Part shown: one piece after another, positions 1 to 64,000 of the stretch
Position numbering within the stretch: position 1 is the stretch's first letter
Layout of the letters: the number at the start of each line of letters is the position of its first letter
From: Escherichia phage JEP8
Sequence record: MT764208.1
DNA length: 64,000 nt
Direction: 5' to 3' (one strand)
Program-made: the position numbers and the translations under genes
Notes under the pieces: model-generated
The model's input: the letters and a program-made list of their open reading frames with translations, nothing else
The model's database searches: none
What the model was told of the DNA's origin: nothing

Positions 1-886
1 ACGCTTTTTACCAGTCCAGAATCCACCGATACCCGCAGATTTCAATGGAGGACCAGCAATTGCCTCACGGTCCATAAACATCAAGTGCTCATAGTTGTTC
101 ATGTACTCGCATAACTCGCGATATCCCTCGTCGATAATAGGTTCCATTCGATGTTTACCGAAATTATCAAGGAAGTCAACAAGTTTTTCGGTATCGTCGA
201 AACGGTCTTCCCCACCAACCTTATCAATAACATTGTTAACCAGCACATAAACGGAGTCAGTATCACAATAACGAACATATGCAAAATCAGTTGTTCCGCA
301 AAGCTCGTTTAAGTATTCGTTAATCTTACGCTCAATCCACTGAATTGCAAGCTGACCGAACAGTGTGATCGCACTAGCGTTACGGAGATCATAAAAACGG
401 AATTTAGGATTCCCCAACGCACCATAAAGGGAGTTGATCAAAACTTTTCGAGAAAGCTGGTTTGTATTGCACAAGATCGACTCGTCTTTACATTCATCCA
501 GCAATTTCTCTAAGGCATCTTTACTTAATTCAGAAAGCATCGATTTAAACGCTTCGTCAAAGTCGTGACGCACTTCAACGCTATAGCTAATGGTTCCCCC
601 ATAAACATGATTTTCATCGTGTAGAATCGCTTTACAGAGTTCAGCATTGCGATCACATGCCAACATCATGTTTTTGTACTGCTTACGCTGATCGAATACC
701 TTTTTAATCTCAATCGGTACGATACCATGAATATCTTTTCGATACATCCATCCGTTAGGCGAGCAAGAATACTCATCACTAGGACGTGGTGCAGTTTTAT
801 TGATATACTCGTGCATCGGTGCAGCATCAAAAGATCCAGCGATTGTTTCCGGCGAAATGTTAACCTGACGGATGATTGATGGATAC
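1..886 (-). CDS. 43: DNA polymerase gp43, downstream (C-terminal) exon; 3' end lies beyond the window edge
   Basis: Minus-strand frame from 886 downward reads (G)-YPSIIRQVNISPETI..., continuing PolB motif A of T4 gp43 (FDLTSL|YPSII). In-frame TAA at 889-891 directly upstream and no in-frame ATG/GTG/TTG or RBS, so not an independent cistron. Window start reads ...PPLKSAGIGGFWTGKKR. Confidence 0.85.
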
Positions 887-2000
887 CATTATGTTCAGCG
901 CGGTTCGCTACTCCCGCGCCCGTTCTCTTGCGAACTGCTACATGTCACCATGTAGATCAGACTATATCACATTCTCATAGAGAATCCTGCCATTTCGAAT
1001 CGCTTGATTCTACTCTACTCGGTTCGTTACCCTTTCGATAGTCGTTGAACAACTGCATCTTTAAGCTCATTTTGATCAAACGGTGTTCTCTTACAGTACC
1101 CGCTATAATTCTTAGCAAAAGGTTTCTTCTTACCAAAGATCTCTTTTCCTGAATTATGTGCTTCAACAAGAAAATTCACCATTTCATCAAATGTGAAACT
1201 TGCAAATTTAGCATAAGTTTCATTACGTTTTGACATTATTTTACTCATAACTTCCGGTCGTTTAGACGCTGAATTTTCGCGTTTCTCGCCAGTATTAAAT
1301 GATACCAACTCACCGGAAACATATCTAGGATCATCACAACTAACTCTAAACCGATTTCCTTCATTATCCTTAACGATAACAGTATTCTTTAGCTTTTCTG
1401 CCATAGAATCAAGACCTTTTCGTATAGTGTCCTCATCAGCCCCGAAATATTTCTTTCCGCTCATATCGGTTCTGGCTTTTCCGGTCTTGTTTTCGGATAT
1501 TTTCAGTCTAACTTCCTCTCGCTTGGCTGGGTTATTGTCTCCAGCGAATGCATCTTTGGTTAACGCCTTCACTTTATCGTCATAAGATCCTCTAGAGATG
1601 AAAGCATATGCTCTCTTGCATTCACCGTTATTGAATATTAAGCACAATAACCGATGCGCCTCGACGTGGTCTTCAAACTTAAGCCTAACAAGATTCCATT
1701 TATCTAACCGATATTCAGGGAACATTGACTTCGGGCATATATGATGCACCTCGGAATATTCTTCACCCTGATACGGATTAGACACCAGTTTAATGTAGTC
1801 GTTTAATGCTTCCTCGTTATGTATTTCGTACTTTCTTAAAATGTCTTTCATCTCGCGCCTCCAATGTATATCAATATCTATATACATTATAAGACACGTT
1901 AGCTCAAAATGCAACTGCTGCTGATTGTCTCCTTAGAGATTTCCCAGCAATTAAGCAGGTTATTCGATCACTGTCACCAGTGAAAGCCCCATATCAGTTT
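887..2000 (-). mobile_element. Putative group I intron in gene 43 carrying an HNH homing endonuclease ORF
   Basis: Upstream exon ends ...ACU UCC CU (U at 2001); intervening sequence ends with G at 887; joining restores T-S-L-Y-P-S. GGGG at intron nt 11-14 can pair with exon CCCU (P1, G-U at splice site). P-like AAUUGCUGGGAAA and Q-like AAUCAGCAGC (UGCUG/CAGCA pairing), S-like GAUAUAGUC, and GNRA-capped hairpins (CACUG-GUGA-CAGUG; CUACAUG-GUGA-CAUGUAG). Confidence 0.6.
1027..1851 (-). CDS. HNH homing endonuclease (encoded inside the gene 43 intervening sequence)
   Basis: HNH motif EVHHICPKS...WNLVRL...EDHVEAH. ORF track 1027..1914 trimmed to the ATG at 1851 (MKDILRKYEIHNEE...), which has GGAGG 6 nt upstream. 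Confidence 0.8.
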   Translation of the reverse strand: MKDILRKYEIHNEEALNDYIKLVSNPYQGEEYSEVHHICPKSMFPEYRLDKWNLVRLKFEDHVEAHRLLCLIFNNGECKRAYAFISRGSYDDKVKALTKDAFAGDNNPAKREEVRLKISENKTGKARTDMSGKKYFGADEDTIRKGLDSMAEKLKNTVIVKDNEGNRFRVSCDDPRYVSGELVSFNTGEKRENSASKRPEVMSKIMSKRNETYAKFASFTFDEMVNFLVEAHNSGKEIFGKKKPFAKNYSGYCKRTPFDQNELKDAVVQRLSKG

Positions 2001-3202
2001 AGGGAAGTAAGGTCAAAGCTCATCATCCAACGGTAAGCATTCGGCACAGGTTCTTTTACAAATGCGCCTGGATAAGTCTGCTTAGGCTGTATCTTATTTT
2101 CCGGTACTACTTTACCCTCTGCTTTCAGAGATCCGAAGATAATAGCATCCCATACCTTCATCGGGTTATATACATGGTTAAACTTAATTTTCGCATAGAA
2201 ACATAGACTATACACAAGATCGATAAATCCACGCTTTTTATCAATCGCCAGCACACGGTCAACGTCGCCGATGTTATAATCGATGTAAAGTTGATGGTTG
2301 TCATCACGCAATTTCTTTAATGGACCATCATAATCAACCTTACCGATTCCTGTCTCATATTCAGCAACATAATCTAATGCATATGTTGGTTGAGTCGTAA
2401 AGCTAAATTTCTTGTACAGGTCAATATAATCAAGGCTTTCGATCCCCATGATCGTAAATGCTTCACGCTCGTTGCCAAAATCATCCTGTGAGATTCTGGA
2501 TTTAATCTTACCGCACGGGCTTAGACGGTTTGCCGTTCGACTTCCAAACTTATTCCCGATACGTTTAATGATATATGGAATATCGAATGTTTCTGTGTTC
2601 CAGCCAGTGAAACCAACGGGTCGGTTTTCCTCAAAGAATCGGATGTATTCTAACAGCAATTCATCTTCTGTGTCATAAACGTTATAAACAACGCGCTCCA
2701 CAATATCAGGTCGAAGAATAGACTTGCTTGCTTCCCAGATTTCACCGTTTTTTCCTTTCAAATCAAATACAAAGAAACGATCATGTAAGGAATCATAATG
2801 CGTAATTGCATCGATAGGATATTTCGCTTCTTCTGGTTTAGGAAATTCTGGGGCAGTGACCTCAATATCAACCCACGCTACACGGATTTTATTTCGGTCA
2901 TATCGAATCTCGCCTTTATATGTATCGGACAGATAGGAGATGATAAAATCATCCATCCCTAGTGCCTCTTGCCCCATTTCCCCCATCTTTTTACGCCATT
3001 TGTTGGCCTCGTTCATAGATGGGAATTTTTTAGCAATGCAAGGCTTGCCATAGATATCTTTATAATTCGTAACCATACCAGGCGCGGCATGATGAAATAA
3101 AGTTGGCGTATATTCAACGTAACGCTCTTGTTCTTGTCCAGCATCATCAATATAACGCTCGTAGATCTTATCACCCACTCGCTCACATGACAGAAAATAC
3201 AT
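2001..3202 (-). CDS. 43: DNA polymerase gp43, upstream (N-terminal) exon
   Basis: MYFLSCERVGDKIYERYIDD...DIEV...FDLTSL matches the T4 gp43 N-terminus and 3'-5' exonuclease region (DIEVT, YIDLY...). ATG at 3202 preceded by GGAGGA; the track start at 3232 is GTG. Frame stops with TGA (1994-1996) just past the proposed 5' splice site. Confidence 0.9.
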
Positions 3203-3234
3203 AATATAAACTCCTCCACTTACGAAAGACACTC

Positions 3235-3263
3235 ATTATAGGGGAATCGACTTGGTTTGTCAA
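3235..3263 (-). promoter_or_regulatory. sigma70-type early promoter upstream of gene 43 (TTGACA-N17-TATAAT)
   Basis: Minus strand: TTGACA (3263..3258), 17-nt spacer, TATAAT (3240..3235), then GGAGGA RBS and ATG at 3202. Confidence 0.6.
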
Positions 3264-3284
3264 TACCCCTATCCCATCAGTATC

Positions 3285-3647
3285 TTAGCGTCCGATCTGA
3301 TATTTCTCGATCAGAGTCCACTCTTCTTTCTGTTTGAAAGACAGTACACGGAAATTATTAACTTCGGTAGTTTCAAAATCACTATCAATTAGGGTACATA
3401 GATTCCACTGCGCCAGAAGTTTTGCAATGTTATTACGGCGTAATTCATCTTCCCACGTCATTTTAACACTACGACCATCTAATTTCAACAACTCCTTGAA
3501 ATGAACGATGTAATAGCGCCCTTTCTTCTGGAGAATATGACAAGACTGATACAGAGTCTTGTCTCGATTGTTGGCAATGCCGCAGCGGGTTAAAGTCTCC
3601 TTAATTTTAAGGAAGTTTTCAGGACTAATCAAATTAATTTCAATCAT
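3285..3647 (-). CDS. regA: Translational repressor RegA
   Basis: MIEINLISPENFLKIKETLTRCGIANNRDKTLYQSCHILQKKGRYYIVHFKE... closely matches T4 RegA; position between 62 and 43 as in T4. Confidence 0.9.
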   Translation of the reverse strand: MIEINLISPENFLKIKETLTRCGIANNRDKTLYQSCHILQKKGRYYIVHFKELLKLDGRSVKMTWEDELRRNNIAKLLAQWNLCTLIDSDFETTEVNNFRVLSFKQKEEWTLIEKYQIGR

Positions 3648-3648
3648 T

Positions 3649-4227
3649 TTACCACCTTTCTATAATCTTTTTAAGTCGTTTCCTTTCTGTCTGATTCTTA
3701 GTAACACCCGCCAAAAGTTCATCGGTCGCATACGGTTTAATGTGCTTCAATAACTTGTCCATATATCCCTTTTCATTAGCCAAATCGAGATAAAACCGGG
3801 CGTCATCCATATTTACACAATATGCTTTCGCCACTGCCGTTAAAACCAATTTTTGGTCCAATTCTTCTGTTAGTTTAGCCCATTTACCGTATCGTTTCCC
3901 CTTAGAAATACTCTGTAAGAGATAATCAAAATGCATTTGATCTGGGAGGCCATGACCGATTAAATTCATCACATACGCGCTATATAGACAATCTGCGTGC
4001 TGGGAAAGAGCGGTGTTAATCCATCTCTGGTTATATGCAGAATTGTTTCCCACATTAACGCGCTGTTTATCTAAGGTGATATGATCCATCAGAGCAAATA
4101 ATGCATTGTCGGTTTTCTCGGTGAACGTGTCCGCTAATTCAGACACCTTTTCCCAATCACGAGAGCGCCATGCAATTTCATGCTCGTTTAATTGTGTATC
4201 ATCTTCACCGAAAAATTGACCTAACAT
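3649..4227 (-). CDS. 62: Clamp loader small subunit gp62
   Basis: Size and position between 44 and regA; motifs NEHEIAW..DW, MNLIGHGL, KGKRYGKWAKL match T4 gp62. Confidence 0.85.
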   Translation of the reverse strand: MLGQFFGEDDTQLNEHEIAWRSRDWEKVSELADTFTEKTDNALFALMDHITLDKQRVNVGNNSAYNQRWINTALSQHADCLYSAYVMNLIGHGLPDQMHFDYLLQSISKGKRYGKWAKLTEELDQKLVLTAVAKAYCVNMDDARFYLDLANEKGYMDKLLKHIKPYATDELLAGVTKNQTERKRLKKIIERW

Positions 4228-5201
4228 TATACGAACTCCAATTCAACCATTAATTGCATTAACAAAAAGACAATGTGAATCTCTTTATCAGCCGCGTGCG
4301 CAAACATCTGATTATTTTCACCGATGATCTCAGTGAGACGAATAATCGACGCTGGCTTAACTTGAGTATACAACTCATTATAAAGTTTCTTGACAAATTG
4401 AGCGTATGTATTGGTATATCGTGGCGCAAGTTTACGCACATTAGCAAACTGTTTAGTTTTAAGTGCTTCCACTACATCGGTTACTTCGGTATTGCTACTT
4501 TCGATAACCATACTCAATACACCAGCATCAATTTTACCGTGTTTTGCGTAACGGTCCAAAAGTTTCATTACGCGCCGGAAATCTGGGAAGTTCTGCTTAA
4601 CCAGTTCCGCCAATACGCGCATTTCTTCTACTGGAACACCTTCTTTATCAAGAATTGCTTTACACCGGACGATCATTTCTTTCATCATGCGAAGCTGGTC
4701 ATCTTTAGTCGGAGATCCAAACGTGATTGGATCAAATCGAGATCTCAACGCTGGGATAATACCTTCTAGATCGTTTGCTGTGATAATGAAGGTCACATTG
4801 TTTGAGTATGCCTCGGAGAAACTACGCAAGTGTCTTTGAGCATCAGCCAGCCCTGCTCGGTCATACTCATCGATAATAACAACTTTGCCTTTTTCTCGTT
4901 TTTCTTCATCGAGTGATACACTCTGCGCAAAGCGTGTAATCTCATCTCGGATAAAGTCAATCTTACAATCTGCGCCGTTAACAAACAGATAATCAACACC
5001 CACATCTTCACAAAGCGCCTTAGCAACGGTTGTTTTACCAGTACCCGGCGATGGGCTATGCAGAATCATTGAAGGGATTCGGCCTTGTTTAACGATCTGC
5101 GCGAAGATCTTTTTATCTGCTTCCGGCAGAATACATTCAGAAATTGATTTCGGACGGTATTTCTGTTCCCACTGAAACTCATTTTCATTAACACTCAGCA
5201 T
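4227..5201 (-). CDS. 44: Clamp loader large subunit gp44 (AAA+ ATPase)
   Basis: Walker A SPSPGTGKTT, Walker B VVIIDEYD, EQKYRP N-terminal motif as in T4 gp44. Start set to ATG at 5201 (GAGAGGTG RBS). Confidence 0.9.
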   Translation of the reverse strand: MLSVNENEFQWEQKYRPKSISECILPEADKKIFAQIVKQGRIPSMILHSPSPGTGKTTVAKALCEDVGVDYLFVNGADCKIDFIRDEITRFAQSVSLDEEKREKGKVVIIDEYDRAGLADAQRHLRSFSEAYSNNVTFIITANDLEGIIPALRSRFDPITFGSPTKDDQLRMMKEMIVRCKAILDKEGVPVEEMRVLAELVKQNFPDFRRVMKLLDRYAKHGKIDAGVLSMVIESSNTEVTDVVEALKTKQFANVRKLAPRYTNTYAQFVKKLYNELYTQVKPASIIRLTEIIGENNQMFAHAADKEIHIVFLLMQLMVELEFV

Positions 5202-5265
5202 ATAATCACCTCTCACAAATTACATCATTAAAAAGGGGAGTATAATACTCCCCACAAACATTATA

Positions 5266-5952
5266 TTAGTCGGTGTAGCTGGAGTCAAGGTCACACGCGA
5301 TCATATAAGATACGGTTTCACTTGCCAGCCATACAGCCTTACGGCGAGTGAAGCTCAGTTTGTAATCACCGAAGTCAGTAGCAACCAGTTTCATGTTGTC
5401 TTTACGAATAAAGAAATGGAAGTCGGCGGTTCCGGTATATTCGCCCATGTCAAGACAAAACATCTCATTAGGATTGTTTTTGTCAATCTCTTCCCAGCCT
5501 TTGATCATCAGACGACCATCAATCGGTAGAAATTCAAGGCGGTCCACTTTAAGCTGATTGCTCATTTTCATAAGCTGTTTCAGATCGTCGTTGCTCAATT
5601 CGTAATCTACATCGCTTGCAGGTGGAGTAACTCGGCCTTTCGGTGATACGATAGCGGCAGCACTAGCACCAGGATAGTTAATTTTCAGTCGATCGTTAGA
5701 CACACGAATGTTTCCAGTGCGGTTATCAACCGTAATATCTGCTTCATCGCCTACCAGATTCAGAATACCCAAGAAAGAGTTAAGATCGTAAATCCCAATT
5801 TCGTGTTCCAGTTCTTGATTCAGAGTCGCTTCACCATATACAACGTTTGTCATGTTTTTGGTGATCAGCACATTTCCTTTTTTCAGGATGATACCTGGGT
5901 TAATAGCGGAAAAGTTTTTCAGGGTAGCAATGGTTTCTTTAGTCAGTTTCAT
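5266..5952 (-). CDS. 45: Sliding clamp gp45
   Basis: MKLTKETIATLKNFSAINPGIILK... matches T4 gp45 (MKLSKDTTALLKNFATINSGIMLK); 228 aa. Confidence 0.9.
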   Translation of the reverse strand: MKLTKETIATLKNFSAINPGIILKKGNVLITKNMTNVVYGEATLNQELEHEIGIYDLNSFLGILNLVGDEADITVDNRTGNIRVSNDRLKINYPGASAAAIVSPKGRVTPPASDVDYELSNDDLKQLMKMSNQLKVDRLEFLPIDGRLMIKGWEEIDKNNPNEMFCLDMGEYTGTADFHFFIRKDNMKLVATDFGDYKLSFTRRKAVWLASETVSYMIACDLDSSYTD

Positions 5953-5982
5953 CAAATCACCTTTATCATGTTAATCAATTAA

Positions 5983-6381
5983 TTACGGGTTCACTTCGTG
6001 CTCATTTTGAATCTTTAGCATTCTTTCGATAAATTTTTTCTCGGCTTCCTTATCGGATGAGTGAGTATACTTCAATCCAATGTAAGCTGTCAAGTATTGT
6101 TGCAGAGCATAGACAGTAACAGGATTCTTTGCGGTCTTTTTTCCGTCGAGATATACCAGATCACCACGAACATCAAACGCAAGTTTACGACGAATCACAT
6201 CATCAACAAATTTATCTAGGACAAAATACCACTCAATACACTCTATCCCGTGACGGTAGTTCATTACATCATTATCTTTGATATAATCAAACGGAATATG
6301 ACATAATTTACTATTTTGTAGGATGAATAGCATTTGTTCTTTTAAGCTCATACGTTTCATTCTATCACTTCCCATCAGCAA
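5983..6381 (-). CDS. Hypothetical protein at the rpbA position between 45 and 46
   Basis: 132-aa ORF; assignment by position and size only. Confidence 0.5.
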   Translation of the reverse strand: MLMGSDRMKRMSLKEQMLFILQNSKLCHIPFDYIKDNDVMNYRHGIECIEWYFVLDKFVDDVIRRKLAFDVRGDLVYLDGKKTAKNPVTVYALQQYLTAYIGLKYTHSSDKEAEKKFIERMLKIQNEHEVNP

Positions 6382-6757
6382 TTGCGATCAGACGAGTTAC
6401 TACTACGCTAGCGGCTTCAATCAGCAGTTCATCAGTGTCAATCTGATAACTTTTTTCGAGAATATCTTTACCTCGAATAGTTTTAGCGCCTTTAGCAATT
6501 GAATCATCGTAATACTTGCGCATTGCAGCGATCCATTCTTTTTGCACCATATCATCAATATGCGCGTACAGTTCAAAGCGTGCTTGCTGCGGGATAACCT
6601 TCATTTTAGCTTTCTCGCTTTCTGGCATTTGTAGTACCCACGCTTTACGGATCTTGTTCATTGCTCGGTCAAATTCGAGACTGGTTTTCTTGTTCTGAAT
6701 GTCTGCTACAGTAATTTTAGCCAGGTTTGCGGAAGTAGTCATAATATTAATCTCCAA
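6365..6757 (-). CDS. Hypothetical protein
   Basis: 130-aa ORF tiling with neighbours on the early-gene strand. Confidence 0.55.
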   Translation of the reverse strand: MEINIMTTSANLAKITVADIQNKKTSLEFDRAMNKIRKAWVLQMPESEKAKMKVIPQQARFELYAHIDDMVQKEWIAAMRKYYDDSIAKGAKTIRGKDILEKSYQIDTDELLIEAASVVVTRLIAIADGK

Positions 6758-6772
6758 AATAAAATCAGTATA

Positions 6773-7003
6773 TCACGTTCTAAAGTTTGTTGCAACCCCA
6801 GCATCAGGGTAATCAAGTTTATCAAATTTGGGGACCAGCATAAACTCATGATGACGACAAGACAACATTTTTGTTATGTCTTCATCGCTGTATATGCTGT
6901 TTTTCATATCCCCCATACTAACTACATATTCTTCACCGGAATATAGATTGATTAATGTATACAATTCTAACTCCGGCTGCGTTACTCTGTCAAATGTTAA
7001 CAT
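6773..7003 (-). CDS. Hypothetical small protein
   Basis: 76-aa ORF immediately upstream of gene 46. Confidence 0.45.
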   Translation of the reverse strand: MLTFDRVTQPELELYTLINLYSGEEYVVSMGDMKNSIYSDEDITKMLSCRHHEFMLVPKFDKLDYPDAGVATNFRT

Positions 7004-8687
7004 TCATTTCAGTGAATCGCCCACGTTTAACCATCTTGAGATGACGGCTAAAATCATCAGGGTTATGGTCACGATGGCTGATAATATACACGTTATCATC
7101 TAACTTGTCAATGATGGAATCAAGTGCTTTTACGCCTTGAACGTCAGTAGCCCCATCATAGATTTCATCGAGTACCAACAAAGAAATATTAGTACCAGAT
7201 ACTTTACCAGCAACATCACGCCATGTAAAGAGCATCGCAAGATCAATACGTGCTTTTTCGCCTTGACTGAATGATGTATACGAAAACGATTCACGCCCCC
7301 GTGATTTGATTGTTTCGTTAAACTCTTCATCTAACGTAAAGATATAATCCGCTTCCATGATCTCCAGATAATAAGCAATTCGATCATTGAAATATGGAAT
7401 ATATTTCTTGACGATAGACGCCTTAACACCGGAATCCTTCAACATTTCTGTTACAAATCCGCGATGATATTTTTCAAGAACTAGTTTTGATTTTTCATTG
7501 GTAATCTCTACCAGTTCGTGTTCCAGTTTAGCAAGTTCTTCGGAATTGTCAACCCTTTCTTTTTGTAATTCCTGAATTGCTTTCTGGATCTGTTTAGCCC
7601 GACCTACAGATGCCGTTAAATTAGCTCTCTGTGACTCTATAGCGCGTTTAATTTCCAAGACCTTAGTTTGTGCTGTCTGGAAAGAATTGGCTTTCTCTGC
7701 GTATTCTACGCGCTTCTCGTCAATCAGAGACAGCTTATGTTCTGCTTGTGCTTTTTGCTCGCGCACCGCTTGATCATTACCCTGAATGATCGGTTGTGTA
7801 CACGTAGGACAGACACCGCCTTTCTCGTGCATATGGATAACACGATCAAAGTTCTGGATCTGTGCCCCAATCTGTGCGATAGCCGTATTAATTTTAGCCA
7901 ATGCCGCGCTGGGATCTTCCGGCATAACAACAGCCAATAGCTCATCGGTCAAGCGAGTTTCTTCGGCTTTAAATGCTTTAGCCGATTCCACCTCTTTATC
8001 ATACATATTCTGTAAACGCTGGAGATTCTCGGCACTCGCCTTGCTAGCGTCTTCTATGTACTTTTTATGAGTGTTGATTTGTTGCTGAACGTGATTAGCT
8101 TTCATTTCCTGCATTTGGATATTCTGGGTAATCTCGCGCACATACGCTTTATTCAGTTTATCCATTTCGCCTAGCGTAGCAATATCAAGCAAATCCTCGA
8201 CCAGCTTACGGCGACCCGCTGCCGGAAGACTCATAAACGGAACATAACCCGCAGTGCCTAAAACAACAATCTGCTTAAAGCTGGCTAGGTTCATGCCTAT
8301 GATACCTTCAAAATATTCCTGAAAGTCTTTGGTGCTTGCGCTCTCATCGATCTTTTGACCGTCGCGATGCACTTCGAATACTTCCGGCTTTTGTCCACGT
8401 TTAATATAAAATTCTTTCCCGTCCAGTTCAAACCAGACTTCGACTAACAGTTTCTTTTTGTTGACGCTGTTAATCAATTGGCCTTTCTTGATACTACGAA
8501 ACGGTTTACCAAACAATACAAAGCAAAGCGCCTCGATCATTGTTGATTTACCAGCACCGTTAACACCAGTGATCAGTGTCTTTTTGAATCCGTCTAGCTG
8601 AATCTCAACAGGTTCAGCACCCACGCTCATTATATTTTGATAGCGCAAGGTTTTAAAATTTAACTTTGCCATTAAGCCACTCCGCAA
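6990..8687 (-). CDS. 46: Recombination endonuclease subunit gp46 (SbcC/Rad50-like ATPase)
   Basis: Walker A GVNGAGKST, zinc-hook CPTC, long central coiled coil, C-terminal signature and D-loop (LLVLDEIYDG); 565 aa as in T4 gp46. Confidence 0.9.
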   Translation of the reverse strand: MRSGLMAKLNFKTLRYQNIMSVGAEPVEIQLDGFKKTLITGVNGAGKSTMIEALCFVLFGKPFRSIKKGQLINSVNKKKLLVEVWFELDGKEFYIKRGQKPEVFEVHRDGQKIDESASTKDFQEYFEGIIGMNLASFKQIVVLGTAGYVPFMSLPAAGRRKLVEDLLDIATLGEMDKLNKAYVREITQNIQMQEMKANHVQQQINTHKKYIEDASKASAENLQRLQNMYDKEVESAKAFKAEETRLTDELLAVVMPEDPSAALAKINTAIAQIGAQIQNFDRVIHMHEKGGVCPTCTQPIIQGNDQAVREQKAQAEHKLSLIDEKRVEYAEKANSFQTAQTKVLEIKRAIESQRANLTASVGRAKQIQKAIQELQKERVDNSEELAKLEHELVEITNEKSKLVLEKYHRGFVTEMLKDSGVKASIVKKYIPYFNDRIAYYLEIMEADYIFTLDEEFNETIKSRGRESFSYTSFSQGEKARIDLAMLFTWRDVAGKVSGTNISLLVLDEIYDGATDVQGVKALDSIIDKLDDNVYIISHRDHNPDDFSRHLKMVKRGRFTEMNVNI

Positions 8688-8916
8688 TCACACATTCCAT
8701 AATATTAAATGCTAACACATCTTCATCAATGTTGTAAACACTTGCAGCCTTCACTTTAACTAGTGTGTCTCTGCGATCTGGCAACATGATCACATAATCC
8801 AGTGTCGCCGGATCATATGTCATAAAGGGATCAATGTAAATCCCTTTATTCAATGCCAGATATTCGCGAAGACCTTCTATAACCCTGTGTCTAAGGTAGG
8901 TCATCGATAGAATCAT
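8653..8916 (-). CDS. Hypothetical protein
   Basis: 87-aa ORF between 46 and 47. Confidence 0.5.
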   Translation of the reverse strand: MILSMTYLRHRVIEGLREYLALNKGIYIDPFMTYDPATLDYVIMLPDRRDTLVKVKAASVYNIDEDVLAFNIMECVIAEWLNGKVKF

Positions 8917-9509
8917 TTTAGTTTATGTTCCTCTAAAAATTCTTCAATTTCACCTTGCAGGTCTTCCGCTTGCTGTTCCAGAATATCGCGAAATTCACCT
9001 ACAGTCAAGCGGTGATCACATTTCACCAGTCTATGCGGGAGAATATACCCCTTGTACATTGTCTCTGACGCTTCCAGGAATACCCCGCTATGCATGACAG
9101 AGATCCAACCTGTTAGAGTCAATGGAGTATTCGGAAAATAATATTTGCTGGATTGTTTCCACTGGACGAAAGCACCATATACAATCGGATTATATTCACC
9201 AACCACACTCTTAATAATAGCTTCTACTTTGTCTTTTACAAATACGCCCATATCCATATTGATCATCAATTCTTGTGGATGTATCACTTTAAGATAACGA
9301 TGATAACCATCATCATAATACAGCTTAACCACTGGCTGACCCCACGTAGATGAAATATTCGCTTTCAGATAACCATAAATCGGATTCTTGTAATGTGATT
9401 GTTTTATCGTGTAGTTATGCAACAGCGTAATAAAATGTTGCATTACCAATTTATCTGGATCAGCCGCGACCATAGTCGTATTCATAATATGTTCCCCCTT
9501 CAATCTCAT
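8913..9509 (-). CDS. Hypothetical protein
   Basis: 198-aa ORF between 46 and 47. Confidence 0.55.
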   Translation of the reverse strand: MRLKGEHIMNTTMVAADPDKLVMQHFITLLHNYTIKQSHYKNPIYGYLKANISSTWGQPVVKLYYDDGYHRYLKVIHPQELMINMDMGVFVKDKVEAIIKSVVGEYNPIVYGAFVQWKQSSKYYFPNTPLTLTGWISVMHSGVFLEASETMYKGYILPHRLVKCDHRLTVGEFRDILEQQAEDLQGEIEEFLEEHKLK

Positions 9510-9777
9510 ATTGTTTCAGGTCTTCTAAAAGTTCATCCATTGCTTGTTTCAGCACATGACGCAGCGTAAAGTAATAGCTTTCATCAAATTCTATTTCATC
9601 GCGAGGAATAGAGCGAAACTTACACTTAACGGTAGTGTCAGTGAGTCGCTTTTCGAGCATCATCCGAACTTCTTCATGCTCTTTGGAATACCATACATCA
9701 ACGGAGATCCCCTTACGGCGAGCAAACATAGGCAACGCTGCATTAAATTCCATTACTTTTTGTGCAAGTGTTTTCAT
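9460..9777 (-). CDS. Hypothetical protein
   Basis: 105-aa ORF; start may be internal. Confidence 0.45.
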   Translation of the reverse strand: MKTLAQKVMEFNAALPMFARRKGISVDVWYSKEHEEVRMMLEKRLTDTTVKCKFRSIPRDEIEFDESYYFTLRHVLKQAMDELLEDLKQYEIEGGTYYEYDYGRG

Positions 9778-10025
9778 CGTACAGACTCCATAGACCCACG
9801 AGCAATAACATTCTGGGTAATATCAGCAACCTTACGGGATACGATGGTTGCTAGTTCCAGTCTAGTGATATTGTCTCGGTCGAAAGGAATTTCATCATGT
9901 GTCCACATCCCGTAATTAGAACGGAAGGATAGCATATGTTGACCATTCCGAACAACCTCAAAAACTCGGATCTTAGTAAACTTCTCTAAACTTGCGTTAA
10001 ATTCTTTCAGTGTGTCGGTAATCAT
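9774..10025 (-). CDS. Hypothetical protein
   Basis: 83-aa ORF directly upstream of gene 47. Confidence 0.5.
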   Translation of the reverse strand: MITDTLKEFNASLEKFTKIRVFEVVRNGQHMLSFRSNYGMWTHDEIPFDRDNITRLELATIVSRKVADITQNVIARGSMESVR

Positions 10026-10080
10026 AATAACCTCCCATCAATTTTTTAGAGAGTATAACGGGGATTTCTCCCCGCGTCAA

Positions 10081-11106
10081 CTAACTTTTTGCGCTATTTA
10101 CTTCGGCTAAAAGCTCATCGGAGATACGCTTAACTGCCGCAAGTTCTTCCGGTTCTAGGTTTTGTTCTTCCAGATATTCATAGACCATCTGAATAGTGCT
10201 TTTAACTTCAATAACACCTGTTTCCTGTGATGCGCTACTCTCCAGCTTATGGACCACTTTTAGCTTGTGTACAACGGCCTCTAACGCGCTTTCTAACTTA
10301 GTTAACCCATTATCAGCGACCGTTGCAATTAGGCGCACACTAAGCCCTTTAAAGCGTTCTACATCGATTTTATCATCTGACGGGTAAGTGATACGCACAT
10401 GATAAGTTTTGTCATTCTGGATAAACTCCTTTTTGTGTGTATCTGTATCGAATACCCAAAAACCACGCGGATCATTTTCGTCGCCAGCCGTTAGTGTGTA
10501 TGGTGTACCGATATACGTTACGTTACCGCCATCACTGATAGTATGAAAGTGACCGGAAAACACTTCACGGTATTTCTTGAGGAAGTCCGCGCTATAACCT
10601 TCGGATTTTAACCCTTTATAGAAATAGTAGCCGGACAATTCCCAATGGCCTACACAATATTCGCTGAATGAATTTTGAATAAACTCTAAAACCTCGGATT
10701 TATTGTCATCACAAAACCACGGGAACAGGTCGAATGATACCCCATCAAAGGTAACTGTTTCCGGCTTATCAATAACCTTAATGCAATCATACTGGCTTAA
10801 CACTTCGCGCGGTGCGTTAGGCTGGATCTTATTGCGTTTAAACATATCATGATTCCCGACCGTGATATAACAGGTGATTCCTGCCTCTTCCAGTAATGGG
10901 ATGACCTTAGTACGGTTAAATTTCATGGTTTCATGTGTGATAGCCTTGCGACAATCAAACCAATCCCCTGTTTGAATCCATATCTTAATACCATTTTCTT
11001 TAGAATAATCAACAGCTTTCTTGATCGTGTCTAAAATATACTCATGCACCCACGGATCATCGCCACCGATACCAGTATGCAGATCACCCAAAAGCAAAAT
11101 TTTCAT
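10081..11106 (-). CDS. 47: Recombination nuclease subunit gp47 (SbcD/Mre11-like phosphoesterase)
   Basis: MKILLLGDLHTG, GDWFD, GNHD, GHWEL...GHFH phosphoesterase motifs; near-collinear with T4 gp47. Confidence 0.9.
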   Translation of the reverse strand: MKILLLGDLHTGIGGDDPWVHEYILDTIKKAVDYSKENGIKIWIQTGDWFDCRKAITHETMKFNRTKVIPLLEEAGITCYITVGNHDMFKRNKIQPNAPREVLSQYDCIKVIDKPETVTFDGVSFDLFPWFCDDNKSEVLEFIQNSFSEYCVGHWELSGYYFYKGLKSEGYSADFLKKYREVFSGHFHTISDGGNVTYIGTPYTLTAGDENDPRGFWVFDTDTHKKEFIQNDKTYHVRITYPSDDKIDVERFKGLSVRLIATVADNGLTKLESALEAVVHKLKVVHKLESSASQETGVIEVKSTIQMVYEYLEEQNLEPEELAAVKRISDELLAEVNSAKS

Positions 11107-11150
11107 AGTCTCTTCCTCTCTTCGTTTTCGATGCTCTCACTATATCATAG

Positions 11151-11187
11151 AAAAATAAAAAGGGAAACCCCTTTCGGAGTCTCCCTT
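11151..11187 (-). terminator. Rho-independent terminator (10-bp stem, GAAA loop, U-run)
   Basis: Minus strand GGGAGACUCC-GAAA-GGGGUUUCCC followed by UUUUUAUUUUU. Confidence 0.55.
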
Positions 11188-11196
11188 ATAAAGCCA

Positions 11197-11484
11197 TTAC
11201 AGCATACTTAATACCGTTTGCCGTGTACTAATCCACATAGCAGAAAGCAGTTCTGGCGTGTGTGGCTGTTTGTAGATATCACGTAACTTTCCGATAGCGT
11301 AGATATACGCATCACGGTTATCATCGATGATAGCTTGTTCAGCCCACCGCTTAAGGCGTGCAATCTCTCGCGAGTTCTTACGCAAGATCTTTTCCGCTTT
11401 CTTAGCGGCTTTAGCCTCTAGTTCTGCTTGTACTTTGTCTACTTCATTCACTGCAATCTTGTCATGCTGTTCATCGTAAGTCAT
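11197..11484 (-). CDS. Hypothetical protein
   Basis: 95-aa ORF between 55 and 47. Confidence 0.5.
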   Translation of the reverse strand: MTYDEQHDKIAVNEVDKVQAELEAKAAKKAEKILRKNSREIARLKRWAEQAIIDDNRDAYIYAIGKLRDIYKQPHTPELLSAMWISTRQTVLSML

Positions 11485-11485
11485 G

Positions 11486-11719
11486 TTATTTTACCTCTGG
11501 GATATAATCAATTATTAAAGAAAATTCATCTTCTGATACATTATAGCTATGTGAGATTGTACCCGTCAAGACCTCAAGATCCGGTGATTTGATATTGCAC
11601 GGATCGATAATCACCGGAACGCCGCAATCTCTCAAAAATAATTTGGCGAAATACGGCACGAGGTCAGTTTCAAACTCTGCTTCTTCCAGCAAACGGGAAA
11701 TGTTAATTTTCAATCTCAT
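11486..11719 (-). CDS. Hypothetical protein
   Basis: 77-aa ORF between 55 and 47. Confidence 0.5.
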
Positions 11720-12236
11720 AAAATTGGTCCAGGCTAGGCAATTCCTCAGTCAATACATCTTCAACCTTTGGCGCTTTCGGTTTATTGACCGATTCCTCGT
11801 AGTTGTTGATTTTATCGTAAATGTCCTGTATGAATGCCTCATCAGCAATCTGGCACATATCAGCGTCGCGTTCGTCATATACATGATGCACAAAATATTT
11901 GTATTTTGCGGCTGTCGCTGTTCTCTCTTTTTTAATGCGCTGTACAAAAGCATTAAAGCACGCTTGCGTGATGTAAGCATGAGGATTTTTATACTTTGTC
12001 TCGTCAAAATTAATCAAACCCTTGACCGCCGCTTCGATTCCGTCGTCGATCATTTCTTCGCGCCATGTTTGACTATAACCAGAAAAGTTAAAACGACGTG
12101 ATAGATTTTTAGAGATTTGCATAATTGCTAGGCCGATTTGATCGCTCATTGGAACTTGCCGACCTTCTGCTGCAATTTGTTGTTTCCAACGGCAAATTTC
12201 TTCGTAAAGCTCTTTATTGTTTACATAATCAGACAC
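11703..12236 (-). CDS. 55: Late-transcription sigma factor gp55
   Basis: YVNNKEL...RFNFSGY...[28 protein letters not shown]...FIQDIYDK almost collinear with T4 gp55. Confidence 0.9.
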
Positions 12237-12276
12237 TTCGCACCCTCGCTATTATTTAGGAAATAACCCTTTCGGG

Positions 12277-13746
12277 CTATTCCCCATTACCATTATACTT
12301 TCTTTGCTTAGTTATCCACACTCTAACCATCTCTACTGATTCACCGTCAGACGGATCAAGAGTTTTTCCTTTTTTCTTCATGCGATACTTAAATCCGTTA
12401 AATCTTGCATTCTCTTGCTCGTTAAAGTCGAACATCTTTTTAAATGATTTTCTCCCTTTACGCTCACCACATTCTAGCGGAATCATTCGGTCTGTTATTA
12501 CATTGGCATTAGGTAGAAACGTTTTTAGATAATCCACCAACGCCCAATCAGGAACATATAGATTAACATTCTCCTTGCTCTCGTTGTCTCTCAGGTTACA
12601 ACGCAAACATAATTGAAATGCTGGTTCCAGATAATCAGACACATGACGCGCTTTCAAAAACTCGTTTGTCGGGAGATCACAACTATTAGCAAGACCTTTT
12701 AAAATATCAATCTCCCATCGTTGAGGGTTAAAGCTGAACATCACAGCAACATTTTTATGATGAATGTAAGAGTTAAGACCATAAGATCCGTAAGGTATCC
12801 GCTCACCAATACCATTTGTGCACGCTTCACGGTCCCGATTCACGGTATAAATGAAGTCATCGCCACATTCATTTTTAACCATATCAACAAGACGTTCAAA
12901 GGTATTGTTTGTTTCTGACTGGTGACGCGACCAGCGTTCGGAGTCAGTCATAAGGATGATGTTAACTCTATCTGTATTTTTATACTCTTTGAAATATAGT
13001 CTGGATTCTAGCGCACTCGGAACAAAATCGCAATTTGCATAGTATCGTAGATACTTCCCACTATATGTATCAAAGAGATTTGCACATGCTATCGTAACCT
13101 TTTTAAAGTCTCCCCACGTACCGTGTTTGTTATCGTTCAAGAAAACAATTTTCGACCCATTCTTCCGGTGTCCTTCGTTATGTTTTACCATAACGTTGAT
13201 TTTCTTCTCTAATAACGCCTCATAAAGCCCTCTAAGAGAAGAATCGATCATATCAGTACCATCCTTTGCACTTTCTATCTTTTCTTTGATAGCGGCCTTC
13301 TCAGAGTCTTTTAGAACTAAGTTCTGTAGGCATTCCGATTCGTCGGCGATTGGTTCGCAATGCTTCGTGATAAGTTCAAGATTAGACTTAAACGGATACT
13401 CATTAAATTCAACCAGTTGAGGAACTTCATCAATGTAAAGAGCATATTCACCAAACATTTTTGAACGTTCCATATTAGATAACGCTGTATGTGTAATGAA
13501 TATCACATCAGCACCGTCTTTAACTGATTGCATTATCGACGCTTGCACTGTCTTAAGGCTTCTTAGTCTTGTGCTATCGATCAAGACAGCACGACCGCCC
13601 ATTCTTTTAAACTTATTGTAAGATTGTTCACTTAAAACACGAGATGGCGAAGCAATAACCGCTTTTTCTTTTGTCTCTAGGACGTGGGAAAGTATAGCAT
13701 CAGTTTTCCCCGCCGCTGGCAATGCGATTAATGTTTCAATCTTCAT
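12277..13746 (-). CDS. Uncharacterised P-loop NTPase-domain protein (489 aa)
   Basis: N-terminal Walker A-like LPAAGKTD and Walker B-like LYIDEVPQ; no resemblance to T4 alpha-glucosyltransferase despite lying in the 47-55-nrdH interval. Confidence 0.6.
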   Translation of the reverse strand: MKIETLIALPAAGKTDAILSHVLETKEKAVIASPSRVLSEQSYNKFKRMGGRAVLIDSTRLRSLKTVQASIMQSVKDGADVIFITHTALSNMERSKMFGEYALYIDEVPQLVEFNEYPFKSNLELITKHCEPIADESECLQNLVLKDSEKAAIKEKIESAKDGTDMIDSSLRGLYEALLEKKINVMVKHNEGHRKNGSKIVFLNDNKHGTWGDFKKVTIACANLFDTYSGKYLRYYANCDFVPSALESRLYFKEYKNTDRVNIILMTDSERWSRHQSETNNTFERLVDMVKNECGDDFIYTVNRDREACTNGIGERIPYGSYGLNSYIHHKNVAVMFSFNPQRWEIDILKGLANSCDLPTNEFLKARHVSDYLEPAFQLCLRCNLRDNESKENVNLYVPDWALVDYLKTFLPNANVITDRMIPLECGERKGRKSFKKMFDFNEQENARFNGFKYRMKKKGKTLDPSDGESVEMVRVWITKQRKYNGNGE

Positions 13747-14051
13747 TAGAAACCCTTACGTCGTGCTTTCTGGCATTTCTTGATCATTTTATCAGAAATT
13801 TCGCGCTTAGGTGCAAGCTCTTTCACACCGAAAGCACTAATGCCAAATTCAGAGAGAATATATTCAACCAACAATTCACGCACACGCGCTTTACCGATAT
13901 TCACGCCGTTATTTTTCAGATATGTCTGGCCTTCGACTTGCATCAGATCTAAATCAGCGTCGGTAATATTGATTTCTTCCATGCGCCCAAATCGAGAGTA
14001 AACCATGTGTGCGATTGCATTGTGTACTAACATAATATATTCCTCACTCAA
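13746..14051 (-). CDS. Hypothetical protein
   Basis: 101-aa ORF. Confidence 0.5.
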   Translation of the reverse strand: MSEEYIMLVHNAIAHMVYSRFGRMEEINITDADLDLMQVEGQTYLKNNGVNIGKARVRELLVEYILSEFGISAFGVKELAPKREISDKMIKKCQKARRKGF

Positions 14052-14202
14052 GAATTACTTAATGATACTTACTTTACCAGATCCATGACAATGAGCGCAA
14101 CACCCATCACCACGTAATCCTGTTCCGTTACAGTGTTTACACTTCTTCAACGGTAAAGTCATTATAGCAAATAAAGCAATAATGAACACCGAAACTAAAT
14201 TC

Positions 14203-14472
14203 TCAATAATCATAAATCGCCCTCAGTTCTTTATAGCCTCCAATGTGCTCGTTGTCAATGAATATCTGGGGGTATACAAACCGGAGGCTCTTTGAGTTCA
14301 GCCTCCCCGCCAGTTCTTCAATCATATCACGGTCGGGAATAATGTCAACCCCGACCTGCTTGAATACTGGTTTAAGTGTATACGGAATACCCAGATCATC
14401 CAGTAGCTTCATTGCACTAATACAACCATAACAATGATAAGCCTCTTTAGGTATACCGTATATCTCGATCAT
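14203..14472 (-). CDS. Glutaredoxin-like protein (NrdH-like)
   Basis: CxxC motif (CYGC) near the N-terminus, ~89 aa, ...GGY C-terminal region; adjacent to the anaerobic RNR genes. Confidence 0.65.
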   Translation of the reverse strand: MIEIYGIPKEAYHCYGCISAMKLLDDLGIPYTLKPVFKQVGVDIIPDRDMIEELAGRLNSKSLRFVYPQIFIDNEHIGGYKELRAIYDY

Positions 14473-14945
14473 TTCTCAGCCTTTAATCTTTCTAGTTCTT
14501 CTTCCAGTTCCTTGATCCGTTGGTCACGTTCAAAGTCACGCTGTAACTTAGTGGCGAATACTCGTTTAAACTGATTGTAATCATCGATTTTAAACACTTC
14601 TTCTTCGCCATAGCGACGCACAGAAACTTCGTAGTTATTGAAGAATTGTTGCATCATTGCTTCGGATGATAGTTCTGCTGATACTACTTTAAAATATTGA
14701 TCTTCGGTAGGTGAAAACCAATTACAAGCATAAAGATAAACCTTTTCATTGTCTGGACACTGATAAGCCTTACCATCGATTTCAATCACAGAAACATATT
14801 CAGGTATACTGGATGAATCAATAGCTAAGACTTTAAACGCACGGTCCCCGATAAACTCGGAGATCACACGATTCGCATCACTGGTTGCAAATGCTTTACG
14901 CGCTTGTTCGTTTTTCCACTGATAGGTCATACCAACAACAAACAT
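14469..14945 (-). CDS. Hypothetical protein, WEVGKTY-domain paralog family
   Basis: VGMTYQWKNEQARKAF...IEIDGKAY...; C-terminal charged coiled coil (KELEEELERLKAEK). Confidence 0.6.
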   Translation of the reverse strand: MFVVGMTYQWKNEQARKAFATSDANRVISEFIGDRAFKVLAIDSSSIPEYVSVIEIDGKAYQCPDNEKVYLYACNWFSPTEDQYFKVVSAELSSEAMMQQFFNNYEVSVRRYGEEEVFKIDDYNQFKRVFATKLQRDFERDQRIKELEEELERLKAEK

Positions 14946-14946
14946 A

Positions 14947-15771
14947 TTACCAACCTCGCTCTTTACCGATCAAAAATTCAACTTCACGACGTTTAATATC
15001 TTCTTGAAGGTCTTTAATCTTCTGGCGATCTTGCATGATTTCGTCCATCTTGTCAAGTGCTGTAATGAAATCATCGAAACGTTCAAAGGTTTTACCTTCA
15101 TTTGCTTCGCCAAATTTAACCATTGTCAGGCCGTAACGACTACTAAACAGACGTTTCAACTGTCCAACGATCTTAGAATCAGTAGTGACGACTTCCAATT
15201 CTTCTACTTCTTGAAAGAATTTTCTATCAGAATCAATAAACCAGCTAATTCCTTTATGGTCTTTATCTTCGGTTGCACTCATTAGAGTATGGTCTTTACC
15301 ATCAATTTCAATTACATCAATTTGCCCACATGGACTAACCTTTTTAACAGTAAAAGGTCTATAATTTATTGCTCGTGCAATAACATAATTAAGGTTTGAT
15401 ACGTTTTCAGCATAATGGCAGAAGTCGGTCATAGCATTCGCATCTTTCCAAGTATAAGTTTTACCAACTTCCCATTTCTGGGGAACTTCTTCGACTTCAC
15501 GAAAGAATTTTCTATCGAATGGACTAAAGAAATATGTTGCAGTCCAAATGTCTTTTCCTGTAGCAGTTTTCGCCGTATGATAAACACCGTCTAGCTCTAT
15601 TGCATCAATCCAACCGTTACCCTCGATCTCGATGATGGTAAATGGCTTGTCACCAATAGCTGCACTAATATCGCTGTTAAGTGGAGAAAGAACACCTTCT
15701 CCGTTAGTAATAAACTCAGTTTTAGCGTTTTCGTCTTTCCAAGTGTAAGTTTTACCAATTTCCCATTTCAT
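14947..15771 (-). CDS. Hypothetical protein with two tandem WEVGKTY domains
   Basis: Two internal copies: WEIGKTYTWKDENAKTEF...IELDG...DRKFFREVEE and WEVGKTYTWKDANAMTDF...IEIDGK...DRKFFQEVEE. Confidence 0.65.
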   Translation of the reverse strand: MKWEIGKTYTWKDENAKTEFITNGEGVLSPLNSDISAAIGDKPFTIIEIEGNGWIDAIELDGVYHTAKTATGKDIWTATYFFSPFDRKFFREVEEVPQKWEVGKTYTWKDANAMTDFCHYAENVSNLNYVIARAINYRPFTVKKVSPCGQIDVIEIDGKDHTLMSATEDKDHKGISWFIDSDRKFFQEVEELEVVTTDSKIVGQLKRLFSSRYGLTMVKFGEANEGKTFERFDDFITALDKMDEIMQDRQKIKDLQEDIKRREVEFLIGKERGW

Positions 15772-15783
15772 AATATATTCCCC

Positions 15784-16284
15784 TTAACCGATTTTATCAA
15801 GTTCGTTTAATGCTTTCTCTGCTTCCTGTATAGCTTGCACTCTTTCCGGCATTTTGTCAAGAAAATCTTTCAACTCTTCAAAACTGGAGATATGACGCAA
15901 GGCATTAGCACCGATAGCCGCATGTGATTTGCATTCAAAGCGGATTTTATAATTATCCATAGCCAATTTGAGAAGATCAATTAGATCATGTTCATGACCA
16001 GGCAATAAAACTTCTTTGAAGCACGCTCGGTCGTCATCGGAAAACCATATATTATCACCAACATCGATAGAACTAATATAATCCCCTTCGTGATTATAGA
16101 TTGAACGTACATTACCCCAACGGTCTACCGTAGCGACAGTAAATGGTTTATCTAGATATGTAAACACACCATCAATATTAGGTTTTTGTTCGTAACGCCA
16201 ACAATCACGCAAAATACGCTTTTCGTCCTCACCAACCAACTTATATGTCTTCCCTTCTTCCCATTTCATAATATCATCTCTCAT
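15784..16284 (-). CDS. Hypothetical protein, WEVGKTY-domain paralog family
   Basis: WEEGKTYKLVGEDEK...; C-terminal helical region resembles that of 16274..16810. Confidence 0.6.
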   Translation of the reverse strand: MRDDIMKWEEGKTYKLVGEDEKRILRDCWRYEQKPNIDGVFTYLDKPFTVATVDRWGNVRSIYNHEGDYISSIDVGDNIWFSDDDRACFKEVLLPGHEHDLIDLLKLAMDNYKIRFECKSHAAIGANALRHISSFEELKDFLDKMPERVQAIQEAEKALNELDKIG

Positions 16285-16810
16285 TTTTGATACGTGATTC
16301 TAATTGGATCATACGGTCGCGCGTTTGCTTATATTCGCGGATAGCACCGATTCGGCTAGGCATACCATCCAGTACGCTCTTAATACCTTCTAGGGTAGTG
16401 ATTTTAGCAATGCTATTATGCAATCCTGTCTTATCGATCAACTGAATGTCGTAGGCTTCCATAAGCAGACCCAGACGTTCTAAAGTTAGGTCTTCTTCTT
16501 TTTCTTCCGATTCTGGAATCTTAGGTTCAATAGTAACTTCGGTAAAGAAACGACGCTCACCAGCCCAAAACCACACACCGGAACAGCCAATAGGGGATTC
16601 TTTTAACGTCATAGAGTCGAAATCACTACCAATAATAGTAATTTCTCTAACATCACCATCATCGTCAATGTCTTCTACCATAAACGGGCGACCAGCCAAC
16701 AAGTCCACAATACATCTGTTAATAGACGACGAAAATTTAGTCAGTTCGGCTTTCGACGCTTCGCATTCAATCTTGTAAGTTTTACCAACTTCCCATTCCA
16801 TAATAATCAC
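16274..16810 (-). CDS. Hypothetical protein, WEVGKTY-domain paralog family
   Basis: WEVGKTYKIECEASKAEL...RRFFTEV... Confidence 0.6.
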   Translation of the reverse strand: MIIMEWEVGKTYKIECEASKAELTKFSSSINRCIVDLLAGRPFMVEDIDDDGDVREITIIGSDFDSMTLKESPIGCSGVWFWAGERRFFTEVTIEPKIPESEEKEEDLTLERLGLLMEAYDIQLIDKTGLHNSIAKITTLEGIKSVLDGMPSRIGAIREYKQTRDRMIQLESRIKNER

Positions 16811-16811
16811 C

Positions 16812-17315
16812 TCAAATAATTTTCACTGGAATACTATTAACAATCTTGTATTGTACTTGATTGTCAGACCCCCGCCACGGCTTCTTCGTTGGCATATCTT
16901 TAATATAACGCCCATCGATGAACATGTCAACTGATTCTACAATTTTTCTTTGCTCATCATTCAATTGGTCAAGGGTATAACCGGACCATAGCCAAATATC
17001 TTTATTTGGCATCCATGATTTTACTTCATCGATGATCCGCTGTACACCCTTTAAATTGCGTTTATACAGTGGATCGCCACCTAAGAATGTTAGCCCCTGA
17101 ATAAAATCAGGACTAAGCAGATCCAGAATCAATCCCATTGTATCATCGGTGAATGGTTCCCCGTTCTTAGGATTGAGTATACTGGAATTAAAACAACCAT
17201 CACATGCGTGTGAACATCCGGTAACGTAAAGGGAGACTCTCACTCCCTCACCGTTAACCATATCACAATCTTTAATATCGGCATAGCGTAGTTTGCCGTA
17301 TGTATCAGAACTCAT
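16812..17315 (-). CDS. nrdG: Anaerobic ribonucleotide reductase activating protein NrdG (radical SAM)
   Basis: Radical-SAM cysteine triad CSHACDGC; ~167 aa. The ORF-track start is TTG, so the ATG at 17315 (MSSDTYGKL...) is used. Confidence 0.85.
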   Translation of the reverse strand: MSSDTYGKLRYADIKDCDMVNGEGVRVSLYVTGCSHACDGCFNSSILNPKNGEPFTDDTMGLILDLLSPDFIQGLTFLGGDPLYKRNLKGVQRIIDEVKSWMPNKDIWLWSGYTLDQLNDEQRKIVESVDMFIDGRYIKDMPTKKPWRGSDNQVQYKIVNSIPVKII

Positions 17316-17499
17316 ATTCAATTACCCCGAACTCGTTTACAATCTGCGCTTTATAGTAACCACCGCGAGATGCCAATAGATAAGCTGGTCTTAGGTATTC
17401 GTATTCACGGATTTCTACTTGTGCGTTTTCAGTTTCCCAAATCAGTAAAGTCCACATATTTGATTCTCCTGTAAAGTTGTATCTCGTCTTGATGAATAT

Positions 17500-17528
17500 A
17501 GTATAGGGGATCTCGCGATCCCCGTCAA
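17500..17528 (-). promoter_or_regulatory. sigma70-type early promoter cassette
   Basis: Minus strand TTGACG-N17-TATACT followed by the conserved ...AGGAGAAUCAAAU leader. Confidence 0.5.
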
Positions 17529-17532
17529 GAAT

Positions 17533-18060
17533 TTATTTTAAATTTTTTCGAATGTATTCAGACCATTCCTTCCCTGTCATTTCGGACCCGTTCTGGAAAC
17601 TGAAATATTCATAAGGCATCGAGTCAAGATAAAACAGGATCATACATCGCGCCATATAATACCAATCACGATTAAAGTAAACTACGTTATCACCAGTGCC
17701 ATCAACCCCTTTATCATAACCATCGCGGGTACGGGCTACCCATTGAATAGTATCAGTTTTCTCACGGATAGTAACAGGTTCCCAATATCCAGCACATCCA
17801 GCATGACCACACGAACAAGTAAGGAAGTATTGGCCTTTTGCTTTGTTGTCATCCCATTCACGATGGATTGGTTCGACCTCGTGAAACAGTACCAAACAAT
17901 CATGATTATGCAACACTGGCTTACCATCAATCAATGCATGGAATGTATACAAACGACCAGTAGACAAATAGCTATCCTCACGCTCAACCAGTTCAATAGC
18001 AATCTTTTTAGCTCGTTCTTTGTGTCGTTGTGCTTTACGCTTACGGTTTAATGATTTCAT
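17533..18060 (-). CDS. Hypothetical Cys-rich protein
   Basis: Contains CSCGHAGCAGYWE; start set to the ATG with GAGGTG RBS (MKSLNRKRK...). Confidence 0.55.
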   Translation of the reverse strand: MKSLNRKRKAQRHKERAKKIAIELVEREDSYLSTGRLYTFHALIDGKPVLHNHDCLVLFHEVEPIHREWDDNKAKGQYFLTCSCGHAGCAGYWEPVTIREKTDTIQWVARTRDGYDKGVDGTGDNVVYFNRDWYYMARCMILFYLDSMPYEYFSFQNGSEMTGKEWSEYIRKNLK

Positions 18061-18077
18061 ATTCACCTCACACATTA

Positions 18078-18620
18078 TCAAAGGTCGCGATATAGTACAT
18101 TATGAAAATGAGAACTTGCATTACCAATATTGTAGATAATAAATTCTTCATCCGGCGCTTGCGCTACAAATTGAGTATGAGCAACCGCCACAACCTTAAA
18201 AATACGATCCGTGATCTTGTGTTTAATTTCTGCCCCTACTTCCATAGGAACATATTCATTTGTTTCTGTTTCAGTCGCAAAACAGCCATCTTCTTCATAA
18301 GCACGAACAAATCGGTCGCAATCAGTACGCTTAACAAATTCAAGAGTATATAATTCTCGTGAATTGTCGGTATAGACCAATACAGAATTATTATGATAGC
18401 GAATCACATACAGGTTATTATCATCGTCAATTACGCAAAAGCTACGGATTCCTTCGCCTTGACTCCAGCAGATATTAACCACCGTTCCTCTAATAAAAAA
18501 ACTTTCCTTTAAATTAAAACTAGTCAATGTGCTAGCGTGCATTTTAACAACAACACCATCGCCAATTTCCAGTTTACGAAGTTTAACTTCTTTGCTCAGT
18601 ACACAAAACATCATCATCAT
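18078..18620 (-). CDS. Hypothetical protein
   Basis: 180-aa ORF with an upstream promoter cassette. Confidence 0.55.
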   Translation of the reverse strand: MMMMFCVLSKEVKLRKLEIGDGVVVKMHASTLTSFNLKESFFIRGTVVNICWSQGEGIRSFCVIDDDNNLYVIRYHNNSVLVYTDNSRELYTLEFVKRTDCDRFVRAYEEDGCFATETETNEYVPMEVGAEIKHKITDRIFKVVAVAHTQFVAQAPDEEFIIYNIGNASSHFHNVLYRDL

Positions 18621-18649
18621 GTTGTCCTCTCGTTGTTTTCGATGTGAGC

Positions 18650-18677
18650 ATTATACATTAGCTAATCAAGTTGTCAA
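18650..18677 (-). promoter_or_regulatory. sigma70-type early promoter (TTGACA-N16-TATAAT)
   Basis: Minus strand TTGACA (18677..18672) and TATAAT (18655..18650), then GCUCACAUCGAAAAC leader, RBS and ATG at 18620. Confidence 0.65.
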
Positions 18678-18683
18678 CACCCC

Positions 18684-18714
18684 AAAACGAAAAAGCCGAC
18701 CCTTTCGGATCGGC
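18684..18714 (-). terminator. Rho-independent terminator downstream of nrdD
   Basis: Minus strand AGCCGAUCC-GAAA-GGGUCGGCU hairpin followed by UUUUUCGUUUU. Confidence 0.65.
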
Positions 18715-18720
18715 TGAAAA

Positions 18721-20583
18721 TTACATGTGCTTAACGCGGTTTACCATCTCGGAGTGTTTCCCGTGGTTAAATGGACGCAGATCAACAGATCCAAGATATC
18801 CACTAACGCGACGGATAACATTCATCTTTTCCAGATTGTCATTGCCGCAATCAGGGCAAACAAAACCAGACTCGGTCGCTCTCATTTCCTTATTAGATCC
18901 ACATACATGACATACATCAGAAGGAGTATTAACACCGAAGTAGTGCAATTTATCCATTGCATAGTCTACTACAGTTTCAAGACCTTTCAGGTTGTTTTTC
19001 ATGTCTGGGAACTCAACATAAGAGATCATGCCACCGGACGCCAGCCAGTGATAATCTTTCTCAAAGTCGATTTTCTCAAATGGTGTGACTTTCCGGTCTA
19101 CGTCAAGGTGGAATGAGTTGGTGTACCAGTCTTTATCGGTAGCACCCTTAACAATACCAAATTGCTCTCTGTCCAGTCGATTAAATCGATAGCAAAGGCT
19201 CTCGGCTGGCGTACCGTAAAGACTAAACCCAAGTCCGGTTTCATCCTTCCATTTTTCAGTATAATGACGCAAGATCTTAAGAATATGTTTACCGTATCGC
19301 TGCGCATCTTCCGAATCAAACGGATGAACACCAAACAGGACGCTCAATACCTCATGTAAACCAATATATCCAAGAGAGATACTAGCGCGACCATCTTTCA
19401 ACACTTCCAAAATTTCATCGTTTTGATGAATACGGAAAAATGCACCTTCTGTATACAGCACCGGAGCAACATTGGCTTTAGCGCCTTTTAAAGCGTCTAC
19501 GCGACTCATGAGCGCATCAAAGCAAATAGGCATACGATTGGCTAGCTCTTGTTCGAATAGCTCAATTCTGCGCATTACAGACGCTTTACCAGCACGACGC
19601 GCGGCAATAAGGGCAATACGCGGAAGATTCAGAGTCACAACACCTAAGTTATTACGTCCGTCTAATACTTCTTCTCCTTTCTCATTATGCCACACACCCA
19701 GGAAGCTACGACAACCCATCGGGCTAACCGGAACACTAGATCCGGTGATACTACGGTTATTCTTCGCAGAGATATAATCAGGGTAAAGACGCTTACTAGA
19801 ACATTCCAATGCAAGTTGCTTAATGTCGTAGTTCGGATCTTCCGGTTTAAGGTTTAATCCTTCTTCTAAGAACATCACCAGCTTAGGAAACACCGGAGTG
19901 ATACCATCTTTACCTAAACCTTTAGTTCGAACGTTCAGGATCGCTTTCTGAATCAGTTTTTCTTCCCAGCTAGTACCCATACCAAAGGTTAAAGTCACAA
20001 AAGGCGTTTGACCGTTGGTGGAGAACAAAGTGTTGATTTCATATTCCAACGCTTGATACCCGTCTAAAGTTTCTTTTTCTGTCTTCTCTTGTGCATAGAG
20101 AGTATCAGCTTTGATTCCGTAGGTTTCGGCATCAGCAAGGTGTTTATGATATGTTTTCTCAACATACGGTGCTAACACCTGATCGATGTTTGCGATTGTG
20201 GTCCCTCCATATTGATGACTTGCCACCTGTGCGATAATTTGAGCGGTCACAGCACATGCAACACCGATCGATTTAGGACTTTCGATTTGTGCGCTACCCA
20301 ATTTAAAACCATTCTCTAACATGTCTTTGAGATTAACAAGACAGCAGTTAGTAAACGGCATAGCGGGTGCATAATCCATATCATGATAATGAATATCACC
20401 GTCTACATGCGCTTTATAGATGTGCTCAGGTAACACGGTTTTAGCAATCTGTTTAGACACAGCACCAGCAATCAGATCTCGACGTGTCGGGAATGTTCGC
20501 GCGTCTTTGTTCGCGTTCTCTTTACTTACTTCGTTTTCTTTACCCGTTGCGATCTCTGTAATGTCTTTGATTAGTTTTTCCAT
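18721..20583 (-). CDS. nrdD: Anaerobic ribonucleoside-triphosphate reductase NrdD (glycyl radical enzyme)
   Basis: 620 aa; C-terminal glycyl-radical motif RVSGYLG and C-terminal Zn-ribbon cysteines (CHVCG...CPDCG); uninterrupted. Confidence 0.9.
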   Translation of the reverse strand: MEKLIKDITEIATGKENEVSKENANKDARTFPTRRDLIAGAVSKQIAKTVLPEHIYKAHVDGDIHYHDMDYAPAMPFTNCCLVNLKDMLENGFKLGSAQIESPKSIGVACAVTAQIIAQVASHQYGGTTIANIDQVLAPYVEKTYHKHLADAETYGIKADTLYAQEKTEKETLDGYQALEYEINTLFSTNGQTPFVTLTFGMGTSWEEKLIQKAILNVRTKGLGKDGITPVFPKLVMFLEEGLNLKPEDPNYDIKQLALECSSKRLYPDYISAKNNRSITGSSVPVSPMGCRSFLGVWHNEKGEEVLDGRNNLGVVTLNLPRIALIAARRAGKASVMRRIELFEQELANRMPICFDALMSRVDALKGAKANVAPVLYTEGAFFRIHQNDEILEVLKDGRASISLGYIGLHEVLSVLFGVHPFDSEDAQRYGKHILKILRHYTEKWKDETGLGFSLYGTPAESLCYRFNRLDREQFGIVKGATDKDWYTNSFHLDVDRKVTPFEKIDFEKDYHWLASGGMISYVEFPDMKNNLKGLETVVDYAMDKLHYFGVNTPSDVCHVCGSNKEMRATESGFVCPDCGNDNLEKMNVIRRVSGYLGSVDLRPFNHGKHSEMVNRVKHM

Positions 20584-20629
20584 TGTATCACCTATGAAAA
20601 AGCGGGATTTTCTCCCGCTCGTTGATAGT

Positions 20630-21124
20630 TTATTTTACCAGTTCTGCTAATTCTTTTTCTTTAGCTTCCAGTTCAGCTTTAAGCTGTTTAATCTCTTGTC
20701 GCTTCTTATTAGCGGCTTCCTGCTTACTATTGCGGATAATCTGATCTAGATACAACTCCCAATCCTGAATATTTTTGATAATATAACCGTCAACATTAAT
20801 TGGTCGGATATTTAGTACAGCTTCCAGTTTAGTCGCAAAAACTTTAATTGCTGGTGTGAAGTATTCATATTCGTTATCTTCAAACCAATAACCTAGACTT
20901 GCATTCTCAATACGAAGACGAAGTTCAAGATCAAGGTCTTTATCTTCGGTGTAAAGATCTTGCACATGCCCCATCGAACTAACAACAACTTTAAAACGAA
21001 TTTTATCAACACCACCAAACACATCAGTAAGGATACCAGCAATTGAGCTATTAGCGCAAGATTGGTCGCTGAATGCGTCAAGGTTTTCTTTAGTTACAGT
21101 ATACCAAACATCTTGTACCCACAT
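20630..21124 (-). CDS. Hypothetical protein, related to the WEVGKTY-family C-terminal region
   Basis: KVFATKLEAV resembles KRVFATKLQRDF of 14469..14945; C-terminal coiled coil. ATG preceded by the GAGGATTATATT leader. Confidence 0.55.
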   Translation of the reverse strand: MWVQDVWYTVTKENLDAFSDQSCANSSIAGILTDVFGGVDKIRFKVVVSSMGHVQDLYTEDKDLDLELRLRIENASLGYWFEDNEYEYFTPAIKVFATKLEAVLNIRPINVDGYIIKNIQDWELYLDQIIRNSKQEAANKKRQEIKQLKAELEAKEKELAELVK

Positions 21125-21153
21125 AATATAATCCTCTCGTTGTTAAGTGGGAG

Positions 21154-21181
21154 TATTATAGCATACTCCCTTCGCATGTCA
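21154..21181 (-). promoter_or_regulatory. sigma70-type early promoter (TTGACA-N16-TATAAT)
   Basis: Minus strand TTGACA (21181..21176), TATAAT (21159..21154), then GAGGATTATATT-ATG leader. Confidence 0.6.
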
Positions 21182-22357
21182 AGCACTAACTTTTTTCTTT
21201 ACTGCTTTCACCTTCTGGCGAATTGCTCGAATCTCTTCGATCTCTTTTTCAGTCTCTTTAACAATTTCTTTGCGATTCTGAATATCTGTATCGAGATTAT
21301 CATCAAGTTTAGGCAGCATGTCAATCAAGAACTTTTTAAAGTCTTTCAGGTTTCGGATAACAGCACCTTCACCCATTACCGCCACCCCTACACCATCCGG
21401 CAGATCACCAAACAGCTTAACCAGTTCAGACAGATGATCATGATCTTCTAGTGCTTCTTCCGGTTCAGATGGCAGTTCAACAAAGTTATAACGTTCATCA
21501 TTGCTGATCAAGTGATACCAGCAAAGCCCAAAAGATTTAGGAGTATATTCTACACCATCAACTTCAACCGCGTCAACACTTCCGAAAGAATCTACTTTAG
21601 TTGCCTTAAATCCGTGTTCCAGCTTTTGAACAATTTCAATAACATGACTGGATACGGTTTCCGTATTAAACCAATGAGGCAAATTATGTGGATTTGGCTT
21701 GTAGCGTTCGCCTACTTTAAATCTCTGACCACGCTCTTGCATACGGACATATTCAACTCGCGTGATTTCCGCGAAGTATTCAAATTCGCCACCGTCAAAC
21801 ACACAAGCCCATTGATCACAAAAACGATCTGCCTTAACAGTTTCACCTTTCGCGGTGATCATGGTAGCTGATCCGTGCAATTCTTCTTCAACTAAAAAGC
21901 CATATTCGACAAAATCAACAAGTTTCATAGCTTCTTTGTGATCTGGATCATGCTCTCCCCAGAATCGCTTAAATTCTTGCAAACCTTCTGGGGTAAACGA
22001 ATAACATTTACCTTTTTCAAAGTAAGTCGGCATTGCATCCTCTTTCTTGTTCATCGCTTCGTATGCCTCTTTTGAGATGCGTTTAAAGTATTTACGCTCA
22101 TTGTGCATAATCATAGTAGCCCAATAATCAACAATATCATTAGCGGAATAAACTACATCTCCAGCTTCAATAGTAATAACATGACCGTGGTCATCTTTTT
22201 CTAATACTTTAAAGCCCTTTTCTACGATTTCAGCAACCCGAATATGACCACGGCGCGAAGCATCGGTCAGAATAATTGAATAGCGAGAAAAGTCTAGAAA
22301 CTCATCTTTACCACCTTCACGGAATGCATAGTAATGACCTTCAAAGAATTTAGCCAT
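21179..22357 (-). CDS. Hypothetical protein (392 aa) with repeated domains of the paralog family
   Basis: Shares ERKYFKRISK..., GFKVLEKDD... and a C-terminal ...NLKDFKKFLIDM helical region with 22414..22980. Confidence 0.6.
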   Translation of the reverse strand: MAKFFEGHYYAFREGGKDEFLDFSRYSIILTDASRRGHIRVAEIVEKGFKVLEKDDHGHVITIEAGDVVYSANDIVDYWATMIMHNERKYFKRISKEAYEAMNKKEDAMPTYFEKGKCYSFTPEGLQEFKRFWGEHDPDHKEAMKLVDFVEYGFLVEEELHGSATMITAKGETVKADRFCDQWACVFDGGEFEYFAEITRVEYVRMQERGQRFKVGERYKPNPHNLPHWFNTETVSSHVIEIVQKLEHGFKATKVDSFGSVDAVEVDGVEYTPKSFGLCWYHLISNDERYNFVELPSEPEEALEDHDHLSELVKLFGDLPDGVGVAVMGEGAVIRNLKDFKKFLIDMLPKLDDNLDTDIQNRKEIVKETEKEIEEIRAIRQKVKAVKKKVSA

Positions 22358-22413
22358 AATATAATCCTCTCGTTGTTTAGATGTGAGTATCTTACTACTC
22401 CCGTTTCATCATG

Positions 22414-22980
22414 TCAAGCGTTAAATGACTTTTGGATCTCTTTCAGTTCAGCTACTTTATCGGCGCTGAATTTAGCGTAGGTATCATGTCGAATAATTTC
22501 ACTTTCAAGAAAGGTTTCCAGCCGAGATCTATTTTCAATAAGGAACTCTTTCAGGTCTTCCGCGTTCTTGATAAAGATTTTATTGTCAGTAATGTCATCT
22601 TCAATCGCAAAGGAGATAGAGCGAACTTTACCAAACAAGTTAATCAGATCTTCCAGAGATTCTTCTTTCTTAACTGGTTTCATTTCTTCAAACTGCTTTT
22701 TAGTGATGCGTTTAAAGTATTTGCGCTCGCTTGCATCAATCATGATTGACGCACCCTCATAATCATGAGTTTCTACCAAATACACTTTACCCATAACATT
22801 AACCGTAAGAACTTTAAAGCCCCTGTGAAGCACACCATACAGGAACTTGTTATGTTGTGGATAGCGTTTAACAAATTCCTCTGCGGACTCAGCATTACGG
22901 AAAGTGTAATAACGACCTCGTTCAAAAACAGCATCATTTGAAGACTTAGCTGGATACAATTTATACGTTTTCTGTACCAT
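22414..22980 (-). CDS. Hypothetical protein, paralog of 21179..22357
   Basis: ASERKYFKRITKKQFEEM, GFKVLTVNVMGKV, ...NAEDLKEFLIEN. Start set to the ATG with GAGGA RBS (MVQKTYKLY...). Confidence 0.6.
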   Translation of the reverse strand: MVQKTYKLYPAKSSNDAVFERGRYYTFRNAESAEEFVKRYPQHNKFLYGVLHRGFKVLTVNVMGKVYLVETHDYEGASIMIDASERKYFKRITKKQFEEMKPVKKEESLEDLINLFGKVRSISFAIEDDITDNKIFIKNAEDLKEFLIENRSRLETFLESEIIRHDTYAKFSADKVAELKEIQKSFNA

Positions 22981-22994
22981 AATATAATCCTCTA

Positions 22995-23267
22995 TCATTT
23001 CACTAATTGAACAGCACGGAACAGAATGCGCTCACACGGAAGCAGCATAAATTCCCAACGCGGATCAAAGTCTTTAGCGGTGTATGTTTTCCCATCAACC
23101 GAGATTTCACTTACATAACCAACAGGTGACACTTTAAGAACAGTAAATCCATTCTTGATGACTTCGTAGGTATCTTTCACTCCTTCGTATTCATCATCTA
23201 AGAAGTCTTTACGTGCTTGCTCAGATTTAAAAACATAGGCAACACCGGATTTAAACATCTTACGCAT
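22995..23267 (-). CDS. Hypothetical protein, WEVGKTY-family single-domain member
   Basis: VAYVFKSEQARKDF...GFTVLKV...ISVDGKTY; start set to the ATG with AAGGAGAA RBS. Confidence 0.55.
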   Translation of the reverse strand: MRKMFKSGVAYVFKSEQARKDFLDDEYEGVKDTYEVIKNGFTVLKVSPVGYVSEISVDGKTYTAKDFDPRWEFMLLPCERILFRAVQLVK

Positions 23268-23330
23268 TGTTGATTCTCCTTCTTGATTAGATGGGAGCAT
23301 TTTACTACTCCCATTTCTTATTGTCAACTA

Positions 23331-23804
23331 CTATCTTAAACTTTTTATGAATTGTTTCTTATACTTCTTCGTGATCTCTTCTCTTGTATCAGCGTCGCAG
23401 TAATCGAAACCTTCTGCGTCCATAATAGCAACCATCTCCGCGCGGGTCAAGCGTGAAAATAGTTTTACTTTATCAACGGCATATTGAGGATGTAAATGAT
23501 TGTTGGTGTAGTCTCCTTTGATGTAATTAACATAGTTTGTAGCCCAAACAACGAAATCAGCACCTAAAGCACCAACACCAAACCGCTTAAAGTCTCCGGT
23601 CAACGATCCTTCTAGGCGGTTGCAACACGAATGAAGCAATCCCCTTACGCGGCCTTGCCCTTTCCCATCTAGATCATGATCATGGTCAAGATGGTTTTTG
23701 CTCATATCCTCAAAAAGTGGCAATTGACAAAGGGGGCAAATGCCCCCCTGTTTTTCGAATAGTTCTTGTTTGTACTCTTTAGCACTCTTAGCAGTCAGTA
23801 ACAT
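23331..23804 (-). CDS. 49: Endonuclease VII (Holliday junction resolvase) gp49
   Basis: MLLTAKSAKEYKQ...CPLCQ...HLDHDH...GLLHSCCN matches T4 endonuclease VII; ATG at 23804 with GGAGGGTG RBS. Confidence 0.85.
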   Translation of the reverse strand: MLLTAKSAKEYKQELFEKQGGICPLCQLPLFEDMSKNHLDHDHDLDGKGQGRVRGLLHSCCNRLEGSLTGDFKRFGVGALGADFVVWATNYVNYIKGDYTNNHLHPQYAVDKVKLFSRLTRAEMVAIMDAEGFDYCDADTREEITKKYKKQFIKSLR

Positions 23805-23828
23805 AAATTCACCCTCCAAAGAAGGTAT

Positions 23829-24110
23829 TTAACCATTAATCTTGTTTTTGACTACAAAGGATCTGAACTCATCAAAACCACCTATATAATCACCATTATA
23901 GAAAATCTGCGGCATGGTGGCAATAACTTCTACCCCTGAGCGATCCTGAATGTCGGCAATGATAGAATCAATCTTTACCGGACGACCGTTTTCGTCTACA
24001 CCATCATTAACCGGAATGTAGATGTAAGGGATCTTACGCGATTCACAAAGGCGCTTTGCATTCTGGCAATACTTACAGTTGTAACCTTCAAAACCAAAAA
24101 TTTCTACCAT
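23829..24110 (-). CDS. nrdC: Thioredoxin/glutaredoxin NrdC-like
   Basis: CKYCQNAKRL...MPQIF..GDYIGGFDE pattern as in T4 NrdC; ~93 aa. Confidence 0.8.
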   Translation of the reverse strand: MVEIFGFEGYNCKYCQNAKRLCESRKIPYIYIPVNDGVDENGRPVKIDSIIADIQDRSGVEVIATMPQIFYNGDYIGGFDEFRSFVVKNKING

Positions 24111-24118
24111 GTTATACC

Positions 24119-24931
24119 TCAATCTACGTTAGTTACATAAACTTCTTGCGTATCAGAAGACTTACCACCTGAACGATCTAGGCAATAGGTCTTATTCAAC
24201 AGGACGCAGTTTAAATCATTCCGCTTGATAAAGTCAAGGAGATGATCATTTACCTTTCCCTTATGATGTGTGACATTACTGATACCAAACTGAAAACCAC
24301 GCGCCATAATAGATTCTACCCACTGATAGAATTTAATCTCTTCCTCGTTACTCCAGAACTTATTGTATTCCGCAGAAGTGATAAGGTACGGCGGGTCCAA
24401 ATAAACGAAATCACCTGGCAAGATCTCGATCTCGTCATAGCGACCAGACGTAAAACTGATTCGACCGTCTTTGTTTTCTTCCTTAAAATTCAGGACACGC
24501 TCTACCGCGTTTTCGTTAAAAGTCCGGCGACCAAAATTAGCATTAAATTCTCCCTTTCGGTTATGGCGGTTAATGTTGCTAAAACTGTGCTGAATCAACA
24601 CAAACAGAGATAGCGGATCTGGATTCTCGTTATACTTCTTACGGAATATCATGTAAGCGTCTTTATCATCACGAGACAAATCATTTTCGGCAATAATACG
24701 CTTGATCGTAGAAACCGGATCAGGACACTCGTCAATCGCTTTGTACGCGTCAATTAAGCGGTGATCATAGTCATTAGCCAGCACATCACCTTCGACGTAC
24801 AGAGACACGCTCAAGCCGCCACAGAAGGCATCAACAAAGCGGTTATAGCGCTTAGGGAAATACTTACTAACACCGGGCAATAGCTTTTCCTTATTGCCAG
24901 TATAGGGAATTAAACCTAATGCTTTCTTCAT
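24119..24931 (-). CDS. dam: DNA adenine methyltransferase (Dam, alpha-class)
   Basis: N-terminal YTGNK, motif I FVDAFCGGLSVS, catalytic DPPY (FVYLDPPYLITSAEYNKFW); near-collinear with T4 Dam. Confidence 0.9.
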   Translation of the reverse strand: MKKALGLIPYTGNKEKLLPGVSKYFPKRYNRFVDAFCGGLSVSLYVEGDVLANDYDHRLIDAYKAIDECPDPVSTIKRIIAENDLSRDDKDAYMIFRKKYNENPDPLSLFVLIQHSFSNINRHNRKGEFNANFGRRTFNENAVERVLNFKEENKDGRISFTSGRYDEIEILPGDFVYLDPPYLITSAEYNKFWSNEEEIKFYQWVESIMARGFQFGISNVTHHKGKVNDHLLDFIKRNDLNCVLLNKTYCLDRSGGKSSDTQEVYVTNVD

Positions 24932-25362
24932 TATCCCTTCCTCAAATAAGTTCGCTCAATCTCTACCAGTTCGAAAAAATCTTGCCAGTCGCAAGGAAAA
25001 TTGCAGTTTCCGAAATGATCCTCTTTGTAAAGTTCTTTACCGGATGGCAGCTTAATATCTGTTACGCTGTAGTATCCGCAACAATCGCAATCACCATCTG
25101 TATATTCTGTTTTGGTAGGAATATCCATCATTGCCAGATACAAAGGTACATCGTCTTGCTCAAAGTTCATGTAACCTTCATGGTCGAATGAAACAAAGTT
25201 ATCATCGCCACCGAAAGGGATATAATGGTCATAATCGGTTACAGGTTGACCGTGCAATTCCCATTCTACAATTTTAACATTACCGCTAAACTTGATGCCC
25301 ATAATTTCAACAAGAAAATGAGTATCGTCAATGTAAATCTTACTAGGAGTTGGATAACCCAT
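24931..25362 (-). CDS. Hypothetical protein (Cys-rich C-terminal region)
   Basis: 143-aa ORF; DGDCDCCGYY...CNFPCDW. Confidence 0.55.
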   Translation of the reverse strand: MGYPTPSKIYIDDTHFLVEIMGIKFSGNVKIVEWELHGQPVTDYDHYIPFGGDDNFVSFDHEGYMNFEQDDVPLYLAMMDIPTKTEYTDGDCDCCGYYSVTDIKLPSGKELYKEDHFGNCNFPCDWQDFFELVEIERTYLRKG

Positions 25363-25372
25363 TATATAATCC

Positions 25373-25669
25373 TCATATCTCAGAGAATAGAATCTCTGTT
25401 AGCTTCACTGACTGCTCTCTGAATGTTAGCGTATACTCGAAAGGAAAGTCAACACCCAACTTCAAAAGAGAATAGCCTACCGCCTCTTTATGCTTATCGG
25501 TTAGGGCGATCCTAACCAATTCCCGTTGAATCTCTTTAGGCGGTGAATGGATAGTAACACGGGTATCATGTAATGTCCAGTCACCATTTCGAATTAAGAT
25601 TAACGGTTTATCATCATTGAAGATCACCGACCCCTTTCCGGTCGGTGAATGTTTTATATTAATCATCAA
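25373..25669 (-). CDS. Hypothetical protein
   Basis: 98-aa ORF. Confidence 0.5.
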   Translation of the reverse strand: MMINIKHSPTGKGSVIFNDDKPLILIRNGDWTLHDTRVTIHSPPKEIQRELVRIALTDKHKEAVGYSLLKLGVDFPFEYTLTFREQSVKLTEILFSEI

Positions 25670-25880
25670 ATTCTAAGAAATATTCTGGAACGATATAACC
25701 GTTAAAGTCATTGCACTTATAAAAATGTGGTGCATTCAATGCTGGATGAGCATTAGTAAAGAGTTTACCCTCTAGAAACAGAATGTAATTAATCGGTCTA
25801 ATACCGACAGAATCAGGATCTAAACCTTTTTCTTTCAGTTCAGCCAGCGTTAAAACTCGTCCAGATCGTAACTTAGCCAT
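25659..25880 (-). CDS. Hypothetical protein
   Basis: 73-aa ORF. Confidence 0.45.
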   Translation of the reverse strand: MAKLRSGRVLTLAELKEKGLDPDSVGIRPINYILFLEGKLFTNAHPALNAPHFYKCNDFNGYIVPEYFLEFDD

Positions 25881-26166
25881 GATTTACCCCCAATTCATCA
25901 AGATTATGTCGCAGCATTTCAGAGTATTTTTCTACTTCCTTGATCTTAGTGTGGATCTCCACGATCTCATCTTCACTATCAGATAGTTTAATGGCAATCG
26001 CGAGCGTGCTTTTACCAGCTTTCATAGTCTCTTTCCGTTCAACCAATAGATCCGCGTGTTTCAATAGCAATTCTTCACGTCGAACATAAGCGACGGTCAA
26101 AGCCTCATCAGCGATTTCTAAAGCATTTTCAGCGACACCAACAACCATTTTACGAGTAGACAGCAT
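25873..26166 (-). CDS. Hypothetical protein
   Basis: 97-aa ORF. Confidence 0.5.
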   Translation of the reverse strand: MLSTRKMVVGVAENALEIADEALTVAYVRREELLLKHADLLVERKETMKAGKSTLAIAIKLSDSEDEIVEIHTKIKEVEKYSEMLRHNLDELGVNHG

Positions 26167-26180
26167 AAATTCACCTCACA

Positions 26181-26489
26181 TTATTTCACGTTAACGCCGT
26201 CATCAATCCAGCCGACGCTATTTTGTTTAACAGTTTTACCATAGGATGCATACTTAATCAAGCATGGTTTAACATCATTATCAAATCTTCCTAAACGTAC
26301 TCCCAAATCAGGAATATCCATGTATGCGGCTTTATATCCCCATGTGCCGTATTCAGAATCAATCTCAACCGGACGGCCTTTAAAAGCATACACTACACCG
26401 TGACGGTCAACGATAACATAGCGATAGCCAGCCGGAAGATACACAGTTTCGCCGTAAACTTTAACTGGAGTAGCAGAAGAGATAAACAT
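26181..26489 (-). CDS. Hypothetical protein
   Basis: Start set to the ATG (MFISSATPVKVYG...) preceded by GAGGATTATATT. Confidence 0.55.
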   Translation of the reverse strand: MFISSATPVKVYGETVYLPAGYRYVIVDRHGVVYAFKGRPVEIDSEYGTWGYKAAYMDIPDLGVRLGRFDNDVKPCLIKYASYGKTVKQNSVGWIDDGVNVK

Positions 26490-26523
26490 AATATAATCCT
26501 CACATCGTTCATTTGATGCGGTC

Positions 26524-26552
26524 ATTATATGATAACCGCATTTTCATGTCAA
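26524..26552 (-). promoter_or_regulatory. sigma70-type early promoter (TTGACA-N17-TATAAT)
   Basis: Minus strand TTGACA (26552..26547) and TATAAT (26529..26524). Confidence 0.6.
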
Positions 26553-26559
26553 CAGTTTT

Positions 26560-26869
26560 TTAAAAATCTTCTTCCGGTTTATATCGACCGTCATCGACTG
26601 GTTTTGGACTGAATCCTTTATGCGTGCGCGGCTTCGCTTCCGGTTTACCAGCAATCATCAAACCAAAACATTTCAGCCCCTTATAACACATAACAATATC
26701 AACCACGGTCCACGTTATAGGCCATACGATTGCAGCAATACAAAATGCTCCTGTATCGACCTCTTTGGTGTCCTTGTCGAATCTGGCGTACAAGCAGAAT
26801 ACTAGATACGAGATCATTGCACCAGTAGTCCAGATATAAAGCACATTAACAATATCTTGTGTTGTCACA
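26560..26869 (-). CDS. Hypothetical membrane protein
   Basis: Hydrophobic segments; probable GTG start at 26869 with AGGAGG 5 nt upstream. Confidence 0.5.
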
Positions 26870-26878
26870 TTATCCTCC

Positions 26879-27157
26879 TTACATGTCTTGCAGTGCATAA
26901 AAGCATTTTTCTTCATAGTCATAGAAAATGTCAAAGTATGCTTTTTCCACATACTCGCCATTAATCCAAGCGGCAGTAACAATCAGAGTGGTCCAGTTAG
27001 ATCCGCTCTCAACGGTAAAGGTTTTAATACCCAGCTTCGCTGCCAAGTCGAACGCAAACCGGACGCAACCACGGCAGGAAGTGATATTGGAAGTTTTGAT
27101 TTTAAAGCCACCGCGAGTTTTAGAAATTTCTACTTTAGCGAAAGACAGGTTGCTCAT
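26879..27157 (-). CDS. Hypothetical protein
   Basis: Start at the ATG with AAGGAGAATCAAA leader (MSNLSFAKVEI...). Confidence 0.55.
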   Translation of the reverse strand: MSNLSFAKVEISKTRGGFKIKTSNITSCRGCVRFAFDLAAKLGIKTFTVESGSNWTTLIVTAAWINGEYVEKAYFDIFYDYEEKCFYALQDM

Positions 27158-27199
27158 TTTGATTCTCCTTAAGAAAGTGTGTTTCGTTTTGATGTGTGT

Positions 27200-27228
27200 A
27201 GTATAGGGGATCACCGATCCCCTGTCAA
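27200..27228 (-). promoter_or_regulatory. sigma70-type early promoter cassette (TTGACA-N17-TATACT)
   Basis: Minus strand TTGACA (27228..27223), TATACT (27205..27200), then the ...CAUCAAAACGAAACAC... leader. Confidence 0.55.
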
Positions 27229-27236
27229 CAACTTTT

Positions 27237-27500
27237 TTATGATTTTAGTGAATTAACCACCACATCAAAATGATGTACAGAGTACACCTTATTAAACACA
27301 TATTCATCGTGTTTAGGAATCGCCCCTAATCGCTCTATTTCGCTCGCTAACACGATAAAACGTTTATCCGGTGCATTTACCTTATATGCTTCAACAACGC
27401 ACGGAAAACGCGTTTTAGCGAGTTCGGGATAGTTTTCTGACTCCATCAGGACAATGAATACCCTATTACATTGATTGTAGAATCCGGTTTTTGATTTCAT
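27237..27500 (-). CDS. Hypothetical protein
   Basis: Start trimmed to an internal ATG to limit overlap with the upstream ORF; start uncertain. Confidence 0.45.
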   Translation of the reverse strand: MKSKTGFYNQCNRVFIVLMESENYPELAKTRFPCVVEAYKVNAPDKRFIVLASEIERLGAIPKHDEYVFNKVYSVHHFDVVVNSLKS

Positions 27501-27807
27501 CAAGTTTTCTTCTCTGTGAAATTCGTGCAATCTTCCTTTCATGATTTCGTTGGTTCTTGTCTTCACAGTTTACCCACTCAACAAGGTCTTTACCTAACTC
27601 GAAAGCCCATTCTCGGTCCTGCTTTACGTTTTGTAGGTATGGACTTTCCGACACTCGAAGAAGTGATCTTGTCGTAACAAGAATGATCTCAGGAATGTTC
27701 GGATGTTCCTTTCCATATACAATAGGACGCGAGTCACTATCAATACCCTGTAAGAAGGTGTATCCTGAATCACTTAGAATCATATACTTTTTCATTTCAC
27801 ACATCAC
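27466..27807 (-). CDS. Hypothetical protein
   Basis: 113-aa ORF. Confidence 0.5.
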   Translation of the reverse strand: MMCEMKKYMILSDSGYTFLQGIDSDSRPIVYGKEHPNIPEIILVTTRSLLRVSESPYLQNVKQDREWAFELGKDLVEWVNCEDKNQRNHERKIARISQRRKLDEIKNRILQSM

Positions 27808-28061
27808 AGTTTCCTCAACCAGTTATTAAAGCGAGCAAACCATGACGCTTTTCGTGCTTCTTTTACTTTATGTGCACGCAAACCACTGAAACACCATTCA
27901 TAATCATCACTGAAATATGATTCAACAGGAACACCCGCATTTCGTAGTTCTCTGGTCTTTATCATGAATCCTTGACATAAGGGGCGACCTTCAACAATGA
28001 TAGGAAGTTTAACTTTTTCCATGAAAGTATACCCAGCACGGTCAATAATTTCAATTTTCAT
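27804..28061 (-). CDS. Hypothetical protein
   Basis: 85-aa ORF. Confidence 0.5.
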   Translation of the reverse strand: MKIEIIDRAGYTFMEKVKLPIIVEGRPLCQGFMIKTRELRNAGVPVESYFSDDYEWCFSGLRAHKVKEARKASWFARFNNWLRKL

Positions 28062-28305
28062 TTACATTATCTCCATAGATCTTTCCATCAATATCAATTT
28101 CACCAGCACGAACATCTAGGATAAGATGCGGTAGGTGAATGCAGTTTTCCCACCCTACTCGCTTCATTTCTGAAACAGTGACGTAAGCCCACCCGTTCGC
28201 TGTAATAAAGTCTACTTCAACCTTGAGAGGAAAGCAAGACTTTTCTATGTCTTCAAATCCGATAATGTGTTTTGTCGTTGAATATGGAATATATCCGGTG
28301 ATCAT
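28051..28305 (-). CDS. Hypothetical protein
   Basis: 84-aa ORF. Confidence 0.5.
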   Translation of the reverse strand: MITGYIPYSTTKHIIGFEDIEKSCFPLKVEVDFITANGWAYVTVSEMKRVGWENCIHLPHLILDVRAGEIDIDGKIYGDNVNEN

Positions 28306-28736
28306 TTTGTGATCTCCTTATACTCAACACACCATAAGCGGGTAGCCCATGATAAACGCTCATAACGCTGGCAGAAATCGGACCATAGATATTGTGTACC
28401 GTCTTGCATGGTTGAAATATGCGTTTTCTCACCTACTTTCACGAAAGAAGTATTCGATTTTGTGATCTCGACCGGAGTATATCCGAAAGCGGGTTCCAAG
28501 CCAACATCTGAACTAAATGCCAATTTAACAGAATTTGTTTTTCTGACCGCTGTCCGGTTTCCTTCTGGGTACAGCACAGCAGGTTTAGCGCCTAAGCGGA
28601 TAAACTCAGTGTTTTTAATAAACAGAATATCATGATAACCGTCATATTCCGACACTTCCATAGTAACAGGAAAATCGACATGTTCTAAACCTGGTAGATC
28701 TCGCATATCATGAAAGGTCGCCATCAACTTTTTCAT
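28302..28736 (-). CDS. Hypothetical protein
   Basis: Start at the ATG with GAGGA RBS (MKKLMATFHD...). Confidence 0.5.
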   Translation of the reverse strand: MKKLMATFHDMRDLPGLEHVDFPVTMEVSEYDGYHDILFIKNTEFIRLGAKPAVLYPEGNRTAVRKTNSVKLAFSSDVGLEPAFGYTPVEITKSNTSFVKVGEKTHISTMQDGTQYLWSDFCQRYERLSWATRLWCVEYKEITK

Positions 28737-28746
28737 TCTATATTCC

Positions 28747-28944
28747 TCACTCTTCTGTTTCATTTCTTTTATATGGTACTATAACAGGATTAATACAGCA
28801 AGCACCAATTACGTTATGAGCACCACAATTTAAGCATTTATAATCATGGAACTTATTAAGGAATCGACCAAACTCATAACCGACTAGCGCCGCATGTACT
28901 TGAGTCTCGATCTCATCCATATCAGCCAATGTTTTAACCTTCAT
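28747..28944 (-). CDS. Hypothetical small Cys-containing protein
   Basis: Start at the ATG preceded by GAGGATTATATT (MKVKTLADM...); CxxC...CC pattern. Confidence 0.5.
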   Translation of the reverse strand: MKVKTLADMDEIETQVHAALVGYEFGRFLNKFHDYKCLNCGAHNVIGACCINPVIVPYKRNETEE

Positions 28945-28954
28945 AATATAATCC

Positions 28955-29245
28955 TCAAATTGTAGTTTTGCGAAGATGGTCATTACATGCTTTTAATGCA
29001 TCGGTCGCGGTGTCATAGCGAGTATTATCATAGCACCAATAACCATCTGTCAACTGATAAATTAATCCATCCTTTTTAGCTTCGATGAAAGACAATTCTT
29101 TGAAAGTTTCTACTTTCTTTGCTGATACTCCACGGTCACGTCGCTTATACAGTTTAGCTAAAATGCGTTCAGCTTGTTCCTCTTTATCTCCAGACAGATC
29201 CCAGATGATGTTTCGGATATGCTTGATTAATTGTTCAGTGGTCAT
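28955..29245 (-). CDS. Hypothetical protein
   Basis: 96-aa ORF downstream of a promoter cassette. Confidence 0.55.
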   Translation of the reverse strand: MTTEQLIKHIRNIIWDLSGDKEEQAERILAKLYKRRDRGVSAKKVETFKELSFIEAKKDGLIYQLTDGYWCYDNTRYDTATDALKACNDHLRKTTI

Positions 29246-29274
29246 CTTTGATTCTCCTTAGTTGGTATGCGTGC

Positions 29275-29302
29275 ATTATAGCATTGTGATTATCTTTGTC
29301 AA
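29275..29302 (-). promoter_or_regulatory. sigma70-type early promoter (TTGACA-N16-TATAAT)
   Basis: Minus strand TTGACA (29302..29297), TATAAT (29280..29275), then GCACGCAUACCAACUAAGGAGAAUCAAAG-AUG. Confidence 0.65.
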
Positions 29303-29307
29303 CACCC

Positions 29308-29340
29308 AAAAACAAAAAAGGCTACCCCGAAGGATAGCCC
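29308..29340 (-). terminator. Rho-independent terminator downstream of the gp38-like gene
   Basis: Minus strand GGGCUAUCC-UUCG-GGGUAGCC hairpin followed by UUUUUUGUUUUU. Confidence 0.65.
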
Positions 29341-29346
29341 ATAAAA

Positions 29347-30126
29347 TTACACGCGAGCACCGTAGATCGTGCCTACTTTATCCCAGCGAGGGGCATTGCC
29401 AGTAACAGCCTTACCAGCCGCTCCGCCATTATATTCCGATCCCCGTCCACGGATATTACATTTACCACCAGCGCCACCAGCATCACCACCGTTACCGCCA
29501 TTATATACACCGTTGACAGACCCTTTACCTGGCGCGGAAATAGTACCAGCAGTAGCACCCTGTTCCATTTTAGCAGACCCACCAGCAGCGCCAAATGGAC
29601 GACCGCCGCCACCTCCAAAAGTCAATTTCATTTGTGGAAAAGGAGACCAGTATCCTCCGCCACCACCACCACCGCCACCGCAAATAGCGCCGTTATTTGT
29701 GATGCGTAAGCGTGTGCCTATACCGTTGTTAATTGCATTACCACCAGCACCACCAGCGGAGTTATTGCCACCATTACCACCACGCCCCCAAACATGAACA
29801 CCTGCATTAATGATCAATGTTACATATTCGTTTGTTAACGAGCTAGGGAAGTCAAGACAAGGAACGCCAGTAGATTGGGAAACAATATTACCCGTGATAG
29901 TAATTACTACCGGAGTAGATCCTTGTGCTTTCATCCAGTTAATAAGAGTGTCTTTATTGTAAGAGTTACTAGCACCAATGCTATAATGAATCTCTTTAGA
30001 GCGTCCGACCATTGCCGACATATACGCCGGACGACCTAAGCGTACAGCTTGCATTGCGGCGCTCATCCACCGTTGACCAGTCTCGGACACCGCAGATGAT
30101 CCTACCCATCCAGAAGATATTGCCAT
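29347..30126 (-). CDS. gp38-like glycine-rich receptor-binding adhesin (T2-type)
   Basis: N-terminal WVGSSAVSETGQRWM...NTLINWMKAQG, GRGGNGGNNS, poly-Gly run GGGGGGGGG, GGGGGRPFG and C-terminal ...TIYGARV match the T2/T6-type gp38 adhesin as recalled; 259 aa. Confidence 0.75.
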   Translation of the reverse strand: MAISSGWVGSSAVSETGQRWMSAAMQAVRLGRPAYMSAMVGRSKEIHYSIGASNSYNKDTLINWMKAQGSTPVVITITGNIVSQSTGVPCLDFPSSLTNEYVTLIINAGVHVWGRGGNGGNNSAGGAGGNAINNGIGTRLRITNNGAICGGGGGGGGGYWSPFPQMKLTFGGGGGRPFGAAGGSAKMEQGATAGTISAPGKGSVNGVYNGGNGGDAGGAGGKCNIRGRGSEYNGGAAGKAVTGNAPRWDKVGTIYGARV

Positions 30127-30138
30127 AAAATTTCCTCA

Positions 30139-30162
30139 CAAGAAAAGCCCCAATTAAGGGGC
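30139..30162 (-). terminator. Hairpin/terminator between the 73-aa ORF and the gp38-like gene
   Basis: Minus strand GCCCC-UUAAUU-GGGGC followed by UUUUCUU. Confidence 0.45.
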
Positions 30163-30180
30163 ATTGATTGATAATATTAC

Positions 30181-30402
30181 TTAGATGACCTCTGCTTCAC
30201 CATCCAGGAAGAAAGACCATGTTTTGTTAGGATAGCGAAGCGCCCATGATTCAGCAGTTTTAACACCAGCTTCGAACAATTGACGGCTGGTTACTTTAGC
30301 CATACCATCTTCGATGGCAACGTTTTCAATAATCATCGGGTACTTAGCGCCACGCATGAAACCGAAACCAGCGGAAGATTTGATAATTTTAACAGTTGCC
30401 AT
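30181..30402 (-). CDS. Hypothetical protein (73 aa), co-transcribed upstream of the gp38-like gene
   Basis: ATG preceded by the AGGAGAATCAAAA leader and a promoter cassette. Confidence 0.55.
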   Translation of the reverse strand: MATVKIIKSSAGFGFMRGAKYPMIIENVAIEDGMAKVTSRQLFEAGVKTAESWALRYPNKTWSFFLDGEAEVI

Positions 30403-30443
30403 TTTTGATTCTCCTAGAAAGTGTATCTCGTTTCGATGTGTGT

Positions 30444-30473
30444 ATTATGCAATAACACCGGAACGCTGTCAAC
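30444..30473 (-). promoter_or_regulatory. sigma70-type early promoter (TTGACA-N18-CATAAT)
   Basis: Minus strand TTGACA (30473..30468) and CATAAT (30449..30444), then the ACACACAUCGAAACGAG leader. Confidence 0.6.
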
Positions 30474-30490
30474 ACTTTCTAAGAAAAATT

Positions 30491-30775
30491 TTAAACTAAT
30501 CGAATGTAGCCCAAAATTTCAGCACTTTTAGCCAGATCTAAAATTTCCCATTCAAGATCGCCGTAGTCATAATTTGCAACCATCAACTGACCATTTTTCA
30601 TGCAGCAATCATGAGAGAAAATTTGCCCCGCATAAACTACGATAGTGATAAACTTTCCTGATTCTGGCGGTGTGGAAGACAAAGCGACCATATGACCATT
30701 CAGCTTAGTCACCAGTGATGGAACAATAAAATTCGGGCTTACCTTAATACCGTTAAATTCGTTTGTGTCTTTCAT
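30491..30775 (-). CDS. Hypothetical protein
   Basis: 94-aa ORF. Confidence 0.5.
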   Translation of the reverse strand: MKDTNEFNGIKVSPNFIVPSLVTKLNGHMVALSSTPPESGKFITIVVYAGQIFSHDCCMKNGQLMVANYDYGDLEWEILDLAKSAEILGYIRLV

Positions 30776-31122
30776 GCCAGACCTCGCAAAACACTAATAG
30801 CATAATCATGCTGGTTATTCATAATATCAATTGCATTGTGATAACGAGCTAAACCATCAAGGATAAATTCTTGTTTATCCTGTTTCAGTTTGGTATCACG
30901 CGCAGCCATAAGAGCATCGAGAACAGGTCCAAAGTGATTATCTAATTCATCTTCGGTTGCAATGTTTCCTATTGCCTCGTCGATCCGTGATTCTAATGCT
31001 TGCTTTTCGTTGATCACTTGCTGGGTATATTCCAACACATCAAGAATATCGCGGGTAACGTCGCCGTGATAAGGTATTCCCGCATGAAGATGATCAATTA
31101 ATCGCTGAATATCGATGTTCAT
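30772..31122 (-). CDS. Hypothetical protein
   Basis: 116-aa ORF. Confidence 0.5.
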   Translation of the reverse strand: MNIDIQRLIDHLHAGIPYHGDVTRDILDVLEYTQQVINEKQALESRIDEAIGNIATEDELDNHFGPVLDALMAARDTKLKQDKQEFILDGLARYHNAIDIMNNQHDYAISVLRGLA

Positions 31123-31457
31123 TTGTAACCCTCCTCTGAAAGCACATCCCAGATCGTTGAGTCAAGGTGCATTAAATTCCACATAATAGAGTCATAACTA
31201 CCGAAGCCAGAAGTAAAAATTACATCACACTGGCGATAGGTCTTATGAAAATCGGTGGCTGTCTCTGCATCAATCGGCATATCGTCACCAGAAAGCACCA
31301 GACATTTAAGAATCATAACTCTGTTAGCCGTTGGCGCTTGCTTAGTCTTTTCAGCATATTTTTCGATGATCCGTTTTGCCTTTTCTTCTTTGATACGTCC
31401 AGACCAAATCCGGTTTCGGTATTGATTCATAATAATTTCAATCACATCATTTTGCAT
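31119..31457 (-). CDS. Hypothetical protein
   Basis: 112-aa ORF. Confidence 0.5.
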   Translation of the reverse strand: MQNDVIEIIMNQYRNRIWSGRIKEEKAKRIIEKYAEKTKQAPTANRVMILKCLVLSGDDMPIDAETATDFHKTYRQCDVIFTSGFGSYDSIMWNLMHLDSTIWDVLSEEGYK

Positions 31458-31656
31458 TCTTCACGGTCTCCATAATTGTTTTGTAAGCCAGTTTAAGATG
31501 ATCACCGAAAAACTTTGCAGTGTTACCCTTCGGATCGCGGAGCATGGTTTCTACGATCTCATCGGCAGTAACAATTTCTCCTTTCTTTGCTGCATGTTCT
31601 ACCATATACTTCAAAGTTTCTTCGGAAGCAAGTGCTGCGGCTACTGGATTAATCAT
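31447..31656 (-). CDS. Hypothetical protein
   Basis: 69-aa ORF downstream of a promoter cassette. Confidence 0.5.
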   Translation of the reverse strand: MINPVAAALASEETLKYMVEHAAKKGEIVTADEIVETMLRDPKGNTAKFFGDHLKLAYKTIMETVKNAK

Positions 31657-31685
31657 TTTGATTCTCCTTTGTTGTCGATGTATGC

Positions 31686-31714
31686 ATTATGCTATACCCT
31701 ATTCCGGTTGTCAA
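31686..31714 (-). promoter_or_regulatory. sigma70-type early promoter (TTGACA-N17-CATAAT)
   Basis: Minus strand TTGACA (31714..31709) and CATAAT (31691..31686). Confidence 0.6.
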
Positions 31715-31720
31715 CACCTA

Positions 31721-31750
31721 AAAACGAAAAAGCCACCCTTTCGGATGGCT
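31721..31750 (-). terminator. Rho-independent terminator
   Basis: Minus strand AGCCAUCC-GAAA-GGGUGGCU followed by UUUUUCGUUUUU. Confidence 0.6.
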
Positions 31751-31983
31751 TTTGATTATATTTTATTCTAATCCATTTGTATAGTAGTGTTTGAATCGAC
31801 CTTTGCTAAACTCGTTAAACATAGTAACCAATTTACCACCACTTTCCAATGATAGCACTTCCTCGTCTTAGACGGGTCTTCCGATTCGGCAGTAATTGAA
31901 CACGCGAAAGTATGAGGAAGCCAAATAGTTGTGTTAATGCTAGTATTCTTTTACTTCTGGTATGCATCCCACAGTGACTAACA

Positions 31984-32382
31984 TTAAGCCAGTCGAGTGA
32001 GTTTATAAATTGTTTTAAAGCATAGAGCTTTGATATCGTCTAAAACGCTCTGTAACGAGCTATCAACATCATTATAAATCTCACTAGCCATTTGCGTTAA
32101 CTCTTGCAAATAGGCAATTTCGCTCATCTCCTTGCGGACGACCAACGTTGGCTGATAACGACCAGTGATCCCAATATTGGTTTCAGTGAAATCATCAACC
32201 AATTCTTGCATTTCAAGATAGAACTCTTCTAGAGCCTTATGTTTTGCATAAGATCCAGGACCAGTTACTCCAAAATGCGCAGAATGCATATAAGTAACAC
32301 TCATCAGACATTCACCGATAAAGCGGTCAACTTTATTAGCTTTCCCCTCTTCGGACGTCTTTAGAAAATCAATGAATTTCAT
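31984..32382 (-). CDS. Hypothetical protein, possibly ferritin/Dps-like four-helix bundle (weak)
   Basis: Start trimmed to MKFIDFLK...; motif HSAHFGVTGPGSYAKHKALEEFY loosely resembles Dps helix A/B region. Confidence 0.4.
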   Translation of the reverse strand: MKFIDFLKTSEEGKANKVDRFIGECLMSVTYMHSAHFGVTGPGSYAKHKALEEFYLEMQELVDDFTETNIGITGRYQPTLVVRKEMSEIAYLQELTQMASEIYNDVDSSLQSVLDDIKALCFKTIYKLTRLA

Positions 32383-32671
32383 GTTCTTTATTCTCCATAT
32401 TATGCAACATAACAAACTGTTGTGCGGCATATTCCCCCATAATAAAACACTGCTTAGAATCCATACATTTACTACGAGCATACATCTTCATAATATGGGC
32501 ATGAAATTTCTGGCTGGTTTCAATGGAAGGAGATATTTTGTTTACATATACTATCATTGCACCGTCGAAATAATCAGTAAAGTCACCAGTTGGATCATAT
32601 TGATCAGCACTGACGCTTCCGACCGCAGTAAAGCATATTGCCGCTGTTAGAGTTTTACGAATAAATGACAT
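32369..32671 (-). CDS. Hypothetical secreted/periplasmic protein
   Basis: N-terminal signal-peptide-like MSFIRKTLTAAICFTAVGSVSA. Confidence 0.5.
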   Translation of the reverse strand: MSFIRKTLTAAICFTAVGSVSADQYDPTGDFTDYFDGAMIVYVNKISPSIETSQKFHAHIMKMYARSKCMDSKQCFIMGEYAAQQFVMLHNMENKEHEIH

Positions 32672-32740
32672 AAGTCATTCCCCCAGATTTAAAAATATTC
32701 AGTTATATTTATAATCTGGGGCTTTATTTATGATTAACTC

Positions 32741-33337
32741 TTAGTTGGTAGTACCATCAATAAAATGTTTACGGCACACAGAAACATATTTATCCTCTGC
32801 ACCAACTTCGATTTGAGCACCATCGCGAATAACATTACCCTCTTTATCTACACGAAGGACCATTGTTGCTTTCTTGCCACAATGACAAATACCCTTCATT
32901 TCGACCAGTTTATCAGCAAATGCCATTAATGCCGCAGATCCTTCAAATAGATTGCCCTGAAAGTCAGTGCGAAGGCCATAGCACAGTACAGGGATATTTG
33001 CATCATCAACAAGCGCACACAAGCCTAAAACATGCTCTTTAGTCATAAATTGGGCTTCATCTACAAAAACTGCATCTGGACGCCATCGATCCGGTCTACG
33101 CTTACCTAACGATTCACGATAAACCAAGTCGAAAAGATCATCCGATTTAGTGAAGGTGATCGCTGGAGCACTTAGGCCAATTCGGGAAACAACTTCACTT
33201 TCTGAATCTCGATTATCAATCGCTGGCTTAAGAATTAATACTCGCATATCACGTTCGGTATAGTTATAAGCACTTTGTAACAGGGAAGTTGATTTGCCAG
33301 CGTTCATAGATGCATAGTAGAAATATAATTGCGCCAT
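32741..33337 (-). CDS. tk: Thymidine kinase
   Basis: P-loop MNAGKST near the N-terminus, DEAQF, and C-terminal Zn-binding cysteines (C..C...C..H); 198 aa. Confidence 0.9.
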   Translation of the reverse strand: MAQLYFYYASMNAGKSTSLLQSAYNYTERDMRVLILKPAIDNRDSESEVVSRIGLSAPAITFTKSDDLFDLVYRESLGKRRPDRWRPDAVFVDEAQFMTKEHVLGLCALVDDANIPVLCYGLRTDFQGNLFEGSAALMAFADKLVEMKGICHCGKKATMVLRVDKEGNVIRDGAQIEVGAEDKYVSVCRKHFIDGTTN

Positions 33338-33630
33338 TAATTAATCTCCAAAAATCCAGCAAGACCTAAACCGATATAAACCCAGATACAAAGGAAAAAG
33401 AAGCAAACACCCATAGCAAAGATAAATCCGCGTAGTGTCTTTGGATAACCTACCCAATATTCCCGACCATCTTCTAACCGGATCAGCTTATTTCCTTGAG
33501 AGTCCATATCAATTACAACATGTTTATTTCTGGATTGTAACAGATACTGCTTGACAATCTCAATACCCGCCATAATAACAATAACGAAAATAAAAGTCCA
33601 CACAACAAGATTAATGATAGTCTCAAGCAT
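33337..33630 (-). CDS. Hypothetical membrane protein
   Basis: Two hydrophobic segments. Confidence 0.5.
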   Translation of the reverse strand: MLETIINLVVWTFIFVIVIMAGIEIVKQYLLQSRNKHVVIDMDSQGNKLIRLEDGREYWVGYPKTLRGFIFAMGVCFFFLCIWVYIGLGLAGFLEIN

Positions 33631-33865
33631 TTTCTATCACCTCCACCCAATCAGGTGTTTCCTGAAAGACTCCTTCGCCTTCATGATGGTCGCAACCTTT
33701 ATTGCTGCAATACATCCACCAATCCCACATTCCCCACGGTAAACGATGCATATCGTCGTTACAGCAAGTGAAGATGATAGGCCAACCACATCTACCACAA
33801 CGGCAGTTTTCCTTCATGTGAGCGGTATTAGGCTTCTTCATAGATGACTCCAATATAATCGACAT
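33623..33865 (-). CDS. Hypothetical Zn-ribbon-like protein
   Basis: CRCGRCGW...CCND...CSNKGCDHH. Confidence 0.5.
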   Translation of the reverse strand: MSIILESSMKKPNTAHMKENCRCGRCGWPIIFTCCNDDMHRLPWGMWDWWMYCSNKGCDHHEGEGVFQETPDWVEVIENA

Positions 33866-34068
33866 TTACATTTAGGGCAATGCGGTTCTTTAATATAATA
33901 CCCGTCTGTCTTCGGAACACTAACAGGAGCGGTTTTTATATTGTATTCAGTGAAACAACGAAAACAAGTTACGTTTTCTACAGACTGACGTTTCACCCAA
34001 TCACCGGAATATAGATCATTTTTATTTGTCATATTCAACCACCACAATGTTAATGTCTGGAGTAGCAA
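33838..34068 (-). CDS. Hypothetical Zn-ribbon-like protein
   Basis: CFRCF...CPKCKC. Confidence 0.45.
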   Translation of the reverse strand: MLLQTLTLWWLNMTNKNDLYSGDWVKRQSVENVTCFRCFTEYNIKTAPVSVPKTDGYYIKEPHCPKCKCRLYWSHL

Positions 34069-34477
34069 TATTAATGATCTCTTCTACACATTCCCACTCA
34101 AGGCCACCGATACCGCAACCGATTTTAGGAATATAGAAAGGCTGTATAGCACCCTCAAAAACATCATTGAGAGACTCAAATCCTTTCAGGATAGCACCAT
34201 ATTCAGCATTTGGACCCGGTCGGAATTGGGTATAGAGATTCACCCCGCACCAGTTATAACCATTAACTTGATGCGTCCAGATACTAAACCCACCCAACTT
34301 TTCTACCTTACCGCGAGAAGTTTGCTTGTCAATCTCTAACGCTTGCGGGAACTCTTTCGCGATCTTCGCAGCAATACCAGCGCCCATAGTATGAAAACAA
34401 TTACAACCATGAATTAAATGACCGTTTCCTTGTTTAAACAGGGCGATGAGATCGCCCTTTACAGTATCAATAATCAT
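34022..34477 (-). CDS. Macro-domain protein (TARG1/OARD1-like ADP-ribose-processing fold)
   Basis: GDLIAL...HGCNCFHTMGAGIAAKIAKEFP...PKIGCGIGGLEWECVEEII resembles the TARG1-type macro domain pattern. Confidence 0.6.
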   Translation of the reverse strand: MIIDTVKGDLIALFKQGNGHLIHGCNCFHTMGAGIAAKIAKEFPQALEIDKQTSRGKVEKLGGFSIWTHQVNGYNWCGVNLYTQFRPGPNAEYGAILKGFESLNDVFEGAIQPFYIPKIGCGIGGLEWECVEEIINIATPDINIVVVEYDK

Positions 34478-34492
34478 AATATAAACCTCTCA

Positions 34493-34852
34493 TTAGTCAC
34501 GGGAAGACAACCCAGCCATAAAACGGCTTAACAGTGTGTCGCGATAAGCAAAGCATAATTGCTTATCAGGGGCAGTATCACACAGGTTGCGTTTTGTTTT
34601 AGCAAAGCTGGCAATACTCAGATCCCATGCTCGATTTTTTCGTTTTTCGTCTCGACCTTGTTTATATGCTTCATCAAGTTCGAGCGCGATAAAATCACTA
34701 CACATGTTATCATCATCACAGAAAGTTTTAATGATCTTTTTGTTGATCTCAAATCCTTTGTATTCGAACTTTGGATAAGGGCGCTCATTACTAGCAAGCG
34801 CACCAGCCGAGAACATCATAACAATCATAGCAATTATTGTCAACTTTTTCAT
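34493..34852 (-). CDS. Hypothetical secreted protein
   Basis: Signal peptide MKKLTIIAMIVMMFSAGALA. Confidence 0.5.
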   Translation of the reverse strand: MKKLTIIAMIVMMFSAGALASNERPYPKFEYKGFEINKKIIKTFCDDDNMCSDFIALELDEAYKQGRDEKRKNRAWDLSIASFAKTKRNLCDTAPDKQLCFAYRDTLLSRFMAGLSSRD

Positions 34853-34859
34853 ATATTCC

Positions 34860-35450
34860 TCAATAGCGTTTAGTCTTAAGAATGCCTTTACTCTTTAGAT
34901 GGTTAGCCTTTTTTAGTACGTCATCAGCATAACCTAATCCGGCTTTATAGTTCCATCCAGCATTGTAAGAAGCTAGCGCGAGTCTGATATTACCGTTTCG
35001 AATATCCAGCCAGTATGCTAACTCATCCATCGCGTAGAATGCAGAAACCTCGCGATTCATGATAAAGTTGATAGTCTGGCGATCACTCATTTTAACACCG
35101 CGCTTTGCATTTTTCGCTTTCACCGTTTTAAGGTAATTTTGAAATAATCCATAAGCATGATGATTTTTCTTTGGTGCTAAGTTTGCACCCGCGCTTGATT
35201 CTTGCCATGCGATACCCGCCAGGATGTGACCTAAACCCTTTCCGTTATAGCGAATATTCGGATGGTACTTTTTCAACTTACCGCTTTTCTCGAATTGCTC
35301 GCCGTATTGATAGGCGAAATGTAAATTATCTAGTTGGTGTGCTGTAAAGTTGTCTATCGGCGCTTTTTTGATCGGTGCGCTAGTCGATGCGTGTGTAGCA
35401 CCAACGGCTAGTGACAGACTCAATACTATCGCTTTTAGAACTTTTAACAT
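34860..35450 (-). CDS. Secreted lytic transglycosylase (SLT)-domain protein
   Basis: Signal peptide MLKVLKAIVLSLSLAVGATHA; SLT-like motifs IAWQESS and AYGLFQ. Confidence 0.6.
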   Translation of the reverse strand: MLKVLKAIVLSLSLAVGATHASTSAPIKKAPIDNFTAHQLDNLHFAYQYGEQFEKSGKLKKYHPNIRYNGKGLGHILAGIAWQESSAGANLAPKKNHHAYGLFQNYLKTVKAKNAKRGVKMSDRQTINFIMNREVSAFYAMDELAYWLDIRNGNIRLALASYNAGWNYKAGLGYADDVLKKANHLKSKGILKTKRY

Positions 35451-35535
35451 TAATTTCTCCTGTTTGGCTTAACTTTCTGATTTCATAATATAGCCCTATC
35501 ACCAGAAAGTCAAGCATTAACTCAACCAATTTCCA

Positions 35536-35958
35536 TTATTGGTCTACCTTCAAAACAACCGCCGACATTTTACCCGCCAGTCGTTTTGGATTCTCTATAA
35601 TCATTCGGCAGCATAGACCGTGATATGGCTTACCCTCTTCGATTAGATCTACTGTCATCCCGATCCACATGTTACCGTCAGTAATTTCTAATCGATTAGG
35701 TCGGTCTTCCATTTTCAGGAAGTCGAAGATCTCCGGCAAACGAGTTTCTATCTTATTGAATAGTTCCATTGTCTTATGTTCATCGATATGACGATCGGTT
35801 AGACGGTCGATCATATGCGGACTAAAGCGAATGAAAATATACTCGCCGTAACCATCATTCAAGCACTTTTCTTTGATCTGCGCATTGGTTTTGCGCATTT
35901 CGGTTTCGAAGAATCTACGCAGCTTACTACGGCGAACATGTACGTTAATTGTTTCCAT
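35536..35958 (-). CDS. regB: Endoribonuclease RegB
   Basis: From the internal Met: METINVHVRRSKLRRFFE...RLEITDGNMWIGMTV...CRMIIENPKRLAGKMSAVVLK matches T4 RegB. Confidence 0.8.
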   Translation of the reverse strand: METINVHVRRSKLRRFFETEMRKTNAQIKEKCLNDGYGEYIFIRFSPHMIDRLTDRHIDEHKTMELFNKIETRLPEIFDFLKMEDRPNRLEITDGNMWIGMTVDLIEEGKPYHGLCCRMIIENPKRLAGKMSAVVLKVDQ

Positions 35959-35962
35959 TTTA

Positions 35963-36298
35963 TTATCCTTTCTTAAACAAATTGCGAAGCCAGTATACAA
36001 ACGGGATTTCTTTAAACTTGAACTTGTCAATAGTTAATTCTTTAGTAGCAAGATGAATACCATAAGCATCATGTGTAACTATATGCCATTTTCTATAGTC
36101 CAAATGTGAACAACCGTCTGGATCTAGGTTAATAAGAGTTTCTCGCTCACTAGGATTATTTTTCCACAATTTTGTAATAGGATCGCACATAATTCGACCT
36201 AGCGTACCATGAATAATCTCACAACGGTAAAGTTTTCCAGCAGTGAGATAGGCGCACCCGTCATAGTCGGTATAAACAAACACTTCTTTAACACTCAT
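35963..36298 (-). CDS. Hypothetical protein, DGxCSHL small-paralog family
   Basis: DPDGCSHLDYRKWHIV; start at the ATG with AGGAGTATTAAA leader (the ORF-track start overlaps the promoter). Confidence 0.5.
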   Translation of the reverse strand: MSVKEVFVYTDYDGCAYLTAGKLYRCEIIHGTLGRIMCDPITKLWKNNPSERETLINLDPDGCSHLDYRKWHIVTHDAYGIHLATKELTIDKFKFKEIPFVYWLRNLFKKG

Positions 36299-36319
36299 TT
36301 TAATACTCCTTTGTTTCGA

Positions 36320-36355
36320 TGGGGGTATATTACTACCCCCGATCATGTGTGTCAA
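36320..36355 (-). promoter_or_regulatory. sigma70-type early promoter cassette (TTGACA-N17-TAATAT)
   Basis: Minus strand TTGACA (36355..36350) followed by TAATAT and the CCCAUCGAAACAAAGGAG leader. Confidence 0.5.
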
Positions 36356-36616
36356 CTACTTTTTCAAGATTTTTTTGATCACATTCCAAAGACCTTTATT
36401 CTCAGGTTGTTTTGGTTCTTCGATCAGTGTCCATGTTCGACCGTCTAAGTGTGCACAATTTTTAAGACAAATAAAAATCTGGTGTCCCTTATCATCACGG
36501 ATATAACCACTATTCGCAAATCTTTCATGTGGTGTATATTCATACAGTGTATTTGGTGTAATATACTTGCGGTTACTATAAGGTGTCATCACATACATCA
36601 TGGTACTAACTCCCAT
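36356..36616 (-). CDS. Hypothetical protein, DGxCSHL small-paralog family
   Basis: GYIRDDKGHQIFICLKNCAHLDGRTWTL. Confidence 0.5.
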   Translation of the reverse strand: MGVSTMMYVMTPYSNRKYITPNTLYEYTPHERFANSGYIRDDKGHQIFICLKNCAHLDGRTWTLIEEPKQPENKGLWNVIKKILKK

Positions 36617-36792
36617 TTATCACCGCGAAGATGAGAACATCCACCATCAAGAAGGATCGTAATACGAAACCCCGCATCATCTTCAATATACCCGATAGTC
36701 GGTGGATGTTCGTCGTCTCGTGCCGGGGTAAAATCATACATCTTCCCCGGTGTGATATCATTGCCTTTATTGCTATTGGTATAAACTTGCAT
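36598..36792 (-). CDS. Hypothetical protein, DGxCSHL small-paralog family
   Basis: GYIEDDAGFRITILLDGGCSHLRGDKWEL. Confidence 0.5.
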   Translation of the reverse strand: MQVYTNSNKGNDITPGKMYDFTPARDDEHPPTIGYIEDDAGFRITILLDGGCSHLRGDKWELVP

Positions 36793-36813
36793 TTTCTTAA
36801 TCTCCTATATTAA

Positions 36814-37512
36814 CTAACCACGGGTATAGTGTTCCAGAACAACTGTCAGATGAATATATTCTAATAGATCTTTCCAAAAGTCAACATCTGGTTCTTCCGG
36901 CATACCGTTTTTCTTTGCCTCTTCACGAGCGAGTTTAACACGCTCGTAGAGATCTTTCAATTCTTCCCGCACATTATCAAAGGTTCTTTCTCCTAACTTA
37001 CACGCTAAAATCGAAGAACGTCTCGCGAGCGGGAATTGTATATCACCTGTCTGATAGATTTCAAGTAGCTGATAACCAACACGCAGAGCATGAGAAAGAT
37101 CTTTCCAGTTACTGAAATACTTTTCAGATTTGGCTACCTGTTTCTTGAGATAACCAGACAAACCCCACATACCAACATGATAGAATTTATCGCGATGTGT
37201 TCGGATGTATTCCCATTCTCTGGAGGATTCAACCAACATGTTACTAGGCGCGTGCACCATGTCAATAGCACCGATATCGCCTTTACATGCCAGATTGATA
37301 AACCGTTTTAGACTGAACATATTAACGTCAATATCGTCTTTGGTGTTCTTGATACCTTGACCGCTAGTGCTTTGGTCATAGTGTTCTTTCATCGATCCTA
37401 AGATAATTTCTTTCGCAGTCGGAACAAAGATACCACGATAATCTTTATCGGAATTTTCAGTATCAAGGCCGTATAAGTGAGACCCGAAGACCATTTTAAC
37501 CATTGTATGCAT
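36814..37512 (-). CDS. Nucleotidyltransferase-fold protein (Pol-beta superfamily)
   Basis: N-terminal FGSHLYGLDTENSDKDYRGIFV (GS...D.D signature of Pol-beta-type NTases) with a helical C-terminal region; ATG with GAGGGT RBS. Confidence 0.6.
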   Translation of the reverse strand: MHTMVKMVFGSHLYGLDTENSDKDYRGIFVPTAKEIILGSMKEHYDQSTSGQGIKNTKDDIDVNMFSLKRFINLACKGDIGAIDMVHAPSNMLVESSREWEYIRTHRDKFYHVGMWGLSGYLKKQVAKSEKYFSNWKDLSHALRVGYQLLEIYQTGDIQFPLARRSSILACKLGERTFDNVREELKDLYERVKLAREEAKKNGMPEEPDVDFWKDLLEYIHLTVVLEHYTRG

Positions 37513-37598
37513 AATTAAACCCTCAGTTGATTAAGAGATTGCATCATACCATCATAAAAATAAAAAGCCAACCCTTTTCGGATTGGCTTGATGAAAAA

Positions 37599-38015
37599 TT
37601 AGAGAGATTCGGTAAAGGTACGAGCGATAACATCACGTTGCTGGTCTGGAGTCAGACTATTGAAGCGCACTGCGTAACCAGAAACGCGAATTGTAAGCTG
37701 CGGGTACTTCTCAGGATGTTCAACAGCGTCCAGCAACATTTCTCGTAACAATACATTAACATTCAAATGCTGACCACCTTCGACAACCGGAGCACCATTA
37801 TCTACAATGACAGGACGGAAGCTAGTTGTGTGCAGTGCCAGCGAATCGACGTCTTCTGCGGTGATCACATGGTCTTCTGCGAAAGTTTTACTAACAATTA
37901 CTTTAGCACCGATCAGTGCTTTCGGTTCGGATACCAGAATCATAGGCGCGAAGTGTCCACCAATAATAGTACCTTTATGCTCACCTTTCATGATTTGAAT
38001 TGCTTTAAATTCCAT
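37599..38015 (-). CDS. Autonomous glycyl radical cofactor (GrcA/YfiD-like)
   Basis: C-terminal [61 protein letters not shown] nearly matches E. coli YfiD, including the RVSGY glycyl-radical motif. Confidence 0.85.
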
Positions 38016-38150
38016 AATTCACCTCTTATAGATCAGGACGTTCGTCATTAACTTTTCCAACCAAAACACCATAGAGTTTATCAGGTTGGACTTTACGATT
38101 CTTTTTAATTGTAGCACGAAATCGACGAGCTACGCTATCTTTATTTTTCA

Positions 38151-38636
38151 TTAGTTGATACCTAAGCCAATGAAAATAGGTTGGTCTTCTACATTACCCA
38201 TCCCAACACTAAGTCGATTCACTTCTAAAAACTGCAATACGCTGTCAGTAAATCCGCGCATGGTAGTATCTAGGATAAAAATTGTTTTGTCAAGACTACG
38301 ACCTCGCCATGTGATCGGATTCAGGAAAGTTCGGATCGACGTACAATCTACATTTGAAATATTTACATTTTCACCGCGACCGCGATCTCGGATCGTTTTG
38401 GCATGTTCCCGCGTCGTTGAAACGATAAAGACACTATAGCCTTTTCTAGTATAATGGTCATATAACTTGATTGTAGCGTCTGTATGCCCTGTCTGACGTC
38501 CTAAATTGATTGAGACGATGGAATCTAGGTCATCAGCAAAATTGCGTCGCTTACGACGTTCTATGATGCCATTTACGGCAGATACACACGCAGCATAAAT
38601 CAAATCTTTACTTTCTAATTTTACATCAATATTCAT
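38151..38636 (-). CDS. Hypothetical protein
   Basis: 161-aa ORF. Confidence 0.5.
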   Translation of the reverse strand: MNIDVKLESKDLIYAACVSAVNGIIERRKRRNFADDLDSIVSINLGRQTGHTDATIKLYDHYTRKGYSVFIVSTTREHAKTIRDRGRGENVNISNVDCTSIRTFLNPITWRGRSLDKTIFILDTTMRGFTDSVLQFLEVNRLSVGMGNVEDQPIFIGLGIN

Positions 38637-38698
38637 GGTAAAGTCTCCAGTGAACGGGGAGAGATCCTTAGATTGTCTCCCCGTTGATGGTTAATATT

Positions 38699-39088
38699 TT
38701 ATTTTGGATCTGGGTATTTGCTGTGTGGTAATTGTAGATGAGGACCATCTTTAAAACTAGTCCAATCCCCACCCCATTCAACAGGAACACCCAATTCTCG
38801 ACCAGCTTGTTTAAATGCATCAGCGATCATGCGGTAATATTTCATGTTCCATGTATCTTTATCTTTCGGATACGCTACAACGTCAACCGCGAAACCGTGA
38901 AGATGACGAGATTTCATAGTCTTAGATTTACCTTCCGCAACATATTTCTTTTGCGTTTCTAGACTACGCACACCTTCCGTAATACCAAAATCGACCGGAG
39001 TCAGTTCTAATGCACGATGAACGACTTTTACCAGGTCTGGATGTACACCAACAAGCCGATCTTTGCTTCTTTGAGATAATCTAAACAT
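38699..39088 (-). CDS. Peptidase M15-type endolysin (probable L-alanyl-D-glutamate endopeptidase)
   Basis: Zn-binding pattern SRHLHGFAVDV ... DGPH typical of M15 cell-wall peptidases; occupies the locus where T4 has lysozyme e; GGGGGTGA RBS. Confidence 0.7.
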   Translation of the reverse strand: MFRLSQRSKDRLVGVHPDLVKVVHRALELTPVDFGITEGVRSLETQKKYVAEGKSKTMKSRHLHGFAVDVVAYPKDKDTWNMKYYRMIADAFKQAGRELGVPVEWGGDWTSFKDGPHLQLPHSKYPDPK

Positions 39089-39116
39089 TATTCACCCCCT
39101 TTGTGAGTGATAATAT

Positions 39117-39308
39117 TTAGATTCCTGCAATCCTGCATAGAGTTCTTGTATTAGCACCAATCAGGATAGCATTGACTACAACCATTCCCCAATCAACCCA
39201 CGGATTATTATAAATGCTAAATCCGTTTGTTATGCCAAATACAAGCATTCCGGTACACATACTCAGAGCAATAATCAACATCACGGTAAAACCAAATGCA
39301 AATTTCAT
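39117..39308 (-). CDS. Small hydrophobic membrane protein (holin/lysis-accessory candidate)
   Basis: 63 aa, two predicted TM segments; immediately upstream of the endolysin. Confidence 0.5.
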   Translation of the reverse strand: MKFAFGFTVMLIIALSMCTGMLVFGITNGFSIYNNPWVDWGMVVVNAILIGANTRTLCRIAGI

Positions 39309-39309
39309 A

Positions 39310-39527
39310 TTATTTTCCTTTTCTCTGTTTACGTTTATAAAAGTAATACATTACCTCATCGCGTCCGGTGATCCAACATGCTAGGGCAGTAAACAGGTTT
39401 ACAATTCCCAACACACCTACTGACGCGGCGCTGTCAACAGACATAGGAACAGTAAAGGCCATAGCTAACATAGCAATGCCACAAATGACATTAAGCACCA
39501 TTATAATAAGACCGAAGAAAACCATTG
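39310..39527 (-). CDS. Small hydrophobic membrane protein
   Basis: Start set to the ATG with GGAGGA RBS (MVFFGLIIMVLNV...). Confidence 0.5.
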
Positions 39528-39529
39528 TC

Positions 39530-39707
39530 AATCCTCCCAAATAAGAAAACCAACAATCACGCCAGTGATAAGACATGATGCGCCGCTAATAAGACAACCA
39601 GCACCAAGTGATTCCCACCAGATCAGAGAAGCGACAATAACGCAAATTCCCCAGACTACCGCAATCACAACATAGGCAAGGGTCGCCCAAAACATATATT
39701 TGTTCAT
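39530..39707 (-). CDS. Small hydrophobic membrane protein (59 aa, below ORF-track cutoff)
   Basis: Manual translation MNKYMFWATLAYVVIAVVWGICVIVASLIWWESLGAGCLISGASCLITGVIVGFLIWED. Confidence 0.4.
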
Positions 39708-39892
39708 AATAAACCCAACTCACCAAACAAATAAGAAAAAAGCCATATCAACAGAAACGAGGCAATTGATCCGACAAGCAAAATGATATTAGAGAATCCA
39801 CCGTCTACCCAGGCAACAAAACAGAATACGCTAGTATAGAAGCATAAACCCATTACAAAGCATACTATAAGCAACCATAGATAAAACGTCAT
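39704..39892 (-). CDS. Small hydrophobic membrane protein
   Basis: 62 aa, hydrophobic. Confidence 0.5.
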   Translation of the reverse strand: MTFYLWLLIVCFVMGLCFYTSVFCFVAWVDGGFSNIILLVGSIASFLLIWLFSYLFGELGLL

Positions 39893-40114
39893 AGAAAGTC
39901 CTCCAGCGAGATAAATTAGTGCGGGTAGTGGAATGTACTACCCGCTTTGTTAATCAACGCAGAGCTTCTTCTAGCGCGATCCCAAACCATCCACAAACAA
40001 CGCCCATACAGACAGCTACAAGAAGATTCATTCTCTCTTTAGGGATCATTGCAATCATAACAACAACCATACAGAAAGCCATTACCATTGATGTTAACAT
40101 TTGTTCAACCATTA

Positions 40115-40453
40115 TCACACCTTTAAAGTCATAGACGCATAAACATTAATGCCAGGCCAGTTAGGATCGCAATTATACTCAACATCCCACAAATAAAGCG
40201 GTTTAGATGTATCAGCCAAGTTTTTAAAATCTTCTACCCACATTTCAAGGCTATATGATGGATAAACTAGGCTATCATATCCGCCGTAACGTTGGCCTAC
40301 TGGTCGGTCAGTAAAAACTACCTCAAGATCCGGTAATTCTTTTTCAAGGATAACCGCCAGCGCATAAATCAGACGGTCTTCCTTGTTACGCTGCCGAAGG
40401 ACCGTTGTCAGTTGGTTTTTCTGGTTCACTAGCAAGCACCTCCACATTTTCAC
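40115..40453 (-). CDS. Hypothetical protein (start uncertain)
   Basis: 112-aa ORF overlapping the upstream ORF by ~68 nt. Confidence 0.4.
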   Translation of the reverse strand: MKMWRCLLVNQKNQLTTVLRQRNKEDRLIYALAVILEKELPDLEVVFTDRPVGQRYGGYDSLVYPSYSLEMWVEDFKNLADTSKPLYLWDVEYNCDPNWPGINVYASMTLKV

Positions 40454-40706
40454 AGAATGAAATTTTCACAGACACAATTTTACCATAAGTGAAGAATGAA
40501 TATACATTATCGATATATTCAACGTCACCTACAATCACATCAAACTGCGGATCAGCAACCGCCGCAACATATTCTACCAGTTCATCAAGAGAATGCAACT
40601 TAATTTCATCAATTCGGCTGTATTTGGTTGCATCTTTGATTTTAAAACCACGTTCTTTCAGCTTATCAATTAGAATTTCACGCGGAGTTTCAAACAGTTT
40701 GCTCAT
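40386..40706 (-). CDS. Hypothetical protein
   Basis: 106-aa ORF. Confidence 0.5.
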   Translation of the reverse strand: MSKLFETPREILIDKLKERGFKIKDATKYSRIDEIKLHSLDELVEYVAAVADPQFDVIVGDVEYIDNVYSFFTYGKIVSVKISFCENVEVLASEPEKPTDNGPSAA

Positions 40707-40727
40707 AATATAATCCTCACATTAAAT

Positions 40728-40928
40728 CTAAAATTTGTTAACGACGAATTGCATAATTAGACTAATCATAAACATTGCAAACCAAGTATAAATGCAACAG
40801 ATAAAAGCTACATACAATTCAATCTGGTCAGAGAATACACCGGGTAAAAGCATTAGCAAAATAACAACAGTAAAGACGCTAGCGATACCCGCAACAAAAC
40901 CAATATCATTTTTACTAATCGTCATCAA
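40728..40928 (-). CDS. Small hydrophobic membrane protein
   Basis: 66 aa. Confidence 0.45.
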   Translation of the reverse strand: MMTISKNDIGFVAGIASVFTVVILLMLLPGVFSDQIELYVAFICCIYTWFAMFMISLIMQFVVNKF

Positions 40929-41122
40929 GTCACCGTTTTGTAAAGAAACACAATAAAATCCAAGACAAGAAAGACAGTGTAAATGATCATCGTCAAGACA
41001 GTAAACACTGTCAAATTTTCATCGTTAGTTAATTCATAGTCGCCCATCCATACAATAACAAGATATAGCATTGAAAGAATGGAAGCACCTACTAAGTTAA
41101 AAAACATATTCTTTAGCGTCAT
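40925..41122 (-). CDS. Small hydrophobic membrane protein
   Basis: 65 aa. Confidence 0.45.
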   Translation of the reverse strand: MTLKNMFFNLVGASILSMLYLVIVWMGDYELTNDENLTVFTVLTMIIYTVFLVLDFIVFLYKTVT

Positions 41123-41123
41123 G

Positions 41124-41306
41124 TTAACAATCCTCGCGGCTTAAGTCAACAGCAATTGCATACAGAATAATGAATATACTAGCAGATCCGAGAATCAATG
41201 CACCGTCACATTTTGAAACTCGCTCATCAAAATGCAACATTATCCATCCGAGGATGTTAAAGGCGCACACCGCGCCTATGTTATCTAACCAATTAATCTT
41301 TTTCAT
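41124..41306 (-). CDS. Small hydrophobic membrane protein
   Basis: 60 aa. Confidence 0.45.
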   Translation of the reverse strand: MKKINWLDNIGAVCAFNILGWIMLHFDERVSKCDGALILGSASIFIILYAIAVDLSREDC

Positions 41307-41314
41307 AATATACC

Positions 41315-41641
41315 TTAGAAAGAAACAGTTTTCAAGAAATCCAGATTTTCAGTACCGAATACAGAAAAGTAGTGTTTTCCTTTTTCGGTTTTAGAGAAAG
41401 CGATTGTCTTCTCTACATGGTGACGGAAGCCAGACAGACGATCACCCAGGTCAAGGCGGCAAGCGTAAGTAGTGCCGTTTTCGAAAGTAACCTCGATTTG
41501 AGTTTTGTCGTATTCGCTTTCATAGGCTTTTGCTGCCGCTTCCAGTGCTTTACGCTCGAAGTCTTCGAAGTGGAATACTTCGTTTGCGTTAGCGAATACA
41601 GAAGATTCAGAGAAGATAACTTTAACAGATACTGGTTTCAT
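41315..41641 (-). CDS. Hypothetical protein
   Basis: 108-aa ORF downstream of a promoter cassette. Confidence 0.55.
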   Translation of the reverse strand: MKPVSVKVIFSESSVFANANEVFHFEDFERKALEAAAKAYESEYDKTQIEVTFENGTTYACRLDLGDRLSGFRHHVEKTIAFSKTEKGKHYFSVFGTENLDFLKTVSF

Positions 41642-41682
41642 TTGATACTCCTTAGTAGTTCGTGTTTCGTTTCGATGGGTGT

Positions 41683-41711
41683 ATTATGCTATACACCCTC
41701 TCGTGTGTCAA
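41683..41711 (-). promoter_or_regulatory. sigma70-type early promoter (TTGACA-N17-CATAAT)
   Basis: Minus strand TTGACA (41711..41706) and CATAAT (41688..41683), then the ACACCCAUCGAAACGAAACAC leader. Confidence 0.6.
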
Positions 41712-41719
41712 CAACTTTT

Positions 41720-41908
41720 TTAGTCTTTTTTCATAATTTCTAGAGCAGTTTCTACAGCACCTTTCCAACCCTCCCACATAATGGACATAGTAATGAAGTT
41801 AAAGCACCCGCAGGAATCAGCCTTTTTAGAAATAAACCATTCTGCAAACTCTTCGCTCATACCATGCTCTTTAGCGGATTCGCGTAATTGTTCAATTTGG
41901 TCTTCCAT
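41720..41908 (-). CDS. Hypothetical protein
   Basis: 62-aa ORF. Confidence 0.45.
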   Translation of the reverse strand: MEDQIEQLRESAKEHGMSEEFAEWFISKKADSCGCFNFITMSIMWEGWKGAVETALEIMKKD

Positions 41909-41917
41909 AGTATCACC

Positions 41918-42118
41918 TCAACACTTAACGTTATTCAAACGATTTTGAAAGTACATATAGCAAGCATAATTTTGTTTTGGCTGTACCGTATCAGATAAGC
42001 ACGCTTTTACAGCCTCGCGGTCCGATGGGTCTACGCCCTCAGCGTTAAGCAATGCTAAGATCTGATAATAGCGTACTCTCAGTTGCGTTAATGGTTTCTC
42101 TCCCATAAAACCCTCCAA
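41918..42118 (-). CDS. Hypothetical protein
   Basis: 66-aa ORF. Confidence 0.45.
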   Translation of the reverse strand: MEGFMGEKPLTQLRVRYYQILALLNAEGVDPSDREAVKACLSDTVQPKQNYACYMYFQNRLNNVKC

Positions 42119-42346
42119 TTAAAGTTGTTCTGCAATGTATGCGGTGCATTTACGGAGTTTAGCCATCGCACCACCTTTCATGTCGCTTGCACCTACAAGG
42201 TTCATAATCTCTAAGCGGTCAGCCGGATTCAGTCTAGTAGCCCAGATCTGGTTAGCCAGTTCCATTTTACCCATCTGCGGTTCCATCTCTAACAGTTCGC
42301 GCTCAAATTCGATAATTTCTTTTGCTGCGTCTTTAAAGTTAATCAT
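42119..42346 (-). CDS. Hypothetical protein
   Basis: 75-aa ORF. Confidence 0.5.
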   Translation of the reverse strand: MINFKDAAKEIIEFERELLEMEPQMGKMELANQIWATRLNPADRLEIMNLVGASDMKGGAMAKLRKCTAYIAEQL

Positions 42347-42412
42347 TTTGGTCCTCCCGTTTCGTTGATGGTTATATTGTAGGGGAGTTATCCTCCCCTG
42401 TCAACACTTTTA

Positions 42413-42598
42413 TCAGAAATATGCAATATAGTTTGCCAGTCCTACAGAGTCATCATTCGGCATTGCTTTTACTGCCAGTTCAAACCCTGCTTCAACTTTC
42501 TGTTTAGCGGATTCTTCGTTATAACCCCAGATTACCAGAATAGCTACTACGTTTTCTTTGCTTACTGCTTTAAGTGCTTTAGTGATGCGACGTGCCAT
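42413..42598 (-). CDS. Hypothetical protein
   Basis: 61-aa ORF downstream of a promoter cassette. Confidence 0.5.
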   Translation of the reverse strand: MARRITKALKAVSKENVVAILVIWGYNEESAKQKVEAGFELAVKAMPNDDSVGLANYIAYF

Positions 42599-42644
42599 AA
42601 TTTGATTCTCCGTTTAAGAAAGTGTGTTTCGTTTCGATGGGTGT

Positions 42645-42673
42645 ATTATGCTATAGGCCGGATCTGGTGTCAA
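42645..42673 (-). promoter_or_regulatory. sigma70-type early promoter (TTGACA-N17-CATAAT)
   Basis: Minus strand TTGACA (42673..42668) and CATAAT (42650..42645), then the CAUCGAAACGAAACAC leader. Confidence 0.6.
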
Positions 42674-42700
42674 CAACTTTTTTAAAAAAATTTTAGGCAA

Positions 42701-42725
42701 TAAAAAAGCCACTCCGAAGAGTGGC
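42701..42725 (-). terminator. Rho-independent terminator
   Basis: Minus strand GCCACUC-UUCG-GAGUGGC followed by UUUUUUAUU. Confidence 0.65.
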
Positions 42726-42876
42726 TTATAGGGAAGGTAGCGAATCTTCCTTGTCTCCAACCTGCTAGCGGACTAGCAAGTGAATGCTTTAGCGTACCGG
42801 ATCGCCCACATACGCTGTAATAAATGCGGCTAGGTGACGTCCAAATCATTCTAACCGCGCTGTCTTTAGTTCACTA

Positions 42877-43095
42877 TTATTTATATCGCTTTCTCTCGCG
42901 ACGTTTTTGATCTTCTTCCTTGATAGAGTTAAATGCATCAAAAAGACACATGACACTGATAATGAACATAACCGTATTTTCTACGATATCCCACGGCTTC
43001 GCATCAGTACAGATCCCCCAAACGGTAAGAAATGCAAATAAGGCAGAAGAGATCACAAGCATGATACTTGCTAAGATATAAAAAGTCATTTTCAT
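42877..43095 (-). CDS. Small membrane protein
   Basis: 72 aa, hydrophobic N-terminus, basic C-terminal tail. Confidence 0.5.
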   Translation of the reverse strand: MKMTFYILASIMLVISSALFAFLTVWGICTDAKPWDIVENTVMFIISVMCLFDAFNSIKEEDQKRRERKRYK

Positions 43096-43286
43096 GGTTT
43101 TACCTCAATTCTTCGATATTCATCACACATCCACGCAGTAAGCAAGAATCCCAACACATAAGCAACAAAATACGTTAATGCTTCTTCTGGTTCGGTGCTA
43201 TGCGCCATCATCAGACCAGCGAGAAAGGTCTTAACAATTACATTTAAAATAATTAGCCACGCAAATAATTTCATCGTTTGCCCCAT
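43092..43286 (-). CDS. Small membrane protein
   Basis: 64 aa. Confidence 0.45.
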   Translation of the reverse strand: MGQTMKLFAWLIILNVIVKTFLAGLMMAHSTEPEEALTYFVAYVLGFLLTAWMCDEYRRIEVKP

Positions 43287-43510
43287 TTCGGACGAGTCTG
43301 TTCAAACTTATACATTACGTAACAATCTCGAATCATCCACGTAACAAGAGCACCAGTCAACACAGACAACACACAGAAGAAGTAAAACGGTCCGGTTGCA
43401 TTATCAACATGAGCAAGCCATGTAAAGAAAACACATGCAAGGAATGTAAAGAACATCATAAAGCACAAAAAAGCGAAATATTTTATACTACTCATATCGC
43501 CACCATACAA
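43271..43510 (-). CDS. Small membrane protein
   Basis: 79 aa. Confidence 0.45.
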   Translation of the reverse strand: MYGGDMSSIKYFAFLCFMMFFTFLACVFFTWLAHVDNATGPFYFFCVLSVLTGALVTWMIRDCYVMYKFEQTRPKWGKR

Positions 43511-43598
43511 CAGATCATAAGAAAACCCAACGCAATAAGAATTGCATCAAATTTAGTGAACTCCGGTCCACCTATCAACATCATTCGTTCCTGTTCAG

Positions 43599-43798
43599 TC
43601 ATAGATCACAGATCCATCTAAAAGCACCACATACAGCGATCAGGAGTGTAGGAACACTTGAGAAGAAAACCAACGTACAAAAATCATCTAGTGTAATACC
43701 GGAATAACTACCGACTGCAATCACACCGATGATCAGACACAGAAAGAAAACAAATGCAATCAGAAACAAAGTATTGCTAAACAGTTTAGTGATCATTA
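43599..43798 (-). CDS. Small membrane protein
   Basis: Start set to the ATG with GGGGTG RBS (MITKLFSNTLFL...). Confidence 0.45.
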
Positions 43799-43989
43799 GA
43801 CACCCCACGACGATCAATTTCAAAAACTTTTTTATCATCAACGAAGCATGTCACAACTGCCTCGTTGACTTCCGCAAATTGTTGTGTTACCCACTTAAGG
43901 TCAGATCGAAACAATGTTCTATTAATAACAAATGTTTTACCGCTCTTATCCTTACCCATAAATTTTGCTTTAACCATATCCAATTCCAT
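43786..43989 (-). CDS. Hypothetical protein
   Basis: 67-aa ORF. Confidence 0.45.
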   Translation of the reverse strand: MELDMVKAKFMGKDKSGKTFVINRTLFRSDLKWVTQQFAEVNEAVVTCFVDDKKVFEIDRRGVSNDH

Positions 43990-44000
43990 ATTATCACCTT

Positions 44001-44159
44001 ATTTGCTAATCGCTAAACCTAATCCGAAGAGAGCACCCGAGGCTACAGTATACCCGAAAGTTTCAAAGGCAGTAAAGACATCTAAGCCACCAGCTAACAG
44101 AGTTGCAGTAAACAGAGTACCAGCTACGAACATAAAAGTTTTACCGATAAATTTCATTT
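44001..44159 (-). CDS. Small membrane protein (52 aa, below ORF-track cutoff)
   Basis: Manual translation MKFIGKTFMFVAGTLFTATLLAGGLDVFTAFETFGYTVASGALFGLGLAISK; preceded by the AAGGAGAATCAAAAA leader. Confidence 0.4.
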
Positions 44160-44189
44160 TTTGATTCTCCTTTCGTTTCGTTTCGATGG

Positions 44190-44222
44190 GAGTATCTTAC
44201 TACCCCCGTTTCATGTTGTCAA
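44190..44222 (-). promoter_or_regulatory. sigma70-type early promoter cassette (TTGACA-N17-TAAGAT)
   Basis: Minus strand TTGACA (44222..44217) followed by TAAGAT and the CCCAUCGAAACGAAACGAAAGGAG leader. Confidence 0.5.
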
Positions 44223-44228
44223 CTATTT

Positions 44229-44603
44229 TTAAGAATATTTTACTTCGTCTACAATGTCTTTCATGACATTGATTTCCATTCCGGTCAGAACACGTTGGAA
44301 CATGTGCTGCACATACGCTTTCAGATATTCATTTGATGGCTTGCTATCGAAAGTCTTTTTAGTGTAGTAGTCATCACCGAAAGCTACTGTAATTACATTT
44401 TCGTCGTCGTTCCAAGCGATATAAGCAAATTTGCCGTTATCCCAGAAGCGAGCACTAATTGCTACTTTTGTTGAATCGAATCCTACTTCGCTGTGAGATT
44501 CAAGAACTACTTGCGTGCCAGTTTCTTTATGAATGTAGTAGCGGGATACTAAGTCAAAGTTACGGGTGTAGTGACATTCGAATTTATCTTTAAACATCAT
44601 CAT
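44229..44603 (-). CDS. Hypothetical protein
   Basis: 124-aa ORF. Confidence 0.55.
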   Translation of the reverse strand: MMMFKDKFECHYTRNFDLVSRYYIHKETGTQVVLESHSEVGFDSTKVAISARFWDNGKFAYIAWNDDENVITVAFGDDYYTKKTFDSKPSNEYLKAYVQHMFQRVLTGMEINVMKDIVDEVKYS

Positions 44604-44637
44604 TTTTTGATTCTCCTAAGTGTGTTTCGATGTGTGC

Positions 44638-44666
44638 ATTATGCTATAGTCGTTTATGGTTGTCAA
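44638..44666 (-). promoter_or_regulatory. sigma70-type early promoter (TTGACA-N17-CATAAT)
   Basis: Minus strand TTGACA (44666..44661) and CATAAT (44643..44638). Confidence 0.6.
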
Positions 44667-44672
44667 CACATA

Positions 44673-44702
44673 AAAACAAAAAACCCCGAAAAATTTTCGG
44701 GG
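44673..44702 (-). terminator. Rho-independent terminator
   Basis: Minus strand CCCCGAAAA-UUUUUCGGGG hairpin followed by a U-run. Confidence 0.6.
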
Positions 44703-44709
44703 TATAAAA

Positions 44710-45180
44710 TTACAGTTTGGTCGTCCACTCCAGGTCTAGATCTTCGACATACTCATGAGATCGGACAATCTCTAAATCGAACTCTAGGTCAGTGCCAAAT
44801 TTACGCGCACCAACATCATAAGAAAGCGTGATATGCGGTACATATTCAGGATAATCCCACGTCGCACCTAAAGCAGTTCCGATATCGTGTCTGAATTGCA
44901 TGTAGTCGCTTTCAAATGCCAGCACAAGTGCATTAGTACCGGATTGAGTTTCAAACACTTTAAGATGACACAGAGAGCCTAAGAACTTTTCCCCTTCTTC
45001 TGGGATAAACGGAACATAGACACGAGAATATAAGATAGTGCTATGCAGTTTATCACGAGGAACGGCATTAGGCAGATCGTAGAACTCCTGCAATTTTTCA
45101 ATGCGGTCTAGTGTATCCTCAGTGAATTTAACAGCCGCATATGTACCTTTAACGGATTCTCGAAACGGGGTCATAATCAA
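44710..45180 (-). CDS. 2H phosphoesterase at the gene 57B position (Acb1-like cyclic-oligonucleotide phosphodiesterase candidate)
   Basis: Two H-x-[TS]-x motifs (HSTILYS and HITLSY) ~80 aa apart, the 2H/LigT-fold signature; directly upstream of 57A. Confidence 0.65.
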   Translation of the reverse strand: MIMTPFRESVKGTYAAVKFTEDTLDRIEKLQEFYDLPNAVPRDKLHSTILYSRVYVPFIPEEGEKFLGSLCHLKVFETQSGTNALVLAFESDYMQFRHDIGTALGATWDYPEYVPHITLSYDVGARKFGTDLEFDLEIVRSHEYVEDLDLEWTTKL

Positions 45181-45443
45181 GCCTCCGTGATCAGTTCTAC
45201 TTCCTCTTTATCGTCTTCCGCTGCTTCGTCTTTAGGGAGAAGTGCTTTCACTTCTTCGACAATAGCATCAAGGGAAACAGTGCCGTTTTCGTCTGGCTGA
45301 ATACCCAGAATGCGTACCAGTTCCATCAATACACGCTCACGATCTTTCAGTTGGCCTTCTAAGAATGCGGCCTTTTCTTGAGTGTCAAACAGACGTACTT
45401 TCAGGACATTAATCATTTGTTCATGCTGATTGGACATATTCAC
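45177..45443 (-). CDS. 57A: Tail-fibre assembly chaperone gp57A
   Basis: 88-aa acidic coiled-coil protein ...LMELVRILGI...AIVEEVKALL...EDDKEE resembling T4 gp57A; position before gene 1. Confidence 0.75.
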   Translation of the reverse strand: MNMSNQHEQMINVLKVRLFDTQEKAAFLEGQLKDRERVLMELVRILGIQPDENGTVSLDAIVEEVKALLPKDEAAEDDKEEVELITEA

Positions 45444-45469
45444 ATCTCCTACTTGTTGATAACTTTTTA

Positions 45470-46126
45470 TTAAATGTTCGCGAGAATCGCGCTTTCAAAT
45501 TCTTCTAATGTGCCATTATTTATAATGATGGTTTCACCGTCAATAGGCAAAATTCCTTTTTCGGTGGAGTGAGTCGATACAATACCAGTATCACGCTGAA
45601 TATGCAACACCTTAGCACCCATAGCACGCATGAGAGCAATTTCAATAGGCTGACGCACATCAACCACTACAAAATACCCTTCTTCATTTTTGCGCTTCAT
45701 AAACTCATCCACAAAGAGATTACACCAATAAAGCGGATTGATCAAGTTAACCATTATATCAGTACCGAGAGTGGTTAACATGAGACGAATAGACCAGACG
45801 TTATTATGTTTTTCGCCGATCTCATTAACAACCTTGTAAATCTCAGCCAGACGATCACAAGTAAAGGAGCTACCGCCATACTTCGAATCTAGCATAAGCA
45901 GACACTGAATAAACCACTTATGCGCGGTATAGGTATCAATACCTAGATCGGCTTCTCTGTCACGCCCTAACCCGTCAAAGTCAAGATAAGTCAGACCTAA
46001 GTCTGGTTGACATTCGCATAAGATTTCTTTGATCGGTGCTGCCAGTTGATAACTGTGTCCATCAATGATTAACGCGGCAGTGTCTTTTCCTACTCGCTTT
46101 TTACCACAAAGTGCAATCAATTTCAT
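45470..46126 (-). CDS. 1: dNMP kinase gp1
   Basis: P-loop CGKKRVGKDT at the N-terminus; ...WSIRLMLTTLGTDIMVN...VLHIQRD... matches T4 gp1. Confidence 0.85.
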   Translation of the reverse strand: MKLIALCGKKRVGKDTAALIIDGHSYQLAAPIKEILCECQPDLGLTYLDFDGLGRDREADLGIDTYTAHKWFIQCLLMLDSKYGGSSFTCDRLAEIYKVVNEIGEKHNNVWSIRLMLTTLGTDIMVNLINPLYWCNLFVDEFMKRKNEEGYFVVVDVRQPIEIALMRAMGAKVLHIQRDTGIVSTHSTEKGILPIDGETIIINNGTLEEFESAILANI

Positions 46127-46141
46127 TATATAAGCCTCTTA

Positions 46142-46732
46142 TTATTTTCTAAAAACAGGGTGCATAGCTTTAATACCTTCCACCCGCTGACGATCCGCCG
46201 CCTGAATTGCTGGGCGAGGAACGATCAGTTGACCATCACGTTCAATGCTCATTGTTTTAAAGGGAAGAATTGCAGTACACACCAGAGATTCATGCATATC
46301 ATCGGTGTATGTTAACTCAAGTTCCCCCAATTGTGAACACCAACAACCATAAAAGTTAAAGGTGCAAACAATGTTACGGCGTTCATTGTCCATCATGTGG
46401 ACTTGAACGGCTTCCGGCATTGAATCCTTCCACGCTGTGGAGTTACCGTTATTGTAGTCTACTATAGAAAGCATCCATGTGTAAAGGTTTAGATAGCTTT
46501 CCAAATGCTCATCGACAATAAACCGGACTACCAACGGGTCAAACTCCACATGACTAGACGGATAATCAGCAACCGCCAAACCATATTGACCAGCAACTTG
46601 CTTAGTCGGTGGAATGGTTATAGCAGGAAGTGTAACACCTTGAGCATTTAAAGTAAAGCCTTTTGTTAGCTGTCCATCTGGAATATTGATCTGCCAGTTA
46701 CTAGGGTTAGCATAGTTAAAGAGATTAGACAT
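46142..46732 (-). CDS. 3: Tail completion / sheath stabiliser gp3 (by position)
   Basis: 196-aa ORF between genes 1 and 2; assignment mainly by synteny. Confidence 0.55.
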   Translation of the reverse strand: MSNLFNYANPSNWQINIPDGQLTKGFTLNAQGVTLPAITIPPTKQVAGQYGLAVADYPSSHVEFDPLVVRFIVDEHLESYLNLYTWMLSIVDYNNGNSTAWKDSMPEAVQVHMMDNERRNIVCTFNFYGCWCSQLGELELTYTDDMHESLVCTAILPFKTMSIERDGQLIVPRPAIQAADRQRVEGIKAMHPVFRK

Positions 46733-46921
46733 TACTGATTCCTCAAATGAAAATATTTATTAACAATTGTCGCTTTGCGACGTGCCGTAGGCACTGACTA
46801 ATTTTTAACCGAAACAAATTTTTATTATTCTAAAGATCTTTCTTCGTTTTGGTTATGTTTTAACCAATAACTATATTTTTATACAGTAATAAATAAAACG
46901 GGTACTATACGAGGACTTCTT

Positions 46922-47176
46922 ATGACAGAAGACATTTTGTTAAAACTCTATGATCGTTTGGATAACGAATTAGCAACATTGCGGGGTGAAGTTCTCTATT
47001 TGTCTAAATGCAATACAGATCTGCTTAAGCAGATTGCAGAAAGGGATGATCAAATAAAATCCCTTTCAGGTGCATTACGTGATCGCGACAAGGCATTAGA
47101 GATTTTACAGCGTGTTACCAATAAGGAAGAATTAAAAGACTTCTTACATGGTTATGCTCATGCCATCGATCTATAA
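46922..47176 (+). CDS. Hypothetical coiled-coil protein on the opposite strand between genes 3 and 2
   Basis: 84-aa ORF with GAGGA-like RBS, AAUAAAUA element upstream, and a hairpin terminator immediately downstream. Confidence 0.45.
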   Translation: MTEDILLKLYDRLDNELATLRGEVLYLSKCNTDLLKQIAERDDQIKSLSGALRDRDKALEILQRVTNKEELKDFLHGYAHAIDL

Positions 47177-47204
47177 TAAAAAAGCCCGTCATTGACGGGC
47201 TTAA
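47177..47204. terminator. Bidirectional hairpin terminator
   Basis: GCCCGUCA-UUGA-CGGGC flanked by A-run (5') and U-rich (3'); lies between the stop codons of the plus-strand 84-aa ORF and minus-strand gene 2. Confidence 0.6.
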
Positions 47205-47206
47205 TC

Positions 47207-48028
47207 TTATGCATCCTTCCAAACTTTCCTTGCGTCGTATTTCTTGCCTTTTGACATAAACTGATATGTAGGCATATAGATAATATTGCTCCAGTCTTTC
47301 GGGCTAATCTCAACAAGTTTTGTTTTAATGTGTCCCGGTAGATATGCTTTGATCATATGGTCACTACCACGCATACCTTTTACATCGCTCCATTTGATTT
47401 TTAAGCGTGTTTTATTGCTCAAGGTAGGAGTAGATGCATATTGCTTTAAAAGTGCCTCTAAAAACTGCTGACGGGCTTTAGGAGTTACATAGTGTAAGTT
47501 AAGACCCAACATTACAGTATTACCCGCCTTTGTCTTAGAATCACCCAGACAAATGATCAGCGGGAAAACATCCCAATATGGCAAAGTGTCTTTATACTTC
47601 GCATCATACATAAAGGTATAGATTCGCCCTACTTGCGGTTTTACAATCTGGTGTCCCTTTATTCCCGCTTTTATTGTTTTAGTAAACCACTCCTGTGATT
47701 TTTCTTTAGGGCGACTCTTTGATACAGCACGCATAGACGCACGAAAATCATTAATCATCATCATTGCGCGTTGCTGCTTATTGAGACCCTTTGCGCCTTT
47801 CCCTTTTAGTTTTTCAACTTCTATTGCTGTTTTAATTTCGCTGGCATAACGAGACATACTTTTAGTGAAAGTCGCATAGGCTATTCCCTTAGAATCTGCA
47901 AATGCTTTAGCTGTCATGCCTTTGGCTTTTGCTTTCGCAAATTCTACACCCAATTCGACCCACTGTTTAGACTTTCGTTTTTGGGGAGACGGCTTTTCGT
48001 CTTCGGTGATTATTTCAAATACGCTCAT
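47207..48028 (-). CDS. 2: DNA end-protector protein gp2
   Basis: 273 aa (T4 gp2 is ~274 aa); basic N-terminal region; position between 4 and 3; GAGGATAATATT-ATG leader. Confidence 0.7.
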   Translation of the reverse strand: MSVFEIITEDEKPSPQKRKSKQWVELGVEFAKAKAKGMTAKAFADSKGIAYATFTKSMSRYASEIKTAIEVEKLKGKGAKGLNKQQRAMMMINDFRASMRAVSKSRPKEKSQEWFTKTIKAGIKGHQIVKPQVGRIYTFMYDAKYKDTLPYWDVFPLIICLGDSKTKAGNTVMLGLNLHYVTPKARQQFLEALLKQYASTPTLSNKTRLKIKWSDVKGMRGSDHMIKAYLPGHIKTKLVEISPKDWSNIIYMPTYQFMSKGKKYDARKVWKDA

Positions 48029-48039
48029 AATATTATCCT

Positions 48040-48516
48040 CTATTTGTTAAGCCCTTTAAAGCCAAACACTTTCTTTAATGCATGTTCGGTTATGATCTTA
48101 AACTCCATGTTATGCTTTTGGCACAAATCAACCGCAGCTTTCCACTTTTCCGTGTTTACAGTATATGTGTAACACTCTTGCATGTATCTTTGCTTAGTCT
48201 TAGTGGTTATTCTTTTTGGCCTTTCCGGTGGCCGTGTCTCTTTTGCCGGTTTAACTTCCCACAAGAACTCTTTACCATCTACAAATTTCACCCAAAAATC
48301 CATATGATACTTTCTGGATCGTTTATCTGCGCTAGACCAGTAAGGTATAATCACACACTCAGAGTTCCATTTAGACACGCTAGGACTACGGTCCAAAAAT
48401 TTCATTATGTGCAATTCCCAGCTTGATCTATAAGTGATTTTATGCAAGTTGTTTCCTTTGTACTTCTCAGGATTTTCTGGCTTGAACTTGCCCTTATAAG
48501 TGTTAGATCCTCCCAT
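48040..48516 (-). CDS. 4: Head completion protein gp4
   Basis: 158 aa; position between 53 and 2 on the opposite strand to 53. Confidence 0.7.
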   Translation of the reverse strand: MGGSNTYKGKFKPENPEKYKGNNLHKITYRSSWELHIMKFLDRSPSVSKWNSECVIIPYWSSADKRSRKYHMDFWVKFVDGKEFLWEVKPAKETRPPERPKRITTKTKQRYMQECYTYTVNTEKWKAAVDLCQKHNMEFKIITEHALKKVFGFKGLNK

Positions 48517-48531
48517 TTTAGCACCCTTTAT

Positions 48532-48539
48532 TATAAATA
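48532..48539 (+). promoter_or_regulatory. T4-type late promoter core TATAAATA upstream of gene 53
   Basis: Exact TATAAATA 33 nt upstream of the gene 53 ATG. Confidence 0.6.
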
Positions 48540-48571
48540 CATAATACTATTTATCAATTGAGGGTGCTAAA

Positions 48572-49126
48572 ATGCTCTTTTCTTTCTTCCCTGCCATTGA
48601 ATACAACGGCAAGATGATTACTGACATTGTGCGCAATTACCGCGCATATTTCAACGCAATAATTTCTGATTATAACATACAAACATATTACATTCAAGGT
48701 AGTCCACGACCGGAACAAGTTGCATATGAAGTATACGGAAACCAACAACTTTATTGGATCTTGCTGATGCTTAATGACGTATACGATCCGTTCCATGACT
48801 GGATCACCGATCAAGAGACAGCATATGAATCAGCCGAACAACGATATGCAAACGTAGGAGGAAATCAAGTATTATACCACGTTGATATTGACGGAAACAA
48901 GTATTGGAATCTTACCGAATATCCGAAAGGATCAAGCAATTGGTATGATAAAGGGGATATTCATCATCGTCATTTGCAGTTTCAAGGTGCATTATCGGCG
49001 GTAGACACACTGGAAGATGCGATCCTCCGCAATGAGGAACGACGCAAGATCAAGATCATAGATCCTACACAAATTAAACAATTTATTAACGCATTCATTC
49101 GAGAAATGGAAAAGGCTGATGTGTAA
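48572..49126 (+). CDS. 53: Baseplate wedge protein gp53
   Basis: ...QTYYIQGSPRPEQVAYEVYGNQQLYWILLMLNDVYDP...WYDKGD...GALSAVDT... matches T4 gp53. Confidence 0.9.
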   Translation: MLFSFFPAIEYNGKMITDIVRNYRAYFNAIISDYNIQTYYIQGSPRPEQVAYEVYGNQQLYWILLMLNDVYDPFHDWITDQETAYESAEQRYANVGGNQVLYHVDIDGNKYWNLTEYPKGSSNWYDKGDIHHRHLQFQGALSAVDTLEDAILRNEERRKIKIIDPTQIKQFINAFIREMEKADV

Positions 49127-49137
49127 GGTGATTAATT

Positions 49138-50937
49138 ATGCTAATGTTTAATAACTCCGTTAAATGGTTTACCGGAATTGTAGAAAACAGGGAAGACCCA
49201 TTAATGCTGGGGCGTGTTCAGGTTAGGATTCATGGTATACATCCCTCGCTATCCGCGCACGGTGACATTCAAGGTCTTCCAACCGAAGATCTATTATGGA
49301 TTACGCCAGTACAAGATATTACAAGCGCGGCGATCTCCGGTATAGGTCAAAGCCCTACTGGTATTGTTGAAGGTTCAATGGTATTTGGTTTGGCTTTAGA
49401 TGAACGTTATTTAAACTGCGTTATTCTTGGTACTATTGCCGGACAATATACAGAGAAACCACTCACTACAGAAGGTTTTTGCGACCCTTCTGGTGCATAT
49501 CCTCGTTATATTGGTAATGATGTTAATATTCTTGCTCGTGGCGGTATTAACCCAGAAACCGGGCAAACAACAAAACCTGATAGTGTCTATATTCGAGATG
49601 AAAACACTGGAGTTGCAGTAAATCCAGACGACGAGCCATTAGACCAAATTCCGGTTGATGATAATCCTGATTTTACAATAGAAAAAATGCTGCGGGGCGA
49701 TGAGGGATATCGCGAGAAATGGTATCTTGATTCAGAAGGATATCCGACAATAGGCATCGGGCATTTGATCATTTATAAGAAAACCAGTGATCTTGATATT
49801 ATCAATAATGAACTTTCTAAGCTGGTAGGGCGTGAAGTTACAAACGGAAGACTTACCGCCGAAGAAGTTAGTAAAGTATTTGCCGACGATATAGAAAAGA
49901 CTCGTCGTGATATGCGCAAACATCCACGAATTGCACCTGTCTATAATAAATGTAATGCCTCACGTCGTATGGCATTAGAAAATATGGCGTTTCAAATGGG
50001 TGTTGGTGGATTGGGTAAATTTAAGAATAGTCTTGCTGCGATGTTAGCGGAAGAATGGAAACAAGCCTATGATGGATTACGTCAATCGGTATGGGCTAAC
50101 CAAACTCCAGGACGATCCAGCCGTGTTTCTAAAATTATTCTTACTGGCAACTTAGAATCATATGGCGTAATTGCTCCAAAGAAAGAGGAATCAATTTCTG
50201 ATGATCCGCGAGCACGTTTGAGAAATGCCCGTATTGCTGCCTATAAGACGCAGAGAGCAGAAGAAGACCCAGAAGCACCGTTTACCCCACAAGACACACG
50301 AATCATGTTTAAAGAGCCTAAGAGTTCGTATTCTGCAAGGTATCCTTATAACCATGTGTACGAGTCAGAGAGCGGTCATATTATCGAGATTGATGATACT
50401 CCTTCTCATGAGCGATATCATCGTAAACATCCTTCGGGTACATTTGAAGAAACCAGACCGGACGGAACGAGGGTAGAAAAGATTGAAGGCGATGATTATC
50501 TGATCGTTAAACAAGGCCGGAAAGTAAACGTTAAGGGTAATTTGCAAGTTGTTGTTGAAGGTGACGCGCAAGTTTATTATATGGGTAATGTGATGCAAAC
50601 CGTTGATGGTAACGTCACTGAATTTATTCGTGGTAATGTTAATCAGACCGTTGAAGGTACTGCTAACATGCATGTTGTAGGTGATGTTACCGCTCAGCTT
50701 GACGCTAATTTGACGGCTAACGTCAAGGGTAATGCTGAATTAATGATCGAGGGTAACACTACCGAAACAATTAAAGGTAACTATGATTTAACCGTTGAGG
50801 GTAATTTTAATATGACCGTCAATGGCACTAAATCAGATCAGGTTAATGGTGACTGGTCCCGTAATTGTGGTGCAAGCGTTAAAGATATTGCATCTGGTAC
50901 AGTTAAAATTGATGGTAGCCGTATTGATCTTGGGTGA
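49138..50937 (+). CDS. 5: Baseplate hub / tail lysozyme gp5
   Basis: N-terminal OB-fold region, central T4-lysozyme-like domain (EGYPTIGIGHL...NMAFQMG...WANQTP), C-terminal beta-helix repeats (VxGNxxxxVEG...). Confidence 0.9.
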   Translation: MLMFNNSVKWFTGIVENREDPLMLGRVQVRIHGIHPSLSAHGDIQGLPTEDLLWITPVQDITSAAISGIGQSPTGIVEGSMVFGLALDERYLNCVILGTIAGQYTEKPLTTEGFCDPSGAYPRYIGNDVNILARGGINPETGQTTKPDSVYIRDENTGVAVNPDDEPLDQIPVDDNPDFTIEKMLRGDEGYREKWYLDSEGYPTIGIGHLIIYKKTSDLDIINNELSKLVGREVTNGRLTAEEVSKVFADDIEKTRRDMRKHPRIAPVYNKCNASRRMALENMAFQMGVGGLGKFKNSLAAMLAEEWKQAYDGLRQSVWANQTPGRSSRVSKIILTGNLESYGVIAPKKEESISDDPRARLRNARIAAYKTQRAEEDPEAPFTPQDTRIMFKEPKSSYSARYPYNHVYESESGHIIEIDDTPSHERYHRKHPSGTFEETRPDGTRVEKIEGDDYLIVKQGRKVNVKGNLQVVVEGDAQVYYMGNVMQTVDGNVTEFIRGNVNQTVEGTANMHVVGDVTAQLDANLTANVKGNAELMIEGNTTETIKGNYDLTVEGNFNMTVNGTKSDQVNGDWSRNCGASVKDIASGTVKIDGSRIDLG

Positions 50938-50945
50938 GGTAACTA

Positions 50946-51512
50946 ATGGTTGAAATTCTTCCGATGAGTTCAAAATTGGAGGATATCAGCGAGCGAGAAA
51001 TCTTTGAGGTGGTGTTCTCTTATAAAGCAACGCCACCGGATGCAAATACCACATACACGATTAAAGAGTTTAAGATCAGCGAGTATCGCCCTAATAAGGG
51101 CGTTACCGTTGAAGAAACTAAAATATCTGGTGAGTATCGGGATAGTTTTTCGCTTGGCACGGATTCTCTTAAATATATAACGAAAGATAGAATTAAAAAA
51201 TCTGCCGGAAGTTTTGATGATTTACCAGATCCAACTACCGCAGATCTATATTATTTTAACGCTCCTACACGTCTACAGGAGGTTTATACTTATAAAGTCA
51301 CCCTAACCTATATCCAATCTGTTTCAGAGTCTTCTGGTGGTTCTGGTGAAGGAAATAGTGGTGGTTCCAATAGCCGAGAGGGTGCTGGTGAAACTAATCC
51401 GCCTCCGGTAGTAACCGAACACACAATAGAGAAAGTTTATACTCAAACCGTTTTTGGAAATTGGGATGTGTGGTCGCAGCAACTAAGAGATTATGTACAT
51501 AGGGGTGTTTAA
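50946..51512 (+). CDS. Hypothetical protein at the gene 5.1 position
   Basis: 188-aa ORF directly after gene 5. Confidence 0.6.
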   Translation: MVEILPMSSKLEDISEREIFEVVFSYKATPPDANTTYTIKEFKISEYRPNKGVTVEETKISGEYRDSFSLGTDSLKYITKDRIKKSAGSFDDLPDPTTADLYYFNAPTRLQEVYTYKVTLTYIQSVSESSGGSGEGNSGGSNSREGAGETNPPPVVTEHTIEKVYTQTVFGNWDVWSQQLRDYVHRGV

Positions 51513-51578
51513 TGGCTGGCGGGTGTCGATGCCCCGCCGTCATAAATAGTTATATAATGATTTAATATGAGGTGTTTT

Positions 51579-52319
51579 ATGATTAAAGTGCATGACGATT
51601 TCAAAGAACTTTATAATGTATGCTCTGAACGTTTTTATTATGATGAAACGAGCGGAACAATTAGACGAAAATATGATTGTAAGAGCAATCATTATAAAGC
51701 GGGTGATGTAGTAGGATATAAAAGAAAACAAAAAAGAACAAATAGTGAAGATGATGTGTGCTATCTGTTTACTAAGATTGATGGAGTTTCTTATTCAATT
51801 CAACAAATTGTCTTCTTGCTTACCGACGGATATATACCAAATTGCATCGATCATATTAACAGAGACACACTAGATAATCACCGTGAAAATCTTCGTGATG
51901 CATCGCGAAGCGGAAATGCTCGCAATAAGTGCAAAGTATATAAAAATGGTTTCGCCTCTTCCGATTACATTGGTGTGTCTAAGCGGGGTTCTGGATTTAG
52001 GTGTCGTATTAGAATAAACCATGTTATTGCATATGATGAAACGTTCGAAAATGAAACATCTGCTGCATATGCATATAACGTAGAATGTATAAAATTAGGT
52101 GTCAGTGAGTATACCAACTTTAATAAATTTGAAGACGAAGAATCTGTTAGGAAACTTTACGAAAAAGAGAAAGAAAATAAAGAGTTTCAAGAATATTGGA
52201 AGGGAACACATAAACAGGGTAAAAGATGGGGTGCTAAAGTTAAGAGTGTGCGTTTGGGTACATTCGAAACAAGGGAAGAAGCTAGACTAGCTATAATTCG
52301 CTACAAAGAGGGGTTTTGA
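51579..52319 (+). CDS. HNH homing endonuclease with two AP2-like DNA-binding domains
   Basis: HNH motif [18 protein letters not shown]; AP2-like segments [38 protein letters not shown] and [35 protein letters not shown]. Start at the second ATG (GAGGTG RBS). Confidence 0.8.
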
Positions 52320-52612
52320 TGGCTGGTTTATCATATGACAAAGCAAAAACTACTGGACATGGTAATTACGGTCCGACAATAATTAATGCAACTCAATCTA
52401 AGGTATTTGTTGAGGGTATCCCTGTATTAGTCGAAGGAGACCCAATTACACCACACACAAAAACAACAAAGCCTTATGATACACACGGGGGAACTACGGT
52501 CGCCAGTACCCCGAAAGTATTTGTTACCGGAAAGAAAGCAATTCAAATGGCAGATCGTATTAGCTGTGGCGATACCGTCGCTATGGCATCACCGAAGGTA
52601 TTCATAAAATGA
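52316..52612 (+). CDS. 5.4: PAAR-repeat spike-tip protein gp5.4
   Basis: 98 aa; position before gene 6; PAAR-like repeated beta-strand motifs ([19 protein letters not shown]...[10 protein letters not shown]...KVFIK). Confidence 0.8.
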
Positions 52613-54513
52613 CAAAGCAAAAGATTACACAAATTCCTGATATTTTTAATGCTGCTACATTCGATGAAATTAAAAGCGCATTAACAGACTGGATGAGAAA
52701 CCAGGAAGAATTTAAAGATTTTGATTTTAATGGTGCTGGTATTAACGTATTGATGGACTTGCTCGCATATAACACTCTGTATATTCAGCAATTCGCTAAC
52801 GCCGCGCTATATGAATCTTTTATCAGAACTGCAATTAAGCGTAGTTCAGTTGTTCAAGCCGCGCAAGATTTAGGATATTTGCCAGCAAGTAAAACTAGTG
52901 CATCGACTACAATTATGTTGCACGTAACACATCCTCGAAATCCGGCAAGTATTCGAATCCCACGAGGAACTAAATTTATTGCAAGTGTGGACCGCCAGAC
53001 GTCTTATACGTTTGTTACTACAGAAGACGTTGTGAGCGTTTTAGGTTCAAATGGTTTATATACGCCTATGCTTAAAGTCGCGCAAGGTCGTATTGTTCGT
53101 ACAGAAATGTTATTTGATCCGAAGAAACAAATTCTGATCCGCGATCCAGATATTGACCGCGCTCAGGTTAAGTTGTGGGTAGACGGTGCTGAATGGAAAG
53201 ACTGGACGCGAGAAAGTATTGTTAATGCAACTGGCGCTAGTAATATTTTCTATATGCGTGAAACCGTAGACGGTCATACCGAAATCTTCTTTGGTGAAGG
53301 TGAATCAACTTTATCTGCTGCTGGCGGTGCACTGGAAGCAAATTATATTGGTGGACTTAAGCCGTCAACTGGTGCTAATATCGTAATTGAATATATTAGC
53401 ACTAAAGGCGCGGAAGCAAACGGATCTGTCAATTTCACATACGCGGATACCCTTGCATCTATCTCTATTGTTAAAATTATTGAGAATCCGACAAATGATC
53501 GTGATTATGTCGGTGCAGATGGTGGTGGTGATCCTGAATCAATCGAACGTATTCGTGAACTTGCTCCGGTAATGCGTGAATCTCAGCGTCGTTGTGTTAC
53601 TGCTTCCGACTATGAGGCTTTTGTGTCTAGCCGTTTTGGTAGTATTGTTCAGGCGGTACAATGTTTCACCGACCGAGAAAAACCGGGTTATGCTTTTGTT
53701 GCGGTTAAGCCTAAATCTGGCTTGCGCTTGACAACTGTTCAAAAAGAAGATATGCGGGATTATCTGGCAAAATATAATCTTGCCCCTATCACGCCGAGCA
53801 TCATTGACCCTAACTATCTGTATATTAAACAGAATATTAAAGTTTCCTATTCAATCAATGACTTGTCAGAATCAGAGCAGTGGTTGCGCGGTGCGGTTAT
53901 TGATCAGATTGATGCATATTATACCGACGAAGTGGAAATTTTTAACCAGACCTTTAGTAAGTCTAAAATGCTTGCGCGTATTGACAAAGCTGATGTATCT
54001 GTGATAGGTTCTAGTGCAGAAATCGAGATGGTGCGAGAGATCGACAACTTCTATAAAGCACCGATGGCTGGAATCAAGTTTTTAAACCAGTATAAGAGCG
54101 GAATCAAGTCTAGTTCATTCAACTTCGAAAAGGACGACAAGCAATATCCGATCCATTATGTAAGTACAGAAATGAACAAAGAATCCGGTTTAGCTAAATT
54201 GCTGGTTGGACCTTTCCCTGTTGGTTCTGCAATCGCTTTACCGCACTATTCCGGCACTGATTTTGATAAAGAGGTTATCGACGGTGCAGACCTATACTTT
54301 GAGGTTGGAGAGGTTCAGCATTATGAAGACCTTATTTCATGGGATCTGGGTAAACTGAATATCAATAGCGATCGCTTTACGGGTTCATATATTGAGTTGA
54401 CAGCTAAACCGATTGCTGATAACATCTTTACTAAAGACGGTTCTTTGATCGTGTTTGAAAACGATCTCCGTCCTCAGTACACAACTATTAGTCTGGAGGC
54501 AATTGCTCAATGA
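52609..54513 (+). CDS. 6: Baseplate wedge protein gp6
   Basis: 634 aa, position and size as T4 gp6; N-terminal ...[27 protein letters not shown]. Confidence 0.85.
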
Positions 54514-57500
54514 TTAAAGCGCCTAGTGTAACTAGCTTGACAATAGAAAAATTGTCTGCTAATCAGGCGTATATCACATGGGATGACGTAGGCGAAAACT
54601 TCTTTTATTTTGTGGAGTTAGCCGAAACCAGAACACGAGACGGGGAGATCATCCCCGTCGATGAGTTAAGCTGGGTAAACCTGGGATATACTGCCGAACA
54701 AAACTGGTTTGAGGATAAAAACCTTTTTCCAGAATATTATTACAAATTTCGTGTAGCAGTAGCCGCAGAAGGATTTGAACAAAGTAAATGGATTGAAACC
54801 GAAGAGTTTCAGACATTTAAAACAAACGCATATAATTTTTCTATGATGCGAGAGTTCAACCTTGCAAACGAGTTTGTTAAGCAAAAGTTTACATATGATA
54901 ATCGTGATTATATTAAATTCAATACTGATTTAATTCAAGCATCATTGATGAAGGAAGATTTTGTCTTTAGTCCTGAATATGCAAACATGACAAATATCTC
55001 AAACTACATTGTAGTTGATGAGAACTTTCATGAAATACAGGATCACATAGAAAAAGTTTGTATTGATATAAACCGCACTATGTTAGCGGAAATGAACGGT
55101 GTTTTGTACCTTTTCGAACGGTTCCAGCCGATCGTGAAAGTGTCAAATGATAAAGGTCAATCATGGAAAGCATACAAGGCTTTTAATGACCGTGTAGGAA
55201 ATCCGGTTTCCCGCACATGCGTTTATCAGTCTAAAACCACTACTTACGTTTTAGGATATGACCGAATCTTTTACGGACGACAAGCTAGAGATACTCGATG
55301 GAGCGCGGACGATGTTCGATTTAGTGATGATACGATCACTTTTGCAAAGGTTGGTGACGAGAACGATTTAGGCTTTGACGTTGAGGTCTTTGGTGTGTTT
55401 TCCAGATTAACAGGGGACACCACAAAATACGCCGAAGCTATGGCGTGCAGTGATGACTATTTGTGGGTTGGTGCTAAAGATGTTATTCGCCGGATTCGTC
55501 TTAAGAATACTCCAGTTGATACCGTACAGGGTTCGCCTACGTTTGGCGAAAAAATATTCGACCCTGATGTTATCCGAGTAACAGGAAATGATAAAGCTGT
55601 CATTCAGAAAATGGATGTGATCGACGGTAAATTGCTTGTGTTTGTTACTGGTGAAGTTAAACAGCGTTATCAAGATCCAACTAAACCAGAAAACGTTGTT
55701 CCGTCAGATGATGCGGGTGTATACTTAATCGAGAGTGATGGTCTGTCTTTTCAGAGAGTATTTGGCAACACTCCGCAGGAAAGGGAATATATTCAGCATG
55801 GGTTCAGTAATATGTCAACCAATGGTGATGAGGTGTTCATAAGCCATTATAATCATCACTTCGAAAGCATTTTACCTGATCCAGAAACTGCCGCGAAATA
55901 TGAATTAAGCGAAGCCGTAAAATATTCTCAGGAGCCAACTTATCTAACTGATAAGAAAATACATCAAACTACTTTCAGAGCAAGTTATGATGATTTGCGT
56001 ATCTGGGAGTTAGGACCGCAAGCGTATTATAATGAGGCTGATTATACATGGATGCGTCGAAACGGTGTTCGTGTGTGGATCACAAATGATAATCGCCCGT
56101 TGGTTGTTTATCCAGAGGTTATCTATACTCAAGAAGTTGATACGTCTGGCATTCTTGACCAAAATAGGGTTAACCGAGAAGTTTATGATAAGGGGACCGT
56201 GACCTGTTATCTGAACAATGTTAAATTTGAAGGATTCAAACAATATGCATCCGGTGTAATGTTCCATAAAAACACGGGAGAGATCATAGGATTCTATCAA
56301 TTTAATTACCGTGTTCGTGATCAAGTTGGTGTATACTGGAAGCCAACAAATGTAGCATTTGTTGCTGAATTGCAAAATCAGGTTCGAGAGGTTCCCTGGG
56401 TTCCGGTTCACTACGATCGAGAGCAAGATCCAGATTTGCGACCTTTACTGAATAAGATGACACCGGATAGCTTTTTACTTGAGAACGAAAATTTCAGAAA
56501 ATTCTCTGAATATTATCTGCAATTCTTAAGTGATGGTTCAGGAACATATTATAATAAACTAAAAAATCTGATTAAAAACAAATATCCACGCGAGCAAGAT
56601 GCATATGAGTATCTTTGGTCAGAAATGAACAAACGAAACATCTATGCAGACAAAAACAAGCGAGATGCGGTAGTAAGATTCTTTGAATCCCGCAAATCAG
56701 ATTTTTATTCCACTAAGGGCGTGGAGGCTTCTTATAAGTTCCTGTTTAAGTTACTGTATAATGAAGATGTGGAAATTGAGGTTGAATCGCAAGCCGGACT
56801 AGAGTATGATATTGTCGTTAGTTCAACGAACATTGACGAGGATATCGTAGGTCGCACGATCTATACTCAAACCGGACGGGCTAACGTGACGTATCTTGAA
56901 AGGGAATATGAAGGTGGTCGCCTACGCTGGCGAGTAACCATTCATAACCTGATCGGGCGGTTCGAAGAAGGTCAAGTGATCAAATCAGAGAAAACAGCGT
57001 TTGAAGGGATGATCCTTGTTGGTGTACGTGGTAAAGAGTTGTTGAGTAGTTCAATCGACTATATCAACCGCTCACGAAGCCAATACACCATGAAGATTAA
57101 AAGTGCATTGCCAGTTTCTCGCTATGCAAATGATGTAATGCGATTCGTTCATCCTGTCGGCTTTGGGTTTATCGGTGTTACCCTGCTTACGATGTTCATT
57201 AACAGCGGGTTAAGCATGAAACACACAGAGACGATAATTCAATCTCTAAAAAATTATAAGTTTGACAGCGGATTGCCTAGCGTGTATCCTGATCGGGTGG
57301 CAGACCTTGACGTTGACGGAAACATTAAGAAAGACCCGCTTACCGGAAAAGCATTATACTTAACGTCACCGACAATGGGCGAAGAGTTCCCCGTTCCTCC
57401 TGAATATGATCAGGAGAACAGCGAATTGTTCCACGGACTTAAAGCAAGCGAACGAAGATTTGCAATGAGTCCACTGTTTGACCAGTCGGCGGTAACATTC

Positions 57501-57596
57501 TCTATGTTCCGTGAACTTGTAGATAAACGGTTGAAGGATAATATAGGGAATCCACGAGATCCGAAGAATCCGACACAGAGGAAAATTAATGGCTAA
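54510..57596 (+). CDS. 7: Baseplate wedge protein gp7
   Basis: 1028 aa (T4 gp7 ~1032 aa), between 6 and 8. Confidence 0.85.
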   Translation: MIKAPSVTSLTIEKLSANQAYITWDDVGENFFYFVELAETRTRDGEIIPVDELSWVNLGYTAEQNWFEDKNLFPEYYYKFRVAVAAEGFEQSKWIETEEFQTFKTNAYNFSMMREFNLANEFVKQKFTYDNRDYIKFNTDLIQASLMKEDFVFSPEYANMTNISNYIVVDENFHEIQDHIEKVCIDINRTMLAEMNGVLYLFERFQPIVKVSNDKGQSWKAYKAFNDRVGNPVSRTCVYQSKTTTYVLGYDRIFYGRQARDTRWSADDVRFSDDTITFAKVGDENDLGFDVEVFGVFSRLTGDTTKYAEAMACSDDYLWVGAKDVIRRIRLKNTPVDTVQGSPTFGEKIFDPDVIRVTGNDKAVIQKMDVIDGKLLVFVTGEVKQRYQDPTKPENVVPSDDAGVYLIESDGLSFQRVFGNTPQEREYIQHGFSNMSTNGDEVFISHYNHHFESILPDPETAAKYELSEAVKYSQEPTYLTDKKIHQTTFRASYDDLRIWELGPQAYYNEADYTWMRRNGVRVWITNDNRPLVVYPEVIYTQEVDTSGILDQNRVNREVYDKGTVTCYLNNVKFEGFKQYASGVMFHKNTGEIIGFYQFNYRVRDQVGVYWKPTNVAFVAELQNQVREVPWVPVHYDREQDPDLRPLLNKMTPDSFLLENENFRKFSEYYLQFLSDGSGTYYNKLKNLIKNKYPREQDAYEYLWSEMNKRNIYADKNKRDAVVRFFESRKSDFYSTKGVEASYKFLFKLLYNEDVEIEVESQAGLEYDIVVSSTNIDEDIVGRTIYTQTGRANVTYLEREYEGGRLRWRVTIHNLIGRFEEGQVIKSEKTAFEGMILVGVRGKELLSSSIDYINRSRSQYTMKIKSALPVSRYANDVMRFVHPVGFGFIGVTLLTMFINSGLSMKHTETIIQSLKNYKFDSGLPSVYPDRVADLDVDGNIKKDPLTGKALYLTSPTMGEEFPVPPEYDQENSELFHGLKASERRFAMSPLFDQSAVTFSMFRELVDKRLKDNIGNPRDPKNPTQRKING

Positions 57597-58584
57597 TGAA
57601 AATAGTGTGATCTATCGCTCAATAATTACTAGTAAATTTAGAACGGAAAAACTTCTGAATTTCTATAATTCTGTAGGCGATGAGGCAAATCAAATTACAA
57701 TTTATGGAACGTTTGGACGTTCGGAGCCGTGGTCAGAAAACGAAAAAGAGGTGGGCTTTGCCCCACCTTATCCGACCGATTCAACGGCTGGCGTTGTTGA
57801 TATGTGGACCCATATGATGGGGGCGGTTAAGATTAACAAATCACTTCTTGATGCGGTTATCCCTCGTAAAGATTGGGGTGATACCGGACAGGATAACCCG
57901 CGCACGTTCTTTATCAATGACGTTGTTGTTGTAAACTCAGCACCATATAACCGTACAGATGTTGGTAGCGGTTGGATGGTGTATCGAGTGACAGATGTTC
58001 CTGATCGCGGTTATTGTTCTATTTCAAGCATTGACGCAAAAGTAGAGTGTTTGAAATTGGGTGGAAAATGGACCCCTACGCATGAATCAATCGCGCCACC
58101 AGTAGGGAAAGGCGATTCTATTGATATGGGTGACGGATATCGTTGGGAATATTTGTACACAATTCCACCTGATGCGGCGATCAACCGTTGCACCAATGAA
58201 CATATTGTTGTACCGTTCCCCGATGAACTGCGACAAGATCCGGCGCGTTGGGGCTATGACAATGTGATCACCTGGTATAATGACTATAATCTGCTTTATC
58301 GGCTGAAAGTAGTAACTTTGCGTTTTCAGGCTTATATGGACTCTGCGCAATTCCCAACTACCGCGTTAGTGGGTAATACTGGTTTCCGTCAGTTAAGCAT
58401 TATCCTTAACCCATTGGAAAAGAAAGCACGCCCTAGCGATCCAGACGTTAAAGCGGTTAAAGATCAGTACCGTCCGCAAGACTTAGAGCCACACTCAGGA
58501 GAAATGATCTACATGGAAAACCGACAACCTATCGTTCGGTCATTAGATCAAACAGAACTTGTTTCTGTATTGTTTGAGTTCTAA
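57589..58584 (+). CDS. 8: Baseplate wedge protein gp8
   Basis: 331 aa (T4 gp8 ~334 aa), between 7 and 9. Confidence 0.85.
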   Translation: MANENSVIYRSIITSKFRTEKLLNFYNSVGDEANQITIYGTFGRSEPWSENEKEVGFAPPYPTDSTAGVVDMWTHMMGAVKINKSLLDAVIPRKDWGDTGQDNPRTFFINDVVVVNSAPYNRTDVGSGWMVYRVTDVPDRGYCSISSIDAKVECLKLGGKWTPTHESIAPPVGKGDSIDMGDGYRWEYLYTIPPDAAINRCTNEHIVVPFPDELRQDPARWGYDNVITWYNDYNLLYRLKVVTLRFQAYMDSAQFPTTALVGNTGFRQLSIILNPLEKKARPSDPDVKAVKDQYRPQDLEPHSGEMIYMENRQPIVRSLDQTELVSVLFEF

Positions 58585-58596
58585 GTGTATGATTTA

Positions 58597-58634
58597 AAAG
58601 CCAATTCGAGAGAGTTGGCTTTTCTGTTTTTGGT
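58597..58634 (+). terminator. Rho-independent terminator after gene 8
   Basis: GCCAAUUC-GAGAGA-GUUGGC hairpin followed by UUUUCUGUUUUU. Confidence 0.65.
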
Positions 58635-58635
58635 G

Positions 58636-58664
58636 TTGACAATCTTGTCTGGTAAAGGTATAAT
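58636..58664 (+). promoter_or_regulatory. sigma70-type promoter (TTGACA-N17-TATAAT) inside the late baseplate cluster
   Basis: TTGACA (58636..58641), TATAAT (58659..58664), then GCUCACAUCUAAACAACGGAGGAUAAAUU-AUG, the same cassette leader type as the minus-strand early promoters. Confidence 0.7.
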
Positions 58665-58693
58665 GCTCACATCTAAACAACGGAGGATAAATT

Positions 58694-58927
58694 ATGGCAC
58701 GTCGTAAATTTACAGATAATTGTGAAGCAATTCAGGTATCCCCTTGCGGTTGGGATGTGATCGCGAACGGTGAAAAGATCGGAGAGATCATCGATCATAC
58801 TCATTCATCATTAGCCGATTACACCGATGAACTATGGGAGGGTATCAACTTCATGAATGACACTAAACGATTCAAGACTATCGACGAAGCTATCTATTTT
58901 GTGTATAATCCAACTTTCGGTATGTGA
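58694..58927 (+). CDS. Hypothetical protein (inserted module between genes 8 and 9)
   Basis: 77-aa ORF with GGAGGA RBS directly after the promoter. Confidence 0.55.
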   Translation: MARRKFTDNCEAIQVSPCGWDVIANGEKIGEIIDHTHSSLADYTDELWEGINFMNDTKRFKTIDEAIYFVYNPTFGM

Positions 58928-58938
58928 GGAACTAGAAA

Positions 58939-59271
58939 ATGGCACGCGTAAATATTAAATTGCATTACACAATGAATAAAGCTAAGTTCCCAATGCAAAA
59001 GCATTACTATGGTCTACGTGCACAAGATCCTAAACTCTATGGTACTCATTGGTTTTGTAAACATGATAACCAATGGCACACATACGAAGAAATGCACGAG
59101 ATGATGAAACAGGGTATTGAATTTAGTTATTCTAATTATGACCATCGTATAACTTGCATTCGAAAATTGAAACGATGGATTCGTAAGAATCCGCAATTTA
59201 AAAACTTTGTGTTCTTTATGTCTCATGTTTATTTGGGGCATAGCGTTACCGTCACAGCAAAGGTTAAATAA
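58939..59271 (+). CDS. Hypothetical protein (inserted module)
   Basis: 110-aa ORF with GAGGAA RBS; His/Cys-containing. Confidence 0.55.
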   Translation: MARVNIKLHYTMNKAKFPMQKHYYGLRAQDPKLYGTHWFCKHDNQWHTYEEMHEMMKQGIEFSYSNYDHRITCIRKLKRWIRKNPQFKNFVFFMSHVYLGHSVTVTAKVK

Positions 59272-60110
59272 TGGCACGACTTTCTAAACAAGAACAAAAA
59301 TTACACGACCGAGCAATGGAGTTGATTAATTCAGATCGCCCATTGACATATGAAGAAAAAGAATTTTGCTATAATAACTATCATGGCGATGGGCTAGGTG
59401 GTTCCGGTGCATTCTTTACCCCAGAAGGGCTTGCATGGGATTTTACCATCGATGCACATTGCACAGGAAAAGTATTGGATCTTTGTGCTGGGATCGGTCG
59501 CTTATCTTTTTGTATGTTACATCGTTGTAAGCCAGAAAAGATCGTATGCGTCGAACTCAATCCAGAATTTGCGCGGATTGGCAAGCGACTATTACCGGAA
59601 GCAGAATGGATCACCAGCGATGTATTCGAATTTGAGTCAAACGAAAAATTCGATGTTGTAATTAGCAATCCACCTTTCGGGAAAATCAATACAACCGACA
59701 CAAAGGATGTATTTGAGTACACTGGCGGCGAATTTGAATTTAAGGTTATGACGCTAGGGCAAAAGTTTGCCGATGTTGGCTATTTTATTGTTCCTGTGGG
59801 TTCCGCTGGTTTTGCTTATTCCGGCAGACCTTATTATGACGGGACCATGAAGTCTAATAAATATCTAAAATGGAGCAAACAAACTGGTTTGGTGACTTAT
59901 GCCGGATGTGGGATCGATACATCAATCTATCGCGATGAATGGCACAGTACCAACGTTTTAACAGAAGTGGTTGAGGTTCGGTATTACGAGAAAGAAGCCG
60001 TAGAAGCGCCTAAATCGCGTCCTAACGAACAAATAGAAGAAAGTAAGGAGATTACCTTACCGAAACAGGAAAGCGAGTCTGGGACGCTCTCAGATTTGTT
60101 TGACATTTAA
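59271..60110 (+). CDS. SAM-dependent methyltransferase with NPPF motif (gamma-class amino-MTase fold; DNA N6-adenine/N4-cytosine or RNA/protein target unresolved)
   Basis: Motif I VLDLCAGIGRLS, acidic loop VCVELNPE, motif IV VISNPPFG, in the order I then IV. Confidence 0.7.
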   Translation: MARLSKQEQKLHDRAMELINSDRPLTYEEKEFCYNNYHGDGLGGSGAFFTPEGLAWDFTIDAHCTGKVLDLCAGIGRLSFCMLHRCKPEKIVCVELNPEFARIGKRLLPEAEWITSDVFEFESNEKFDVVISNPPFGKINTTDTKDVFEYTGGEFEFKVMTLGQKFADVGYFIVPVGSAGFAYSGRPYYDGTMKSNKYLKWSKQTGLVTYAGCGIDTSIYRDEWHSTNVLTEVVEVRYYEKEAVEAPKSRPNEQIEESKEITLPKQESESGTLSDLFDI

Positions 60111-60140
60111 TTATAAGCCGTCCTTGTGGGCGGCTTTTTT

Positions 60141-60148
60141 GTATGTAT
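60141..60148 (+). promoter_or_regulatory. T4-type late promoter core TATAAATA upstream of gene 9
   Basis: Exact TATAAATA 37 nt upstream of the gene 9 ATG, after a weak hairpin plus T-run that closes the inserted module. Confidence 0.55.
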
Positions 60149-60185
60149 TTTATAAATAATACATCATAACATGAGGAATTAAACA

Positions 60186-61040
60186 ATGGCACAAGTTCCA
60201 AAGAAAAGAATAGACACAGGTACTGTCGGCAATCCATCGACTGGCGATATCTTATATGATGGCGGCAATAAAATTAACGATAACTTTGATTCAATATATG
60301 ACGCATTTGCTGATCAGCGGTTTAAAGACGTAGACCACGGTGTGGGAAGAATGGTTATTCATGCAACCGGATACTATCAGAAGCATCCACGTCAAAGCTA
60401 CGCTGGTTCCGCTGTTGAGATTGGGAGTCTACACGATATCGATACAACTCAAGGCGCACTTATTGCTATTCTACCTAAAGCAAAGGTCGGCGAGGGTGTT
60501 GTATTCATAAATAGTAACGGTAGCCTTTCAACGACGACACCGCTCAATATTCGAACTCAAGCAGGTGATTCTATTAGCGGTTATTCCGGTGATGCTACAA
60601 TAACACAACCATTTTCAAAAGTCACTGTTTGGTGTACTGCCGTTGAAGGTAGTCGCGTAACGTGGCGATTGGGTATCGAAAGTATGTTTACCGATACAAC
60701 AACGCCATTAGATAAAACAGTTAACGTAACTGGAGTAGCAACAAACGTTGCTATTGCCGCAAAAACAGAATACGTTTCCATCAAATTATTAACTACCGCT
60801 AGCAATACATCCGGTTCAAAAATGCGTTCAAGTGAAACGCTACTGATGATTGATTCTAAAGCCGGAAAAGTTTATGCGACGGAATATGCAGTTTTGCAGA
60901 AGACAGAAGATGAACTATACACGGTTCGTTATTTCATCGGTTCCGGCGATAAAGTATATGCAGAGTATAAGGCTACTGGCGAAAATATTCGTTTAGCAGT
61001 TAAAGCCGTAGACACTATTAAAATCGGGGTTGCTACATGA
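60186..61040 (+). CDS. 9: Baseplate wedge / long-tail-fibre connector gp9
   Basis: PKKRIDTGTVGNPSTGDILYDGGNKINDNFDSIYDAFADQR...HATGYYQKH... closely matches the T4 gp9 N-terminus. Confidence 0.9.
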   Translation: MAQVPKKRIDTGTVGNPSTGDILYDGGNKINDNFDSIYDAFADQRFKDVDHGVGRMVIHATGYYQKHPRQSYAGSAVEIGSLHDIDTTQGALIAILPKAKVGEGVVFINSNGSLSTTTPLNIRTQAGDSISGYSGDATITQPFSKVTVWCTAVEGSRVTWRLGIESMFTDTTTPLDKTVNVTGVATNVAIAAKTEYVSIKLLTTASNTSGSKMRSSETLLMIDSKAGKVYATEYAVLQKTEDELYTVRYFIGSGDKVYAEYKATGENIRLAVKAVDTIKIGVAT

Positions 61041-62839
61041 AACAATTAATTAATATCGGTAACGTTGTTGATGACGGTACAGGTGATTATCTAAGAAAAG
61101 GTGGTCAAAAGATTAATGACAACTTTTCTGAACTTTATAATAAGCTGGGGGATGGTGATATCCCTCATGCATCCGGCGCATGGAAAACTCACACACAACC
61201 AGTATTAAAACCAAATTTTGGTGATGCATGGGCGATTAATACAACGAACAACGCTGTTTCTGTTGAATTGCCTAAAGGAAGCGCGAGTGATTATAATAAA
61301 ACAATTAAACTTCGTGATGTTTGGCGCTCATGGGCTGCACATAACGTAACGTTGAAGCCAGCACAAGGTGATACCATTAAGGGATCTCCAATCGACCGTG
61401 AGTTGTATAAAGATTTCATGGATGTTGAATTGGTTTATTGTGCGCCTGGACGTTGGGAATATGTCGAAAATAAACGAGTAGATACTATCACCACTTCCGA
61501 TTTAAGCACAGTCGCCAAAGAAGTTTATATTGCAACCGAAGGACAAACAGACTTCCCCAATGTGTTTGGTTCCAATACTTACAATATTCGAAATGTTGAA
61601 GTGTATTATCGCGGTAACTTGCTTTATTATGGCAAGGATTTAACCGATGATTCTAACTATGGTTCAATCGGTGAAAACGGTGATATTGTTCCGCTGGACG
61701 GTAAAAGCATTAAATTACGCTTCCCTTGTTCGGCTGGTGATACCATTCAAATCATCACTTATATGGACGGTATCGCATCTTTCCGGTCAAGCTATATTAC
61801 TCATACAATCCGCGTTTATGAAACAGGAATGACCACTTTGGAATCCATCCCTGGTGAAGTTTGGGTTGGTGAACTGGCTAATAAGAAAGAATTTACTAAT
61901 GCGGAATTAGGCGTAAGTAAGAGAGATCTTATTAATCCAAATTCATTTGAATTGCTGATCAACGGCACACAAATGATTAAAGCGGGTGATGCTGATTTAC
62001 CTTCCTTTATTTGTGAAGGCGCTGACGGTGAAACGGAAGAAACCTGCGTACTTGCTGGCGGTCAATGGGTGGAATCTGGGGAAGATTATTCATTGATGTT
62101 CGACGAAAACAGCGTGGTGACTGGTATTAAATTATCTAAAGCACTAGATAACCGAGATACTATCACAATTCGCTGGTTTAATAATGATATCGGAACATTA
62201 ATGGAATGGGACGGTGTAGGCGGTATTAAAGAAAAAGCAGATAAAATCTATCTTAATAACGAAGATGAAGTTACTCTGACAAATCGAATTGAATATACCG
62301 ATTTCCAGAATCCAAGCCAAGCAACTAAACGCCCAATGGAAGATTATACAGGTCGTGTGATGGATATCTATTCCATATTCGATATTTTCTATCCTATAGG
62401 CACAATTTATGAAAATGCGCATAACCCAGCTAACCCAGCGACATATATGGGATTTGGTACATGGGTACGTTATGCAGAAAAAGAATTTTTAGTTGGTTGG
62501 TCTTCTGACGCAAGCGATCAAAACTTCGCACTAAACAACAACGATCTTGATACACATGGTCAACCTACACACACCGCAGGTGGTAACGGTGGTGATGTTG
62601 CATACCAGATCAAGAAAAATATGATTCCTGAATTACAGAGCGACGTTCGAGTTCTTGTAAAAGATGATAACGGAAATATTATCATTGGTGGTTGTCAGGT
62701 AGACCCTGATGCAGTAGGTCCAGCGTTTACCAAATATCGCGAAGATAATGTTAAAGTTAATCAGGGAAATACCGACCCATCAATGATTGGTATTCTTCCT
62801 CCATACAGAACTGTCTATCGTTGGCTAAGGGTAGGTTAA
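61037..62839 (+). CDS. 10: Baseplate wedge protein gp10
   Basis: 600 aa (T4 gp10 ~602 aa); N-terminal IGNVVDDGTGDYLRKGGQKINDNF motif shared with gp9. Confidence 0.85.
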   Translation: MKQLINIGNVVDDGTGDYLRKGGQKINDNFSELYNKLGDGDIPHASGAWKTHTQPVLKPNFGDAWAINTTNNAVSVELPKGSASDYNKTIKLRDVWRSWAAHNVTLKPAQGDTIKGSPIDRELYKDFMDVELVYCAPGRWEYVENKRVDTITTSDLSTVAKEVYIATEGQTDFPNVFGSNTYNIRNVEVYYRGNLLYYGKDLTDDSNYGSIGENGDIVPLDGKSIKLRFPCSAGDTIQIITYMDGIASFRSSYITHTIRVYETGMTTLESIPGEVWVGELANKKEFTNAELGVSKRDLINPNSFELLINGTQMIKAGDADLPSFICEGADGETEETCVLAGGQWVESGEDYSLMFDENSVVTGIKLSKALDNRDTITIRWFNNDIGTLMEWDGVGGIKEKADKIYLNNEDEVTLTNRIEYTDFQNPSQATKRPMEDYTGRVMDIYSIFDIFYPIGTIYENAHNPANPATYMGFGTWVRYAEKEFLVGWSSDASDQNFALNNNDLDTHGQPTHTAGGNGGDVAYQIKKNMIPELQSDVRVLVKDDNGNIIIGGCQVDPDAVGPAFTKYREDNVKVNQGNTDPSMIGILPPYRTVYRWLRVG

Positions 62840-62840
62840 T

Positions 62841-63485
62841 ATGATTTCGAAAACACGTTCAAAAGCTAGTGTATTTTCCAGCGATGCGGCGTTTATTTCA
62901 TACGATCCAGGATCGAAAGATCCTGTTATCGGTGGTTCTCGTCCTATTGGTGGTGTTAATGTCGATCAATCAAGAAAAGGTTCCTATGTAAGCAACGTTC
63001 AATCTGCAATTGATGACCTTTATTCATTGTCAATGATCCGAATTGGTGATGTGTTGGTTACAACCAACTCAACTCCACCACAAGCCGCAGGACAGATTGA
63101 AACTCTGTCATTTTCTGGTTCTGTTAACAATCAGCATAATCCAGACGCAAACAAAGTATTAATTGATGTTTTGGGTTATCCATTTATTGTTGATGTTGGG
63201 TCTTCCGGTGTTTCTCTATGTGAAAAAGTAACGGAAAAATTTACCGAACTAATGAATAAAAACATTATGTTCAAAGAAGTAAAAAGAAAAGGAAGTAGCA
63301 ACGACCAATTAGAAATTCATTATATCGATTCTCTTGAACATCCACCAACCGATATTAACAAGTACGGAATTACAATTACAGGAAATGTTGATTCTCCTGC
63401 TCGTGTTGGTTATGGTTCATGGTCTCGAATGGGTACAGAAGAGAAATTTGGAACTACCCTATATTATTTCAAACGTATTGCATAA
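62841..63485 (+). CDS. 11: Baseplate wedge protein gp11
   Basis: 214 aa (T4 gp11 ~219 aa), between 10 and 12. Confidence 0.8.
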   Translation: MISKTRSKASVFSSDAAFISYDPGSKDPVIGGSRPIGGVNVDQSRKGSYVSNVQSAIDDLYSLSMIRIGDVLVTTNSTPPQAAGQIETLSFSGSVNNQHNPDANKVLIDVLGYPFIVDVGSSGVSLCEKVTEKFTELMNKNIMFKEVKRKGSSNDQLEIHYIDSLEHPPTDINKYGITITGNVDSPARVGYGSWSRMGTEEKFGTTLYYFKRIA

Positions 63486-63496
63486 GGTGATGTATA

Positions 63497-64000
63497 ATGG
63501 CAAACAATACTATTAACCATGTAAAAGACGATGCTCAATACGTCAAGTTTAACCCTGTAAATGATTGGCCTCAAAGCATTACCAACGTACAAGCGGCTTT
63601 AGCCGCTATTAATGGCTTTGCCGTAAATGGATTACCAGACGCTACGGAAGATACAGCCGGGATCGCTGCAATCGCAACTCAGGAAGAAGTAAACGACGGG
63701 ACAGTAGACAATAAGATCGTGACTCCAAAAACACTGGCTGTTAAAATGTCACGTCCAGATGCCACAAAAGAAGTAAAAGGCATTACCCGATTTGCCACGA
63801 TGGAAGAATCGCTGCAAGAGAGCAACGAGAACATGGCAATCGGTCCAGACACACTAAACCATTACTTCACCACTAAAAAGGCGTCAGAGAGCGTTCAGGG
63901 GACTATTAAGATATGTTCTCTTGAGGCGGCAAAGATTGGCAGTGATGACACAATGGCAGTAACACCGAAAAAGATGCACACTGCCATTGCACAGATTGTA
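63497..64000 (+). CDS. 12: Short tail fibre protein gp12 (N-terminal part; continues beyond the window)
   Basis: MANNTINHVKDDAQYVKFNPVNDWPQSITNVQAALAAINGFAVNGLPDATEDTAGIAAIATQEEVNDGT... resembles the T4 gp12 N-terminus. Confidence 0.85.
   Translation, partial: MANNTINHVKDDAQYVKFNPVNDWPQSITNVQAALAAINGFAVNGLPDATEDTAGIAAIATQEEVNDGTVDNKIVTPKTLAVKMSRPDATKEVKGITRFATMEESLQESNENMAIGPDTLNHYFTTKKASESVQGTIKICSLEAAKIGSDDTMAVTPKKMHTAIAQIV

Follow-up and report, generated by a model that had tools for sequence, protein, structure and literature searches.

Endolysin and membrane mini-protein genes at the lysozyme locus of Krischvirus JEP8 are probably two functionally separate systems

In Escherichia phage JEP8 a gene for an M15-type peptidase lies where T4 carries lysozyme gene e, and a long run of small hydrophobic open reading frames (ORFs) lies upstream of it, which raises the question of whether these ORFs are lysis partners of the enzyme. 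We analysed a 64,000-nucleotide stretch of record MT764208.1 (the window), which belongs to a Krischvirus (RB49-like, T4-type coliphage) and has 96-97.6% identity to published genomes. Every ORF named in an earlier note on this DNA was found on the minus strand at the coordinates given there, and the features of the window that are given with coordinates below lie on that strand. The gene order in the window is vs.6-orf41-vs.8-M15-[array with dmd]-57B-57A-1-3, whereas that of T4 is vs.6-vs.7-vs.8-denV-ipII-ipIII-e-nudE-e.2..e.8-tRNAs-ipI-57B-57A-1-3; the M15 gene thus occupies the e locus in the sense of synteny, with vs.6/vs.8 on one side and 57B-57A-1-3 on the other. The four tandem hydrophobic ORFs directly upstream (39117-39892; 63, 71, 59 and 62 aa; g02-g05) and the ten further ones (g06, g09, g10, g11, g17, g18, g19, g20, g21 and g23; to 44157) were recovered as described, together with interspersed soluble ORFs that had gone unlisted (g07, g08, g12 with an LPD25 domain, g13-g16 and dmd). 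We consider it probable (about 0.7) that the locus comprises two functionally separate things, an endolysin and an array of membrane mini-ORFs; the endolysin in the e slot stood, and the lysis-partner role that the earlier note had offered for the mini-ORFs did not.

The 129-aa product of g01 (38699-39088) matched PF13539 Peptidase_M15_4 (E=4e-12) and PHROG 465 'endolysin' (E=2e-68), in agreement with its previous description as an M15-type peptidase. It is identical to PDB 23RI at 128 of 129 residues, is also close to 8Q2G, and keeps H62, D69, H117, D114 and W109 at the sites that PMC10487532 mutated or assigned; the primers of that paper match the g01 DNA. EndoRB49, to which g01 is 99% identical, is a zinc L-alanoyl-D-glutamate peptidase that has been purified and assayed (PMC10487532, PMC8140593), and the family, the catalytic residues and the near-identity to characterised and solved proteins make it virtually certain that g01 is its orthologue and the endolysin of this phage, as had been proposed. 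The identity itself is not new, the RB49 enzyme having been known for years and near-identical structures being available in the PDB. No transmembrane (TM) segment, signal sequence or hydrophobic segment was found in g01; the protein would be soluble and cytoplasmic and would reach the cell wall via a T-type holin whose gene lies about 100 kb off, with RI setting the timing of lysis and spanins PseT.3/PseT.2 completing it, as the gene content suggests. A stable stem-loop without a U-tract lies just 3' of the endolysin stop (38647-38690; -21 kcal/mol, z=-4.2); it carries a putative-terminator annotation in phage G2248 and may be an attenuator or an RNA 3' stabiliser.

The endolysin gene would lie in the middle of an early operon of about 4 kb, and on read-through early RNA a predicted leader hairpin (39071-39130; -21.3 kcal/mol, z=-5.7, 0 of 200 shuffles equally stable) would lock up both its Shine-Dalgarno (SD) sequence (39099-39092) and its AUG (39088-39086), while RNA begun at 39108 folds to only -3.9 kcal/mol (z=0.07). 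The RB49 leader forms the same hairpin core, markedly weaker than in the JEP8 window (-12.9 kcal/mol, z=-2.3), and the divergent L013 leader forms it at -18.3 kcal/mol. Among nine Krischviruses the leader sequence is 99% invariant, and because of this invariance the hairpin is without covariation support; the genes that flank it in L013, by comparison, are only 81-85% identical. The 5' arm contains TCTAAATA (39114-39121), a late-promoter variant with one mismatch to TATAAATA that overlaps the g02 stop codon. The same octamer is annotated as 'late RB49 promoter' upstream of RB49 gene 32 (RB49 142181-142188), and TCTAAATAT occurs only once in the whole window. The chance of meeting an octamer with at most one mismatch in a given 30-nt stretch is about 3% (10 sites in 11 kb), and the list of 17 predicted RB49 late promoters of Nolan et al. 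has no TCTAAATA near the endolysin gene. From TCTAAATA we predict a late transcription start near 39108; sequence and folding suggest that such transcripts would lack the 5' arm and hence be translatable. An RBS-masking/late-promoter switch is therefore a rather likely mode of control for the endolysin, and the hairpin would insulate its translation from the upstream genes.

The putative switch parallels T4 gene e, where the leader-hairpin/late-start logic is proven and early transcripts give about 100-fold less lysozyme (PMC3014915); the published design was recovered with the T4 e leader, and Miro and RB43 likewise have a masked RBS at their M15 genes. Instead of or besides a late promoter, translation of g02 might open the hairpin, since its stop codon (39119-39117) falls within the 5' arm and terminating ribosomes could melt the structure and initiate at the AUG 28 nt downstream, coupling the endolysin to g02; TCTAAATA is moreover non-consensus and is not predicted at the endolysin by published scans. 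However, T4 nudE likewise ends just upstream of the e hairpin (37-nt gap), yet early RNA shows the roughly 100-fold deficit cited above, TCTAAATA is annotated as a late promoter in RB49, and early synthesis of endolysin has no obvious benefit, and we consider such coupling unlikely.

The array upstream of the endolysin consists of 14 mini-ORFs of 36-74 aa, nearly all of them two-helix membrane hairpins. Nearest to the endolysin are g02 (39117-39308; 63 aa, two-TM hairpin, RB49 ORF103, PHROG 15016 of unknown function, pN/pS 0.16-0.18), g03 (39310-39525; 71 aa, two TM and a basic C-tail, RB49 ORF104, PHROG 15232), g04 (39528-39707; 59 aa, two TM, RB49 ORF105) and the fast-evolving g05 (39704-39892; 62 aa, two TM, RB49 ORF106, pN/pS 0.77 and 0.49). 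A G+C-rich, attenuator-like stem-loop without a coding-strand U-tract (39921-39945; -18.8 kcal/mol, z=-4.2) separates g05 from g06 (39954-40112; 52 aa, two TM, RB49 ORF107, predicted N-out/C-out). Then follow the soluble ORFs of unknown function g07 (40115-40429) and g08 (40386-40706), both under strong constraint, with 92-95% aa identity to L013, and three two-TM ORFs: g09 (40728-40925; 65 aa, RB49 ORF110), with dN/dS 0.85 against L013 and a very divergent allele in its place in JSE, MIZ4 and phiS; g10 (40925-41122; 65 aa, RB49 ORF111), without a match in JSE and MIZ4, whose single 195-nt ORF is also the one annotated in phiS, and in W115 aligned with a 1-nt gap and annotated as a shorter ORF; and g11 (41124-41306; 60 aa, RB49 ORF112). 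The soluble LPD25-domain protein g12 (41315-41641; PF18840, E=3e-14) is the first gene of the early operon reaching the endolysin, and four small soluble ORFs, g13-g16 (41720-42598; g13 gp55.3/DUF5490-like, g16 DUF7421), lie beyond it. The distal group comprises g17 (42877-43095; 72 aa, two TM and a highly charged C-tail, RB49 ORF118), g18 (43092-43274; 60 aa, two TM, RB49 ORF119), g19 (43271-43495; 74 aa, two TM and a basic C-tail, RB49 ORF120), g20 (43492-43602; 29-36 aa, according to which start codon is used, one TM, RB49 ORF121), g21 (43599-43796; 65 aa, two TM, RB49 ORF122), whose allele in the window has only 83-86% identity to all seven compared relatives, the embedded antitoxin gene dmd, 'discriminator of mRNA degradation' (43786-43989; PF17587, E=8e-16; PHROG 2102; z=21.7 against T4 Dmd), and g23 (43999-44157; 52 aa, two TM, RB49 ORF124), the first after an early promoter.

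A crude census of hydrophobic ORFs that start with ATG and encode 28-100 aa gave 15 for the coding strand between 36 and 44 kb; elsewhere this strand has 0-2 per 4 kb bin, and neither strand exceeds four. The clustering exceeds chance. Mini-ORFs of this kind might be non-genic by-products of a T-rich coding strand, being very short and without a database family, with g05, g10 and g20 missing or of other length in some annotated records. Against this, they are intact and of conserved length in 7-8 relatives, one of which has 71-88% aa identity, their variable sites fall on codon positions 1/2/3 as 65/30/124, pooled pN/pS is 0.245 (dN/dS 0.29 against the more divergent relative), SD-like sequences precede 14 of 14, and stop and start codons overlap in several. 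This pattern of constraint indicates that the 14 mini-ORFs are genuine genes, and the by-product reading can practically be dismissed.

The region has five promoters that fit the sigma70 consensus and come with stem-loops; they are annotated in GEC-3S, and the combination corresponds to the PeSL cassette as defined in PMC2839356. One of PeSL type (41683-41711; TTGACA-17-CATAAT with an overlapping stem-loop; likewise annotated in GEC-3S) would drive g12...g02, the endolysin, vs.8 and vs.6; others lie in the g13-g16 region (42376-42404 and 42645-42673), and an early promoter precedes g23 (44194-44222). Two early operons, g23-dmd-g21..g17 and g12..g02, would thus arise from PeSL cassettes. On the coding strand of the array only three motifs resemble a late promoter (at most one mismatch), and independent support was found for none of them: a perfect TATAAATA inside g17, ahead of a non-coding RNA, an octamer with one mismatch within dmd, and another that overlaps the -35 of the early promoter preceding g23; the motif scan of the array revealed no mini-ORF with a late promoter of its own. 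The perfect TATAAATA (42885-42878), a structured non-coding RNA of about 150-165 nt and an intrinsic terminator (42727-42706) together form a candidate small late RNA unit (42698-42885). Judged from these motifs, the mini-ORFs are very likely expressed early.

The earlier note had suggested that holin, antiholin or spanin partners of the endolysin might be among the mini-ORFs. In RB49 a T4-type holin (t), the antiholin rI and the spanins pseT.3/pseT.2 are encoded apart from the endolysin array, and rI is present in the window (32375-32671; 97% identity to RB49 RI, E=2e-65, tblastn) and is preceded by a perfect late promoter TATAAATA (32706-32713; whole feature 32375-32713). The gene rI lies outside the region that the note had covered, yet it belongs to the real lysis system. 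Holin t, known from the records of RB49 and its relatives, has its position outside the 64-kb window; T occurs at >=95% identity in 58 records, and the array is likewise carried by 58. A lysis cassette could be argued from the shared strand and direct adjacency to the endolysin, from the generic class II holin look of g03, g17 and g19 (a pair of TM helices with a charged C-tail), and from faint Pfam matches (E=0.15-0.9) to models of holin superfamily III. However, those matches fall far under the gathering scores of 27-28 bits, a complete canonical set exists, and in T5-like phages a T-homologue holin abuts an M15_C endolysin as an adjacent cassette, so that T and M15 form a working pair there; further, the array promoters are early rather than late, the hairpin would mask the RBS of the endolysin on the transcript they share, and in two other T4-like genera the M15 endolysins, those of Slopekvirus (Miro) and RB43, have no such array beside them. 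A lipobox is absent from all 14 mini-ORF products, and no extramembrane segment, periplasmic or other, is longer than 19 aa; spanin, RI-type and T-type identities were rejected on these architectural grounds. It is highly probable that the mini-ORFs are not lysis partners of the endolysin, and the cassette reading is very improbable.

The mini-ORFs are restricted to Krischvirus, and searches of Pfam, PHROG and large protein sets detected neither paralogy among them nor any known family: in a set of 5.8 billion proteins g02 matched Krischvirus-like relatives alone and g19 just three clusters, all >=96% identical, and an exhaustive HMMER search with g03 gave only its own cluster. Array alleles turn over fast, g10 is lost in some relatives, and the mini-ORFs are lineage-restricted accessory genes. 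The topology check called for previously, made with published TMHMM boundaries and a charge tally, gave mostly N-in/C-in hairpins, with g06 N-out/C-out; the proteins would insert into the inner membrane as helical hairpins with periplasmic loops of 3-14 residues. Between the window and L013 the loops and tails are better conserved than the TM cores, which suggests specific contacts. Such contacts, together with purifying selection on most mini-ORFs and the lack of parsimony in a generic effect that would need fourteen unrelated sequences, speak against their being host-shutoff or toxin-like peptides (cf. type I toxins) that depolarise or permeabilise the inner membrane early with no specific targets. 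The proteins are indeed small, very hydrophobic and probably expressed early, and the under-representation of novel-ORF regions in plasmid libraries led Nolan et al. to suggest toxicity, but that remark is not specific to mini-ORFs, and we regard the toxin-like reading as quite unlikely.

For accessory genes that are separate from lysis, we judged the mechanism of T4 Imm and HK97 gp15 the likeliest model, that of Imm being described in bioRxiv 10.64898/2026.03.06.709160. The mini-proteins have no sequence similarity to T4 Imm or Sp, and a search of about three-quarters of the Krischvirus genome, which does carry gp5 lysozyme, gave no homologue of either. The antitoxin gene dmd sits within the array, and some 550 nt upstream comes Acb1 (anti-CBASS, Pfam E=1.5e-51). 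Immunity or superinfection exclusion, the other option of the earlier note, fits the evidence; the array may plausibly act in Imm-like exclusion or anti-defence, and that at least one mini-protein has such a role is a tentative proposal, held at somewhat less than even odds. Further, we suggest that the endolysin and the array adjoin only because both occupy a hyperplastic, early-transcribed stretch of the T4-type genome, and that each mini-protein would bind a target embedded in the membrane, which could be an ejection protein of a competing phage or a membrane or defence protein of the host; the outcome would be superinfection exclusion or counter-defence rather than lysis.

Megablast with the interval 38600-44300 returned 58 phage records at 90-97.6% identity, and in 51 of them the match extended over 80% of the query or more. 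All 58 were Krischvirus, the RB49-like 'pseudo-T-even' coliphages (GEC-3S, MIZ2, Phi1, RB49, JSE, and others). Every gene from about 36 to 47 kb is on the minus strand. Upstream of the M15 endolysin gene (g01, 38699-39088) we found, on the same strand, the four tandem hydrophobic ORFs described in the earlier note (g02-g05, 63, 71, 59, and 62 aa, 39117-39892), and the further hydrophobic ORFs that it reported were ten in number (g06, g09, g10, g11, g17-g21, and g23), reaching 44157. Soluble genes that were absent from that first description interrupt this array of 14 mini-ORFs, namely g07, g08, g12 (an LPD25 protein), g13-g16, and dmd. The clustering of hydrophobic ORFs is real: between 36 and 44 kb the coding strand carried 15 hydrophobic short ATG-ORFs, whereas elsewhere in the window a 4 kb bin had 0-2 on that strand and no more than four on either. 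In the TMHMM table of RB49 (2006 supplement), the TM-positive ORFs 103, 104, 106 (twice), 107, 110-112, 118-122, and 124 belong to the array; these orthologues take up 14 of 21 TM-positive rows in a table covering the entire genome, so that about two-thirds of the RB49 novel ORFs with predicted TM segments fall within these 5 kb. In the same published predictions nearly all of the mini-ORFs have two helices.

The mini-ORFs are genuine genes. They were nearly always intact and of the same length in seven Krischvirus loci, their variable sites were distributed as 65/30/124 over codon positions 1/2/3, and their pooled pN/pS was 0.245 versus 0.159 for the soluble neighbours. Moreover, a divergent metagenomic relative (L013) had the same gene order with all mini-ORFs intact, at 71-88% amino-acid identity and a pooled dN/dS of 0.29, and between the window and this relative the TM cores were less conserved than the loops and tails. 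Shine-Dalgarno-like sequences were present at 14/14 mini-ORFs, and stop and start codons overlapped in several.

The gene g01 indeed encodes a 129-aa M15-type enzyme (PF13539 Peptidase_M15_4, 46.8 bits, cut-off 25; PHROG 465 'endolysin', E=2e-68), which shared 128/129 residues with PDB entry 23RI and was nearly identical to 8Q2G, the T5 endolysin (2MXZ) and ChiX being more distant relatives. Previous studies of EndoRB49, the endolysin of phage RB49, characterised it as a zinc L-alanoyl-D-glutamate peptidase, a member of the M15_C subfamily that is not regulated by calcium, assigned H62 and H117 as zinc ligands, and found W109 critical (PMC10487532, PMC8140593). H62, D69, and H117 (the zinc H-x6-D...H triad), the catalytic Asp D114, and the conserved Trp W109 close to the active site were all present in the translation at the positions published for EndoRB49, the mutagenesis primers of those studies matched the window DNA, and K3R was the sole residue difference in the window's protein. 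Muralytic activity, on which the earlier proposal depended, was measured for EndoRB49 at 3205 U/mg (PMC10487532) and may be expected of the 99%-identical protein here. As in the EndoRB49/EndoT5 family (RB49, RB43, T5), the protein is a single-domain globular enzyme without signal sequence; no hydrophobic segment was found in it, and it therefore needs a holin.

The T4 order is rI-tk-vs-regB-vs.3..vs.8-denV-ipII-ipIII-e-nudE-e.2..e.8-RNAs/tRNAs-ipI-57B-57A-1-3, and that of RB49 and the window is rI-tk-vs-vs.1-regB-..-nrdC.11-vs.6-orf-vs.8-endolysin-[array with dmd]-57B-57A-1-3; thus the M15 gene occupies the slot of e, as the earlier note had it, with vs.8 on one side and 57B-57A-1-3 beyond the array. 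The only T4 lysozyme relative in the window was the lysozyme domain of tail protein gp5. The replacement of T4 lysozyme by an M15 endolysin is already established for RB49 by biochemistry and structure, and since that enzyme has been characterised, this claim adds nothing new. A 191-aa HNH endonuclease gene, absent from the window, was located just downstream of the endolysin gene, between it and vs.8, in JSE, G2248, and phiS (comparison loci L005 479-1054, L006 479-1054, and L011 8436-9011); in JSE and G2248 the final 39 nt of the endolysin gene could no longer be aligned to the window, as expected from homing-associated co-conversion.

The endolysin gene lies midway along an early operon and is preceded, on its own strand, by early genes. 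When the read-through RNA from g02 was folded, we observed a predicted hairpin at 39130-39071 (-21.3 kcal/mol, z=-5.7, 0/200 shuffles) that pairs both the Shine-Dalgarno sequence and the AUG of the endolysin. Its 5' arm holds the octamer TCTAAATA (39121-39114), which differs at one position from the T4 late promoter and is identical to the 'late RB49 promoter' that the RB49 record annotates upstream of gene 32. The gene 32 late promoter was also predicted by Nolan et al. (Pl:142213), and TCTAAATA at the endolysin leader is not among their predictions. RNA from a T4-type late start six nt downstream (about 39108) was essentially unstructured in the predicted fold (-3.9 kcal/mol, z=0.07). The leader was 99% invariant in nine Krischviruses, and that of L013 kept the fold (-18.3 kcal/mol) with flanking genes only 81-85% identical; no covariation was obtained in the hairpin, the sequences being too invariant. 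The RB49 hairpin was weaker (-12.9 kcal/mol, z=-2.3). The K3R codon change (window 39080, A-to-G) converts a C.A mismatch of the hairpin into a C-G pair. Between the RB49 leader (-12.9 kcal/mol) and that of the window (-21.3 kcal/mol) there are two more differences, both upstream.

This arrangement resembles the control of T4 gene e, in which a hairpin on early read-through RNA sequesters the ribosome-binding site (RBS) and late promoters lie inside the hairpin (review PMC3014915); the T4 e leader, folded in the same way, reproduced the published design. In both, the Shine-Dalgarno sequence and AUG are in the 3' arm, a late-promoter octamer is in the 5' arm, and the truncated late RNA is predicted to be unstructured, whereas the enzymes are unrelated, the octamer here is the TCTAAATA variant, and the two leaders had no obvious sequence resemblance by eye, without alignment. 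That review lists RB49 and phi-1 with 'no apparent gene e', so the leader at the M15 gene was not examined there. We infer from the predicted folds an e-like translational switch, in which the start of the endolysin would be locked in the hairpin on early read-through RNA and would be free on late RNA starting near 39108 at TCTAAATA, where the hairpin would not form. A live alternative is that endolysin synthesis is coupled to translation of g02, whose stop codon the octamer overlaps. If the RBS is masked on the shared RNA, as predicted, genes that adjoin the endolysin are not necessarily expressed together with it. RBS masking was also predicted for the M15 genes of two other T4-like genera: in the leader of Miro (L012 5935-6025) an outer stem pairs the Shine-Dalgarno sequence (z=-5.0), and in that of RB43 (L017 31808-31895) an outer stem does likewise (z=-4.7, and z=0.6 once truncated). 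Each has a late-promoter-like octamer on the 5' side, CATAAATA in Miro and CGTAAATA in RB43. RBS masking may, on these models, be general for endolysin genes at the e slot. The literature consulted does not appear to describe an RBS-masking leader of the e type, with TCTAAATA as putative late promoter, at an endolysin that is not homologous to T4 lysozyme. The leader analysis is a small, checkable addition, by which the mode of control known from T4 gene e would apply to an unrelated enzyme as well.

Four to five copies of a repeat family (D1/D2) proved to be sigma70-consensus promoters. Promoters of the form TTGACA-17-CATAAT/TACAAT were located on the minus strand at 44666, 44222, 42673, 42404, and 41711, that at 44222 matching 10/12 consensus positions and the other four 11/12, and the GEC-3S record annotates promoters at the equivalent sites. 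G/C-tract stem-loops, read in the intergenic sequences, overlap the array promoters. Two early operons were delimited on the minus strand: g23-dmd-g21-g20-g19-g18-g17, closed by a terminator at 42727-42706, and g12-g11-g10-g09-g08-g07-g06-(stem-loop)-g05-g04-g03-g02-endolysin-(stem-loop)-vs.8-orf41-vs.6, closed by a terminator at 37589-37565. RB49 has no MotA and no middle promoters (PMC1524935). Judging from the promoters, the mini-ORFs are probably expressed early. A sigma70 promoter with a stem-loop, repeated between ORFans that vary in presence and absence, corresponds to the published definition of the PeSL cassettes in the hyperplastic regions of RB49 and phi1 (Arbiol et al. 2010, PMC2839356), a study whose discussion does not extend to membrane proteins, dmd, or the endolysin. 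The likeness lies in short ORFans set between promoter/stem-loops and in genes being gained, lost, or replaced between phages that are otherwise nearly identical; the difference is that most mini-ORFs here are in operons, without individual PeSL flanks.

Three other elements were noted in the second operon. A near-consensus sigma70 promoter (TTGACA-17-TATTAT, 11/12 matches, 39503-39531, minus strand) lies at the g04/g03 junction, its -35 overlapping the g04 stop codon and g03 start, and may be either fortuitous or an early promoter internal to the operon. The endolysin stop codon is followed by a stable G+C-rich stem-loop (38647-38690, minus strand, -21 kcal/mol, z about -4.2), and a second G+C-rich one lies between g06 and g05 (39921-39945, minus strand, -18.8 kcal/mol, z about -4.2); both are without a U-tract on the coding strand and may be attenuators, RNA-processing sites, or stabilising elements.

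The earlier note had suggested that some of the mini-ORFs are holin, antiholin, or spanin partners of the endolysin, and this lysis-partner interpretation is not supported. Canonical lysis genes are elsewhere: in RB49 the holin gene t is beside the tail-fibre genes, pseT.3 and pseT.2, annotated as spanins, are beside pseT, and the antiholin gene rI is beside tk. The window's rI (32375-32671) was 97% identical to that of RB49, with a perfect TATAAATA 35 nt upstream, and T protein at 95% identity or more was found in 58 records, equal to the count with the array. In T5-like phages, which supply the archetype of this endolysin family, a 218-aa T-homologous holin (32% identity to RB49 T, E=1e-32) directly abuts the M15 gene, whose product is 38% identical to the RB49-type endolysin; T plus M15 is thus a proven combination. 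Krischvirus has the same two protein families, T-type holin and M15_C endolysin, but a distance of about 100 kb separates their genes, much as it does t and e in T4.

Eleven of 13 mini-proteins were predicted N-in/C-in with loops of 3-14 residues; since no lipobox ([LVI][ASTVI][GAS]C) was found in any array ORF and the longest extramembrane segment was 19 aa, spanin, RI-like, and T-like architectures are excluded. Pfam and PHROG family searches gave no T or RI homology for the mini-ORFs, and their Pfam holin matches were 10-13 bits against cut-offs of 27-28. In favour of a lysis role, g03, g17, and g19, and g18 partly, have the look of a class II holin or pinholin (small, two TM helices, charged C-terminus); these features are generic and common to many non-holin membrane proteins. 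Late co-expression with the endolysin, which a class II holin would also have, was not indicated, the mini-ORFs having only early promoters and the endolysin RBS being predicted to be masked on their common transcript, and no membrane array was present beside the M15 endolysin of Miro (Slopekvirus) or RB43.

Allelic turnover in the array was considerable. Among the fast-evolving mini-ORFs, g09 had a dN/dS of 0.85 and g05 of 0.49-0.77. In JSE, MIZ4, and phiS, a single 64-aa two-TM ORF (L005 3130-3324) replaces g09 and g10 (window 40728-41122); it shares the motifs IGF...P.V...IE...IY.W.A.F.S.IM with g09, of which it is a strongly diverged allele, and g10 is missing from these phages. In W115, g10 could be aligned only by allowing a 1-nt gap, and the ORF annotated there is shorter, which is consistent with a frameshift. 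The window's g21 (43599-43796) had 83-86% DNA identity to all seven relatives, with neighbouring genes at 96-100%, which suggests a recombinant or otherwise unsampled allele. In addition, the PeSL-flanked soluble gene g16 (DUF7421, 42413-42598) had about 72-79% DNA identity in more than 100 T1-like siphophages (tunus, tonn, JMPW1, and others), and g14-g15 (41927-42349) matched Escherichia phage GaoY1-9D at 73%; these matches suggest single-gene cassettes exchanged horizontally between unrelated coliphage families.

We also observed a candidate small late RNA in the g17-g16 gap (42698-42885, minus strand). A perfect late promoter TATAAATA overlaps the last g17 codons and is followed by about 150-165 nt without annotated ORF and then by the strong intrinsic terminator at 42727-42706. 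The predicted fold was stable (-58.9 kcal/mol, z=-3.6, 0/200 shuffles), and the sequence was 97-99.5% identical in nine relatives, one of them divergent and metagenomic, with changes clustered in one apical loop; no covariation was obtained from such invariant sequences. Rfam gave no match for it, and it had no similarity to T4 RNA C/D, the occupants of the syntenic interval. The candidate RNA appears not to have been described in the literature consulted, and its novelty, like that of the proposed leader switch, is modest.

In PHROGs each mini-ORF formed its own small family of unknown function, and at E<=1 Pfam gave only sub-threshold TM-composition matches well below gathering scores (MHYT, holin_3_5/3_6, PspC-TM, and others), with none to PF14373 (Imm). 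When the array was compared with 50,697 phage records by sensitive blastn, the membrane ORFs had no match outside Krischvirus, and searches of 5.8 billion clustered proteins with g02, g09, and g19, and of 1.84 billion representatives with g03 (exhaustive HMMER), returned Krischvirus-like sequences only. One outlier of the large-database searches (P0016), a soluble three-repeat protein matched over about 37 residues, was judged spurious. In shuffle-controlled Smith-Waterman comparisons the best z among the 14 mini-proteins was 3.7 over 91 pairs, so they are not a duplicated family, and similarity to T4 Imm, Sp, 61.1, 61.2, and 61.4 did not exceed z=2.6, with z=21.7 for the Dmd control.

T4 also has uncharacterised membrane ORFs with one or two TM helices in the same e-to-57B interval and strand (e.2, e.3, e.4, and trna.4). 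T4 has four of these, mostly of 100-130 aa, whereas Krischvirus has fourteen of 36-74 aa; similarity to the mini-proteins was absent (z<=3.2), and the T4 tRNA cluster is missing from Krischvirus, Rfam and tRNA scans of the window finding nothing. Runs of membrane or secreted ORFs occur in other T4-like phages as well (Nolan's table), and membrane-ORF clusters are a recurrent, unexplained feature of these phages.

By analogy, the closest mechanistic model for the mini-proteins is T4 Imm/HK97 gp15. T4 Imm is a small early membrane protein that binds the tape-measure protein of an incoming phage and blocks genome translocation, as HK97 gp15 does (bioRxiv 10.64898/2026.03.06.709160). The mini-proteins resemble these in size class, helical-hairpin membrane topology, and probable early expression, and neither imm nor sp was recognisable in Krischvirus itself: no homologue was found in about three-quarters of a Krischvirus genome (the best tblastn match had E=9 with Imm, and that with Sp, at 0.05, fell inside gene 41). 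They differ in having no sequence similarity and in being fourteen unrelated proteins versus one. The mini-ORFs share an apparent transcription unit with dmd. The product of dmd is an antitoxin against host RNase toxins. Known counter-defence genes bracket the array: 57B (44710-45180) matched Pfam 'Anti-CBASS protein Acb1' (E=1.5e-51), and dmd (43786-43989), which adjoins gene 41 in T4, lies here in the membrane-ORF operon.

The immunity or exclusion role that the earlier note offered as its other possibility is plausible on this analogy, and that at least one mini-protein acts as an Imm-like or counter-defence factor falls a little short of an even bet. In a bolder reading, each mini-protein would block, in the manner of Imm or gp15, the genome-delivery proteins of a different competitor phage or a different membrane-bound host defence. 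We put a probability of roughly 0.3 on the full reading, a 'membrane arsenal' of 14 early mini-proteins together with one RBS-masking/late-promoter switch on two unrelated endolysin families in the same slot. If true, such an arsenal would explain why alleles turn over so fast and why imm and sp are absent from Krischvirus. Separately, in T4-like phages the same switch may have come to govern unrelated endolysin families, at least T4 lysozyme and M15 peptidase. So far the mini-ORFs have been entered as TM-positive in the supplementary table of 2006 and, in GenBank, as 'putative membrane protein'; because the TM-predicted novel ORFs of RB49 concentrate in 5 kb beside known anti-defence genes, the array offers a small, testable region in which to look for new superinfection-exclusion or counter-defence proteins, and does so in a genus whose phages are used for therapy.

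Follow-up and report, generated by a model that had tools for sequence, protein, structure and literature searches.

The gene at the 57B position of the analyzed DNA is very probably the Krischvirus (RB49/Phi1-type) orthologue of the T4 anti-CBASS nuclease Acb1 (gp57B), with its own catalysis and phenotype predicted by homology. The analysis covered a window of 64,000 nucleotides of Escherichia phage JEP8 (MT764208.1), in which the coding sequence, named acb1 (gene 57B) in the following, is located on the minus strand at 44710..45174 and comprises 154 codons followed by a TAA stop codon. The Acb1 family is already known: it was described in 2022, has its own Pfam entry and is represented by crystal structures, and acb1 is an ordinary orthologue within it. 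An identical protein sequence was already made publicly available with the genome record of Phi1, and acb1 does not extend the biology described by Hobbs et al. 2022.

The window belongs to a Krischvirus, an RB49/Phi1-like coliphage. Over the 3.5 kb around acb1, an identity of 97-98% was found to 58 phage records, each of which is an RB49/Phi1-like coliphage (genus Krischvirus). A tblastn search with the acb1 protein likewise gave 58 records at an identity of at least 80%, and an acb1 homologue is present in all 58 Krischvirus-like records. The gp57B protein of Phi1 is 100% identical to the acb1 protein.

Assignment of the gene product to the Acb1 family

The acb1 product was matched by the Pfam model Acb1 (PF23474, anti-CBASS protein 1) with 174.4 bits at a cut-off of 27 (E = 1.5e-51), and residues 9-152 were aligned to positions 1-143 of the 144 model positions. 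Among all PDB sequences searched with phmmer, the sole match was the Acb1 of Erwinia phage FBB1 (7T26/7T27; E = 1.8e-43, residues 10-153), with an identity of about 53%. The alignment with T4 gp57B (NP_049750.1) by BLASTP covers the full length, with 47% identity over 154 aa and an E-value of 3e-47. In the NCBIfam profile scan, no model was matched by the product.

The initial annotation had described the gene as a candidate Acb1-like nuclease on the basis of synteny and motifs, and an alignment with the T4 protein had been proposed as a check. The full-length match to PF23474 and the identities to both characterized proteins bear this assignment out, and the functional residues are kept in the alignment with T4 gp57B. 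The identification of T4 57B as Acb1 was also correct: the T4 gene was identified as Acb1 via activity-guided fractionation, and the structure of the FBB1 protein was solved (Hobbs et al., PMC9117128).

Since the AlphaFold2 model of the product, which was computed with single-sequence input, reached a mean pLDDT of only 37, the assignment of a 2H fold and a C-terminal lid rests on homology to 7T26/7T27. The identity of about 53% to these entries, together with an alignment that continues through the lid, implies a 2H phosphoesterase fold that is compact and has a C-terminal lid. FBB1 Acb1 (7T26, apo form; 7T27, with 3′3′-cGAMP) is the closest solved structure. It originates from a phage of another host genus (Erwinia) and lacks a two-residue insertion which is found in the query in the pre-lid β-hairpin (D129-E135 region).

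Catalytic and ligand-binding residues

Residues were mapped using an alignment of eight sequences including T4 and FBB1 Acb1, and their roles were taken from PMC9117128. The two motifs reported in the initial annotation could be located as HSTILY from residue 44 and HITLSY from residue 114 (numbering of the 154-aa protein). The first catalytic motif, H44-S45-T46 (45037..45045, minus strand), is aligned with H44/T46 of T4 and the second one, H114-I115-T116 (44827..44835, minus strand), with H113/T115. Both motifs are invariant in the eight sequences. In T4 Acb1, H44, T46, H113 and T115 form the catalytic HxT/HxT tetrad (PMC9117128).

By itself, the pair of H-x-[TS]-x motifs is weak evidence, as at least two such motifs were found in 10 of the 91 mechanical ORFs of at least 100 aa in the window (about 10%) and in 3 of the 43 with a length of 120-200 aa. 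It is the full-length homology that places acb1 far beyond chance.

The base-stacking aromatic residues of T4 Acb1 are Y12, W74, F107 and W147, whereas E141 touches the N6 of adenine, which accounts for the requirement of one or more adenosines in the substrate (PMC9117128). Their counterparts in the query are Y12, F74, Y108 and W150, and the adenine-contacting glutamate is E144. Y12 and E144 are invariant in the alignment, while F74 and Y108 are common to the query and FBB1 Acb1, as are all catalytic and ligand-binding residues. The C-terminal lid, which comprises residues 148-154 including W150 (44713..44733, minus strand), is equivalent to residues 145-152 of T4 according to the alignment. 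In 7T27, this lid is closed above the bound ligand (PMC9117128), and its removal abolishes the activity of Acb1 (bioRxiv 10.1101/2025.08.21.671373). Every residue shown to be important in T4 or FBB1 Acb1 has a counterpart in the query, namely the HxT/HxT tetrad, the four aromatic residues and E144.

Compared to the T4 protein (152 aa), the tetrad, Y12, the equivalent of E141 and the lid tryptophan are identical. The differences are the replacement of W74 by F74 and of F107 by Y108, a one-residue insertion at position 81 and a two-residue insertion near positions 131-132 of the query.

Predicted function and substrate range

T4 Acb1 cleaves cGAMP, cUA, cAAA and cAAG independently of metal, whereas cGG and cA4 are not cleaved, and a T4 Δacb1 mutant shows a more than 300-fold defect on CBASS hosts (PMC9117128). 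In the same study, nine further Acb1 homologues were all found to be active on cGAMP and cAAA, and the RB49-type phage vB_EcoM-G2494 was among the 57 phages of the lysate screen. No literature linking Acb1 with RB49, or Krischvirus with CBASS, was found.

The enzymatic activity, the substrate range and the anti-CBASS phenotype of the acb1 product are predicted from this homology. During infection, the product would act as a metal-independent 2H phosphodiesterase that binds the cyclic di- and trinucleotides with at least one adenosine which are made by CD-NTases of CBASS. The expected ligands are 3′3′-cGAMP, cUMP-AMP, cAAA and cAAG. Y12, F74, Y108 and the lid residue W150 would stack on the bases, and E144 would read the N6 of adenine. 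The adenosine would be strained in such a way that the 2′-OH attacks the 3′-5′ phosphodiester, a reaction predicted to be catalysed by H44/T46 and H114/T116. The signal would be linearized via a 2′,3′-cyclic phosphate intermediate without a metal ion. Destruction of the CBASS signal before the effectors fire would avert abortive infection.

The substrate spectrum may differ in detail from that of T4 Acb1 at an identity of 47%, and product and substrate patterns vary even inside one structural group of 2H enzymes (bioRxiv 10.1101/2025.08.21.671373). A related reading holds that the product is an enzyme of the Acb1 family whose main target in the lineage is not CBASS but another pathway signalling through adenosine-containing cyclic nucleotides, for example cA3 of type III CRISPR/NucC-type effectors or 2′,3′-c-di-AMP, or whose specificity is shifted compared to T4. 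Few viral 2H phosphodiesterases are as promiscuous as T4 Acb1, which cleaves 2′3′-c-di-AMP, and the range of its structural group includes signalling molecules of type III CRISPR systems (bioRxiv 10.1101/2025.08.21.671373). In addition to the limited identity, the selective setting is unlike that of T4, since Acb2 is not detectable by tblastn in RB49. Against this stand the conservation of all cGAMP-binding residues of 7T27, including the adenine-reading glutamate, the cleavage of cGAMP and cAAA by nine out of nine diverse homologues (PMC9117128) and the frequent occurrence of CBASS in the E. coli host range. A main target other than CBASS or a shifted specificity is judged improbable on these grounds; as a nuance inside the same family, either would widen the assignment as an anti-CBASS nuclease and not contradict it.

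An even less probable explanation is a generic LigT-like 2H enzyme, i.e., a 2′-5′ RNA ligase or a 2′,3′-cyclic phosphodiesterase which serves RNA/tRNA repair instead of the cleavage of cyclic oligonucleotides. RNA repair pathways do run in T4-like phages. Furthermore, the product is matched by PHROG 755 (E = 1e-54), which bears the label 'RNA ligase' that was copied by RefSeq and many GenBank records, and weak matches to PF13563 (2_5_RNA_ligase2; E = 0.0011) and PF02834 (LigT_PEase; E = 0.057) were obtained. However, both generic 2H models remained below their cut-offs, with 19.4 of 27 bits and 14.1 of 23.3 bits, respectively, compared to 174 bits for Acb1, and the Acb1-specific ligand-contact residues beyond the HxT motifs are kept. 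The similarity is hence not confined to generic 2H features; a similarity confined to such features is what the initial annotation had named as speaking against its own proposal. In addition, the T4 orthologue carries the same 'RNA ligase' label and was found to be a cGAMP nuclease both biochemically and genetically (PMC9117128); the label reflects the transfer of a family name and not a function that was tested.

The relationship of the Acb1-type product to the LigT/2′-5′ RNA ligase family is at the superfamily level only. The members of the LigT/2H superfamily, which includes 2′-5′ oligoadenylate/cGAMP phosphodiesterases of eukaryotic viruses and other clades of phage 2H phosphodiesterases, have the two HxT/S motifs in common with the query, and a metal-independent transesterification is inferred for the fold. 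In contrast to these likenesses, the sequence similarity of the query to the superfamily models is sub-threshold. Other 2H clades have an N-terminal lid or other specificities, whereas Acb1 has a C-terminal lid and an aromatic cage for cyclic di- and trinucleotides (bioRxiv 10.1101/2025.08.21.671373).

In the records of RB49/Phi1-like phages, the gene is publicly labeled as 'RNA ligase', 'gp57B conserved hypothetical protein' or 'hypothetical protein'. The product name 'RNA ligase' in RefSeq records is due to the label of PHROG 755 and is misleading. The main value of the present assignment lies in the correction of the 'RNA ligase' and 'hypothetical' labels in Krischvirus records.

Start site, reading frame and conservation

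In the ORF list of the window, the reading frame of acb1 begins with a TTG codon and spans 44710..45180 on the minus strand, which corresponds to 156 aa. The existence of this ORF, as given in the initial annotation, was confirmed, but the length is likely to be 154 aa, since the start codon is likely the ATG at 45174, two codons inside the TTG-started ORF. A Shine-Dalgarno sequence GGAGG could be read from the sequence at 45182..45186 (minus strand), within the last codons of gene 57A. It is located 7 nt before the ATG at 45174 and just 1 nt from the TTG at 45180, and the TGA stop codon of 57A (45179-45177) lies between GGAGG and the ATG. Furthermore, the CDS has a length of 465 nt in all annotated Krischvirus records. 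Because of this spacing and the length of the CDS in the relatives, the ATG was preferred over the TTG. The resulting protein of 154 aa has the termini MTPFRESVKG...EWTTKL.

For the analysis of substitutions, seven Krischvirus genomes were compared (the window, Phi1, RB49, kaaroe, G2248, Delraymugoa and W115). A total number of 17 variable nucleotide sites was found in acb1, 15 of them in the third and 2 in the first codon position, and none changes an amino acid. Since all 17 variable sites are synonymous, the minus-strand frame is under strong purifying selection. The plus-strand ORFs 44571-44831 and 44887-44982 beneath acb1 were rejected as mechanical, as the variation sits at the third codon positions of the minus-strand frame.

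Homologues were found by tblastn in 1,475 phage records, mostly of straboviruses of enterobacteria, Acinetobacter, Aeromonas and Vibrio. An origin of acb1 as an accidental ORF with fortuitous motifs, or its decay into a pseudogene, for which the frequency of the motif pair in long mechanical ORFs could be put forward, is excluded by E-values of 1e-43 to 1e-51 and by the absence of non-synonymous changes in the seven genomes, and is also opposed by the number of phage records with a homologue and by the proper Shine-Dalgarno sequence, ATG start codon and terminator of the gene.

Two deviating homologues were observed. In Pseudomonas phage psageK9, an Acb1-like stretch (2501-2776 of the retrieved segment) that is 38% identical to residues 38-123 of the query (E = 5e-8) is located within a 600-aa protein (ORF 1052-2854) beside the terminase, which may represent the fusion of an Acb1-type domain with a virion or portal-region protein. 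In Klebsiella phage vB_KpnM_05F (Slopekvirus), the homologue at the 57B position (2459-3082 of the retrieved segment) has a length of 207 aa with a C-terminal extension of about 50 residues. A lysine is aligned to the lid tryptophan (T4 W147) in this protein, which represents a variant lid architecture within the Acb1 family.

Gene neighborhood and transcript end

In the direction of transcription, acb1 follows gene 57A with a gap of 2 nt, which is the same placement as that of 57B in T4. The description 'immediately upstream of 57A' in the initial annotation is valid in plus-strand coordinates only, since acb1 is located directly downstream of 57A as transcribed. The neighbor itself and the 57B position were correctly recognized, and genes 57A, 1, 3 and 2 were confirmed using PHROG and Pfam. 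Gene 57A (45177..45437, minus strand) encodes the tail-fibre chaperone (PHROG 1002, E = 5e-26; Pfam GP57, 27.3 bits) and is annotated as 57A in Phi1. It is preceded by gene 1 for the dNMP kinase (45470..46126, minus strand; Pfam DNMK, E = 4.5e-68) and by gene 3 for the tail tube terminator/sheath stabiliser (46142..46732, minus strand; PHROG 45, E = 6e-43; gp3 in Phi1), the first gene of the block. Gene 2 (47207-48028, minus strand) is found beyond a small plus-strand ORF which separates it from gene 3.

The gene order 3-1-57A-57B is common to the window, Phi1, T4 and four distant straboviruses, namely Acinetobacter phage Mokit, Aeromonas phage AsFcp_4, Vibrio phage K571 and Klebsiella phage 05F; the genera named for them are Hadassahvirus, Angelvirus and Slopekvirus, in addition to a Vibrio phage. 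In T4 and in the window, the 57B gene forms the end of this block on the same strand. The two phages differ in the junction of 57A and 57B, which overlap by 4 nt in T4 and are separated by the 2-nt gap here.

An intrinsic terminator was identified at 44673..44703 (minus strand), which begins 7 nt past the acb1 stop codon and consists of a 9-bp stem (ACCCCGAAA/TTTCGGGGT) followed by TTTTTGTTTT. The GC-rich hairpin has a folding energy of -12.8 kcal/mol (z = -2.6), and a terminator is annotated at the same site after acb1 in the record of phage G2248. Past the terminator, a near-consensus sigma-70-type promoter (TTGACA-17-CATAAT) is located at 44666-44638, which would serve the next gene. The transcription unit ends with acb1, as this strong intrinsic terminator lies directly past the stop codon and is followed by the sigma-70-type promoter.

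Two promoter candidates were found upstream of 57A on the minus strand, a late-promoter-like box TATAAATA (45524-45517) and a site resembling a sigma-70 promoter (45543-45515). These boxes were not assigned as a promoter of 57A-57B, because TATAAATA is no commoner in the window than expected by chance (5 found, 6.35 expected) and the enrichment of promoter-like sites is only about 2-fold.

Downstream of acb1, the organization differs from T4, in which ipI and a tRNA cluster follow. Here, an ORF of 124 aa (44229-44603, minus strand; PHROG 15253, no known function) and an ORF of 52 aa (43999-44157, minus strand; PHROG 16462, no known function) are found, followed by dmd (Pfam Dmd, E = 8e-16), which encodes an antitoxin against RnlA/LsoA-type toxins. 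The stretch from dmd to the 124-aa ORF spans 43786-44603 on the minus strand. No tRNA genes were found in the window.

Relation to other counter-defense genes

Acb2 (T4 Vs.4) and Apyc1 follow the same strategy as Acb1, i.e., the neutralization of cyclic-nucleotide immune signals. In contrast to Acb1, Acb2 acts as a sponge without enzymatic activity. Apyc1, a cNMP phosphodiesterase of the MBL fold, is directed against Pycsar and shares neither structural nor mechanistic homology with Acb1 (PMC9117128). Using tblastn, no match with E ≤ 1 was obtained for Vs.4/Acb2 in the window or in a complete RB49 genome, a weak negative result for a query of 88 aa. The same was found for T4 IpI in both sequences, which is likewise a weak negative for a small and fast-evolving protein.

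The Krischvirus lineage may have Acb1 as its sole known anti-CBASS factor. A lack of Acb2 in the lineage would matter because the Panoptes guard is triggered by Acb2 more than by Acb1 in T4 infection (PMC12657218). A speculative and rather unlikely extension combines several points: the Krischvirus Acb1 as sole anti-CBASS factor might have shifted substrates, for example sparing 2′,3′-c-di-AMP such that Panoptes-type guards are not tripped, and the ORFs 44229-44603 and 43999-44157 might be counter-defense genes of a small anti-defense cluster.

For RB49/Phi1-like phages, some of which are therapy candidates, resistance to many CBASS systems would be expected from the homology. The same phages may be sensed by guards that detect the loss of cyclic dinucleotides, such as Panoptes (PMC12657218).

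At 34028-34477 (minus strand), the window also encodes a macro-domain homologue of T4 Tk.4 (44% identity to Tk.4; Pfam Macro, E = 6e-7), which is a possible ADP-ribose-removing enzyme.

Insertions and indels in the window

Several indels were observed in the comparison with close relatives. RB49 carries about 0.65 kb (33739-34384 of the retrieved segment) which are missing at 38714-38738 of the window. In Phi1, a 1,032-nt 'endonuclease' gene, ORF130.1 (6708-7739 of the retrieved segment), is located between ORF130 and gene 2; this mobile endonuclease gene is absent from the window, in which ORF130 and gene 2 are adjacent (46922-47207).

A stretch of 0.8 kb (approximately 51520-52308) has no counterpart in RB49 and contains the HNH endonuclease ORF 51567-52319 (plus strand), which encodes 250 aa (Pfam HNH_3, E = 1.2e-7) and is likely a free-standing homing endonuclease.

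The DNA polymerase frame (gene 43) is interrupted inside motif A by a 1.1-kb insertion at 887-2007 (minus strand), which is absent from RB49 (OZ035808). The gene is split at DLTSL | YPS, with the upstream part ending in ...SFDLTSL and the downstream part resuming with YPSIIRQVNISPE, and the frame is continuous in RB49. The insertion holds an ORF of 295 aa (1027-1914) with no Pfam match, and an Rfam group I intron match was found at 938-1198, which is sub-threshold (31 bits compared to a gathering threshold of 50, E = 1e-5). The insertion probably represents a group I intron of the mobile type whose ORF encodes a homing endonuclease.

Follow-up and report, generated by a model that had tools for sequence, protein, structure and literature searches.

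A probable free-standing HNH-AP2 homing endonuclease cassette between baseplate genes 5.1 and 5.4 of a Krischvirus

The insertion and its junctions

The window, the whole stretch of 64,000 nucleotides analyzed here (Escherichia phage JEP8, accession no. MT764208.1), comes from a Krischvirus, an RB49-like coliphage. Positions 51513 to 52319 form an 807-bp insertion between the baseplate genes 5.1 and 5.4, in agreement with an earlier note on this DNA that had placed an endonuclease between the ORF in the 5.1 position and the PAAR gene. The principal features are as follows.

50946-51512, plus strand: gene 5.1, 188 aa, the upstream host gene (ORF list; annotated 5.1 in RB49 and its relatives)
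51513-52319, plus strand: insertion, 807 bp relative to empty-site relatives (megablast, multiple alignment, composition)
51579-52319, plus strand: endonuclease gene, 246 aa plus stop (ORF, Pfam, PHROG; start as annotated in relatives)
52319-52612, plus strand: gene 5.4, the PAAR spike tip, 97 aa, the downstream host gene (Pfam PAAR_motif, 41.2 bits; annotation of relatives)

In megablast comparisons, a window stretch of 1,801 bp corresponds to 994 bp in 53 of 59 Krischvirus records, which have a precise empty site in the form of a TAATG overlap of 5.1 and 5.4, while the remaining 6 carry the cassette at exactly the same point. The left boundary follows the 5.1 stop codon (TAA, 51510-51512), but its placement is ambiguous within an 8-nt exact repeat, ATGGCTGG, found at 51512-51519 and 52319-52326. 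The comparison across relatives that the earlier note had proposed thus reveals a polymorphic site rather than one occupied in all of them, and its reading of the gene as a probable mobile insertion is supported by these filled and exact empty sites together with the state of the outgroups: 5.1 abuts 5.4 in the divergent Krischvirus phiS, in the Karamvirus CkP1, and in the Gualtarvirus PSTRCR_121. As these empty outgroups include two other genera besides a divergent Krischvirus, the insertion is the derived state. Its GC content (35.4%) lies below that of the flanks (40 to 42%), which suggests a foreign origin.

Among about 50 distinct phages sampled, 5 carry the cassette, as does the window; a frequency of about 10% counts against a sweep. 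The presence of the cassette is also incongruent with the relatedness of the flanks. Over 24 kb, no record exceeds 97.5% identity to the phage of the window, and the 3 kb upstream of the insertion are closest to the noncarrier Sf20 (99.17%), with carriers at 98.6 to 98.8%; in the multiple alignment, upstream haplotypes are mixed among carriers and noncarriers. An Rfam scan of 50900-52700 returned no match, group I introns included, and there is therefore no intron around the endonuclease gene, which is free-standing: conserved genes flank it, and no intron or intein encloses it.

The two ends of the insertion and the region ahead of the endonuclease gene contain the following features.

51501-51519, plus strand: left junction repeat, AGGGGTGTTTAATGGCTGG (both junctions aligned with the RB49 empty site)
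51512-51543, plus strand: G/C-tract hairpin (folding; motif scan)
51512-51565, plus strand: mini-ORF of 17 codons, MAGGCRCPAVINSYIMI followed by a stop (translation)
51541-51548, plus strand: CATAAATA, a 7/8 match to the T4-type late promoter TATAAATA (read from the sequence)
52309-52326, plus strand: right junction repeat, AGGGGTTTTGATGGCTGG (both junctions aligned with the RB49 empty site)

The left repeat comprises the 3' terminus of 5.1, which includes the Shine-Dalgarno sequence of 5.4, as well as the TAATG overlap and a vestige of 5.4, its first 8 nt. The right end of the cassette, an imperfect copy (18 to 19 nt) that duplicates the last 19 nt of 5.1, re-creates a Shine-Dalgarno sequence and a stop/start overlap; as a consequence, 5.4 keeps its ribosome site and its overlap with the gene before it. 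By preserving these start signals, the cassette appears to limit the harm that it does to its host. The overlap of the endonuclease gene with the start of 5.4 had been recognized earlier as one of 4 nt; it exists, but that length applies only to a TTG start, and the annotated ATG at 52319 overlaps the endonuclease TGA stop by 1 nt (TGATG).

The direct repeats bear on a different history, in which the gene would be ancestral to the Krischviruses and would have been precisely lost in most lineages, as both the 8-nt exact and the 18- to 19-nt imperfect repeats could mediate precise excision. We disfavor this course of events as highly improbable: the three outgroup phages all have 5.1 abutting 5.4, the GC content of the cassette is below that of the flanks, and excision between the repeats would leave behind the recoded 5.4 described below, yet no such empty site occurs in 68 records and two metagenome collections.

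The hairpin that the earlier note had placed ahead of the endonuclease ORF was recovered and is unique in the window; its core consists of GGCGGG (51518-51523) and CCCGCC (51533-51538) around an N9 loop. The extended stem folds at -18.4 kcal/mol, a value equaled by 1 of 200 shuffles; the 106-nt 5' region as a whole is not exceptional in folding (z of -1.2), so that the hairpin alone stands out. The vestigial start codon of 5.4 lies in the 5' arm of the hairpin, and the hairpin is identical in all carriers save for one base outside the core. No T-run follows it, and a scan of 50800-52800 found neither a sigma-70-type promoter nor an intrinsic terminator near the cassette, on which grounds we rejected the hairpin as a canonical terminator. 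The PeSL cassette of RB49 and phi1 combines an early promoter with a stem-loop (Arbiol et al. 2010, PMC2839356) and is defined by a strong sigma-70-type promoter and a polyG/polyC stem-loop in an intergenic position. The present element has the G/C-tract stem-loop but no sigma-70-like promoter near it in the scanned 50800-52800 interval, and it was not assigned to this class; a TATAAT at 51553-51558 lacks a -35 element. The mini-ORF is opened by the vestigial 5.4 start and closes with a TAA at 51563-51565, 1 nt before the ATG at 51567, an arrangement that might serve as a relay for translational coupling. Exact TATAAATA sites on the plus strand lie at 48532 (before gene 53) and 60151. The near match CATAAATA, directly 3' of the hairpin, is a motif too short for statistical support, and we did not accept it as a late promoter beyond noting it as a weak lead.

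The HNH-AP2 protein

From its first ATG, the endonuclease ORF spans 51567-52319 on the plus strand and encodes 250 aa. The second ATG, at 51579 (246 aa), is the start annotated in GEC-3S, G2494, Skers, W115, and Whisky, and a Shine-Dalgarno GAGG (51570-51573) precedes it by 5 nt. The domains recognized in the product are the following.

51801-51923, plus strand: HNH (His-Me finger) nuclease motif of the DH-N-N type (Pfam HNH_3)
51975-52097, plus strand: first AP2-like unit, residues 133-173, three strands and a helix (alignment with paralogues; structural model)
52206-52307, plus strand: second AP2-like unit, residues 210-243 (Pfam AP2 E of 3e-4, below the cut-off; structural model; Foldseek)

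The HNH motif previously reported in the 250-aa ORF is present: residues 79-119 match Pfam HNH_3 (PF13392) at 31.6 bits, above the curated cut-off of 24.8, and the protein matches PHROG_99, "HNH endonuclease," with an E value of 2.6e-39. D91, H92, N94, N104, R106, and N116 do not vary among the aligned homologues, and the model places a strand-strand-helix at residues 89-114, within the motif. The HNH motif of I-HmuI is likewise of the DH-N-N type, without a zinc-binding CxxC pair. This likeness to I-HmuI (the SPO1 nickase) extends to the T5 enzymes P-TflX and F-Tfl; I-HmuI, however, is intron encoded and has helical DNA-binding modules rather than AP2 units, and the T5 endonuclease genes lie in genomic contexts other than that of the window gene. 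Among the homologues recovered by BLAST, those with a name are the T5-like P-TflX genes, at 27% identity (PMC3528706).

The two AP2-like DNA-binding segments suggested by the earlier reading draw support from alignment with paralogues and from the structural model, and both fall below the Pfam AP2 cut-off. The first has no Pfam match of its own and is somewhat degenerate (W to F, LGTF to DETF); in alignments with paralogous HNH-AP2 proteins of phages, it coincides with their AP2 region. The C-terminal one scores 17.2 to 21.4 bits against Pfam AP2 (PF00847; cut-off of 33.3), with E values of 6e-3 to 3e-4, the latter when scanned alone. Since neither reaches the cut-off, we call both units AP2-like and not certified members of the family. 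The AlphaFold model, of modest confidence (pLDDT of 66.8), contains two strand-strand-strand-helix units at 133-173 and 210-243, and the AP2 motif residues of the two-unit protein (of the YxGV...W.A.I...LGTF...EAA.AY type) align with those of the paralogues. In Foldseek comparisons with the PDB, the five best matches are AP2 domains of plant proteins, including WRI1 and TEM1 (probability of 0.89 to 0.99; E of 0.04 to 0.5); no match reached an E value of 0.001.

Homologues of the protein are few. A PDB sequence search gave matches at chance level only (E of at least 0.28), NCBIfam gave no match, and a search of 5.8 billion protein sequences retrieved, besides a single close cluster, only four distant proteins, the nearest outside the cluster of the gene itself being at most 37% identical. 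That search did not reveal where the gene came from, and the alignment used for structure prediction was shallow. The close relatives are the same gene in other Krischviruses: GEC-3S ORF 137 (YP_009118820), Skers SKERS_8, W115_207, G2494_00136, and Whisky HFGIMCCB_00133. These have 98.0 to 98.8% protein identity to the window copy, the same 807-bp cassette at the same point, and the hairpin and recoded 5.4 tract seen in the window. Annotations of GEC-3S, Skers, and W115 describe the gene as a putative HNH homing endonuclease, and a listing from 2012 gives ORF 137 of GEC-3S as a putative homing endonuclease that RB49, phi1, and JSE lack (PMC3528706). The gene is thus already known and not new. 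The window holds a second HNH endonuclease, as had been claimed: the gene-43-associated ORF at 1030-1914 on the minus strand is real (PHROG_12434, E of 3.5e-131) and belongs to another family, and a tblastn search of the window with the endonuclease found no paralogue.

All six sequenced copies are intact. Their variable coding sites comprise 14 synonymous and 8 nonsynonymous ones, three of the substitutions (F61C, E83D, and D147N) being private to the window copy; the crude dN/dS is about 0.14 (P of about 1e-5 under neutrality), a substitution pattern that indicates purifying selection. This weighs on the alternative that the cassette arrived in an ancestor by homing or illegitimate recombination and is now immobile, its protein inactive or nearly so and its patchy distribution the outcome of ordinary recombination and loss among Krischviruses. 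Such an outcome would fit the presence of the cassette in so few of the distinct phages sampled and the degeneracy of the first AP2-like unit, and activity is undemonstrated for many T4 free-standing endonucleases (PMC2988022, Table 1). Nevertheless, the intact ORFs, the selection on them, and the conserved catalytic residues argue against it, as does the linkage to the 5.4 tract presented below, and we regard it as improbable.

Other occupants of the slot

Proteins of the HNH-AP2 class are known from phages, cyanobacteria, and ciliates and have been proposed as ancestors of the plant AP2/ERF domains. Like the window protein, they consist of an HNH domain followed by one or more AP2-type DNA-binding units, and they have been tabulated for RB49, JSE, RB43, and RB16 (PMC2993671, Table 5). 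A different HNH-AP2 gene, here termed type 2, occupies the slot in six other Krischviruses (KFS-EC, Makalu_003, G5211, G37-3, MIZ4, and MIZ5), and a third occurs in phage Whisky. These other two genes match Pfam AP2 at E values of 1e-7 to 1e-6; their products are 29 to 31% identical to the window protein (type 1) and have one AP2 unit compared with its two AP2-like units.

The supposition that T4 lacks an endonuclease at this position proved wrong, as segC sits between 5.1 and 5.3/5.4 (PMC2988022, Table 1). T4 SegC is encoded in the homologous slot, on the same strand, and inside the late baseplate operon, as is the window gene, but it is a GIY-YIG enzyme without AP2 units, as opposed to the unrelated HNH family of the window; the T4 slot additionally holds gene 5.3, and the SegC target is described as the 5.1/5.3 region, whereas the predicted target of the window endonuclease is the start of 5.4. 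segC is promoterless and read from upstream promoters, and SegC is active in intronless homing (PMC2988022). Its presence in the same slot marks the slot as a recurrent landing place and thereby strengthens the reading of the window cassette as a mobile insertion.

T4 free-standing endonucleases cut away from their own genes and co-convert flanking markers (PMC2988022). MobA, MobE, and Hef, which are intergenic HNH genes of T4-type phages like the window gene, show preferential inheritance, nick or cut a neighboring conserved gene, and co-convert flanks, and in related phages endonuclease genes replace one another at one locus (PMC2988022, citing Sandegren et al. 2005). The Mob proteins differ in their C-terminal DNA-binding regions, and no sequence similarity to the window endonuclease was detected.

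One might alternatively suppose that the gene has been domesticated, as an AP2-type regulator of late or baseplate genes or as a general nuclease against competing phages, acting in superinfection or marker exclusion, with mobility being incidental. Its location inside a late structural operon, with translational coupling for 5.4 kept, and the purifying selection on it are compatible with such a role, and there are precedents in I-TevI, which doubles as an autorepressor, and in the homing endonucleases that cause T2 x T4 marker exclusion (PMC2988022). However, about 90% of the close relatives are without the gene, no operator-like repeat was identified, and the slot is also filled by the two other HNH-AP2 genes and by segC of T4; the occurrence of different genes in one slot points to a landing site and not to a conserved function. 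A domesticated role is accordingly quite improbable.

A recoded tract in gene 5.4 and a model for homing

Comparison of the flanks of carriers and noncarriers singled out one further feature.

52327-52379, plus strand: recoded tract, codons 3-21 of gene 5.4 (fixed-difference comparison; allele survey)

All 16 fixed differences between carriers and noncarriers in about 5 kb of flank fall within these 53 bp, with none upstream. They alter 14 of 19 codons, mostly synonymously, along with P18G and V21I, and P18G replaces a proline conserved from T4 to RB49 in the PAAR spike tip. Among 68 phage records, the recoded allele is confined to the five phages with the cassette and to KFS-EC, in which the right end of the window-type cassette is retained; four further independent metagenome or read-archive assemblies with the endonuclease gene have it as well. 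The tract thus accompanies the gene in 10 of 10 carriers, and no empty-site phage has it. Neither class of recombinant that would delimit the site (the recoded allele at an empty site or the sensitive allele beside the cassette) occurs in the 68 records, IMG/VR, or the JGI metagenomes; the latter two hold very few Krischviruses (IMG/VR has two ordinary empty sites), and pattern scans of both found neither the recoded 5.4 allele nor an empty site with it. Such linkage amid otherwise shuffled flanks would be hard to maintain unless the sensitive allele were selected against beside the gene, which further counters the possibility of an immobile relic.

These observations suggest that 52327-52379 is likely to correspond to the recognition or cleavage region in the empty allele and to a self-immunity patch in carriers. 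Nearly every third codon position in it is changed, as in a patch of a diverged 5.4 gene. It matches no sampled lineage in comparisons with outgroups, and its polarity is ambiguous at most synonymous sites. As the recoding exceeds what resistance would need, the tract marks where linkage is maintained rather than the exact bases recognized.

The recoding linked to type 1 lies downstream of it, in 5.4. Type 2 has its insertion point about 15 nt further upstream and rewrites the final four codons of 5.1. KFS-EC combines type 2 with the last 13 to 17 nt of type 1 and the recoded 5.4 patch of type 1, an arrangement which suggests that type 2 displaced type 1 and that the immunity patch stayed behind. 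We tentatively consider, as a possibility that falls short of being probable, that the Krischvirus 5.1/5.4 junction is a contested site at which two distantly related HNH-AP2 genes succeed one another. If so, the two enzymes would read opposite sides of one junction, and P18G would be a hitchhiking variation in a structural protein.

Taken together, we think it probable that the segment is a free-standing HNH-AP2 homing endonuclease cassette residing in the late baseplate operon and mobile by intronless homing. We propose that the endonuclease would be expressed from the gene 53-to-8 transcription unit at a late stage of infection and that its two AP2-like units would bind an extended, asymmetric site within roughly the first 60 bp of 5.4 of a coinfecting cassette-free relative, near which the HNH domain would nick or cut. 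Recombination-dependent repair on the carrier template could then copy the 807-bp cassette together with the adjacent recoded patch, and the carrier itself would be immune by virtue of the 16 positions at which its patch differs.

For annotation, 51579-52319 is best described as a putative HNH-AP2 homing endonuclease (equivalent to GEC-3S ORF 137) and not as a baseplate component. The current understanding of homing endonucleases is unchanged by this. The comparison does narrow the probable target down to 53 bp at the beginning of 5.4 and supplies natural alleles predicted to be sensitive (RB49, phi1, and JSE) or resistant (GEC-3S and W115), which makes the locus a convenient system for a first biochemical test of a phage HNH-AP2 endonuclease. 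With three different HNH-AP2 genes and segC of T4 using the same short slot, it may also serve for studying competition for one site and the preserved expression of a neighboring gene.

The cassette, its junctions and its probable expression

The window is Krischvirus DNA, from a T4-type coliphage of the RB49 kind, and its nearest record in the phage collection is GEC-3S (97.5% over 24 kb); no identical record is present in that collection. Its late baseplate genes run on the + strand in the order 53, 5, 5.1, endonuclease open reading frame (ORF), 5.4 (PAAR), 6, 7, which bears out the position between 5.1 and the PAAR gene given for the ORF in an earlier note on this DNA.

From 51567 (ATG), + strand: endonuclease ORF, 250 aa
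From 51579 (ATG), + strand: the same gene with the start annotated in relatives, 246 aa, with a GAGG Shine-Dalgarno sequence 5 nt before it
51512-51543, + strand: hairpin with a GGCGGG/CCCGCC core, -18.4 kcal/mol; 1 of 200 shuffled sequences folds equally well

A Megablast search with positions 50900-52700 as the query matched 59 Krischvirus records. Six of these span the query in full (G2494, Skers, Whisky, W115, and GEC-3S twice), whereas the remaining 53 have 994 bp where the window has 1801 bp, i.e., exactly 807 bp are missing, and at these empty sites the 5.1 stop and the 5.4 start overlap as TAATG. Since 5.1 also abuts 5.4 in the divergent Krischvirus phiS, Karamvirus CkP1, and Gualtarvirus PSTRCR_121, the empty state is the ancestral one. 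The insert has a GC content of 35.4% versus 40 to 42% in its neighbors. No Rfam family, group I introns included, matches the cassette region, and the gene is thus free-standing. The presence/absence polymorphism at the junction supports the interpretation of the earlier note that this is a mobile, free-standing insertion.

An exact 8-nt repeat, ATGGCTGG (51512-51519 and 52319-52326), flanks the insert; it corresponds to the first 8 nt of 5.4 and widens to an imperfect repeat of 18 to 19 nt (left copy, AGGGGTGTTTAATGGCTGG; right copy, AGGGGTTTTGATGGCTGG). The copy at the right end of the cassette restores for 5.4 both a Shine-Dalgarno sequence and a one-base stop/start overlap (TGATG); the 4-nt overlap with 5.4 described earlier holds only if a TTG start is used, the annotated overlap being one base. 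On the left side, a 17-codon mini-ORF begins at the 5.4 start that the insertion orphaned; it spans the hairpin, ends 1 nt before the ATG at 51567, and could act as a relay of translational coupling from 5.1 to the endonuclease gene.

The hairpin, which the earlier note had placed before the ORF, is the only one of its kind in the window and is kept in all carriers of the cassette. No T-run follows it, and the terminator scan makes no call there. It resembles the polyG/polyC stem-loops of the PeSL cassettes of RB49 and phi1, which attenuate transcription (PMC2839356); the sigma-70 promoter by which a PeSL is defined is, however, absent in a promoter scan. The CATAAATA sequence after the hairpin (51541-51548) matches the late promoter motif at seven of eight positions and is too short to carry weight, and exact TATAAATA sites occur at 48532, before gene 53, and at 60151. 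Given the lack of a sigma-70 promoter, the weak late motif, and the exact site before gene 53, the simplest reading is that the endonuclease gene belongs to the late 53-to-8 transcript.

A recoded tract of gene 5.4 linked to the cassette

An alignment of the window and 15 relatives, reaching up to 3 kb to each side, was used to compare all six carriers with all nine empty-site phages. The alignment has 275 polymorphic columns, 16 of which are fixed differences between the two groups; all 16 fall within 52327-52379, a tract starting 8 nt after the insert, and none lies in the up to 3 kb aligned upstream of it. The tract covers codons 3 to 21 of 5.4. Of these 19 codons, 14 differ, nearly always by silent changes; only P18G and V21I alter the protein, and gp5.4 is identical elsewhere. 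Pro18 is conserved in RB49-type phages, phiS, CkP1, PSTRCR_121, and T4; at this codon (52370-52372), a Pro-to-Gly change in the PAAR structural protein travels with the endonuclease gene.

Among 68 phage records surveyed, the recoded allele (at least 97.7% identity) is found only in the five carrier phages and KFS-EC, and no other Krischvirus record listed exceeds 86.5%. In four further assemblies that encode the protein (three from Logan and one from ENA), both its position and the 5.4 allele are the same, so that the linkage holds in all 10 carriers. Elsewhere the flanks are shuffled: each upstream haplotype is shared by carriers and noncarriers, and the upstream 3 kb of the window is 99.17% identical to noncarrier Sf20 versus 98.6 to 98.8% to carriers. 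Third codon positions in the tract are changed near saturation, and the change ends abruptly, a pattern unlike stepwise escape mutation. Judged from its sequence, the tract instead resembles a short segment of a diverged 5.4 gene, brought in together with the cassette. Its strict retention in a recombining population is best explained if the RB49-type sequence would be cut in a genome that makes the enzyme, and we accordingly predict a recognition site within roughly the first 60 bp of 5.4 in empty-site phages.

Domain architecture and constraint of the encoded protein

The protein comprises an HNH domain plus two AP2-like units. The HNH motif noticed earlier lies inside a Pfam HNH_3 match (31.6 bits against a curated cutoff of 24.8), PHROG_99 (HNH endonuclease) matches the ORF with an E value of 2.6e-39, and an alignment with distant homologs shows no variation at D91, H92, N94, N104, R106, and N116; the protein is hence a member of the HNH group. 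Membership in the AP2 family is plausible and uncertified. The C-terminal of the two AP2-like segments proposed earlier scores 17 to 21 bits, below the Pfam AP2 cutoff of 33.3, and the first has no Pfam match of its own; in alignments it pairs with the AP2 region of paralogous phage proteins, which themselves hit AP2 with E values of 1e-7 to 1e-6. An AlphaFold model built from a shallow alignment (pLDDT 66.8) has an N-terminal β domain, a strand-strand-helix HNH core, and two three-strand-plus-helix units (residues 133-173 and 210-243). Its five best PDB matches, none reaching an E value of 0.001, are plant AP2 domains, including the double-AP2 protein WRINKLED1.

The ORF is intact in all six sequenced copies, whose 22 variable coding sites divide into 14 synonymous and 8 nonsynonymous ones (147 and 591 available sites, respectively), for a crude dN/dS of 0.14 (P about 1e-5 under neutrality). 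Intactness and low dN/dS count against a decaying relic. In the literature, we found experiments neither on this protein nor on another phage HNH-AP2 enzyme from the same group.

The window has a second HNH endonuclease at gene 43, as noted earlier, which belongs to a family other than that of the 5.1/5.4 gene. The N-terminal part of gene 43 (DNA polymerase; 1997-3232, - strand; Pfam DNA_pol_B_exo1) is followed by a 295-aa ORF (1030-1914, - strand) matching PHROG_12434 (HNH endonuclease; E value, 3.5e-131). Positions 938-1198 give a subthreshold hit to an Rfam group I intron (31.1 bits against 50; E value, 2.4e-5). This arrangement (938-3232, - strand) fits the putative gene 43 intron reported for phage JSE (PMC2993671). 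Ordinary T4-type genes of the window include nrdD, for anaerobic ribonucleotide reductase (18724-20583, - strand; Pfam NRDD E value, 2.6e-175), and gene 49, for endonuclease VII (23334-23819, - strand).

Repeated use of the slot and relation to known homing endonucleases

Two further HNH-AP2 genes occur around 5.4 in relatives (coordinates are those of each relative's sequence).

KFS-EC (L004) 2501-3110 and Makalu_003 (L005) 2501-3112: 179-aa HNH-AP2 gene
Whisky (L002) 3218-3772: third HNH-AP2 gene, Pfam HNH_3 40.7 bits, AP2 29.6 bits

The 179-aa gene (31% identical) occupies the same junction in KFS-EC, Makalu_003, G5211, G37-3, MIZ4, and MIZ5, inserted about 15 nt upstream of the insertion point in the window, and replaces the last four codons of 5.1 (HRGV* to RRSEG*). 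In Makalu_003 it occurs together with the RB49-type 5.4 allele, and in KFS-EC with the last 13 to 17 nt of the window-type cassette and the recoded allele, a mixture which suggests that one endonuclease gene replaced the other. The third gene (184 aa, 29% identical) lies between 5.4 and 6 in Whisky, alone among 50,697 phage records; Whisky also has the gene studied here, so that endonuclease genes flank its 294-bp PAAR gene on both sides. Contrary to the earlier note, T4 does have an endonuclease gene in this slot: segC, an active GIY-YIG homing endonuclease gene, lies there between 5.1 and 5.3/5.4 (PMC2988022, Table 1), and the mobile-insertion interpretation gains from this. Upstream of gene 53, MIZ6 (L010 1-617) and Brandy (L015 1-617) have a minus-strand coding sequence longer than in other relatives, labeled "homing endonuclease" in MIZ6; other relatives have there head completion gene 4, then gene 2. 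The gene 4 position in these two phages may be another variable endonuclease site a few kilobases from the cassette.

The cassette is an ordinary, already annotated member of a well-known kind of selfish element. Putative homing endonuclease genes of the HNH-AP2 class have been tabulated for T4-related phages, with one in RB49, two in JSE, three in RB43, and six in RB16 (PMC2993671, Table 5). The gene itself was reported in 2012 as GEC-3S ORF 137 (246 aa), with similarity to T5 P-TflX and no counterpart in RB49, phi1, or JSE (PMC3528706), and several GenBank records label it "putative HNH homing endonuclease." Work on T4 and its relatives has already established intronless homing, cleavage away from the gene, co-conversion, promoterless cassettes, and the displacement of one endonuclease gene by another at a single locus (PMC2988022). 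Our analysis adds a predicted target/immunity tract and a duplicated junction that preserves 5.4 expression. It also gives evidence that the gene is under purifying selection and has spread between genomic backgrounds, and it portrays the slot as a landing site under contest. The chief value of the finding lies in offering a ready-made experimental system.
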